Part shown: positions 1 through 50,377 of the stretch, piece after piece
Numbering within the stretch: position 1 is the first letter of the stretch
How the letters are laid out: each line of letters opens with the position of its first letter
Assembly (NCBI GenBank): GCA_010015585.1
Contig: ML975149.1
Reading direction: 5' to 3' (one strand)
Length of the DNA: 50,377 nucleotides
Origin: Eremomyces bilateralis CBS 781.70
Lineage: Eukaryota
Made by a program: the position numbers and the translations under genes
The notes under the pieces: model-generated
Databases searched by the model: none
What the model saw: the letters and a program-made list of their open reading frames with translations, nothing else
What the model was told of the DNA's origin: nothing

Positions 1-125
1 GGGTCCTGCCAGTCCTGAAGACTGACTTCTTCGTCGCACCAGGTATGAGAGAGAATGGCATAGGGAGGAAACTCTGGGCCGAAAAAGTCCTCCAAGTGGA
101 GGGTTCGGGCATTGATTAAACGCAT
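1..125 (-). CDS. HET-domain (heterokaryon incompatibility) protein, 5' end; runs off the window edge
   Basis: Hand translation from ATG at 125: MRLINARTLHLEDFFGPEFPPYAILSHTWCDEEVSLQDWQD, matching the characteristic MRL..(T)L.LEEF....PPYAILSHTW..EEV opening of fungal HET-domain proteins. Not in the ORF track. Confidence 0.9.
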   Translation of the reverse strand, partial: MRLINARTLHLEDFFGPEFPPYAILSHTWCDEEVSLQDWQD

Positions 126-785
126 CCGTGGAATAAATTCAATGATCGCCGGCTCTTCAATGTCTGCTGGACAAACTGGAAACACGGAAGGAATAGTTTG
201 AAAGGTGAGCACGCAAGTTGACAACCCGACTTTGATGAAGACTAGGCTGAAGTTTATAGGCCATTTTTCGAGGATCGGCACTGCTCCAAATGCACCAGGC
301 TTTCTGAATTTCCCAGCCTGACATCTGGCAATTCGAATAGACTTGGGATTAGGGTGTGTTACATACAACTAAAACCTTGAAGTTGATGGGCTAGGATGCG
401 GACACAGGGCGTGGCAGTGCTCGCCAATCCGTCCAAACCAACTATCACCATCAAGCTTTCCTCTATCAAAGTCATCTACTCTCGAATCAGAGAACCACAA
501 GTAGTTTGATATCCCTTGGCTAGAGCTTAACGGCCTTAGGTTGGTAAACTCAATCCACTATAGAAGAGCAATGTGATGCATGACTATGGAATCATCGTGT
601 GTTTAAAGGAAAGAGGTTCGCATTACGTGGTGGTTTTGAGGGTTTACTGGGCTTCTGTGATGTGCGACGCCGCAAATATAACAGGTATATCTCGATGTAA
701 TTGTGCGTTGCGGTTCCAAGGCATAGGAAGTCTCGCCAGGGATACACTGGGTTCCCTTACAGCCGGTTGCCTCTTTTCATTAATA

Positions 786-1265
786 CAGTCACTAGCTAGC
801 GAAATTGGCTTCCGCCTTTTGCAGGTCTAAGGATTCTCAGCGCACAGCCACCTGCAGATCTTGGCGTAAACAACGCAATACGATTCTTAGTGACCAATAG
901 CTAGTCCACAGTATTGTTTCGGCGCTAAAATGTTTGTGAAGTTGAGGCCTCACAAGGAGCGGGAGGCGTTAATTAGGAAGGCACAGCGGGACTGGCAGCG
1001 GGAAAATCAACAGGAAAAACAGCAGAAACCATCTCCTATACTCGATCAACCTACTAGTACGGAGGATCTCGGTTTTTATATCGATTTACATCCCGAGTTC
1101 TGATATATAGATGATGGTAGTCAAATTGAGGTTTTGGCCTTTTGGGGCGGTCATGGGGCACGGATATTGAAAACGTTTCGCGGCTAAAATATATTTATGC
1201 CAAGAGTTACAGAGAATAAAGTTTAGGGCCGCCGTTTAGGCGGAAGCCAATTTCGCTAGTCACTG
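786..1265. mobile_element. Non-autonomous Tc1/mariner-type DNA transposon (MITE or internal-deletion derivative), 480 bp
   Basis: Left TIR 786-817 CAGTCACTAGCTAGCGAAATTGGCTTCCGCCT; right TIR 1238-1265 reverse complement CAGTGACTAGCGAAATTGGCTTCCGCCT (one mismatch plus a 4-bp CTAG duplication on the left). TA at 784-785 and 1266-1267 fits a TA target-site duplication. CAGT termini are typical of Tc1-like elements. No intact transposase. Confidence 0.9.
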
Positions 1266-1644
1266 TATGATCATCTGTGTGGTTTAGAAACTAGAGGCTA
1301 TGATCCACAAGAGGACGATCACTGACCACAAGTGCCACAAGCAGTGAGTGACGAGCTGTGTTGGCTCCAATCTTTGGCATGGCTGGAGGCGCACGACATG
1401 ATCCCAGCCCTCATGACTGATTGGCCGGGCCAATCTCATGCTGAGATTCGATGCAAGAGATTCTGCTACTTGAATCCAGAAGGACAACAAGTGAGCAAGA
1501 CCAGATCAGATGTGTTCTGACGATGAGCCATATCGAAGGTGGGACGGGAGGAGGTAGTCCGCGTGGCGTCCCATTTAACCTTTTAGCCCGCTTGTTGAGC
1601 TCAAAGGATGCAGTAACTGGTATAAGGCTTGGAAGCACCTATCC

Positions 1645-2731
1645 TCATCCCACCACCCTAAATCCTAGGGGGCTCTCGCACGAGTATGCCAACACGTAGC
1701 TCCTAGGATGCCAGGCGACGCACTGATTGCCACCTTGCGTGTCGAAGCTATGCACATACTCGCCAGTCTCAGTGTGAGCAATGTCGATGGTGTTGCCTTC
1801 GTCACTTCCACCCACGATGTATGATCCATCGAAGGAGAAAGACACACTTTTCACAGGGCCCACGCAGCTGGGCAACGTCCGCTTGCAGATCATATCGGTG
1901 GTGTCCCACAGAGAAATAAGAGCATCGGAGCCGCCAATCGCGAGGTATGTGCCTGGAGGAGATAGCTCGATCGAGAAGATCGAGGAAGTGTGGGCGTTTA
2001 TAGTATGAAGAGGGTCCTGATATGCATCAGAATTCCGAATAGCACCCGCTTATGACAGATTGGATGCTTACAAGGGATGGATAATCCAGTATCTTCACTT
2101 GACCTTCTCCAGTCGTGACAAATACCTCGTTTCCAGACCATGAGAATATATTCTGATTCGTCTGGGAATGCTGTTTCTGGGAAGACAATATACTCAAAGT
2201 CGACCGGGATATTCGATGCAGTTCATCGTCCTGTACCATTTGTTTAGCGGCTACAGCATTGATATTTGCGAAGCCCATCCATACCTTAGTCCCAACCAGC
2301 AGCTCCTCTCCATCCGGACTCCAGACCAGCGTCAACCCATCCGACCCAATCTTCACCTCCCCAACCATCGGATCCTTGCTCCTAACATCCCATAACCTGA
2401 CAACCCCTTCAGAACCTATACTCGCCAGCTCCGCTTCCTTCAACGGATGCCACGCAACCTTCTCCACCGCACCCGTGTGGCCTCTCAACTCTGTACTATA
2501 CCGCACGCTCGGTTTCTCCGGGTTCCACACCCGCAACGTCCGGTCCCCGGCCCCCGTTGCGACGAAGTTGCCGAGCGGGCTCCAGGCGAGCGTTCTGATG
2601 GCATGTGAGGTGTTGTGCGCGCTTCGGGTGGTGACGTCGCAGTAGAGGGTTGTTTTGAGGCGCTGGAAGTGATACGGGAAGGTCGATTTCGGGAGTGAGC
2701 GAGCGAGGACGGGACGGGATGGGGCGACCAT
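1645..2731 (-). CDS. THOC3: WD40-repeat protein, THO/TREX complex subunit 3 (Tex1/THOC3)
   Basis: Exons 2731-2285, 2230-2072, 2016-1645 with GT-AG introns. WD repeats include IRTLAWSPLGNFVATGAGDRTLRVWNPEK, ELRGHTGAVEKVAWHP, AIGGSDALISLWD, SVSFSFDGSYIVGGSDE, AHTETGEYVH. Confidence 0.88.
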
Positions 2732-3418
2732 GCTGGCGCCTTGACTGGGACTTTCAATTCATTCGGTATTAAGGGAGTAGGCGGAGGGGACGAGACAAGA
2801 CGATGGTCGGACATGGGTTGGTGAAACCACGACAATTGATGTGAAGTCGAGATGTGGGCACTAACCCCTGCCTACCCAAGTGGATGATGGCTGATGGGGG
2901 CAATTCCAACACCATCATGTAGGTAGGTACATACTCATAAGTATTAAAACTTGACAGGTTACGTTCTGTTTAATCTCTAGCCATTGTATATAGTAGATAT
3001 TAAGGGAGAGATTTCATGCGTAATGATATAGAGGATTGTTGCTCCACACTGGGCTGGCACACAATGCATGATTGCCGGGACACTTCACAAACCACAGCAT
3101 TAAGTGTTTGCCAATTGGAAACTGACTACAGGAGAGAAAACAGTATATCGCCTTAGCATCAATGGGATAGTAGCTCCTAGCAGCTAGAAAGGTTTACTTT
3201 GAGGCGAAGAATCGTTCGTATTGTTTCTAAGTTATTGAGGCCGATTTAGTGTTGGATGAGGCGGACAATAGCACATAATCACAGGAGCAAACTGAGTCGG
3301 CCATGAAATATGCCTAGAAGATATTCATTTTGATGTCACTGAAACTCCATTGTGCCATGATACATGCAGAATGGTCGCTCCAATAGAACGACGGGGAATC
3401 ATCACAGGAATAAATCCC

Positions 3419-4091
3419 TTACTCCTCAGGAACTAAACGACAATTAGCACGGGATCCTCGATAACAAGTGTAGGGCGCACTCACTCTCAATCTCGCCAGA
3501 CTCAATGTCATCTGAGACAGCCTTTGGGCTCCGTCCATCAACCTGGCAACCAGTGCTGAAAGCGGTACCGAGGATCTCCTTGACGGTTCCCTTCAAGTCC
3601 TTCGCCATGGACTTGAACCTCATCTTCCTGGCAATCTCAATGATCTCATCGAGAGGGATCGACTTGGTGTGCTTGATGTTCTTCTCCTTCTTGCGGTCGC
3701 GCGGCGGCTCCTTGAGGGCCTTGATGACCAGGGAGGAAGCGGAGGGGACGACGGAGACAGCGGCTTGACGATTTTGGATCGTGAGCCTGACGGTGACGCG
3801 CTGCAAGTAGGGTTAGTCTCGGCATCGAAGCCAAATGCGCAACATGCGCGGGGGATCTCAGCATACAAGTCCTTTCTGTGGTGATTGTCAGTAAACCGAG
3901 TCGATTAACGGCGCGCAGAATCCAGCACTTACCCAGTCACCAGTCGCCTTCGCGATATCTTCACCGACCTTCTTCGGCGACAGACCGAGAGGACCAATCT
4001 TGGGCGCAAGAGCGGATGAAGCACCGACTTCACCACCGGTGGCCCTCAGGTGGATGACCTTGACCTCACTGGGATCGAACTTGGGAGGCAT
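3419..4091 (-). CDS. RPL12: 60S ribosomal protein L12 (uL11)
   Basis: Exons 4091-3933, 3875-3867 (9 nt, KGL), 3800-3485, 3432-3419 total 498 nt = 165 aa, [41 protein letters not shown]...IPEE. Probable 5'UTR intron ~4122-4178. Confidence 0.98.
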
Positions 4092-4770
4092 GATGTCGGG
4101 GCGTTATGGGTGAGTTGTCGGCTAGACGGAGTGCGGAGTTAGTAATGGCCTCGAAGCTGGCTTGGCGATGATACTCACGTTCGGCCTGGACGTGAGGTAG
4201 TCTATCACACAAGCGATGTCGAATTGGATGCTCGAAGTCTAAGAATATCGGGAGACGGAAATTTCGCGTGCAAATTGAATGTGGAACGGGAAGGGGGGGG
4301 GCGGATGACTAAGATGCTAAATGAGGCATTAAGGCTACAAGGCATCAACACCACCCCCCCGCCAGGCTTCCGTTGTGGTTCCGTAACACCGTTGACCTCA
4401 TCAGGATCTGATCGGTCATCCGTGATCACTGATCTGTATCCCCTCCCGAGCTCTCATCAATGTCACCACTGAGGTGATTACTGATGCCATCTTCACCATA
4501 CCTATCCCGCAGTTTCTAAACACGCAGTTTGAGGCCGGTTCGAGCCTATTTGTAATCCAATCCAAGTATCTGGGCTCGAGTTAAGCCGAGTCCACCAATC
4601 CACCTCCAAGTCAGCCAGGTATATAAGCATCAATGTAGAACAGCGACCGTAAATGCGAAGCCGAACAATATCGTACATCGTATCTTGCAAACGTACCCTT
4701 TCATTTATCTCATCTAGTCAACAACCTTTATACCTCTGCACCGGTCATAGTCTCATACATCCATTTGAAC

Positions 4771-5683
4771 ATGTCCAAGCTCATCGCCATCGTCGCCGGT
4801 GTCGGCCCAGGCACTGGAGCTGCCGTCGCACGGAGGTTTGCAACCGCGTATCCAGTGGTTCTGCTCTCCAGGAACGCCTCCAGCTTCAACTTCCTCGTGG
4901 ATGAGATCAATGGCAACGGAGGCAAGGCGATTGGGATACCGACGGATGTGTCAGACGCTGCAAGTGTCAAAAACGCTATCGACTCCATCCATAAGGAGTT
5001 CGGCGCGGATGTTGCCGCTGCTGTAAGTCGAGTGGAGTGGTGTTACGAATATCATAGCTGTCGATATATCTAATAGCATTTCTAGGCGGCTGTCTTCAAC
5101 GCAGCCGGTGGATTTATTCGCAAACCATTCTTGGAGTTGACTGAAGAGGAGTTCTCGAGGGGGATCACAGTCTCTGGGTAAGGTCGCATGCTTCCCGAAA
5201 CACGAATTATGGATGCTTACCCTATGTTCCAGCAAGGGCTCCTTTGTGTTCTCCCAAGCGACGTTGCCATTGCTACTGAAGGGCGTGGACGCCGGCTCAA
5301 AGTACCCACCAACCCTGATCTTCACCGGGGCGACCGCCTCACTCAGGGGCTCCGCCCAGCTATCCGCCTTCGCGACGGGAGAATTCGCGAAACGCGCCCT
5401 GGCGCAATCTCTCGGAAGAGAGTTTGGACCGAAGGGTGTGCATGTCGCGAATGCGATCATCGACGGGGTGATCGATATTGAGAAAACCAAGGAGTGGTTG
5501 AAAGACGCTGGTCCGGATGCAAAGATCAAAGCCGACGCGGTAAGTCCGGTTACTGGTCTTCTTTTCAGGATATGACGACTAACAAGATATCAGATTGCCG
5601 AGGCGTACTGGAGCCTTCACACGCAGCATCGCTCGGCCCTGACGCATGAGATCGATATTCGTCCATTCGTCGAGAAATGGTAG
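4771..5683 (+). CDS. Short-chain dehydrogenase/reductase (Rossmann fold)
   Basis: MSKLIAIVAGVGPGTGAAVARRF..., AVFNAAGG, LIFTGATASLRGS, RALAQSLGREFGPKGVHVANAIIDG, EIDIRPFVEKW*. Three introns (~5023-5085, ~5178-5232, ~5540-5593). Confidence 0.92.
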
Positions 5684-5796
5684 AGAGTGGATGGAAACGG
5701 CGCATTCTAACAGGACTGTAGCTGGAAATAATGAACTTTGTAACGAAAGAAATTCAAATGGGTATCTATGTCAGAGCTTGGTGTCCTTCGTTATAT

Positions 5797-6948
5797 CTAA
5801 AACATGAAAGTCGGCATCTCATCCCCACGTCCAGTCTTCGGTACCATTTTCTCCTTCTCCTTCCTCGCCATTCCCGCCCTTCGCTTCGCGAATCGCTCTG
5901 GTGCCGTAAGTGAGCCTTCCTCCTGCTTGATGTGAGGTTCAATGCCGGACCCAGCATACTTGGGGTGCGAAGACTCTGCCCTCGATGAGTATTTGGCCTC
6001 GGAGCGTTCCGGTATGGTGTAATTGTGGCCGCCTGTGCTCACTGGTGGCGGTCTTCGTAGATCTCTGTATTCCCGCCGTGATAAATCTTCTCGACGGAGC
6101 TCTTTCGTTGCTGTCGATGACTCCGGCTGGACAGTTGGATGCGAGCTTCGTAGTTGTACGATATCATCTTTGTCGTCTCTCCGTCTCTTGGTCGATAATC
6201 CCATTGAGAAGTCAAGAGGCACTCTAGCAGAGGCCCGGCTTCTCGACCTGAATCCCGCCAGCGCCGCGAGCTCCTGTGAAGACTCTTTTGGCCCGGACAT
6301 CAGCCCTGCCAAGTTCGAGTCCCGTAGCCACAGCTCCTCGCTCTCACTGTCGCCCTCGTCATCCATGCGGCCGAACGCCTCTTGCTGCCGGTCTTTCGGA
6401 GCAAACGCGTCGTTTCGTTTTCTCGATTCGCCTCCTAATGTTGAGCCTGGTACTATATGACGTGTAATGGATTGTATAACCGAGGAACTCTGGCTGCTGA
6501 CGCGTGTTTTGAGTCGTTTGTACTCTGCGTGGTGGAGGTGCCGCGTGAATAGTTGCGCGGTGCTCAGAAACTCGTCCTCGACCATTATCCAAGCATCGTC
6601 ACCATCAAGGCCTTCAATCATGAACCTGGCACAATCAGAACGTGCTAGTACATCGTTAATCTATATGCTATTCCCTTACTCTTCCTCTGGCGGTGCTGGT
6701 ATCGGCGAGGACGACATTTGCCGACGTGCATCTGCTCGATCTCATCAACATTCATTTGGACTTCAAATAATTACGGAAGAGGAAATATAATTACCTTTTG
6801 AACGGTGATACTCATCAGTATATTCGGCGGAAGCGCTGGGAGAAGCGCCATCGCTTCGCGACTTGGATGCATTAAACGACGTCCTGGCTGAGGCGGTCTT
6901 CCGTCGTGATACCTCCGAACCACCCGACCAAGGCAGCTTTCGAACCAT
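5797..6948 (-). CDS. Fungal hypothetical protein, largely disordered
   Basis: MVRKLPW... start, two probable introns (~6743-6794, ~6626-6678), ordered core FMIEGLDGDDAWIMVEDEFLSTAQLFTRHLHHAEYKRLK, C-terminus EMPTFMF*. Confidence 0.75.
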
Positions 6949-7505
6949 TTTCAAGTAAATGTCACAGAATAACCATTTTGGGGCGAGGATCCGCCATGGT
7001 TCCTCATGTGATCGACTGATCGTGAGGAAGCAAACTTTTGGGAAGCTATGGAAAGTCGGGCGTTATCTTAAGGAATTCTCAAGGAAAGACGATCTCGTTA
7101 TTGAACCCTGTTGAAAGGTTCAACAATGAACACATTTATGGGGAGTAGTCCGCCCTGCCCTGCTATCTGAATCTTAAACCAGAATCGCGATTGGATCAAT
7201 ATCGGAGCCTACTGAAATAGAAGGTTACAGGTAATTAATTATTCCACCGCGACTTCTACATGGCACCGTGCCAGGAGGCTACCTCAATGTGAAGGTAAAA
7301 CAAGAGTACATAGTATGATTCGTATTTGAACCACCAGTATAAAGAGATTAAGTCAGCACTGCGAAGTCCATTGGGAGACTGAGGGTGATTTATTAGCTAT
7401 ATCCTCTGGAGTCAGATCCGCATCCCCTAGGTCCTAGACGCGCTGGCTGTTATACATACGTGCAGACGAGATGCCACCGTAGCGTATTCCTTTTGCCGCC
7501 GTCGT

Positions 7506-10500
7506 CTATAGAATATCCTCATCATCATCCTCCACAAACCCAAACTGCCCATGCTCAATCGCCGATATCCGATCCAACTCCGCCTGATACTCCCTCCGCA
7601 CGTCATCCAGCGTGACCAGCGTCTGCCCCCCCTTCCGCCTCTCCGTCAAGATCCACGCGTTATCCGGATCTACCAAGCTGAGCGAATTGATCACGACGAG
7701 GTAGCTCTGCGCGAGTGTTTCGTCGGCCGGGTTGTTGACGGTCTCGGACGCGTCGCGGAGCCGCTGGATCCGCGAGTACATGATGCCGGCGGCGCCGCGG
7801 TGGTCGTTGCGGGAGATGCGCCAGGTGTAGATCATCTGTTGGAGGACGCCCGCGGTCTTTGTGTCCAGTGTGTTGCGGCACATCGAAACGAGGATGTCGT
7901 CTACCTCGTTATAGAAGGATGCGAATGGGAGGCCATGGAATAGTTGCTTGATGGTCGAATGCTGGAGCATGGCTTTGATCAGGGCCTCTAGACCTTGCTT
8001 TTGTCTGGGATACGTTAGCTCCGTTCGGTGAAGTGGGCTAGAGATAGCATACTGAGACTTGTCGCCCGACTGACACAAGGCAAGATACGCCTCTTCATAG
8101 TCATGGATTTGGAGGCATGCATGAAGGTAACAGCTATTCAACTCAGCGAGGCTCGCTTCGTCCGCTTCTTGCGGAGCAATCTCCAGGGCGTCTTGGGCCA
8201 ATCTGGCAAACTCAATCACACCAGGGGAATACTTTTCGGCTTCGTACAGCTGGCCGACGTGCAGATAATACTGGCCGACTCCACCCCCGAAGGCTTCCTT
8301 TTCCTGGGCTTTCAAAATGCCCGCATCGACTTGCTCAATGTCGGTTTGGCCCTCACCTATTGCTCGTTAGTGTAACGCTTCCATAGGATAGACATCTACT
8401 CACCAAGCATGAAAGAGCTCTTCTTGAAGAGGATAGAAGCCTCAGCGAAGTCTCCAAGCGTTAACTTGACCCTAGCCCGTAAGTAGTTGGTCCATGGAGT
8501 GACAGGGAGGAACCGTAGGAAGTCGCTGGTATTCTGAACCTCGCCATGTTGGAGTAGATAACTGGCTATCCGTCCTGTAATGTTGTCGAATTCTTGTGAC
8601 AAGGAGAGACCCGACACCCACGCCCGACACCAATACGTGAGCAGAGTAGAAAGATCCCCATTTGGTGACGGGATGTGATGCCAATCCCCCATGAACATGC
8701 TCTGCATGACGGTTTCTCGTGGGTCTAGCGCAAGTTCTTTAGAGTAAGGCGACTTCTCACCGGTGCAGTACGTTTCGTTCAGCCAACGGAGGATGCACTG
8801 CTCCTTCAGCTGCGAGCTTAGCTCATTGTAAATTTCGGAAGGGTCGAATTCCGAGGAGAGGACGGATGAGTCGATATCAATGGCGACGAAAATGACGAAA
8901 ACGAGTAAGTCGAGAAGAACCTGGAACGTCCTTGACAAAGTCTCTCTGGTCCCCTGAAGCAGCCCCTCGGCACCATATCGAGTCAGGTCGAGCTTGTGTT
9001 GATGGCCGTGATGGTCCTCTTTCAATTCCTCAATAATGTCATAGAAGAGTTGGTTTTTCAGCGTCTTGAATCCCCCGAGCTCGTCCATGGATTCGGCCAG
9101 TTTAGACAACAAATCATCACTGACGAGTTCGCATAAGCCGCATTGTGCTTCGAACATGCTGAGCCGCTCCAGCAGGACCACCGATGGCTCTTCCATTGCT
9201 TCAAGGGACACGGCACGCTCCAATACCTCTTGGAACGATGCAGGAAGGCCTGCCCGAAACTCACGCATAACAAGCATATACGGTGCCCTTGATACCGACT
9301 CCTTGTTATGAAATGCGTGGGTTAATGTCATTGGTGCGGACTTTGGTCGATGTAGGAGGGTGTCGTGGTTGAGGATCGAGAGATCGATAGTGCTGCACTT
9401 TCGAACCACCGACACAAAGTCGGCTTCGACAAGCCAAGGTGTGTTGGTATGATCGTCGAGGCAGAGGGCGAGTGTTTCAGTTCTGCTTTTATGCAAGTCT
9501 CGAACAAGTCCGAAGAAGATCTGCCATTGAGCTCCGATCGCTAGTTCGTGAGCGTCCGGATTTTGGTAGTCTTCATCCATGACAGTTTCCATCGCGTGAT
9601 GCTCAATGGCAAAGCTAACACGCTCTTTTAATGGGATATTCTTTGCGCTCTGCCTCTGAACCTGAATACCTGTTCCGCGGAAATAAACGGTTAAAGCGCT
9701 TTCAAGACACGGCACCGAGAATGTCCCGGACTTAAACAAATACCGAAGCCATCGTTCAGTCATGGTGGGATTATGAAGGTCGAGGGTCGATTGCGAGAAG
9801 TCGATAGGACACTGTGATTTGAGGGCGTCGGCGGACGACAGTCCCGAATCGACGTATACCCAGCCCCTCTTCCATGCCCCTTCTAGGGTCTTCTGAGGAC
9901 CAAACAAACTGAACTTGAGCCCGAACACCCGTGATGTTGGGCCGGATCTCGCGCGGATCCAGAGTTCAGTCTGCCTCCACCCAGTCGAGGGTTTGATATG
10001 GAAGTTTTCCAGCGTCCAAACCGAGGTGTTCATCAGCTCATCCACTGGGGGGATGAAACGGACGCTAGATTGAATGTCTCGGAATCCTTTCTCGGTCTCA
10101 TCGGCATCCCAAATCCCCCAAAATTTGAATTGGTGTGTGTGGGGAGAATACGTGACCACATAGTACGCATCTCCATCTTGGCCCGAGACATCTAGGATCT
10201 GCAGCATGTCTTGTTTTGACGGATCTAGGAGGAAGGTCGTTTTTCTTTCCGGATCGTCGAGCTCTGCGCCGGCAAGATCGGCCTCCATTCCAACCTTTCC
10301 TGTGTGCAGGTTCCACGCCCTTAGGGTGTGATCCAGGCAAACTGTGAATATGTGGCGCTTGTCTGGAGATTGTGCTAGGCTAGCCGCTGCATTTCCATAC
10401 AGCTCCAGGCCTTCGAATCGTACGGAGTGAGAAGATTTCCATGTGAGCAAGCTCTTGAGCGATTTACTCCAATCGTTCAACGAGTAGTAGGTTTCTCTCC

Positions 10501-11293
10501 AACCCGACACTAGGACGGTTAGTCTGTGTACTCCAGCGAGAGTTTTAGATATCTCACCATTGTTGCTATGTCCACGCTCTAGCCGGATGATGGTTCCTTC
10601 ATGGGTCGATACAAGCAGCTCCGACGCACTGGAGGCGAGCAAGCGGTACGGATATTTGAAAGCAAATGCCTGAGGCTTGCTAAGATTGCACCAGTCCACG
10701 ATGGGTGTAACTCCGATATAGGGCGGCTCCTGCTCAAACACAGAAGCATCGCTTGGTGCCGCAATCGGTTTGTTTGCAGTGGTCGGAACGAAGAACCGCC
10801 ATGGAAGTCGAAGGGAGTAGAGTTCGTTTGCGGTCGTTAGGACGAAGAAATCGAAGGGGTCGGCCACAGTCTGCTTTCCATCGCCTGAGTGTCCCGAGTG
10901 CGGAAATGCCACGCATGATGTCCGGACAGGACTGGAGAATTTGAATTGGAGTGTGAGAGTGGGATCGGCTTTCGTAGATCGGTGTTGGGTCAGGTCAATC
11001 GTTTGAAGCTCCAAGGTCGTACGCTCATCAAGCAAACGCCATAGCAGCGATCGTGGACCATTCGTATGTGGAAAGAAGTGGATGGAGCCTTCGGTCGAGA
11101 TATGGCGTCGGCCAAAGTCATTCTCGTCCTCCCCAATTCCGATTTCCGGGAGTATCTCGACAGGCGCTCGTTGTGTGGTGGATATCGATGCTCCAGCAGA
11201 CGGGAGAGTGATTGCGATTGTCGATGTCTCGTCGGCCTGCTCTAGACTCAGGCGAGTTCCGATGTAAAGGCAGGGCGCCACTGCCGGCGCCAT
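7506..11293 (-). CDS. NUP120: Nucleoporin Nup120/Nup160
   Basis: About 1200 aa: beta-propeller N-terminus (PRSLLWR, IFTVCLDHTLRAWNLHTGK) then helical C-terminus (YTWRISRNDHRGAAGIMYSRIQRL, YLVVINSLSLVD, LVTLDDVRREY). Three short introns. ATG at 11293 (MAPAVAPCLY). Confidence 0.88.
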
Positions 11294-11484
11294 GACACCT
11301 TTACATGCAATGAGAGATAGTGGGAAGTTAAGAGTGGTATCGTTGCGCGTATATCTAAACTTTCCAACTTGACGCGAGAAGTGCAGCTGGTTTGGCGAAG
11401 TGAATTGGTGGAAGACGCGTTGAGGCCACAAGGCCATAAAGCAAACAGCCGCTACGGACCTCCCTGTCGCAAAAATCCTCCGCC

Positions 11485-11492
11485 TATAAAAG
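11485..11492 (+). promoter_or_regulatory. Putative TATA box (TATAAAAG) pointing away from NUP120
   Basis: Canonical TATAWAWR followed by a pyrimidine tract (11511-11531) ~45 bp upstream of a structured non-coding segment. Confidence 0.45.
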
Positions 11493-11531
11493 CGCGAAAA
11501 TTCCACGAACCTTCTGCTGACTTTTTCTTTT

Positions 11532-11820
11532 CGACATCATCAGTAGATCGAGGCTCCGCTTCGGCGGCTCGCTGAGGGTTTTCTAGTCTACGGGCTTCTA
11601 GATCTCCCTCCGTTCCCGGCCTCGTTGAACGACTCCATTCGTCTTTTCCTATTCAGCTGCAAGCGTCACGCAATCATGTTGCTCTGCTTGGAACTGTGGG
11701 ATGAATGGCACATGAAATATTGTAGAACGCTTGGTGGTTGACGAGCATACGGCAGCTTAATGCACCGGCTTACACTGTCGGGTAATAATGGCCGAGCGGC
11801 GCGCTCTTATGTTGATGTCG
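11532..11820 (+). ncRNA. Candidate ~290-nt structured ncRNA, family not recognised
   Basis: Ends pair (CGACATCA 11532-39 / TGATGTCG 11813-20). Internal stems CCGC-TTCG-GCGG, GAGGG/CCCTC, CTCGTTGA/TTGACGAG, CCATTCGTCTT/GGGATGAATGG. G-U pairs favour the + strand. No credible ORF. Confidence 0.5.
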
Positions 11821-11869
11821 CTGTCGCGTTAAGCGATCCGAAGATTCAGATTTTGAGCGTAAGACGAAG

Positions 11870-12180
11870 TACGGAGATCGTGATGCGAGTTGGATAAGGT
11901 GGAATTCATGTCATTTGTGAAACACTCGTCTAAACCAACACGACTACAGAGATCAGGATGAGTTGGATCAGGCGGAATTCAATCATTTGATTCCTCGTCC
12001 ACTAAACTGAGCATGGGACAAAATACGGAGATGAGAGATTAGCACGTGTCGGATCAGGCGGAATTCAATCCATTGTGATTCCTGGTCCAAAGTAACTCGG
12101 CTACGGAGATAAGATGAGGGTTGGGTCAGACGGAATTCAATCCTTTGTGATTCCACGTCTACTAAACTATCTCGACTACA
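11870..12180. repeat. Four degenerate tandem units of 75-79 bp, each foldable as a hairpin
   Basis: Units start at 11870, 11945, 12024 and 12102 with TAC(G/A)GAGAT. Shared core approximately TTGGATCAGGCGGAATTCAATC..TTGTGATTCC.CGTC...CTAAAC, with unit 1 most diverged. Confidence 0.9.
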
Positions 12181-12226
12181 TCCCACAGAGTGTCATTTCG
12201 AACTCCCTGTAAAGAGTGTAAACCGT

Positions 12227-13092
12227 CTAGTACAGTCGCTTGGGCGGGCTCATGGTGGCCTTGATGGTCAATGAGCCCACGTTCTGCCATCCCTTCTTCA
12301 GCAGCGACACCAAGTAGTTGATGGCCAACATGATGTTGCCGATCAGGTCGTCCTCGGTCATGCCGACGTTGCCGACCGCCACACCCATGCATAGCACCTT
12401 CTTCAGCTGGAACTTGATGGTCGACTTGACCTCGTTGAGCTTGCCAGCCAGGTCATCGTTGTGGGAAACGGGGACCGGGAACTTGCCGGCCTTGGAGAGA
12501 CCGGGGCCGAGAAGACGAGGGATTTGACGGAGGAGAGTGTCGGACGAGACGAAGGCATCGTACTTGCGAGCAAGCTCTGAGGTAAACGGTTAGCGTGGCA
12601 AGAAATATTCAAGAACAATGCCGCATACTCTTGATCAGCTTCTTGTTCTTGTTCAGCTTCTTCAAGTCATCCGCGGACATGGCGTCGACGCCGAGATGCT
12701 TCGCACGATCGATGTCATGCTGGTCACCCAGGATACTGTTCACCCACTGTTAGCCCCATCTTCCGATCATCTCATGTCTGTGATCCCACATACCAAACAG
12801 CCATGCCCGGGCGGGGAACGCGAGGCAGCTGGACGGTGCCGCTGAAACGCTTGTCACGCTGCGGGTCGTAGTTCTTCAAGCCGATCTGAAGCTCGACGGT
12901 CTCGAGGAAGTTGCGCTTCTTCTCATTGTTGGAGTACTCAAGGAGCTCCTTGACGTTGGCGCGGACTCCGGCGACTGAAGTGCGGAAAAATGGTCAGCTC
13001 ACACTCAATGTACAAATATCATCCGCTGTGGCGGGCAATCGGAGGGTTTGGAGATGCTGGGTGAGGGGCGTCTTACCTGTGATTTTAGACAT
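12227..13092 (-). CDS. RPL1: 60S ribosomal protein L1 / L10a (uL1)
   Basis: Exons 13092-13077, 12974-12794, 12735-12629, 12576-12227 total 654 nt = 217 aa. MSKIT..., [64 protein letters not shown]. Confidence 0.98.
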
Positions 13093-13536
13093 TTTGTCAG
13101 ACAGTCTTCCAATAGGTATCTGATAACCTTTTGGTGAGGATTTTCGCGCTTCAGAAAAGAGAATCAGTGGGAGAAAGTGGGAGGATGTGGTTTTACAGGG
13201 TTCAAATTCCTGTGGTCGAAAATGTGCGGTGACTAAGCATTGTGATATGAATATTGGTGCCTCAGGAATAATTGCCTCCTTGTATTATCATAAGGCATCA
13301 ACATCCGATCGAACGGAAACAGAACTGAATGCTAAGAACAATCTTGAACTCCCTACCTTGTAGGAATCGTCCTCAGATACTCGAATTCAATGAAATGGCT
13401 TTGTTGTACATTAATCTACCGAAGTCCGTAAAGATGACTATTCTGTCCTGTTCCCAAAAGCACCGATGAATCGAATGGCGTAAACAGTTCCTCCATCTAT
13501 GTGCTATTAGACAAGTGTATCTAATCTCCTAGACAT

Positions 13537-15777
13537 TCAAATTCCATTGAGGAAGCCCCAGTCAATCGAGCTAGGATCAGCCTGGCCTGTGGTACTTGGC
13601 CAACCTTCAGAGACCCTTTCTATATGGATCTCGTTCGTCGTAGCCTCTGTGAACCGGGTTTGCGGAGCGGACGTATTCCCCAGGCTGCCATTCCCGTCAT
13701 GTAAGCTCTTTTCCAAAATCTCTGGTTCCTGGGAGGCACGCCATCCTTCCACCACTGCCGAATCACACCGTTCAGACATCCTCGTTACGTCCGCCAGCGC
13801 TACCAACGTCTTCTCCATCGTGCCTTGGTACTCGAATCCCAGCTGCACCCCGCAACGGACTGCGACGGCAGCCATCCAGCTCCTGTCTTTGACGTTGTAG
13901 CTGTCAGTGCCTAGATCGGTCGCCGATGTCGGGACCGGCAGGTTTTCTCGAGCCGCAGTGCCGCCGATTAGTGCCACGAAGAGCAGCACTCCCGAGAGCG
14001 GACCCCAGAGGCCCGAGGTGTCGGATCTTGCAAGGAGCTGCTTGAGATACGAAGTGATAGTGACTGGGCGATTTCGATAAATCGATGGGAGAGAATCGGA
14101 TCGAGTGTTTCGGCCATTCTGGCGCGGAGCCGGATCCTTCTTCACGCTAGATGCGAAGGCTGGGGTGATCTGACTTGCGGCGTAGGAAAAGGAGCATCCG
14201 TTGAGGATGGCGTTCGAGTAGATCAGTGCCGCAATCCGGCAAGATTCGAATCGATACCTTACAATTCTGGCTCGGCGACTGAGATCTTTCGAATCGCCGG
14301 AAAATGCGGAGGGGAGGCAAGCGATTCGGGCACAGATGGACTGGCGCTCCGCTTCCATGTCGTCCAGAGATTGGAAGTTCTTGAGCTCGGCAATCGGGCT
14401 CCGCATGATGGAAATGAGGTTGGTGAGGCTGTATATATCGCACAGCAGCTCGTACGTATTATGAGAGCAATAAGGATCATGGCGGAGTTCCATGAGTTCG
14501 ACTTGGTTGCTGTAAAGGGGTGAATACCGGATGGGTTGGCCAGGCTGGGATCTTTCTCGGCGTTGGCGTAAGAACTCCAGATATTCAGGGACAATCGGAG
14601 ATTCGGAGAGGATGGAGCTCTCGACAGAGTGTCTATTATCATATTAGATGTTTGGGCGAAATACGGCATACCTGACCCCGCTATTACTTGAGGCCAACGA
14701 ATGAGCGAGATAACTTACATGGAAATCATCATCGCGATGACAGGGTCTAGCTGAAGCAGCCCTCCCCTAAGCGTCACCAATTGCGCCAGTCCTTGCCAGT
14801 GGATATTGCTGGACACCTCCTGGCAAGCAATCATCGTCCCTAGTAGGACTTGGAGTACGGAGATGATGGCTTGATCGCTCGTGTTTAGGGTCCGGTCTGC
14901 AGTCATTATCCTGAGCAGGGGAATCATCTGACCCATGAGTGGAGCCCATATGCTTCTCTCTCCTCTCATCGCATCAAGATGCGCCGCAGAAATGCAAAGG
15001 GTACTCAGGAAAGAGAGTTTACTGGAGGTTGCTTTCGGGATCCAGGTTCGGCCCAGGTTTGGGCAGGAAAAAGTCGCGCTGCCTAGCAGTAATGTCAACA
15101 AGGCACAAGCGGAGTTCGATAAAGGAAGGCTGCTTACAGTGACACTTTAACTCTTCCATCGAGCTCTTGAAATCTCCCTTGAATTTCGGAAGTACCTCAA
15201 AAGTGTCATGGGGGGAACCAACGACTCGTAGAGGGAACGTCGACATAAACCCCTCATAGGCTGCTTCGAACAATAGCTGGCCATCCGTCAGTTTTCCTCG
15301 CGATGCAAGGACTCCTTGTGCTGCTTCAGTCTGCAATAATGCGTAGAACGAGCACATGTCGGTAGCGTTCGGCGTAGCGAACGGGAGGTCCTCCGCCTTC
15401 AACGACAATATCTGATTTAATACTCGTTGATTTGGCTGTGGCCGATCCACCAGCCGTTTCCGAGCCCTTCGATCACCCCGGAAAAGCCCAAGAGCATCAT
15501 CACTGGACATGCCAGGGGGGCAAGGGGTTTCAGTGACGGCGCCCGCAGGGATAGAAGCAGTGCGTGGCTGCGGCCTACTGGCATCGCACCGTTTAGATGC
15601 CTTCTCGACCCTCTGCGGTTGAGGTTTCAGGGGGTCGATCCCATCGCACGGCTTCTTCGCCTGCTGGAACATCACGAACGACCGGTTCGCGCTGACGATC
15701 TTTTTATCTTTGAAAAAGTCCGGGTCGTTCCCGGTTACAAAGCGGAAGTTCTTCGTCGGCTTGGCTGGAGTGGTCAT
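13537..15777 (-). CDS. Fungal-specific transcription-factor-like protein without an obvious Zn2Cys6 cluster
   Basis: Multi-exon. N-terminal FRFVTGNDP..FKDKK....NRSFVM basic segment, SPHDTFEVLP, CISAAHLDAMRG, HWQGLAQLVTLRGGL..L, FESCRIAALIY; pattern recalls Fungal_trans_2-type proteins. Start could be 15777 or 15792; exon edges approximate. Confidence 0.7.
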
Positions 15778-17421
15778 GGTTGAGTTTCGCATCTGCAATT
15801 TGGAAGCGGAAAGTTAGCCGTTGGCGAGCCGCAAACATTACGGGCTGCGTATGTGACAATGTAATATGTAGGAGGGGTTGATAGAAGCCTAAACATACAA
15901 TCATGATGTTTCGTCACCGTTGTCTCGATCCGGCGACACAACGTAAACTAATCCGTTCAGCTGGTGTGGAGGTAGCTGCGAGACCAGGTGTTGCGGTAAG
16001 CGGTCAAATTGTTGCTGAGGGCTCGAAATGGGCGATATCAGAGCCATCAGGCAGCAAAAACTAGCGACTCCAAAGATATTTTACCATAGCGGACTCTTGA
16101 ACATCAATTGAAGTCCACGTTGAGACACACGGTGCTAGAAGACAAGAGATATGAATGGATTATGAATCATAACGTATCAAAACAGGACGGTTCCGTAACA
16201 GAAGACCCCTCCTTTCGCAAGGCAGTTCATGGCATTAGTATTGGGCCAGCCTAGCGTTGCGAAGAACCATTCATGGGACAGAAGCACAGAGAGCTTCTAC
16301 CGTCATGTACCACCAGGGACAGGGCGATGCAACAATATAGCCCGGACTGATCCTCTCTGGCGGTGGCTTATCTAGACCCTGTGGACTGTCGCAAGCAACC
16401 ATCAACGCAGAGTATCCGACGAATGAGGATCCATGAGCCGGGCCGGGTGTCCATCTTTTGGTAGTATCCAGTTAGCCGGTCCTAGTGGGACATGTAGCCT
16501 TACGGTAGGGCAAACTCGCTCCTCGCTATGGGGAAATAAGCCCCAAAAGGTAGCGAGAAATAATGTCGATCAGAGAGGTGACATCTGTGAAGTGTGAAGG
16601 GAATGAATTTTTTTTAGGGCTATGCAGGGGGGTGACCGCAAAAGGTATCGCTCTTCGCCGGGAAATGAGGGGTCCGCAAGCGAGGTGATGCAGTTGATCA
16701 GCACCTACGCGTTGCCAGTGAGAGGATTCCTGGTGCAAGCATTGGTGTAAACAATAGACCATAACGATGGTTGAAAGCGGTGGGAAAAGGTGGGCAATGG
16801 TGCAATGGCGGGGATGTCGTGATCAAGCTCTCAAGACTCGAAGGCAGTGAAACAGTTCCTTCAGCACGTGAGTGCTTACTCGGTACAATATGGAGGTGTG
16901 AATTGTGAATGAATTGAAAGACTCAAGAAGTTGTCAAGCATTTTCGTCTGGGTACGGCCCGCTATTGGCTTCTCCAATTCCCGCTTCTGCATGCGCCGCT
17001 GGGATTTTATTCGGCCTTAGTATCCCAGCATTCGTCACCCCGGAACAATGGCCGCAGGCCGACCGCCATATTGCAACGGACACACATAGTATGCGACTGC
17101 AGAGTGCAGCCGACCAGGGCGGTCAATTCGAGACGGGAGCAAATTCATAACGGCATCGTTGCATGACCAGAAGTGTTGATGACGCGCCGCCAACCCTTTG
17201 AAACTCGTATATGGTTTCGATTTCTGATGATATGTAGACTCTTTTATGATTGGAAATGCAACGAAACAGAGTCTAGGCCTTGTCCAATCTCCTGGGCGTC
17301 GTCTTAGCTAGATATGTCGAACTATTCCTCTCGGCCCCTCCACATTTCTCGTCGGATGCCGGTTGATGCCGTCATGATTGGGATTCCTGGGTGCTGGTTC
17401 TTTGGGATTGCAATGGGTCTC

Positions 17422-20400
17422 CTATAATGCTGTGGATGGCGATGCGTTACTTCCGATAGAGAACCCCACACTGTTCTCTCGGGATGATGTTAGGGCGCGA
17501 AAGCCTCCGCTCTTTTTGTCCGGTGGTGGTCTCAGCTCGACGTCACTCAACGCGCTTCTTAGCGTGTCGCCAGACTCATCTAGTGCCATCAAGAAGCGGG
17601 CTAATTCTTTGCACAACTCCCAGTCACGCTCAACTTTGGCTCGCCGCAGTAACCGAACAATCTGACTTGACCCGGGGTTCAGCTCATCGATGGTATGTAG
17701 CACAAGCAAGTATCCGCCTGCTGTCTTCAAGGACCCTTTCGCAAGGGACTCTTCAAACAACTCTTGCGGCGGGGGAAGATGAGCGAACAGGGTCTTCCAT
17801 GACCTGACTTCGGTCTTCCGGGTGCATTGAACAACGATGTCGAGGTACTGCGGGAAAGTAGAAAGGAAAGATAGCAGGCCAGGCAACAGCGTGGCTTCTG
17901 GCGTATGCGAGGCGTCCACTTCGTCATCAAGGACATCATGCAGTAGCACCTCAAGCGCATGAGCAAAGTACTCAAAATGCTGGTAGAAATGGGATAGATG
18001 CAAGGCGGCCGGTGAATCGAACCTTGCCAGATGGGATCGGAGAATCGTTGGGAGGAATAGATGTGTCTGTCAGGCCGTATTAGTCACAGATTTCAGATAA
18101 AAAACAAAACTGGCAAGACGAGGGAGTCATTGCCAGTTATATATGGCTGATGAGAGACACGTATCGCGCGCCACAACAGGACGCATACAGCATCGACGAC
18201 GCGCTCCCTAACGAGGAAGGAAACAGATGAGCAGAGGCTTACCCTAGTAGCGAATCTCGCCGATGCAAAACTGAGATCCCGACGCTGCACCATTTCCGAC
18301 TCAATTCCCAAGATCAGACCCTGCCGGAGGAGGACCGATAAGGGGTAAAAATCGCAGGACATGTCGAGGGGAACTTGGATATCTCTTCCTGCTTCCACTG
18401 GCGCCGAGAGAGTCTCTTGCACGTCTGTCCAGACGCGCATCTTGGTACCATCGAAGTACCATAATGAGTCCTGCAGGACGTGATCTTCGTCTTCCTCCAC
18501 CTGGTTCAGGGAAGCGGTGGTTGGCGGGCGGGTGAGTGCGATCCGGTGATCACGCATCAGCGCATAGTGCTCAACGTTCTGAGCGATGATTCGCATCTCG
18601 TACTTCAGTTCACTGTTCTCGGTCGTCGTCGGTTGGAGAAGCACCAGTTTCCCGTCGACCAGGAACATTACGCTGGCCTTAGACACGTCCTGAGAAGGAT
18701 CGCCACTTTCTAGCTGGTCCTCCGGTAGGACCCAGCTCAATGCCCTCACTCGTGGAGGGGCCCTGATGATGCCGTGAAGTGCGATTTGACCGACTTGGAC
18801 TAACTTGATCGACTTCTCCGCCAAGGTCACCACGTAGTGGCAGAGAATATTCTCATATGTGTAGACGAGCAGAGAATCTTCCCCGGACGGCGCAATGAGG
18901 ACGATCGGCGACGACAAGGCCTCCGAATACATCACCCTGTCCGAATGCAGCGGCAGCTCTCGCGAATATATCCGCAGCTCGAACGACTCATTCGACTCGA
19001 CCGCTGCCACCAGTACATGCTGAAACCAGCACATTCCGCCTCGCACGGTGAACTCGTTCTCCATCCACTCCGACTCAAACGTCTTCCATCGTCCGCTCTG
19101 CACGCTATAGTGCGCCAGCCCTCTTTTCCCGGCAACAGCAACGTACCTTCCATCCGGCGACACCACCGCGCTACGAATCGGCCACTGCGTCATGAGATAC
19201 GCAGGAGGCACTTGCACGTGCTGCCAAACTGCGCTCTGGCTCGAAGCATTCATCGGATTCGGCAGCTCATGGCCTCGATACAGCACGAAACCAGCGTTCG
19301 TCTGCAGCAGGCTCCGCGCAATATTTGCGGGGGAGAAGCAGCCTGTCACCGCGCTCCGTGCCATTTCCACCACCCAGACGGCCTTGTCGTTCCCATCTAC
19401 CATCGCGATCTGCGACCCGCCGCCCAGCCAAATCGCGGACCGCACGCCTAGCAGCCATCGCTCCGAGTGTGCCGAGCTCAGCGCCCGATCCGCGAGCATC
19501 GACGAGCTACACAGCTTACCGTAGACGCTCCAGGTGCTCCACGCGTGATTCATGCCCGCGAATAAGCAATATCCGTCGGGAGAGTACGACAAGAACGTGA
19601 GTTCTCCAGCGGACGAGGAGAGCTGAGATGCGGAAAAGCGGTGCGAGAGTGGGATGTTGCCGGAGTAGTCTTTCACGGAATATATGTATATGTCACCGTT
19701 TGCGCAGCCCACGGCGAGGAGAGAGAAGCGAGCATTTATGGCGGTCATCGTGGCTGCAGAGGAGGCATCGGTGGGCATGTGGAAGCAGAAGCCACGGAAA
19801 GGGGGGTCGGTCTCTTCCGCATTGGAGTTATCCACGGGGGAGGTAGGAGCTTGAGAGGCCTGGGGCGGTCGTTTGCGCGTTTGGACGGCGTAGACGCGCC
19901 CGTCAGACGTTACCCAGGAGCTGAGATTCATCGGTCGGTCGTACACCATGTCAACCATGTGAACATCCTGTCCGGAAATCCAGGGTAATTGACTGAGCAA
20001 ATGCTTTGTCTCTTGCGATCGTGACGTTTCCGAGCCCTTTCGGACATTGGATGCCTTCCTAGCCTCTCCACCCCATCGTATAACTTGGACTGCCCCCGGA
20101 CCTTTCGTAGCCACTACTAGCCCATCATCGAGTGCCAGCACCCTTCCAATCTTCGAATCGATGCGTATGGTTGCTCGAAACCGAAGCATCGCCTCCGCGA
20201 TTACCGCGTCCTCTCCTTCCCCGAGTGGCTCTTGACCAAAGTACGATCGCTGCCCAGCGCTGTACCTTCGCCCATGGTGGCTGTGCCGGGCATTGTCGAC
20301 GAAGACGGCGCGGTAGACACGGTTTCCCGGGACCACGGTGAAGGAGTATATAATGAGGTAGTTATTCGAGGTCTGGACGACGAAGAGGGAGGAGTCGGGT

Positions 20401-20919
20401 CGGATAGATAGGCCGATGTTCGTGCCGTGGTCGCGGAGCGAGCTTTGAGAACGGATGGCGGTGGTGAGGACGGTAACGGGCTGGGTATATGTATTAGCAC
20501 AGGCTATGATAGCGAATAAACTGTCGGACACGAAACGGACTCACCCTGCTCTGCCATACTGTCAATGTAGATGGCGTTACTGTCGCGAAGACCTGTCCAT
20601 TTCTCGACCCTCTGATATCCACAATCCCTTCCGCTAGCTTCTCTCCCACCTCTCCCTCTTGATTCAAATGTGTTGCTCTCCCTTCTCCCTGGATATTCCG
20701 ATTCCTCGCGTGGTCCCTTTGAGAATGCGGCGCAGTAGTCAGGCCGGCCCGCTCATTCTCGCTCTGGTCAGCCACGGAGTCATTCCGCGAGTCTGAAGCT
20801 TCCCCGTCGTCGTCTTCGATTGCAAAGGTGTCATTCTCGTCATATAGGATAGCGTTTCGGTTGTGTAGGGCTTGCTTCTCGAGGGAGTAGATCTGCGGTG
20901 CGCCAATGGGCCAGTACAT
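17422..20919 (-). CDS. RIC1: Ric1, GEF subunit for Ypt6/Rab6
   Basis: MYWPIGAPQIY start, SPDGRYVAVAGKRGLAHYSVQSGRWKTF, VRGGMCWF, YFAHALEVLLHDVL, VVQCTRKTEVRSWKTLF, LKTAGGYLLVL, WELCKELARFL. Introns ~20477-20544 and 18067-18242. Confidence 0.95.
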
Positions 20920-21817
20920 TGCGCTGGTTACGGTGAGGTGCGGTTGAGTATGCGGGACATCGTCCTACAAGATTGGCTCTCTCATTATTTGCGATTGCCG
21001 CATGGATGGATGGCACGAAAGAAATTGGAGTGGGAGAGAGCTTCGAAGTATTGTATAGGTAATATAAAAAGGTGTAGATACAGTTGAGCCTCCATGCACC
21101 AAATGAGCTACGGTATCTCGGAGGTTCGAAGGTCGTAATGGAGAGCGGTTGAGGCGGGGGGATTGGTGCCGCTGAACATCTCGTCTCGTATCATTACAGC
21201 TCGATCGAGATTTATAAATCATATATATCAACATCTAACCAGGCAATCACTTATGTTCTACAAATTGAGTAGTATGACGTGTATTCGCCATGCTATTGAC
21301 CTCTGCTCAGCAGACTACCTCTACATACAGGTACATTTCTTTTCCCCTACGCAGTCACTATCATCCACAACGAGCGACCTCTCTCCTCCATGTCGGAATG
21401 CATATGAGCAATGACATTATGTCCATCTCCTCGCATTCCCCCTGGCGACAGCCTTTCTGCATCGCGTGAAGCCCCACACACCGCATACAAACAGAGACTC
21501 GGATGACAAGAACTGAGCCGAGTCGTGTTTGTATCCACCCGCTCTCTGCCCATCTAACAACAGCGGCAACATGCTTCGTTATACGGCATATAGCCCCGTG
21601 GAGTCTGCCTGCCAGAGCAGGAATGATAAAAACGATGAAAGGAAAATTTGCAGCAAAGGCAAAATGCAACACTCAGTGTGAAACACCGCAAGCAACGCAC
21701 GCATTACCGGGTATTATGAATGGAACGAACAGAACGAACGACATCTCAACTCCCCGCCTTCTCCTTCTCCATGTCCGATCTTCTTTGTCTTCTCGTTGGC
21801 CATCTCCCACGACCCAC

Positions 21818-24784
21818 TCACATCGCTTTCCCCGCCCCATTCAAATCAATCCAACTCATATCCTCGTTCTTCCCGTTCTTCCCGTTCTTCCCGCCCTTCC
21901 CCTCTCCCCCTCCCGACGACCACTGGCCCTGCGCCGTGCTCATCCCACTCGGCACACCCCGCGGGAACACCGTCAGCTGGCTCGCATTACTCGTCCGATT
22001 CTCATCCGCCCCCGCGCCCTGGAACCGCCGCATCGGATCGAACCCTGGCGCCCCCGCACCGAAGCTGGCGCCAGCGCCGTACTGGCTCGGGACTCCGGTA
22101 GTCGGCGCGTAGTGGCTGATGATCCCCGTGCTGGAGCCGTAGAAGGAGGAGACGGCGCGCGGGGGATCCTCCAGCGGGTCGGGGTTGAACGACGGCATCT
22201 GGGGGATCGGCCCGGTGTACGGTGCGTTGGTGACGGGCGTCCATGCGGCATCGGGGCGCGCCACGGCGCCGTTGTACATCGCGTCTTCGTCGCGGTCCAT
22301 GGCGCGGTCGCGCGTGCTGGCCGTCGTCCAGCTGCGTGCGTCGTCTTCGTCTTGGTGGCCGCGTGGGAGGATGGTGACGCCGCTGGAGGTTGTGGGTAGG
22401 AGAGCAGGTCGAGGGGGCTGGGCGCCGGAGTTCTTGGTGTTCGGTTTCTGGTCGGAGACCATGGACACTTCGGAGACGTTGCGCTCGAACGACTCGCCGA
22501 GGTTGAGCTCGAGAGGGGGGACGGTCTGGGAGGGGTGAGAGACGCCGCTGTAATGGGCGGAGTTATAGCGGCTTCCGGAGCCGGCGGAGTCGTAGCCGCT
22601 CCCATCATACATGGGGTATGGGTTTGCGTTGTTTCGCACGGCACCATTGTTTGTCGAAGATGGGTTGTTGTGGTTGTTGGGGTTAGATGGTGCACCATAG
22701 GCACCATAGTTGCCGGATGGGAAGAACCGGCTATCCGTGTATTGCGATACTGACGCCTGAGAACTCCGTGCATCATCGCTGAAGTCAGCAGAGGTGCGAC
22801 CATATTGCCCGTTCCCCTGGATCTGTGCTAGGTCCGTCGCGTCATTGTTGGTGAAGTACCGCGACCACCCAGATGACCGTGAACGCATGCCGCCTGCTGG
22901 CGGAGCATTCGCCGATCGTGCAGCCGCAGGTGAGGAAACGTTTGGCATCGGAGGAGGTCCACCAGGTCGGGGGGCCGAGCTTGATGGGGCAGCTTTTTGT
23001 GAAGGAACTGCGGCGGCAGCGGTTACCGCTGTTGCGATAGCCGGGCCAGCGCGCGTGTGTAGGGAGTCGTTGAAGGCGTTGGTGCCTGGAAGCGGGTTCG
23101 GAGGCTTATTTCGACTCACTGAGCCAGCCGGGGGGATCAGAGGGTCGTTTGACCCTTTGCCCTTGACAAGAGTGCCGCCCATCATCGGTGCTGGCTGATT
23201 ACTCCCACTTAATTGGTTCATCTCGAGCGCCTCGTCAAAGCCAAGTGGACTTCGTGATGAGTTCGGGATCAATCTAGCGGTACTGGCATCGCTCGCTTGG
23301 GCTTTGTGTCCGCGACGCTGGCCAATGTTGGCAGCCCTTGGGGCGCGGGTTGCGTTCATCGCTCCTACAGGAAGATCGCCTCCCCGTCCTTCCATGATGG
23401 CGAGGCTCGTGGTCGAATGGTTCAAGCTCGCTGCGTAGGTCTTGCCCACCGTCCCTCCAGCTTCATGCATGAACTCTGCTCCCCTATCGGCAAATGACAA
23501 ACGGCCCTCCTTTTCACTAATATAGGGCGTCTTTTCCTGGGGTTTCTTGGCTTTTCTCCACCGCAGCAACAAAAGAAGGAGAATGAGTAGGGCAGCGATG
23601 CCGAAAATCGCTCCAAGCGTTGCTCCAAGAACAGTCAGTCTCTTGCTCTTCATGCTCGAGCCGGCCGCTGCCTCGGCGGCACTGGTTGTTGAAGATGGTG
23701 AGGGGACTGATTGAGTGGCGGTAGCAGAGGATAATAGCGAGACACTAGATGAAGTGAACTGGCTGGTTAGAATGTCCTGGTCCTTCACGCCCAATACTGC
23801 AGAAGCATTCATCCAGCTGTTCTCCCTTTGACTAAAGATACAAAGAGGGTCTTCTTCCGAGCCTCCGACGACCACTGCCATTCCATCGGGGTCGGTTGCT
23901 AATGAGAAATCGGCTCGGGTGGCATTTGGGGCCAATGTCGGATCGTAAGGCGGCCATTGATCCAACGTTAGGTCTCGTTTCCGTTTTTTCGAAGGGATCG
24001 AATTTGGGGGTGCACCGATGTAGGTGCCTGGCGCTGCGGGAGAGCCATCGGGGTTTCGTAAAACGAGGAGTGTGACAGCATTCGGAGAAACACTCATGTC
24101 GAACATTTCCAGGACCTTGCTTCCATCGTCGCCAGTCATGATGGTACACTGGATCTTGCTGTGGTCTGGAAGTCCAAACGGGAGTGTTGTCCCCAGATCC
24201 GCCCACATTTCATCGGGACCGAAAGTAAATATTTGTCGGTTGTCCACACCACCACCAATCATAACAGCGTGAGAGTCGTTCCAGGGCATGACAAAAGGAT
24301 TGTTAAGTGGGGGAGCCGCAGAGTTGAAAGAGCGGACGCCAAATGGTGGTTGGGTAGAAATCAGAAAGGTTTGGGATGACAGGCCATCAATGCCATCTTG
24401 CGATCCACCGTAGGTAATGATCGATTGTGAGGCATTCAGAAAGGCAGCACCGTGATGCTGGCGGTTTTGTGTCACCGATGCAATAGGAGAGATGATTTCC
24501 CAGGATTTATTCTTGAATGAATACCGCTGAAGGCCTGGGAAGTCCTGAATGGTTGAATTGGGCGATCCACCCACGATGTACAGACCGGATGCTGCTGGAT
24601 CGTCGGATGGTGCGTGAGCACATCGGGCTCCGGTAACGGCTATGCCCATGGATAACTGTGTCCATTCACCTCCCTCTTTCAACGGTAAGGCCTGGAAGGC
24701 ATCGGGAGAGTAGACGTAGAGAATGCCATCGTTGATGACCGAGCAGTGGCCGTTGAGAGGGACCAACGGCTCGGGAGGCGGCAT
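21818..24784 (-). CDS. Single-pass membrane protein: kelch/galactose-oxidase-like beta-propeller, Ser/Thr stalk, TM helix, long disordered tail
   Basis: 988-aa intronless ORF. Repeated hydrophobic-GG blades (LYIVGG, ITYGG, VMIGG, VVVGG); TM LTVLGATLGAIFGIAALLILLLLLL followed by RWRKAKK. Confidence 0.8.
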   Translation of the reverse strand: MPPPEPLVPLNGHCSVINDGILYVYSPDAFQALPLKEGGEWTQLSMGIAVTGARCAHAPSDDPAASGLYIVGGSPNSTIQDFPGLQRYSFKNKSWEIISPIASVTQNRQHHGAAFLNASQSIITYGGSQDGIDGLSSQTFLISTQPPFGVRSFNSAAPPLNNPFVMPWNDSHAVMIGGGVDNRQIFTFGPDEMWADLGTTLPFGLPDHSKIQCTIMTGDDGSKVLEMFDMSVSPNAVTLLVLRNPDGSPAAPGTYIGAPPNSIPSKKRKRDLTLDQWPPYDPTLAPNATRADFSLATDPDGMAVVVGGSEEDPLCIFSQRENSWMNASAVLGVKDQDILTSQFTSSSVSLLSSATATQSVPSPSSTTSAAEAAAGSSMKSKRLTVLGATLGAIFGIAALLILLLLLLRWRKAKKPQEKTPYISEKEGRLSFADRGAEFMHEAGGTVGKTYAASLNHSTTSLAIMEGRGGDLPVGAMNATRAPRAANIGQRRGHKAQASDASTARLIPNSSRSPLGFDEALEMNQLSGSNQPAPMMGGTLVKGKGSNDPLIPPAGSVSRNKPPNPLPGTNAFNDSLHTRAGPAIATAVTAAAAVPSQKAAPSSSAPRPGGPPPMPNVSSPAAARSANAPPAGGMRSRSSGWSRYFTNNDATDLAQIQGNGQYGRTSADFSDDARSSQASVSQYTDSRFFPSGNYGAYGAPSNPNNHNNPSSTNNGAVRNNANPYPMYDGSGYDSAGSGSRYNSAHYSGVSHPSQTVPPLELNLGESFERNVSEVSMVSDQKPNTKNSGAQPPRPALLPTTSSGVTILPRGHQDEDDARSWTTASTRDRAMDRDEDAMYNGAVARPDAAWTPVTNAPYTGPIPQMPSFNPDPLEDPPRAVSSFYGSSTGIISHYAPTTGVPSQYGAGASFGAGAPGFDPMRRFQGAGADENRTSNASQLTVFPRGVPSGMSTAQGQWSSGGGEGKGGKNGKNGKNEDMSWIDLNGAGKAM

Positions 24785-27700
24785 GGTCGAAGGGAAACCT
24801 GAACGCTAGCACAGGGAGACGACTGGCGTGAGATCCCCAGCTCTTCGATTTCGACAGATTGCGGGTCACGAAGAAATCGATCGGTCCATGGTCATTCGAA
24901 GAATATGCTTTACAGGGCGGCGGGGATGCTTGGGTGTTCGTCGATTGATCGTCTAGGAAGGTTGGAGGTGAATAAAAGTCCAGGTGAATACAATCGCTAA
25001 TGATTTGGTTCTCAACACGCAATGTGTGGCCGGTGAGTCCGAATCCGGTCCGGTGAATTCGTACGCAAACAGCGACAGAATATATGAAGTTCCAAAACAA
25101 TCCTCCTCTTCAAATCGATCAAGGAGAATCGGTGTCAAAGGGTGATTCCTGCTGATGGGTATCGCTCAACGTGGGTATTCAAGTCCCTTATGGCGTAACT
25201 CAAACCTGTCTGAGTTCTTAAGGACGATACTAAGATCGGTCTGATCCAGTCGTGAAAGAGAGTGGTTCGCACAGGGACGCTTGTCGTTCGCAGAATCGAC
25301 TGGGTAACGTGGTCAATGGCGGAGCGGCAATGTTCGAGACGGTCGCGGTCGCAGACAATTCGATGTTCCGACGTTCCGTAATAGTTGTGCAAAAGAAGAA
25401 TGCAATTAACTTCGGTCGGAAGGGCACGGCGATGGAAGGGGGAGTCAGGGAGAGGGAGAGGGGTGACAAGGAGACTCTGTCAGAGATTGAAACGGGGTGC
25501 CAGGTTCGTCACTGTCCACACAGTGGGCTGGCTTCGCCGATGCCTGTAGACCTATTCTTAGGGTTCTACGGCAATTGAAGGCCGAATGAGTGCAATATCG
25601 CGAATGACGGGGAAGTAGAAGGGATCGGTCTACCAGCACACGTATCGAAGGGAGAACGAAAGGTGTCAACGGTCAGAAATCGCGCAAAGGGAAAGGAGTG
25701 GAAGCCAGACGAAGACGGCTGTGGCCGATCTGCAGCGTGACCAGCCAACAGGGGATCCGGCGGATCTGCAAGCACTTCGAAGTGTTGTGCTCACAGTCGG
25801 GCTGATCATGCAACAGCACCAGCTCCAGCAAGGCAGGACGTTAGCACTGTGAAGGCGGAAGCTAGGAGAGAAGGGAGACGCGCAAGAGAAGGAAGGGAGG
25901 GAAACCCGAAAGATCGTGAGAGGCTTTGGGCCGCAGCGACGGTCCAAGTCTCACAGTACAGGGAGTACAGTACAGAGCAGACCCCAAGGTCCAAACTAAG
26001 CCAACGCCCTAAGAGAGACTGATAGCGATGTGGCCTGTGGGTTTGGGGGAGAAAGCTAAACGGGCAACGGCCAACAACAAAGGCATGGAGCTAAAGTGAG
26101 CGGACGGATGGCGGAGTGGCAGGATAACTGCATGAGAGTCGGCAGAGGGAACAGATTCAACAGAAGGAAGCCAAAGATCCCTGGGCTTTTAGTGCCAGGA
26201 ACGCGGCACTTGCATGGGGTTGATGCAGCCACCGCATGTCCTAAATACTGTTACGGCGTAATAAGGGGGGGGAAATAAGGGGGTAAATGAAGAGAGGATG
26301 CCAAGATATGATACGGACACTGTACTCTGTTTGACCCGACACTTCCCAGCGGTATGTCGACCACGCTATGGTACCGCCTGGCTGATTGACTTTAAAAGGA
26401 TGAGATCATGAGTCTCTACAAGACGCCGAGCTTCATCGAGAGCCGCCTACAACAGGCGGGCAGAGTGCCACTATCCGTCGGTACTCCACAATACCAACCG
26501 ACAAATTGCGTGGGGAGCTAAGCTACAGACATAAAACAATTGACTATCATGGGACTCATTACTGATTTGGGACATGGATCGATGATGTCAAACCCGAGGT
26601 GGCGAAGTCTCAGTACCTGCCATTCGATATTGATTGCAATCATCAATTAGGTGCGTACCTACCAGCGCAAGATGGGTACGTACCATCTACTTGAAGAGAC
26701 CTAAGCCCATGTACAACACTTAAAGTAAGTTAAGGATGTATACATTTTATTCATAATGCCTAAGTACCATGAACGCTGCTGCGACTCTCATAAAGCCGCG
26801 GCGCGATCGTCTCCCATGTTCCCCCTTTGCGGGGCCCTTGCTTTGTCTGCCACTCTTTCCCCCCTCCTTCATCTACCACCCCAGAATGCCCAGATTCATT
26901 TCTGTATCGAAGTCTTCCAGAACAAAATCACGCCGCAAATGCACAATCCTTCGGGAACGGTGAACCGTTGATATTTGAGAAACTCCTGTCTACGGGATCC
27001 TTAATTCCTTATTGCCCAGTGCATCCTCCGCGCTCCGTGGGACTCCAATTTATCGATCTATACGGAATACCTTGGTGTCCTACCGTCCCTGAATATCGAT
27101 TACATATCGATTACAACCCACAATGTCGTGGTTGCGAATCCGGATTATTTGTACTCCTCCCCTATCACCGAGGCTGGTTTTCGTGTTCCTGTGTGCGGAA
27201 TCGTTCGCAGGCGGCTATGCCAATCGATACCGAATCATCGAAAGGTTTCACCCGACGAAGAAGGTGATATTCTACGTAGTGAGCATGAGGCAACTTGTAC
27301 CTTCGTCCTTCCATGATTCGTTTCGGCGCGACTCAGTTCCCCCCAACAGGCCAACAATCATCCAATGTTGGAAAGAACATCATCACATCAGATTGTCATC
27401 TGCTCTGCCGATCGACATACTGTGCCTGAGGCCTAGGACCTAGGTATATTAGCTCATTGCTTCTGCGTCACTGATGTTAATTCCGACGACGATAGCCTCT
27501 CACGTCTCAGCATCTCGAAAGTGCAACTGTGAATGAGAAGTCGAGAACCTGTGCAACAGTGACAAACAACCTATCGCTCCAACGCCGTGATCAAAAAATA
27601 CGGCCAAAAATAGCCCCCTTTCGCGCCCAACTTCATCCCGTCTCTGCTCGTCAGGGGCGGTCTCCGGGGGTATGAAACACCCTATCCAAGCCCACCAAAC

Positions 27701-30700
27701 TCTGATAGGCTAGCTTAACCTTATTGACCGCCAATGGGGAAGCCGCCTGTCGCCATCTCCATGCAGGAACACGGGTCCGATGCCCGTAGCGTATCCGGAT
27801 CGTGGGAACCTTCGGCCTACGGATTTCCACTTTCTCTCCAGGAGGCAGTACTATGTATAATGTAAGACGCAACTTTCTCCTCATTTGTCTGACAGTTTGC
27901 TGAGAATCACGGGTGCAATATTAATAATTGGAGTGATGCACATATATGCATGTTTAGATTCGGAGCCGTCGTATCTTCCCGAGGAATTGGGGAATGCTTG
28001 CATGAACGACAACGTGGGCAACGGGGAAGAACCATCGCGAGTTCGTGAATCGTGATGAAGATTTCAGGAACACGAGCGTCTCTATCATCCCGCCAATCAC
28101 TCCGCTCGCCCATCAACCCACCCATCCATTGGCCCGTCAGCGTTCAACAGCCTGAACACCAAGCGCTGACATCGTGACTTTCGTGAGTCGTGATCAGAGT
28201 CAGCGCGTTTGGTGCTCCTCCCTGAGCTACTCGACATCAAGGGCGAATGGGAGATGCCTGTTCGGTTTCGATGCGGGCTCATCCGTGGTGATGGCGCCGT
28301 GAAGTACGGAATACGTAGTAGCCACGATAAAACCCATCCAATGCCTAATCATCCGCCGATCCAGTGCCAACAGGTAGCCAGATCCGTGGCGTCCACAGCG
28401 GGAAGGTACTCTCGATATCGTTCATGCGTTTCTAGCTGGCTGGTCACTCATGGTCAGCCTGGCTTTTGGCACTATGTATCGGCAACCAATCTGGTTAAGC
28501 AACGCGATAGTGAAATGTGATAACGGATGCGATTGAGCATCATGTTTTGTAATCCTTATCTTGCGGTTGACACTCACTTGACAGGCTCACTATCGGCTCT
28601 TCCGAGTAGATCTATAAGCAATAACTACTTGTATGCGGATATTCGGGACTCCAGAGATCCTAGGTGTCCCCAGCTACAGACAGCAGCAGCCAGAACCCTA
28701 TGTGAATAATGCGCTCCGTTCACAATTGAGCTTACCTCCCAACTTCTAACACTTAACAGGCTTTAGTATAACCGTACGTTTACTGTACAAGGGAGCCTGC
28801 CATTCCGCCCTGTCTCAAACAATATCAATGTTTGATCCACGGAAATCCTCCAAGGCTCCAACATCACCGTTCGATTGGCGCAATCCTTCCGTAAATTGCG
28901 CCCGCAGCCGTGTGGGGCCGTACGCGGAAGCCATAATGCGGCTGAAACGACAAGCGACAACGATTGCGAGATGAGCGCGGGACTTGATGAGTGACGACAT
29001 TAGGGGATGACTTGGGGTCTTGGGAATCGGCGGATAATATGAGAAAGATATATCTGCCGAATGTACTCCGTAATACGGAATACCTATGCGGAGGTCATCC
29101 CCAGAATCGGCGCCAAGAGTAAGAAGATAAAGTGATATATCACTTACACAAGCGATGTTGATGCACAGATTGAGATGAACAACAGGGCTATGCAAAGGAG
29201 CTATACGGAGTTATTTGCAGATCTAAGAGGGCAAACACTCCAAATCCTGCTATGTACATGCCGAGAATTAGTCCATACAACCGATCGAAAACTGGATGCT
29301 TCAAATCAATCCCATAGAGGTACTCGGAGTTGTGCCACTGGATAAATCCCACGACAGGAAAGCTGCTGTTGTTCAAGAACCGAGGAATATGGAATAGGGA
29401 GCATTCCGATCGGGATACGGGGTTCCTAGTAGTCGCTAGGAATTATGGAACTTCAATGCGATCATTGTGATGATCGTCGTCAGTGTCCCCTTTTATGATT
29501 TATCATCATCAAGCGCGAGAGTTTCGTGTTTTGAGTTTCCCAGCCACCCGCGTGAAGAAGCCGAGTTGTGGGCTGCGGCTGGGTGTGAAGATCCGGACTC
29601 CACCTCCCGAACGTATCGCATCATCCTTATGATGCTTGACAGATAATTTCAACTTCGATGTTCGAAGAACCTAGGAAGTAAAAGTCCGTACAGTCTACAC
29701 AGTAATACGGAGTACACGTGCGGTTTCATCAGTCGCACTCGCTTAGAGCATCTGATCTGCGTCTCACTCTTCCTCAGCTCGTCAACCGGTCGTCAGCAAT
29801 GGCTGCAAGTGTGAGCGCTTCTCATGCATAGTTATGTCCTACAAACCTCGCGTGAAAGTCAATTGTGCATGGTGTAGGCCCTTGTGTGCTTAAAAGGGCC
29901 CCGAATGGAGATAAGATCTTCAGGTACTTTATGTCTGTGTTCACTCAATTCATATTCGCATCATCAAAGCCAGAAAGGGGGGTGATCGATGTTGTACTCA
30001 TAACTCAACCGAGGAGGTACTCCACGGACTGTTGCCTCAGCATGCAACACAGCGTACGGTTAACGAAAGGTCGTGCTAAATTTCGGACTTCTACTTATGA
30101 GGTTGATTGTCTGTTTTCATGTTAGACGAAAAGGAGGTTCTGTGCATTTACTAAACGTAAGGTCTTTTTGACAAAATGCCCCTTTAACTTGCATTCGCTC
30201 CAGGCTTAATAGCTGGTATTTCCAGCTCCCAAAATATTCCGGTTCATGCAGGTATTTTTAGGCATTTACAGCTTGACGCTGTATATGACATTGGATACAG
30301 AGCATTGAAGACCTGGTAAAGATGACCGCAATGGGCTGTGTCATATTATGAGCTTGGAGACGATGCTTTATCATCTATATCTACAGCTCTACTATTCTTA
30401 ATCCTCTTTGTTCGCCTTTCTAAGATCAAAATCTCTCGACCATACCGCCATCTTCATGATTTTTCATCACATGTTCCAGATGTCCTAGGTCCAACGTGCC
30501 GATATATTGTTGACTTAGGATAGGGAAGGGAGACACTGAAGAATTGGAATCGAGTTTTAGAGTGCCTCTTCAGGTTCTTGTACATCATTCTATTAGTTCA
30601 AGTCCCTCCGATGGTCATCCGATCTATTTGGTTGAGTCAATCTTGTTTAAGCATGTCTATGCAAAATTATGTCGATTCAACTTAGATTCCCCCAGAAGCA

Positions 30701-31340
30701 CTCCCTCATTTGGAACATCAGACTCCTTGCTCTTCCCGACACACCTCAGTGATTCAGTATCAGCTATGGCCTTTAGCCGATTATAGTCACTCCCCTATTC
30801 TAGAATTCTCCGTCTGCCTATATCTCGGCAGTTTGTGTAGCCGTGAGGGAGCCTGAGCATCATCCTGCTAGTAAGTGATAGTAGAATAGTTACATTAGTG
30901 GCTGTCTCGACTGAATCGTTGGGGGAAAGACAGACAAAAAAGACTGGTTTAATGAGCGAGAGTAAGGAAGGATGCTTTATACAAACCAACAACAATAATA
31001 CAAGGAATTCCTACCTAAATCGAGGCTTCTTTGAGGATATTTCCATGATTGGAAGGAGACTCCTCAACATCAAATAATCTTTCATTGTTTCTCGGACAAA
31101 ATCACTCTCCTATTCATCCGCAATGACATTGCATCAAGTTTCAGCGGCACCCCTGATATTGTATTTCCGTCCATCTAGTGTATATATATCAGCGAGATGT
31201 TGACCAAAGCCGATTTTCACTTCAGGCACAACAGCTGCGGGCTACACAGTTTGAACTTCACATCTATACTTCACACAAGTAAAACCAGTATACTACGGCA
31301 TCAGTCCGTTACGATCTAGGACACAAACAAACGGTAGGCA

Positions 31341-32494
31341 TCAGCATCTTGCAGGCAAGATTGACAACCATCTGACTGATGGCTCTTCGACCAACTTCGA
31401 GAATAATCGCTCAGGAACGGGATCGGAAGCTAGGGAGAGACTTCTGTTCGTCCCGAAGTGCCCTCCAAGGTTTTAGCCATGTGGACCGGACATGAATCCC
31501 CCAAAGTCGATCAACAAGCCAACGTATAGGAAATTTTGAAGGCGAGATGCTCCTTGGCAAGTGGAGATACCAGTCGTCTTCATCCACCAGGCTCAGGGTG
31601 CGTGTTAGGGTAGTACACTCATAGTACGCCAGATAAAAGCCGCTGTCCTCCCAAGCGCCTTTCCCTCGTCCTGTCGAAGAGACCTCAATTGCAGAAAATG
31701 TCTTCCAGCTGCTGTTGGGTCGATAACTTTCCCTCGTGTGACAGGCCAGACCATGCTTGGGCCAATGTTGTGTCTGGAATGTAGGACATGAAAATAACGC
31801 GAAAAGGACCGAACGGGATCAAGCCGTGGGATCTCGGAGCAGGAATATCGGGCGCCCGCTCAGCAAGGAATTCCATGCTCGTGTATTCCGTGTAATTCCT
31901 ATTTCCTAAGATGACTTTGGCAACAATGTCGTCGTTGCACTTAACCACAACACCTCTAACAGGATTCTCCCACAGCTTTGGCGATTTCGAAAGAAATTGC
32001 TTCAAAGGCACAATCAGTGCTTGCTTCCCCGTTTTCACTCGGCCCATCTTCCAAAGGATCTCCTGAAAATTGCGCCAGCAGAGTGGCCACCTCCTTAGAC
32101 AAAGGAAAGACGACCGTGGCAGTCTCGGCAAGATCAAGACGTGTGCGGAACTCAGGGCCTTGCGACTCGGGTGTACCTTTCTCGGCCAGCGGCAAAACCT
32201 TCGGTCCAGTCGCCATTGTAATCCTGCGATTATAATTTTTCGGAAATTTGGACAGCATATTGACTTCTGGTTCATCCCTTAGTGTATCACGGAGCTCATG
32301 CAAGGTTCGGAGACTGATTTTCGCAGGATAAGAGAGCTGACGATATTGGGATTTCTGATGTTCAAGACGATATGAGTTGGAGAACATTGACATCAGGTCA
32401 GCCTCTGGATTTATTTCCAGTTCTGCCTGAAATGCAAGCATAAGATCTCTGTTCCATTGTGCTACGTCAGTGTTGGAGATGGAGCATCGCCCAT
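31341..32494 (-). pseudogene. Kinase-like / aminoglycoside-phosphotransferase (APH)-family pseudogene
   Basis: Recognisable segments (IVAKV..GNRNYTEYTSMEFLAERAPDIPAPRSHG, VIFMSYIPDTTLAQAW, WEDSGFY.AYYE, DEDDWYLHLP..ISP..FPIRWLVDRLW) are split by at least three frameshifts, and the catalytic HGD segment is absent. Confidence 0.8.
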
Positions 32495-33687
32495 AATCGT
32501 TGATTCAGACAAGCCAGTACACCAGAAGTTGTTCTTTAGAACGACATCGAGCGTCTACTACGTAGTAATTCCGATCTGGCACGCTAATCCCAACACGATA
32601 ATTAGTCACAGGTCCTCATTTTACAATGGAAATATACCCCCAGAAGAACAATGGACAAAGGGGCTTGAAAGAAGAAACTTGATGAAACAATCAAACAAAA
32701 CGTCCGAGTCCATAGAGTTCACCAGATGTTACGGAGACATTACGACTTGCTTGACCCCTTTACAGTCGTTGGAAGGTATTGTGGGCAGCTCGATTGAGGG
32801 GTCTTAAATATGTCATGATGATGCCGATGCCTTGCGCGATCAATGATAGGTATCTCATGGACCTGAAGAGGTGGAAATTTGCGACCAGAATCCGAGCGGA
32901 GGACCCATTAGTTAGCCATTCTATTCATTTTTCTTCTCTATTCGGTTAGTGGCATCAAGACATGTGAAACATCAACTGTTCATGTAGTTTGCTTCTCTTC
33001 ACCTCAGCTCTCCTTACCCCATCTATACTCCCAGGCGTAACCCAACCGCGTTCGATCTGACTTTTCCAGAGCATTTGGGAGCCTAATGTGTAGATCTGTC
33101 GATGTCTCATGTCGTGCTCGCCATACGGCAGTCTGCGGAACTTGGTCTCCTGGACATCCGATACCACAGCTGACGATGCTCTCATACATACGAACAGTGA
33201 ACATCATGATATCATCATTAAGATAGCTAGATGCGTCCAATGTTACAGTAGACTAACATCACCACAGGGTTTGATGAAATTCGTTTAATCACCTGTTTGT
33301 GGCTCTCCCAATCACCGCGTTCGGAATATTTCAAAACATGTCGCTAACGTGGTCATCGAAAATCGTGAACCAGGCGACCGGTATATTCTAGGTAGAGATT
33401 AGCAGGCGATTGTACCATGATCCTTCACATATGAGTCCTATGCGGATGTGTACGGTGATAATGTCGGTAATAATGTCGTCAATGACTTTGCCAATACCAT
33501 ATATATCGACCACGGATGCCCAGGGAACACTTGCGTGTGACGACTTCACGAACAACATCGCTGCAAATTTAGCCCCTATACAAGGTACCACCCAACCCTC
33601 CCGAGACGTCTACCGACACCGACTAATCGGAGGTAGAATACCAGCGATCGTGAGCATCTCTCAATCTCAAGTATCCCAACCAACAAA

Positions 33688-34098
33688 ATGCGCGTCACCT
33701 GGCTTGCACCCCTCGCCCTGGTCTTCGCCAGTGGCGCCGTCGCCCAGGTGAACACGGACGACGTCGTCGCGTCGTTGACCTCGCTCATCCAGCCCGATCA
33801 AACGACCGCTGCCCCGGCCGCTGCCTCGAGCGCCGTTGCTCCGGCCGCCGAGTCCTCGGCTGCTCCGGCCGCCGAGTCCTCGGCTGCTCCGGCCGACGAA
33901 ACCTCAGCGCCGCCTTCCTCAGAGCCGCCCTCATCATCGTCGACCTCGTCGACCTCGTCGTCGAGCTCTTCGAGTAGCTCCTCAAGCTCCAGCAGCATGG
34001 AAAGTACTGGGGGCGCGGCTGTCCCGGCGGTGACCCAAGGCGCGCAGTTTGCGGGGGTGATGGGCGCAGCTGGAATGGTTGCGATGGGGCTCATCTGA
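33688..34098 (+). CDS. Small secreted Ser/Ala-rich, probably GPI-anchored cell-wall protein (136 aa)
   Basis: Signal peptide MRVTWLAPLALVFASGAVA, low-complexity S/A/P body, hydrophobic C-terminus after a TGGAA omega-like site. Confidence 0.8.
   Translation: MRVTWLAPLALVFASGAVAQVNTDDVVASLTSLIQPDQTTAAPAAASSAVAPAAESSAAPAAESSAAPADETSAPPSSEPPSSSSTSSTSSSSSSSSSSSSSSMESTGGAAVPAVTQGAQFAGVMGAAGMVAMGLI
33838..33896 (+). repeat. 24-bp coding tandem repeat (APAAESSA x ~2.5)
   Basis: GCTCCGGCCGCCGAGTCCTCGGCT twice, then a partial third copy. Confidence 0.85.
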
Positions 34099-34296
34099 GC
34101 GTCTGCCATCGCTTGAAGAGGGGGATATGATGGATATTCCAGTCCTCTAGAGGTCAGAGATAGGTGCGTGGATATGTATGTTACGGAATGAGGGATGAGA
34201 TTAGAGCTAGATATGGTGATTCCTTGTGTCAATACGACTTAAGTCAGCCATAATCAGTGGAAGGGAGGCTGCTGCTTCTTGATTTAGATAAACGGT

Positions 34297-35737
34297 TCAC
34301 TGTCCGCTCAATTCGTTCGTGACGTTTGCAAACGCCGCCCACATCTCCTTCGCCCTGCCATCCTTGATCGCCAGTCGCGCAAGCCTGACGCCCTCCTTCC
34401 ATCGGAAGCCACCGGGACCCGTCTCTTTGATCGTTTCTGCCTCGTCTTCGTCACATACCCCCGCAATAACAAGCAAGGCCGCCGTGTTCATAAGGACAAA
34501 GTGCAGAACGGGATCATCATCCGCAATCTTGCCATCTAAGAAATTCATCAGGATCTCGGCGTTTTGGGTGGGGGTTCCTCCTGGATGGACTTCGGACAAC
34601 GGATGTGCTGGCAAGCCGAAGTCCGACGGCTGTAAGGCGAAGTATGTCGTGGTCGTTCTCTGGCGTTCTTCATCGTCCCCATCCGCCACTTCGTCGTCAG
34701 CAATTGGTTGAACCGCCCAACAGTGCGTCAATCCGGCGCAGCTGATTTCATCGAGCTCTTCGTCGCCGCATACAACCAATGCCTTCGTCGCGCCGCCGAG
34801 TGCTAGCGCCTCCGCGAAAGCAGGACCGACATCTCGTCGCGCGACACCGATCATTCGAGCCTCCAGTGTTCCTGTGCTCTCGATAGGGTTGCTCAGAGGT
34901 CCCAGCAGGTTGAAAATCGTTCTCCATCCCAGCTCTTTCCTGACCGGAGCTACGTACGCCATCCCGGGATGGAAAACGGGGGCGAAGAGGAAGGCATAGT
35001 TCGTCTTTTCGTAGACGGCAGTTATTGTACTCGGCGTCGTCGCAGTCAGAACAGCCGGACGAGGCCGGGCTACCGGGGATGTTAGTAGGTCTGCGGATCC
35101 AGAGGCAGAGGTCGAAGCTCGGTTGCCGTGTTTTGCTAGTAATAGGTAGGCAGATGCGATGATGCTGGAGGTCGTTGAAACGTTGTAGGTGTTATGGGAG
35201 TCGCCCCCAGTGCCCACGATGTCACACTTTTCAGACAGTTAGCTCCGATGATACAACAACGGATAGGTCCCCTACCAGTCCACCCCTATAACCCCCTCTC
35301 TTGAGCTTTGCGCCATTCTTCGCAACGCATTCCCTTAGCAATGTCGCGTCTGGTACGGTAGAAGCCCCTCTCATCTCTGCTGCGCATGCCGACAGGACGG
35401 CTGGTTTTCTATCCTCACCAGTGAAGTGCAGAGCTGTCAACAGCGCCCCCGTCTGGACGGGAGAGAGGCTATTCGTAAAGATATGAGACAACGCAAAAGC
35501 GATCTCGGAGGCCGACACGGACTGGTTCGAGGGGGATGGCCATAGCCGTTTGAGCAGAGGCGTTATCGATATAACTTCCGACTTGGACACCTCTGGGGTT
35601 GAGGTTGCCCCGGCTGCAATCTTCTCCTGCGTTCTTAAGGTTCCCGCCGCTGCATCACGAGTAGTTATGTCTGCTGCTCCTGAATGAGCAACATTTTGGA
35701 GTACATATGGTGGGATGAAACCTTTGTTGCCCGCCAT
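34297..35737 (-). CDS. TRP4: Anthranilate phosphoribosyltransferase with an unusual N-terminal extension
   Basis: CDIVGTGGDSHNTYNVSTTSSI, AKHGNRASTSASGSAD, FLFAPVFHP, RKELGWRTIFNLLGPLSNP, LDEIS. One intron ~35227-35275. Confidence 0.96.
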
Positions 35738-36136
35738 TATTTCGAGCTCCTAAACCGTCTGCGGTAATCGATCAGTGGATTGGGTATCTTGGTAATACCT
35801 CATGAAAGAAAGCAATCCGCCTTCAAAAGTTCAAGTGCAATTGATCTATGAATACTCCATAATTAAGTCAAGGTTATCAGCTATTGACAATTGTATTCGG
35901 GTTGTGACGCATCGACAGCAAATTCCTGGAGAACTTGAACCGCAGATGTGCCGATTGGCTGGAGACGATCCGATCACGAAGTTTACGGCGCGACAACAAT
36001 TTATGCTCTGCTCTCCATCTTCAGCATTCTGCACGTCTTGTTCAATAGGAACCAAAGTTCTCCTACAACAAATTGATCTTATCCCTTTTATGGCATTGTG
36101 ATAACTTGCTCTTTGTATCTCCAGCGATACAACGCA

Positions 36137-37159
36137 ATGCCGTCTGGCTCCACTTCGCTGCGACGCATTGCGCAGCGATCAATCTCAGTCTCCTCACGAT
36201 GTCCCCGTCAAGCCTATGCCTCACTGGCGACGGCGGCTTCATCCTCACGAAGTTATGACCCGACTCTCGATTCCTCAATACCGCAGGCCCCTCGACATCT
36301 CCCCACGCAACCGCCTTCATTCAAGCCCCCGGAGTTCCGCAAATCGCAGCTGCTCCGGCAATACATCTCCCTCCTCAAATCCTCTCAAGTGGTTCTTCTG
36401 TTCCAACACAATAACTTGAAGGCATCCGAATGGGCCGCGATACGACGGGAATTGGCAGCGGCCCTCCTTGCCACGGACAAAGATGCTGCGTCTATCTCCC
36501 CCGATACTCCTCCGGCCACCACGGCCGACTCCATCAGGTTCAACGTCACGAAAACGCATATTCTCGAGATTGCGCTTCAGCTCCTTGAGTACTACAAACC
36601 TCCACAGCTATCGAGCAGCACGTCAACGTCGGCGCCTACCACACTTGCTGGCGAGGAACCGGCATATACCCATTACCTCTCCGAATACGCGCAGAGGTCC
36701 ATCCGAAAGACCCCCCCACATCCATTGAAGCCCCTCATGAGCGGTCCGATTGCGCTCCTTTCCTTCCCTTCCGTTTCCCCCGACCATCTGGCGTCGGCGT
36801 TGCGAATCCTATCGCCCGACAAGCAATTTCCCGCGCCCAGGAAACGCATCAACCCCGATTACCACGAACCGGCGGTGCAGAGTGGACTGCAAAAGTTGAT
36901 CTTGCTGGGAGCAAGGGTGCAGGAGACCCCGGAATCGCAGGAGCGGCGCGATGCGCGGTTTTTGGACAATTGGGGGATTCGATGGATCGCGGGATTGAAT
37001 GGGCTTGGGGGGCTTCGTGGCGAGCTTGCCGCGTTGTTGAATTATTCGGGTATGGGCCTGGTCGGTGCTCTTGAAGCGAACTCGTTGAATTTGTGGAGGA
37101 CCATGGAAGGGCGCAAACAAATGCTCGAGGATGGCGAGAAAGGTGAGAAGAGCGAATAG
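36137..37159 (+). CDS. MRPL11: Mitochondrial ribosomal protein uL10m (yeast Mrpl11-like)
   Basis: Arg/Ser-rich presequence; FRKSQLLRQYISLL....VLLFQHNNLK..EW..IRREL, LKPLMSGPIALLSF, KLILLGARV, LRGELAALL..GMGLVGALE. Confidence 0.8.
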   Translation: MPSGSTSLRRIAQRSISVSSRCPRQAYASLATAASSSRSYDPTLDSSIPQAPRHLPTQPPSFKPPEFRKSQLLRQYISLLKSSQVVLLFQHNNLKASEWAAIRRELAAALLATDKDAASISPDTPPATTADSIRFNVTKTHILEIALQLLEYYKPPQLSSSTSTSAPTTLAGEEPAYTHYLSEYAQRSIRKTPPHPLKPLMSGPIALLSFPSVSPDHLASALRILSPDKQFPAPRKRINPDYHEPAVQSGLQKLILLGARVQETPESQERRDARFLDNWGIRWIAGLNGLGGLRGELAALLNYSGMGLVGALEANSLNLWRTMEGRKQMLEDGEKGEKSE

Positions 37160-37463
37160 TTGGGGGGAGCAATTGGCGAAAGCAGAATGTGAATGAATAC
37201 ACCGTTATCAAAATGTACTATATGTGTCGATATTGTCCACGAAATAAAGCATTAGAGGCTTATAAAGCGTGCTTGATATTAACAATTCTTGGTTCAACAG
37301 AACTTCAACTCAGAGATATCTTTTCTTCGACGCTGATTGGCTGACACCCCTGGTTGTGCTGATTTGACATTGTGCCAACCATTCTTATTTCTTTGGTCAT
37401 CACATCTTTTGTACCTTTCCTTCATTAGGATCGGCTGTGTTGACACGACCATTCAATCGCAGA

Positions 37464-37819
37464 ATGATACCTACGCGTGCTCTTTATCACCATGCTGCTC
37501 GAATCACGCTCTTCTCGCGCGCCAGCTGTAGCCTCTGCGCCGACGCCAAACAAGTGCTCTCGCGAGTCTGGGACCGACAACCGTTCGAGTATCAAGAGAT
37601 CGATGTTATGAAAGACAGGAAGTGGGCGGTGTATGAATTTGATGTTCCAGTCGTACGGATATATCCTATGATAGCGATGATTTGGATGCTAAAGGCTGTT
37701 AGATCCATGTCGAAAGCAATCAGAACGGTTCCAAGGAGACGAGTATGGCTGCGCCAAAATTGATGCATAGATTCTCTCCAGAACAAGTGGAAGACTTGTT
37801 GAAAAAGCTTGGGAAGTGA
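37464..37819 (+). CDS. Small glutaredoxin-like protein (DUF836 / YDR286C-like)
   Basis: ITLFSRASCSLCADAK (CxxC), YEFDVPV|IHV, KLMHRF. Intron ~37653-37702. Confidence 0.85.
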
Positions 37820-39044
37820 CGATAGAGCCGGGAAAAGGATTCTATATTCCTTGTGCTGGTTCTGGGCCAGCACACCATTCCTTTTGCCTAATGTTCTATT
37901 TTAATATTTATTTATAAATACACTCTTTATACGGCCATATGGTTAAAAATGGTATCGCAATTACCAATAAGAGCCATGCGGTTAGAGAGATGTTGTTAAA
38001 GTAGTTACGGGGACGTCAATAAATATCCTTAATGTCCGTCAAGTTCTAGACTTCAAGCCAGTCCCAGCTCCCGATCGTTGAATTCGATAGCTACCACCAA
38101 TCAGCCTGATATGAATTGCAGGGAGGAACGGAAAACACCACGGAAAGCCAAGGTGAAGAGGCAAAAGAAGCGACTGAGAACTTCTATGGATGGTTCTTCC
38201 AGATCACGGCACGATGGCTAAAGGAAAACCCACTTATCATGATGCCATTCGAACCATGTAGTGATCTACGGGGGAGGAATGAATTCGTGTGAGCATGAAC
38301 ATCTCTTTCCACTGATATTTCTGACTAGCTGGAATAGCTAGGGCGACATGGTTATCGAGTTTGGTTGCCATTGGATTCCTGCACTGCTCGGTGCACCCCA
38401 CTTATAGCCCAATAAGTCTAACCTTGAGAGAAACCTGTACAGCTAATCAATATTGTGCTGTTAGGAATCCCTCCTATAGCTCCAATATCCCCAAAAAAGA
38501 TGAGATAGTGCTATTATCTGTCCTGCTGATCTCCCAGCCAGGTGAGTATTACATAAACAATAACGTACGAGTCCGGATGGTTGCTAACCTCTAGAGAAGG
38601 CACTGATATCGGTCTTCTGGAGGTCATGGATAATATCAGGATACCGAATGGCTCGTTCAACATTCTCCATCAAACTACATGTCGTCGCATAGATGGCTAC
38701 AAGGGCAAGCCTCAGGGGCAGCAGCCAACTGGAGTCCCGATGTTGCCGATGGCACATGGACATTCATAAGTAGAAGCAACGTTGTCCTGGTGTCATTGAG
38801 TTATGACACTAAGCAAGATGTAATTAACTGCCATACTCCCCCCCAGTCCATCATATTACGGGTTATTCCATGCCCGTTCCGCGACCCGCATGACCAAAAT
38901 GCTCCGAACGCTGCAAGAACGCTTCAAATCCAAGGAAAACCAGATAACCCATACTAATAGCAAAATCGACCCGATATGCATGACAAACGCCATATAAATC
39001 TTCCTATGATCCCGGCGCCGATCTTTCCCTAGTCGAACCACCAT

Positions 39045-39548
39045 TCACCGCGCCTTTGGACTCCGCCGCTGAATCTTCGGATCCGGCCGATCCCCATCCG
39101 TCGGCGGCTCCCCTCCCTGCGCTTTCCAGTCTAACAGCTCCGTCCTCCTCTTCTGAAACATCTCCTTCTCGCTCGCGGTCGGCAGAGGCGAGGTATGAAA
39201 CGAGAGGAACCCGACATCGATCTTCTCCCGCCCTTTCGCCGGGTGGATGAACCGCGCATGCACCGAGCGCGACACCGGCGGCCGAAACAAATATTTCACC
39301 TCGACCTGCACATCGCAAGTTAACGGTGTTCTCTTCTCTTCTCTCCGCGTCGGATGGAAGGCTCATACCAGTCGCGCATAGAGGATCCCCCAGCGATCGC
39401 ACTCCCAGTCTATCAGCCCGTCGTCGCGCACTTCACCTTCCGGGACCCAGCCGGCCATGATGGCTTGTTCGGAGATTTCCCTCCAGAGGCGCGCGCGCCA
39501 GGCAGGGAAGTCGGGGGATGAGAGACACTTGAGAAGCTTCTGCTCCAT
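39045..39548 (-). CDS. Hypothetical protein; may be 5'-truncated or degenerate
   Basis: MEQKLLKCLSSPDFPAWRARLW...ILYARL spliced in frame (GTATGA...TTAAC...TGCAG intron ~39306-39368) to VEVKYLFRPP...SPKAR*. GC-rich coding-like composition; no recognised family. Confidence 0.5.
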
Positions 39549-40957
39549 CCCGAAGCGGCGGGGTCGAGGGGGGATTCGTCGCGGAAGATGGGTGTCCCGG
39601 ATCACGGGTCGATGAACATGCGGTCGAAGCTGGGCCAAGAGATATACCGAGTCGCCTTGGACACTCGACCTAGAGTGCGTATCAGGACGGGGAGCCGGGA
39701 AGTAAGGAACTATGCTAGGAGCGCTCAAGCAATCCCCCGGGATCGGTTGAGCGGAAACGCTTGATGAGGATAAAAGGTATTAATACTAATACTGGATTAA
39801 TGGCACAGTGACACGAGTTGAAGAAGAGGTACATCAAGTACTATCCAGATTTCAGGACAATAGGAACAAGGGACAATGGGCAGCCTTGAAACAGACGAGA
39901 TCTGATGTTGTATTCGGTAACACCGATGACAAACGAATAAGGCTCCCGAGTTGTTGCCTTATGGCCTGATCATCGTGTTCGCTGGCCGAGCCCCACTTCG
40001 TCAATGTCACTGCATGATGCAGCACTGCAGTCTGCAGGCAGCCTTATCCGAGCCTGATCTGAGCGATCTGAGCGATCTGATGCATGGATGGGCAAATGAC
40101 AAGCATCCAACACCCCATTTTAATTGACGGGAATCTATCAAGTAACAGCCGTCAAATGGGAACACATTCATTTTCGGATATAAAAACCACGAAACAAGGG
40201 TTACCCAGCGCTGTGCATATTTATGGCAGATTCCCCTCCAGTGTGCATGTCCATTTGCTGCACACGGATCTCATCGTCCTCAAATGCTGGACGCATCTCT
40301 GATCTCTGCCATCTGCATCCGCTGGTGATGTGCAGTCAGTGCGGATCAGTGATGGCATTTAGCATGGGGGGGAAGGAAGGACGGCCATGTGTGCCGTCTA
40401 CCATCTGCTGTCAGTGTCGAGTTATGTTTTCATATGAAGGTTCGCAATCCCCCAAAGCTTCTTGCTTTTTCGCCACTGCGGCTTTGGACCCTCCTTGCTG
40501 TTTGGGGGGCGTCTCAGTGACTGGCTGAGTCGCCTGCTTTTGGCGGCTTTTAACGATACCTGTGGAATGCCACAATGCACATACACCATTCAAGTGAAGC
40601 AGTTTACGATCCCCGTGTAACCTGAGCAATCCATTGTTGTCCACATTGGAACCGTCGGTCCTTTGTCGGTCTTTCTGTTTCATCGAGCTGGTGAATATGA
40701 TGGTGGAACCGAGAGTGCAATGAAGGAATGTGAGTGGAGGTGCCATGCGTTTGGGACATGCCAGGGCTATATGAAGGTCGCGTGTGCCTTCCAAACGAGC
40801 TACTCCAATGTGACTTGTGAAAGTTGTCAGAAAAGCACGATGTCTGCCTGAGCATCACGATTTCGAGCTGTGTCCGTCGACTTGATCCTTAAGTAATCTG
40901 GCTCTGAGCAGATGGTTTACCCCAAATCCTTGAAACCCAATCACCTTGTTGCCCGAC

Positions 40958-42680
40958 ATGCTCCTGTCCCTCTTCGCTCCCCCGGAGGGTAAGATTTCCA
41001 TTCCCAGCCTCATCGTTAGCGTCCCCGTCTGCTCCCTTGTCCTCTGGATCGTCTACTGCCGTACCTTACATCCCCTCGCAAAATATCCCGGTCCGTTCCT
41101 CGCCTCGTTTTCTCGGATCTGGCAGTTATACCGTGTCTTTCAAGGGGACATGGACGTCGCGCACCGAGACCTCCACCATCGGTACGGGCCGGTGATTCGT
41201 ATCGCGTACGACGAGGTATCAATATCAGATGCTAGTGCGATAAAAGATATTTACAGTGCTGCGGACGTCTTTGCCAAAACAGACTTCTATACCCTGTTGC
41301 GGCCGCCATTTGCACGGTATCCCGATCACTTCAGCAGCACGGACGAGAAAGTCCATGGCCAGCGTAGGAGGATTGTCAATTCGCTGTACTCTATGACCAG
41401 TGTTATGGAGTCCGAAGGATGTATCGACCAGGTTTCCGAGCTCTTTCTGCGCCGAATGGATGATTTGGCGGGGGAAGGGAAATTCTTCGACCTTGCAACG
41501 TGGTTTCAATTCTACGCTTTCGAGGTCATAGGTGTGCTCTATTTCAACAAGATGTTCGGCAACCTAGAAAACGGGTGGGATGTTAGCGGTGTCACCACGG
41601 CGCTGGACACACTATTGCCCATTCACTTCGCGTCGTGCTTCGTGCAACGGTATCTGCGACCGGTATTCCTACTTCCCGGATCATTGTTTTCCAGAGTTCG
41701 AGGGGCGATCCGAGGTCTTTCCAAGCTCCGTGACGCTTCCCTGGCGTGCGTTGCCGAAAGGAAAAATCTGGTTCAGGATGGAAGGAAAACCAGAGCGGAT
41801 ATTCTCGACAAAATGTTCCGGATCTACGAAGAGCGAGGCAAGGAGCTGGACTACAACGTCATAGACGTCGAGGTGGAAATCTATGCTGCACTGTAAGTCT
41901 CTATCTCAATAGGGGAGAGAACGACTTACTAGAACTACGATGCTAAACGCTGATAGGTTTGCCGGAAGCGACACCACAGCTATCTCTCTCACCGCCATAA
42001 TCTATCACCTGATGAAACACCCCAACGCGTACGATAAGTTGGTGGAAGAGATCGACAAGGCCACGGACGCCGGCATCCTCTCGCAGCCCAACATTCGTCA
42101 CGAAGAAGCCATGAAGCTCCCTTACCTGGACGCCTGTTGCAAGGAAGCAATGCGGCTCCATCCAGGCATTGGTTGGACCGTACCTCGATACGTCCCCAAA
42201 GGTGGGAGAACCATTGTAGGTCAATGGTTCGACGAGGGAATAAGAGTCGGCATCAACCCTGCCGTTACGCATTTCGACAGGTCGGTCTTTGGCGAGGATG
42301 CGGATCAATTCAACCCGGATCGCTGGTTCCGTGGAGATTCGGTCAATATGGAGAAACACATGCTGGTGGTAAGTGACACATTGCGACCCCTTGCCGACCT
42401 GATAAGCGCAAGGCTGATTTCACTACCGTAGTTTGGCGCCGGTCCTAGAACATGCATTGCGAAGAACGTAAGACATCATGAACCGGCTCTTTTGACTGGA
42501 TTCTGGCGCTTAACGACCTGTTAGATCGCTTTGGCTGAGATTCGCAAACTCATTCCGCAGCTCTTGCGTGCCTATCAGTTGGAGATGGTGGACCCAGGGA
42601 AGGAGTGGAAGAGGGCCAACATCTGGTTTAATCGGGTGTCTGGCGTGGAAGTGAGGGCTTCAAAGAGGAGTACATCGTAA
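40958..42680 (+). CDS. Cytochrome P450 (pisatin-demethylase-like type)
   Basis: N-terminal TM then HPLAKYPGP, I-helix AGSDTT, K-helix KEAMR, FNPDRW, heme motif FGAGPRTCIAKN (42432-42467). Three introns. Confidence 0.96.
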
Positions 42681-43515
42681 CAAGGTGAGTCGCTGGGTGT
42701 TCACTGTTTATACTCTTGAAAGTCAAACTTCAACTTCCAGGCGTCGGTTACCTGTATTGTTTGACAAGATCTGATCTGATGTTGATCAATCAATCGATCA
42801 GATCATACCAAATGGATCAATGAAACCAGGAGGCCAATCTATGTTAGCCTTGTTGCCTGAAGAGGCGATAACCACCCGTTCATAACTTAATTCTGGCGCC
42901 TCCGCTCACTCCCGCTGCGCGGAATAATACTTTAATGAAACTTGAAACGATTGAAATCCCAAGTCTAGAATTTCCCCGCAAGTGGTTCAAATCTCCGTGG
43001 TTCAAACGACCCAAGAAAACAAAAACGTCCCTGCAATTCAGCGTGACGAGTTACAGTGTGTCTAGCTCTGGAAAACGGGATTAGGGACGCACTAGATGCA
43101 AGCCGTCGTCGGGCTTCGCCTTGACATATGTCGATCTTCCGCAACGGTTCCCTGGAGATGATCCACTCACATTCCCGACCCATATCTCGAGGGAGTAGAT
43201 GGTGGTCTAAGGTCTTGTCGATTAACTAAATTCGAGATTTCCATCACTCTCCCTGCCAATTCTGGGTGATGATCAGCATCGCGACGATGGCTTCGGGAGC
43301 GGGTCATAGCTACCCACTCACAGACCCATTGTCATGTTCGTGGCCGTCTCTCGGGGTCTACCGATATCTCCTATTGTTACCGTGGCGTCGGCCGTGTACG
43401 GTAGGTTGCTGACGATCAGTGTATAAATACTCCTGGGGAGAATCATTTCCAGATTCTGTGATAAACTCACATTATCCCAAACAGATTATAGATACCGCTT
43501 GCGTAGAATCTGACA

Positions 43516-44089
43516 ATGAAGGTTAGTCCCTGTTGCAGCGTCGAAGATTTCCATCACTGACACGATACAGTTCACATCCATCTTCTTCAGCCTCGCCGGC
43601 ATCTCCCTCATCCAGGCCGCGGCCGTCGAGAAGCGCACCGGGTCCGCCCTCACCCAAGCCGTAGCGCAATCCCGCCTGGAAGCCGCCGGCATCTCTTCCT
43701 CCTCCACGGGCGACTGCACCGACAAGACCGTTAAAACATGTACCTCGTACGACGGGCTACTATCAGGCACCGTTGCTGGCGCGATTACCCTGAAAGGCGC
43801 ATGCGCCTGCACGCTCATCATCACGGGCGGCACCGAGACGGGGCATGCGAGCGGCACGTATAGCCACGCAAACGGGTACAAGCTGGATATCGGGAAGAAC
43901 ACCGCGTTGAACTCGTATGTGACGGGCACCTTCACGCAGATCGCAGATCGTGGGGATGGATACCCGCAGTGGAAGGCGGCTTCGGGGAACATTTACTGCG
44001 TAAGTTCTATCGGCGCTCTGAGTTGGGGGTTTGATCAGCTAACGTGCCATTAGGATGAGGGCAGCCACTGGGATATTACTTACTATTGA
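43516..44089 (+). CDS. Small secreted Cys-containing protein with LAS/peptidase-M15-like zinc motifs (156 aa)
   Basis: Exons 43516-43521 (MK), 43571-43999, 44054-44089, all splices phase 0. Signal peptide plus KR site; ITGGTETGHASGTYSHANGYKLD and DEGSHWDITYY*. TATAAATA ~95 bp upstream. Confidence 0.85.
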
Positions 44090-44711
44090 GTTGATAGTTG
44101 AAGTGGTATAATTTATTGGATAGGGCTAGACATACCATTAGCATTGTACCATGAACCATTTCTTGACCGTCATTGTGATACTGCATTTTCATGATCCAGG
44201 GAGGAGTGTGCTCTCCTTGTAGTGGACAATGGATATTGGTGACCTGCAGCATCCAACTGCCCTGGTGCAGTTCCAACATGATTGTAAACAACCTTCTGAC
44301 GAACAGAAGTATCCACATTTATCGATTTGTCTCATCTGATTTCAAATTTCCCGTCTCATATTCTTTGGACATTCCCGCGAATTTCCCCATCCGGCTGGAG
44401 ATCATAGCTAAGAGTGATCTGTGGACTGTGATCATCGCAAGGCTGCAAGGGTCCAAGATGTTCCCTGCCTTAGAAATCCAGGCATCAAAACTCAGCATTA
44501 CATCACTCCATTGATGTCATTCAGAAGGATTGTCGTGCAAGTTGTGCAAGTTGTCTCGACCTGTTCACGTCTTAATTCACAATTTCACCTTTGTCGCAAA
44601 CAATTCTAACCTCCTAATTGATCTTATTGGGTTTCCCTTTTCGAAATAAGGCAAAGAAGGATTTGCGGAATTCACATCAACTCTTGACCAAAGTGTACAG
44701 GACGGTCCACA

Positions 44712-45945
44712 ATGCCTACTACACGAGCAGCGGCTCGCAAGAGCAATGGCAACGAGGAGCGGGCCAAGGATGGTTTGGTGGCCAAGCCTGGCGACAAGCA
44801 CAAGACCACTGCTCCCCAGCGATCGCCAAAGAAACGCAAGGTCGAAGACTCGACTGAAGCTTCCAATGGTCGGGGTGAGCCTCGAGAAGAGAAAGCAGAT
44901 GAGAAGAGTGAGGAGACCGAGACTCCTAAAGATGAAGAACCCACGACCCAAGGCCACGGAAATTCTCAAGAAGAAGAGGAGAAGAAACCTGCAGCGGGGA
45001 GTGGGGGATCCAAGGGGTTGAACGGAACTGGAGAGACGAAGTCGAGCGCTATTGGCAAGGAGTCTGGCCGCACCTCGTCTATCGTTGTAGAGAAAGGCAT
45101 CATCTACTTCTTCATCCGTGGTCGCGTCAATGTTCCGGATCCTCACAGCGTCACCGACATCCAAAGGACCTACTTCGTTTTGCGCCCTCTCCCTGACGAT
45201 GCGAAATTGAAGGATGGAGTCATTCCGGAAGGCAAGAACGCTCGTCTGATCGCTTTGCCGAAGAAGAAATTTCCAAATAGCCATAGAGATAGATTCATGG
45301 CTTTCGTTGAGAAATCCAAGGCGTCCATGGCCGAGCTGAAGGACACATTCTTCGTCGGAGCCGAGAAGGAGACCGAAACTCGGGGCACGCAAGAAATCCC
45401 GCCTGTCACGGCGATAGGAGAAGGCATCTATGCGGTCACCCTGACAGGCCGCACCTCGCACTTAGCATATGTCTTGACCATCCCCACTGAAATCAGCGAG
45501 GTCCAAACGAGTCTCGGCCTCCAAGAAAAAGGGAGTTTCGTCCTCTCGCTCAAGAACCCCGAGGGCGGTGGTCCCTCTTCCGCGCAACTCCCCGCGAAGC
45601 CCGATTTCCCCCATGAAATCATGGAGGAGTTCCGAGGACGGAAGTGGTTGCCTGTAGGAAGGCCGGAACATCTCGACTATTCGAACTCGCAAGTTCTGCT
45701 CATCGGGGAAGGGAAGGATAGCTTTGCAGGGGCGATACCAACGAATGGGGAGTACCAGACGGCGGAGGATGAAATTCTCCGGTTGGATGAGGAGGAGGAA
45801 GCGAGAATCGAGCATTTGAATGGTATGGCTCCTCTTCTTTAGTGGTGCATCGAAGCTAACTTGGGCTGGGATAGGCGACGACACTATCTTCGACGACTTG
45901 CATGTGAGCAAACAGGAATTCCCAGCGCTCAAATCCACTTGGTAA
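44712..45945 (+). CDS. Conserved hypothetical protein (charged disordered N-terminus, globular core)
   Basis: EKGIIYFFIRGRV, ARLIALPKKKFP...DRFMAFVE, IGEGIYA, SHLAYVLTIP, GSFVLSLKNP, HLDYSNSQVLLIG. Intron ~45823-45874; ends LKSTW*. Confidence 0.85.
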
Positions 45946-46598
45946 TTTGGTATTGGCGCCTGAGGTGCTCCTGTCGATGGGTACGGTAGCGAAAACTGCG
46001 ATGGTATTGATTAGTAGAGCGACGAAGCGGCAGAGTCAGCGGCTCTTGTATAGCTCATCAGGCCTCGCGATAGATATACGTGTGGTTACAAGCGGTTGTT
46101 CTTAATAGCAATGAAAGAAATGGAAGGCATTTCATTAGCCTATGTGTTGGAGATAGTTATTCGAACTAGAGGTGCAGTTGTTAAGAGAGCACCTTGATGG
46201 AAGTTCTGAAGCTGGGCCGCTCATGGTGACGCGTTAGGGCACAAAGGGGCGTGCACGAGAGCATTCTCACGAGTGGTGACGAGTCACGACGCGTTGGCAC
46301 TCCAAACTTGAATCTTTCACATCAAGGGCGACCTCTTGAGTTCTTCTCGTTACGGACATCCGGAGCGGCTTCACCAAGATGACACGTTTTATTGAGACGA
46401 GATGATTATAGTTGGCAAGTGGCAATATCATGTTGATAGAACGCTTACGCATTGGTTATAACTATGAAAGGGATATTTTGACAAATCAGAAACCATGCGT
46501 GATGATACTCAGTTCTATGGCGCTTAAGATGAGCCCTAAGTTAGTTGCTTGACAAACTAAATTTCCCTCAATCCGGGAGACCTGCCTAGCTAAATTTG

Positions 46599-46641
46599 AG
46601 AGTTTATACCGATACCGCTATGGTATCGGTATAGCAACTCT
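46599..46641. promoter_or_regulatory. Perfect 12-bp inverted repeat upstream of the MBL-fold gene
   Basis: TATACCGATACC-gctat-GGTATCGGTATA (46605-46633), extendable by AGAGTT/AACTCT. Confidence 0.5.
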
Positions 46642-46800
46642 TGGTCCTTATGCGAGGTAAAGTCTAATGCAAGGAACAGTTAGGCGTTTTTGCCCCCTGG
46701 ATGTATCTTTTAGGACAATAGAATTCTTGATACTTTGACATTGGACGGCCGATACCAATTTTTTTCGTTCGACACTGAGACATCCCCTAATTCTGTCGAT

Positions 46801-47810
46801 ATGAGGGAACCTACGACCTGCTTTGTAGCGGAGCGACTCAATTCGACGACATTCAAAATCGTTGAGGAGGATCAATATCTCGAGTATCCCCAGGTATTTG
46901 TCAAAATCTTGGATGAAACGCTGGTCATTGTGGACACGGGATGTGGAGGTGCGGCGAAAGGTCCGGATGTGGCCTTGACCTCTCTACGAGAATATCTGGA
47001 GACCGTTCCCCTCGCGGATAATGGAAAGGAGCTGTTGAACCCGGGTGCAAGGCTGAGTTATACAGTAGTGTGCACGCACTGTCACTTCGACCATATCGGT
47101 ACCTCTCTCTTAAGCATTGAGGATGGAGTCTGGTCTGACATAAATAAAGGGGGGTTGAACAATTCGGTGATCATCCCAAATCGTTAATCTGCGCCAGTTC
47201 CTACGACCGCTCGTTTCTTTCTCCTGCGAATCTATCTAGGAACTCACTATGCGAGAACATTGGAATCAGGACACCATTGTATAAGGTGTCGCATTGGCTA
47301 GGCGACGGCCAATTCCTCCAGCACAATTCCCACTCCCTTCCGCTGCAGGTGTTCCATACTCCAGGTCACACGCCAGACGAACTGGCGGCCTGGGATCCGG
47401 ACGAGCGCGTGCTGTTCATCGGTGACTCATTCTATGAATGGGTTCCGATTATCTTCCCCTCGCATGGGAATATGATCCGCTTCAGTGACTCCATCGGTAA
47501 GATGAAGCAGCTCATTGCGGGGTGGAATGCAGATGAGTCGAGCTCCCGGGTCAAAATCGCATGCGGACATGTTACTTACTGCGCGGACGGAGAGGCGATA
47601 CTAAATGACGTGGATGAGTTCTTGTGGCTTGTGGTTACTGGCGCCGTAAAGCCGAAACAGTCGGAAGAGTCCAGAGGCGAGATCTTTGACCTGTATGAAG
47701 GAGACGGTGGGAAGTACTCGATAAGGTGTCCTCGCAGATTAGTGGTCGATTTCCGTGCAGATGAAGAGGCAATGACGAAGCTGAAACGAAGAAATGGTCT
47801 CATTCTATAA
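46801..47810 (+). CDS. Metallo-beta-lactamase-fold hydrolase
   Basis: VDTGCG, THCHFDHIG (HxHxDH), HTPGHTPD, LFIGDSFY, ACGH. One intron ~47099-47149. Confidence 0.93.
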
Positions 47811-47897
47811 ACCATGGATTGTTATTCTGTTCTTTCTTTGGGGTGCGAGCACTGCCCTTCCCGGTGTCTCATTTCCAGAGCTTTAGATCAACTGCCC

Positions 47898-49722
47898 TCA
47901 AGATGACGCATTTCGCATCCTCTGAGCTCTCCTCTCCTCGTGTCCGCTTATCTTCTTCCCCCAGAGATCTTTCCAGACCCAAACCCCCACTATACCAACG
48001 ATCACACCACCAAGATGTGCCGTCGTATTCATAGACTTCACGAAGAAGCCCATGACCTGATCGGCCGCGACAATTGTCGCAAGTAATCCCCAGGCAGGAT
48101 ATACTCCCGGCTCCTTGAAAAACAAACCCTCCAAGGACACCTGGAAAGGTGCGTAAGGGTCGAGCATGTGGAATGCGGCGAGGAAGGCAAAAACCGCGCC
48201 AGAAGCTCCCATGCTGAACACGTTAAACCGCGAGCGTAATGAATAGTAGTACAGAGATCCAAGGGAGGAGAGGACGCCCGCAGAGAGGAAGAGAGGGAGG
48301 ACGAAGCCGCGATTGGTTGCGTCGTGTACTGTGCGTGAGAAACAGGTTAGTATTCTTCCGCACGCGAAGCCTTAAGAAGGGAAACATACATTGGGTGCCA
48401 AAATGCCACAAAATAAACATATTGCCGGCAAGATGGAAGAAACGCTGATGCGAGAACACGCTCAAGATCACGCTCGCGGCCCGCGGAGCCCCGGGCACTT
48501 CCACAAAATATTTGTTTAGGAGCCGCCAGAGTTCGGGACGTCTCCACGCAACGAATACGAGGACGTTGAGACCGATGATAGGTAATAGCGTCGCAGCGCT
48601 GGGAGGAGTTTCGGGAAAGAGACGTTCGGATTGAGGGGCGGGCTCGTAGTAGTAGGCGAATGCAACGCTTCCACCGGTGATGAGAGCCGCGAGGACTGTG
48701 CTACTGAGCAATCTTCGTGTCTAGAGTTTGTTAGCTTCTGTGCGGTACATGAAGAAGAAGGGTTAGCTTACTCTTGATTGATTGGGGGCTGCGGTGTCTT
48801 TGGTGAGAATCGCCTCCTCGTAGTATTTCTGCTTCTTGGCGTCCTTCTCAGGGTTCGCCTCTGTAACTCGCAATCAGCATTTATACTCTACTTCAGGACG
48901 ACTGGGAGACTTACTTTTTACAGCCTCCCAAAACGTGAGCTGCTGACCACCATGTTCCGCCAAAGACGTGCTCTTCCCCTGCTCCAGAGCCTTCCGATTC
49001 TCTTCCTCCTCTCGCAACCTCTTTTCTTCCTGCTCCTTCTCCCACCTTTCTTCATTTCTCTGTCGTACCGCTTCCAGGACGCTCTTCTCCCGCCCCAACC
49101 CTTCAGGTAAGTCCTTCCGATCCTCCTCGACCACCTCTTCGGGCTTGTAGATACCCATACTCCTCGCCCGTTCCGTCAGCTCCTCCTCTTGATGCCTCGC
49201 CAGGTCATCCTCCGCGGACTCTAGCTCGCGAGCAAGCCATTCCTGCGCGTTTGCTTCCTCGTCCATCGGGTGTTGTTCGCGAAGCCAAGCTAAGGCTTGG
49301 AGGCCCACATCTTCGGGTATCTCTGGGAAATAGACGCCCTTTTCGACCAACGACCCATTGGTGCGGCGCAATTGTAGCTTATTCACCACACTCAAAGCGG
49401 TTTCCGCAGGTATCTCCGGGCCAAAAATGTCGTGCAGTGTCGAAGCCGGGGGTCGTATTAATGATGGGTCATCGAGCGGACTCTGGCTCGCCGCGGGCTC
49501 AGTCGGCGTCTTCTTCCGCCGTTTCAACCTCGAACTTGAGGATGTAAACACTCGCGAATTCCCATATGCTGGCCGCTGTGGTAGAAGCGCCTTCAACGGC
49601 CATCTCGAGGTGTGCGACGGGGGGAGCGCATATTGTCGCCAGCACGCTACGCTGGTGCGGCAGATCCAGGAAGGCTGCGGGATGCAGTGAGCTCGACACG
49701 CTATCGGCAGGACATGATTCAT
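47898..49722 (-). CDS. PCP1: Mitochondrial rhomboid protease (Pcp1/PARL-like)
   Basis: Presequence, SVFSHQRFFHLAGNM, catalytic GASGA and AHLGG. About three introns. Confidence 0.92.
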
Positions 49723-50026
49723 TGTTTCTGGACCCAGCGGATGCCGAGCGTTTCAACCGTATCGAAAAATCGGGAGGGGACGAGATTCGTCGGATGCAAA
49801 TGGGTTCGAAGTCTCAAGTATCGGATGGAAAATCCGACCAATCGGAGTCGATGTTCGCCGCATCATTCATCAGCTTCAAAGTCTTTACGAAATGCTCAAT
49901 GAACATCACAATAAACCGACAAACCAGAAGATTTCCTACTCTTAACATAAACTCAAATCACCGAGAAGCCACGGCTCTATCCAACCCACTGAGTTTCCAA
50001 CACCCCCACTCCGCAATCCTATCAGA

Positions 50027-50377
50027 ATGTCCTCTGCATCCCACCCCATCACACCCGCCCGCTTCGCCGCCGCCATCGAAGACCTTCCCCCGGGCCCCCT
50101 CTTCACTAAAGCCTCCGAACTCCAAAACAGCATTAACCACCTCGAGCGCTCGAACGCACAGCTTCTCAACTACGAAGACGACGCCGACTGCCGCGAAGCG
50201 ATCGTGGAGAACGAGGCGGTGATGCAGCGGATGCGAGAGCGGATTCAGCTGTTGAAGGCGGAGGTGGAGAAGAGGGGGTTGCTGTGGATGGATCCGGGGG
50301 AGGGAGAGGGAGGGGGAGAGGGTTTAGTGAATGGGGAGGTGCAGGAAGGGGATACGAACGGAGAGGGAACGGGAGGG
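50027..50377 (+). CDS. Tma17/Adc17-like coiled-coil protein; runs off the window edge
   Basis: MSSASHPITPARFAAAIEDLP...TKASELQNSINHLERSNAQL...DADCREAIVENEAVMQRMRERIQLLKAEVEKRG; family recognised from memory of the motif pattern. Confidence 0.75.
   Translation, partial: MSSASHPITPARFAAAIEDLPPGPLFTKASELQNSINHLERSNAQLLNYEDDADCREAIVENEAVMQRMRERIQLLKAEVEKRGLLWMDPGEGEGGGEGLVNGEVQEGDTNGEGTGG

What the first reader, a model, noticed from the sequence alone, without database searches (positions are those of the whole stretch)
11870..12180. Array of four tandem RNA hairpins just downstream of the RPL1 stop codon
Seen: four 75-79-nt units joined by a conserved TAC(G/A)GAGAT linker, starting ~50 nt past the uL1 stop. 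Units 2-4 fold by hand into G(A/G)C/GUC, a 2-nt bulge, GGAA(U)/(A)UUCC, CAA/UUG and a 4-nt loop. The basal stems differ in sequence yet still pair (unit 1 TCGTG/CACGA and GTTGG/CCAAC; unit 2 TCAG/CTGA; unit 3 GAG-TTA/TAACTC; unit 4 GAGATA/TATCTC), which looks like covariation rather than neutral decay. G-U pairs favour the + strand, antisense to RPL1. Units 1, 2 and 4 end AAACYnn-N7-ACA. Inference, three competing models: a polycistronic milRNA-like precursor, a multi-hairpin ACA-box RNA, or repeated protein-binding hairpins in the RPL1 3'UTR (uL1 is a known autoregulatory RNA binder in prokaryotes).
Basis: partly seen in the sequence, partly recalled or inferred. Interest (0 to 1): 0.75.

Follow-up and report, generated by a model that had tools for sequence, protein, structure and literature searches.

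The report
Decaying hairpin repeat beside fungal snoRNA
Four worn copies of one ancestral RNA hairpin lie between a ribosomal protein gene and a small rRNA-modifying RNA gene in a fungus; the repeat is real, but it looks like a decaying leftover rather than a working RNA array.

Summary
The four-unit array is real: periods 75/79/78/75 nt, 58-77% pairwise identity, single copy in the genome. No unit folds better than shuffles on either strand, 0 of 17 consensus pairs change on both sides, and the 'covarying' basal stems are different registers picked per unit. However, the majority consensus folds into one long hairpin on the + strand (median z -3.1, against -1.15 on the - strand), with H/ACA-like geometry, and each copy has lost pairs at about the neutral rate. 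The array lies 155 nt downstream of an unnoticed snR37 (Nc ACA15) snoRNA gene on the same strand, convergent with RPL1. It is not snR30, has no uL1-binding motif or Dicer-length stem, has no significant rRNA target, and has no counterpart in 80 fungal RPL1 loci (none closely related). RNA covers it, but the strand is unknown and such read-through is common. Best reading (0.5): a hairpin amplified four times and now decaying. A live multi-hairpin ACA RNA is not excluded (0.15).

The parts
11870..11944 (+). Repeat unit 1. Basal stem best kept (7 of 8 pairs), inner GGAAT/ATTCC stem broken; followed by ACA at 11946-11948, 15 nt after the upper stem
11945..12023 (+). Repeat unit 2. Basal stem 4 of 8 pairs; 3-nt insertion after GTC; ACA at 12018-12020 in a tail longer than in the other units
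12024..12101 (+). Repeat unit 3. Basal stem 5 of 8 pairs; 5' insertion; followed by ACG, not ACA, at 12103-12105
12102..12183 (+). Repeat unit 4 and partial linker. Basal stem 6 of 8 pairs; ACA at 12178-12180 followed by 3 nt
11889..11908 (+). Best-conserved 20-nt block of the unit (copy in unit 1; others start at 11962, 12048 and 12120)
   Evidence: clustering of invariant columns p 0.013-0.019
11535..11715 (+). H/ACA snoRNA gene, homolog of N. crassa Nc ACA15 / yeast snR37. The 5' hairpin guide pairs 7+3 bp around a large-subunit rRNA uridine; degenerate H box 11626-11632; ACA 11710-11712. The 5' end is inferred from a conserved CATCATCAG motif.
11485..11492 (+). TATA-like box upstream of the snoRNA gene (function inferred)
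12227..13092 (-). RPL1 (uL1), four exons, 217 aa; introns from RNA joints; convergent with the snoRNA and the array
11635..12365 (.). One RNA-type contig (mean depth 2454) spanning the 3' half of the snoRNA, the array and the end of the RPL1 coding sequence; strand unknown

Best explanation
One ~75-nt unit carrying a long imperfect RNA hairpin on the + strand was duplicated head to tail to four copies in the spacer between the snR37-type snoRNA gene and RPL1, and the copies are now decaying. The ancestral hairpin had an 8-bp basal stem, a 4x4 internal loop, a bulged upper stem of about 11-12 bp, a 4-nt loop and a box triplet 3 nt after the stem. It was probably an H/ACA-type hairpin or a 3'-trailer hairpin of the snoRNA transcript. 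The array is transcribed as read-through from one or both convergent neighbours and does nothing specific. Shown: the repeat, the consensus fold, pair loss near the neutral rate, the neighbouring snoRNA, RNA cover. Inferred: that the consensus approximates the ancestor, the H/ACA origin, slippage or unequal exchange as the duplication route, and lack of present function.
For: 20 tie-broken consensus variants fold at median -19.3 kcal/mol, z -3.1 (range -4.2 to -2.4) on +, against z -1.15 on -; the four copies give z +0.21, -0.86, -0.09 and -1.54. Broken pairs in the copies match neutral simulation: in the three variants printed per alignment, 13-17 observed against 14.4-17.7 expected (hand alignment, median p 0.53) and 13-17 against 16.4-22 (MAFFT alignment, median p 0.135). 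Mean folding energy of the copies is no better than neutral simulation (p 0.43 and 0.15). 0 of 17 pairs change on both sides, against 21 of 38 in the neighbouring snoRNA. Single copy in the genome by DNA search and two patterns. No match in 80 RPL1 loci (73 of them). Of 12 intronless RPL1 contigs of other fungi (27 examined), 5 run 590 nt or more past the stop, and L026 reaches its own convergent snR37 without an array. An unrelated minisatellite sits behind snR37 in L006/L007.
Against: The number of RNAalifold consensus pairs kept on + (17) exceeds neutral simulation (p 0.018 and 0.003; one of three measures, two strands, two alignments). Invariant columns cluster in a 20-nt block (p 0.013-0.019). 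Cores trimmed after the fact fold at z -1.7 to -1.9 on + in all four units. All four copies persist at 58-77% identity without large deletions. AAAC/G lies 14 nt before ACA/ACG in 4 of 4 units although unit 2 has a different tail. Four sequences give little power, and no close relative was available (nearest Nup120 39% identical).
Confidence: 0.5

Rival explanations
1. The array is a live multi-hairpin H/ACA-type RNA, made from its own start or as a 3' extension of the snR37 transcript. Each unit binds a Cbf5 core through its ACA or H-like box and either guides pseudouridylation or scaffolds pre-ribosomes.
For: The consensus has H/ACA geometry on the same strand as a true H/ACA gene. ACA follows 3 of 4 units in one register; ACAAAA after unit 2 fits ANANNA; unit 4 ends ACA plus 3 nt. 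RNA cover starts 100 nt inside the snoRNA, compatible with a + strand precursor. Pair-count test p 0.003-0.018.
Against: Only unit 1 has both ACA and a 14-16 nt distance from the upper stem (15 nt; units 2 and 4 have 18 nt, unit 3 has ACG), and its inner stem is broken. The pocket is only 4x4 in the consensus. No significant target: best-of-four p 0.19 and 0.41, in scans too weak to single out even the true snR37 guide (p 0.17). No Rfam match; no by-eye match among the 20 N. crassa H/ACA RNAs. The snoRNA has its own invariant ACA at 11710. The genome's snR30 is elsewhere.
Confidence: 0.15
2. It is an ordinary minisatellite seeded by a DNA inverted repeat (template switching, or the end of a lost miniature transposon or Helitron). 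It never had an RNA-level role; the hairpin only promoted its own duplication.
For: Copies decay at the neutral rate. Two G-U pairs of the consensus are Watson-Crick in one unit each (unit 1 basal stem, unit 4 upper stem), so a near-perfect palindrome is a possible ancestor. Earlier unchecked notes report Helitrons in this genome.
Against: The majority state at those positions is G-U, and the fold is strand-asymmetric (z -3.1 against -1.15), which suits RNA. No other copy or intact inverted-repeat pair was found in the genome.
Confidence: 0.17
3. The hairpins are repeated RNase III (Rnt1/Pac1-type) cleavage sites that end the snoRNA precursor or RPL1 read-through, and so insulate two convergent genes.
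For: Position directly between convergent genes. The consensus stem has about 20-22 pairs with bulges and a 4-nt loop, like the 23-32 nt stems with 3-5 nt loops behind fission-yeast snRNA genes (PMC8421224, passages).
Against: The present copies have longest stacks of 4-8 bp. Only 2 of 22 relatives have a strong hairpin (z below -2) within 470 nt behind snR37. One RNA contig runs through the whole array.
Confidence: 0.09
4. The units are protein-binding elements in a long RPL1 3' UTR (- strand) that let uL1 or another protein control the mRNA.
For: The RNA contig joins the array to the RPL1 coding end. uL1 autoregulation exists in yeast and animals (PMC7732827, PMC4937301; passages). The best non-self match of the unit profile lies in an RPL1 3' UTR in the same orientation (L039/L045/L047, E 0.05-0.24).
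Against: No GGGAG or GGAAG core in the array on either strand. The - strand folds worse. The L039 match is not enriched: scores of 22 or more in 8 of 61 proximal windows against 74 of 526 distal ones. The profile of the relatives' 3' UTR hairpin does not find the array (best E 0.24 in 530 nt).
Confidence: 0.06
5. It is a polycistronic milRNA-like precursor diced into four related small RNAs.
For: A conserved block of about 20 nt sits on the 5' arm of each unit.
Against: Longest stacked helix is 4-8 bp, and folding is no better than shuffles.
Confidence: 0.03

Closest known systems
Degenerate intergenic minisatellite / tandem array of a hairpin-bearing unit
   Same: Head-to-tail 75-79 nt units, one locus, indels between copies, substitutions that break pairs at about the neutral rate.
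   Different: The consensus is a significantly stable, strand-specific hairpin with snoRNA-like geometry, which ordinary minisatellites need not have.
Box H/ACA snoRNA hairpin (fungal set in PMC2780460; single-hairpin H-box structures in PMC8216456)
   Same: Lower stem, internal loop, upper stem, and a box triplet 3 nt after the stem and 15 nt from the loop top in the consensus; same strand as a neighbouring H/ACA gene.
   Different: Four homologous hairpins instead of two unrelated ones; small pocket; box and distance correct together in 1 of 4 units; no target shown; no covariation.
snR37 / Nc ACA15 (applies to the neighbour at 11535-11715, not to the array)
   Same: Guide and stem sequence shared with Nc ACA15, 7+3 bp around the rRNA uridine, invariant ACA, 21 of 38 pairs covary.
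   Different: Degenerate H box; the window's copy lacks the short 5' leader stretch seen in relatives; not detected by Rfam.
snR30/U17
   Same: AAAC(C/T)-like words upstream of ACA resemble motif m2 (PMC7601244 Table 1).
   Different: No m1 motif, m2 never exact, and a better snR30 candidate with m1, m2, ACA and likeness to Nc ACA12 lies on contig C10.
uL1-binding mRNA motif (RPL1B 5' UTR, PMC7732827; L10ARE, PMC4937301)
   Same: Structured RNA next to the uL1 gene.
   Different: No GGGAG/GGAAG core in the array; it lies 3' of the gene and folds best on the antisense strand.

Membership tests
Box H/ACA snoRNA (array) | Hairpin with internal pocket between lower and upper stems | tested here: inconclusive
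   Met by the consensus (z -3.1); eroded in each copy (basal stem 7, 4, 5, 6 of 8 pairs).
Box H/ACA snoRNA (array) | ACA or ANANNA box 14-16 nt from the pocket top (PMC2780460) | tested here: inconclusive
   From the end of the upper stem: 15 nt and ACA in unit 1, 15 nt and ACG in unit 3, 18 nt and ACA in units 2 and 4; 14 nt from AAAC/G in all four.
Box H/ACA snoRNA (array) | 9-13 bp bipartite pairing around a target uridine | tested here: inconclusive
   Best hits 8-12 bp, none beyond chance over four units (p 0.19, 0.41). Targets were surrogate rRNAs from other organisms, lacking 18S 1-566; the true snR37 guide also fails to stand out (p 0.17).
Box H/ACA snoRNA (array) | Compensatory conservation of the stems | tested here: not met
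   0 of 17 pairs change on both sides among the four copies; broken pairs near neutral. No orthologs were available.
Box H/ACA snoRNA (array) | Stable RNA ending 3 nt after ACA, bound by Cbf5 | not testable with these tools
   Only contigs were available; no ends or strand.
snR30/U17 | [quoted passage not shown] | tested here: not met
   No m1; m2 inexact; the m1-m2 pattern matches 9 places in the genome, none in this window; candidate ortholog on C10.
snR37 / Nc ACA15 (neighbour 11535-11715) | 5' hairpin guide to the peptidyl-transferase-centre uridine; two hairpins; ACA | tested here: met
   That the paired uridine is yeast 2944 follows from the Nc ACA15 homology; the numbering itself is recalled.
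uL1-binding motif | GGGAG/GGAAG core between two helices | tested here: not met
   No such word in 11870-12183 on either strand; the only GGGAG nearby is at 12203-12207 (-), outside the array.
milRNA / Dicer precursor | Long near-perfect stem (threshold from general knowledge) and small-RNA product | tested here: not met
   Longest stack 4-8 bp; small-RNA data not available.
Rnt1/Pac1 cleavage stem | Helix of 20 nt or more, bulges tolerated (PMC8421224) | tested here: inconclusive
   Consensus 20-24 pairs; copies 17-24 pairs in unstable folds; not positionally conserved (2 of 22).
Dispersed transposon or MITE family | Other copies in the genome | tested here: not met
   1 place by DNA search; the 4 one-mismatch pattern hits elsewhere are not unit copies; 0 intact inverted-repeat pairs. 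These searches are insensitive to very old copies.

The most novel reading that the evidence does not exclude
A fungal H/ACA RNA built by four-fold tandem amplification of a single hairpin-box module, transcribed with or just behind snR37, whose copies are diverging towards different targets. It would be a snapshot of how multi-hairpin snoRNAs and new guides arise.
Probability: 0.13. Interest if true: 0.7.

Novelty: new member of a known kind. Interest (0 to 1): 0.27.

Why it matters
On the best reading it matters little: a lineage-specific decaying repeat. Two things are worth keeping. First, the consensus of the copies is a significant, strand-specific hairpin with H/ACA geometry, so the array may record the duplication of a snoRNA hairpin; if an RNA is still made and bound by Cbf5, it would show new snoRNA architecture arising by tandem amplification. 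Second, the follow-up found an unannotated snR37 gene that Rfam misses and that stays linked to RPL1 in 38 of 80 fungal loci, in both orientations.

Tried and rejected
Rfam at gathering and E-value thresholds: no match; also none in two relatives that carry the snoRNA. Rfam snR30 model on the own genome: no match. Telomerase template TAACCCTAA: absent from the window (motif recalled). Derivation from U6, U2, snR37, snR30, 5.8S, 18S, 28S, the RPL1 exon or the spacer: 20 local-alignment tests, lowest p 0.08; the snR37 profile and unit profile find nothing extra in the array or its flanks. Homology to the hairpin in relatives' RPL1 3' UTRs: rejected. Guide targets considered and dropped as chance: unit 4 at L083 position 68 (5+5 bp; p 0.047 alone, 0.19 over four units), unit 2 at a 5' large-subunit site (8+3 bp, p 0.15) and unit 3 at L114 position 616 (5+5 bp, p 0.22); none in U2 or U6 above 8 bp. 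A link of the unit 3 site to human U68 rested on recalled numbering and was dropped. In one search the positive control failed because L083 was left out and L114 differs at that site. The 342-nt RPL1 tree places the window beside the clade with the 3' UTR hairpin but on a long branch; I do not rely on it. Sequencing runs: no RNA holder listed on record; one run laid. The missing cover at 11249-11634 is not used as evidence. rDNA is almost absent from the assembly, so surrogate rRNAs were used. Viral contigs hold no copy of the core pattern. Earlier-findings look-ups by sequence, relatives, words and near place gave nothing. The supplement of PMC8216456 could not be read, so its single-hairpin H-box structures were not compared by sequence; this could bear on the origin of the unit. 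The own genome could not be scanned with the covariance model, so distant copies of the unit may have been missed.

Full report
THE OBSERVATION. The array is in the sequence as described. Linkers TAC(A/G)GAGAT start at 11870, 11945, 12024 and 12102, and a partial one at 12177, giving periods of 75, 79, 78 and 75 nt. Pairwise identity is 58-71% in the MAFFT alignment and 68-77% in a hand-gapped one. Tandem Repeats Finder misses it at score 30, but self-BLAST gives 74% over 164 nt, E 3e-20. A 50-120 nt periodicity scan of the window gave three bins: two in this array and one at the threshold near 2100. The stretch is single-copy in the 26.9 Mb genome by DNA search. A 17-letter core pattern with one mismatch gave 8 places, 4 of them the units; the other 4 are not unit copies by covariance model.

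CONTEXT. RPL1 (uL1, PF00687) is on the - strand, four exons, 217 aa, stop at 12227-12229. NUP120 lies on the - strand further left; its nearest relatives are Dothideomycete proteins only 38-39% identical, so the host is an isolated lineage and no close relative was in reach. A TATA-like box at 11485 precedes a two-hairpin RNA at about 11535-11715 on the + strand. Its 5' domain is present in 38 of 80 fungal RPL1 loci, 18 on the RPL1 strand and 20 convergent, so it is an independent gene. In 16 aligned copies the guide and the ACA are invariant and 21 of 38 pairs show compensatory change. It shares guide and stems with N. crassa Nc ACA15 (PMC2780460, supplement 2, compared by eye), which that paper's Table 2 lists as the snR37 homolog (passages). 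Its guide pairs 7+3 bp around a uridine of a large-subunit rRNA fragment; yeast snR37 modifies U2944 (PMC13015370, passages). Rfam does not detect it. The array starts 155 nt after this RNA, on the same strand.

DO THE UNITS FOLD? Not better than chance. Eight unit folds give z from -0.8 to +1.1, the whole array +1.65 and +1.54, and no 90-nt window over the array falls below -0.6. Cores trimmed around the hairpin after the fact reach z -1.7 to -1.9 on + in all four units, and +0.9 to -1.8 on -. RNAalifold gives 17 pairs on + and 8 on -, none with a change on both sides; its energy is not beyond column shuffles (p 0.27 for four units, 0.076 for units 2-4). A caution: the two true snoRNA hairpins also fail the single-sequence shuffle test (z -0.9 each), so that test alone cannot dismiss structure.

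THE CONSENSUS DOES FOLD. Over 20 tie-broken variants the median is -19.3 kcal/mol, z -3.1 (range -4.2 to -2.4) on +, against z -1.15 (range -2.4 to -0.55) on -. The same span in the four copies gives z +0.21, -0.86, -0.09 and -1.54, and the basal stem keeps 7, 4, 5 and 6 of 8 pairs. I then asked whether the copies keep these pairs better than random substitution of the same number and transition rate would. They do not clearly: median p 0.53 on the hand alignment and 0.135 (range 0.02-0.23) on the MAFFT alignment; mean folding energy p 0.43 and 0.15. Results against this reading: the count of RNAalifold pairs on + exceeds the neutral simulation (p 0.018 and 0.003), and invariant columns cluster in a 20-nt block (p 0.013-0.019). 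With four sequences the power is low, so weak selection is not excluded. The inference is a structured + strand ancestor whose copies have been eroding since amplification.

IS IT AN H/ACA RNA? The consensus has the geometry: the box triplet lies 3 nt after the lower stem and 15 nt from the loop top, within the 14-16 nt rule (PMC2780460). In the copies the distance from the upper stem is 15 nt in units 1 and 3 and 18 nt in units 2 and 4; the triplet is ACA in units 1, 2 and 4 and ACG in unit 3. At the five linker positions the triplet is ACG three times and ACA twice; unit 2's ACA lies in a longer tail, so the ancestral state is uncertain. The assembly lacks rDNA, so I scanned surrogate rRNAs from other organisms, which lack 18S 1-566, and the genome's own U2 and U6. 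No target stood out: best-of-four p 0.19 and 0.41. The true snR37 guide scores p 0.17 in the first scan, so this is inconclusive rather than negative. The AAAC words recall snR30 motif m2 (PMC7601244, passages and Table 1), but m1 is absent. The m1-m2 pattern hits 9 places in the genome, none here, and one on contig C10 resembles Nc ACA12, which PMC5824354 equates with snR30 (passages).

OTHER MODELS. uL1 binding needs a GGGAG/GGAAG core (PMC7732827, passages); the array has none on either strand. The animal element L10ARE is intronic and unrelated to the rRNA site (PMC4937301, passages). A clade of relatives has a covarying hairpin in the RPL1 3' UTR (8 of 14 pairs, 13 sequences), but its profile does not find the array. 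The one weak match to the units (L039/L045/L047, one sequence) is not backed by enrichment. Stacked helices of 4-8 bp argue against a Dicer precursor. An RNase III terminator role fits the position and the consensus stem (PMC8421224, passages), but only 2 of 22 relatives have a strong hairpin behind snR37.

CONSERVATION AND EXPRESSION. No unit homolog was found in the 80 RPL1 loci by BLAST or profile HMM, or in 73 of them by covariance model (best E 4.6). These loci are distant, so this shows only that the array is not class-wide. Run X1 skips the introns of RPL1, NUP120 and the next gene, so it behaves as RNA. One 731-nt contig of mean depth 2454 covers 11635-12365, against about 10,000-14,000 for RPL1 coding contigs and 124 for NUP120. 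Depth over the array could be anywhere from about 100 to 1,600, depending on the assumed depth of the coding part, and the strand is unknown. Such cover is ordinary: 12 of 27 examined RPL1 contigs are intronless and probably transcripts, 5 of these run 590 nt or more past the stop, and L026 reaches its own convergent snR37.

VERDICT. The best explanation (0.5) is a + strand RNA hairpin, plausibly of H/ACA type, amplified four times and now decaying under read-through transcription. Rivals: a DNA-palindrome minisatellite (0.17), a live multi-hairpin H/ACA RNA (0.15), RNase III insulator sites (0.09), an RPL1 3' UTR element (0.06), a milRNA precursor (0.03). I found no description of such an array in the listings of searches (titles and abstract starts only). 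The unread supplement of PMC8216456 (passages and section 17 seen) could hold a related single-hairpin family. Novelty: new member of a known kind. Interest 0.27.

Noticed in passing
window 11535-11715 (+): Unannotated snR37/Nc ACA15 snoRNA gene that Rfam misses; linked to the 3' end of RPL1 in 38 of 80 fungal loci, 18 tandem and 20 convergent, so the linkage survives inversion.
   Followed up: yes
L003, L004, L005, L008, L033, L036, L039, L054 and others, first 110 nt after the RPL1 stop: A clade-specific RPL1 3' UTR hairpin, mostly with a GNRA-type loop, with 8 of 14 pairs covarying among 13 sequences; a candidate regulatory element unrelated to the array.
   Followed up: partly
G000 C10:168300-169000 (L113, - strand): Likely snR30 ortholog with m1, m2 and ACA and likeness to Nc ACA12, missed by the Rfam snR30 model.
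   Followed up: partly
window 12190-12210 (-): Short hairpin right after the RPL1 stop that contains GGGAG and a nearby GAAAU, words of the uL1-binding motif, but without the asymmetric internal loop (loop requirement recalled); probably chance.
   Followed up: partly
L042, L043, L044, L048, about 110-180 nt after the RPL1 stop: A shared block (ACCGAGCA...CACCGCTCA...GTGACCCGGT...AGAATAGCTG) in otherwise diverged 3' regions; looks like another small structured RNA.
   Followed up: no
L006/L007, behind snR37: An unrelated minisatellite of about 24-nt period at the same relative position as the array.
   Followed up: no
L103 (G000 C13:274812-275003) and L104 (C7:806004-806103): The genome's U2 and U6 snRNAs score 138 and 86 bits and look divergent at the U2 5' end and the U6 3' half (comparison recalled).
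   Followed up: no
L002 (G000 C13:588134-588301): The only 18S-like sequence found in the assembly is a 168-nt degenerate fragment, possibly an rDNA pseudogene piece.
   Followed up: no
L084-L096, L083, L114: Eukaryotic rDNA, mostly fungal, inside 13 prokaryote genome records and 2 viral contigs; probably contamination. L096 appears to carry several intron-like insertions in its rRNA genes.
   Followed up: no
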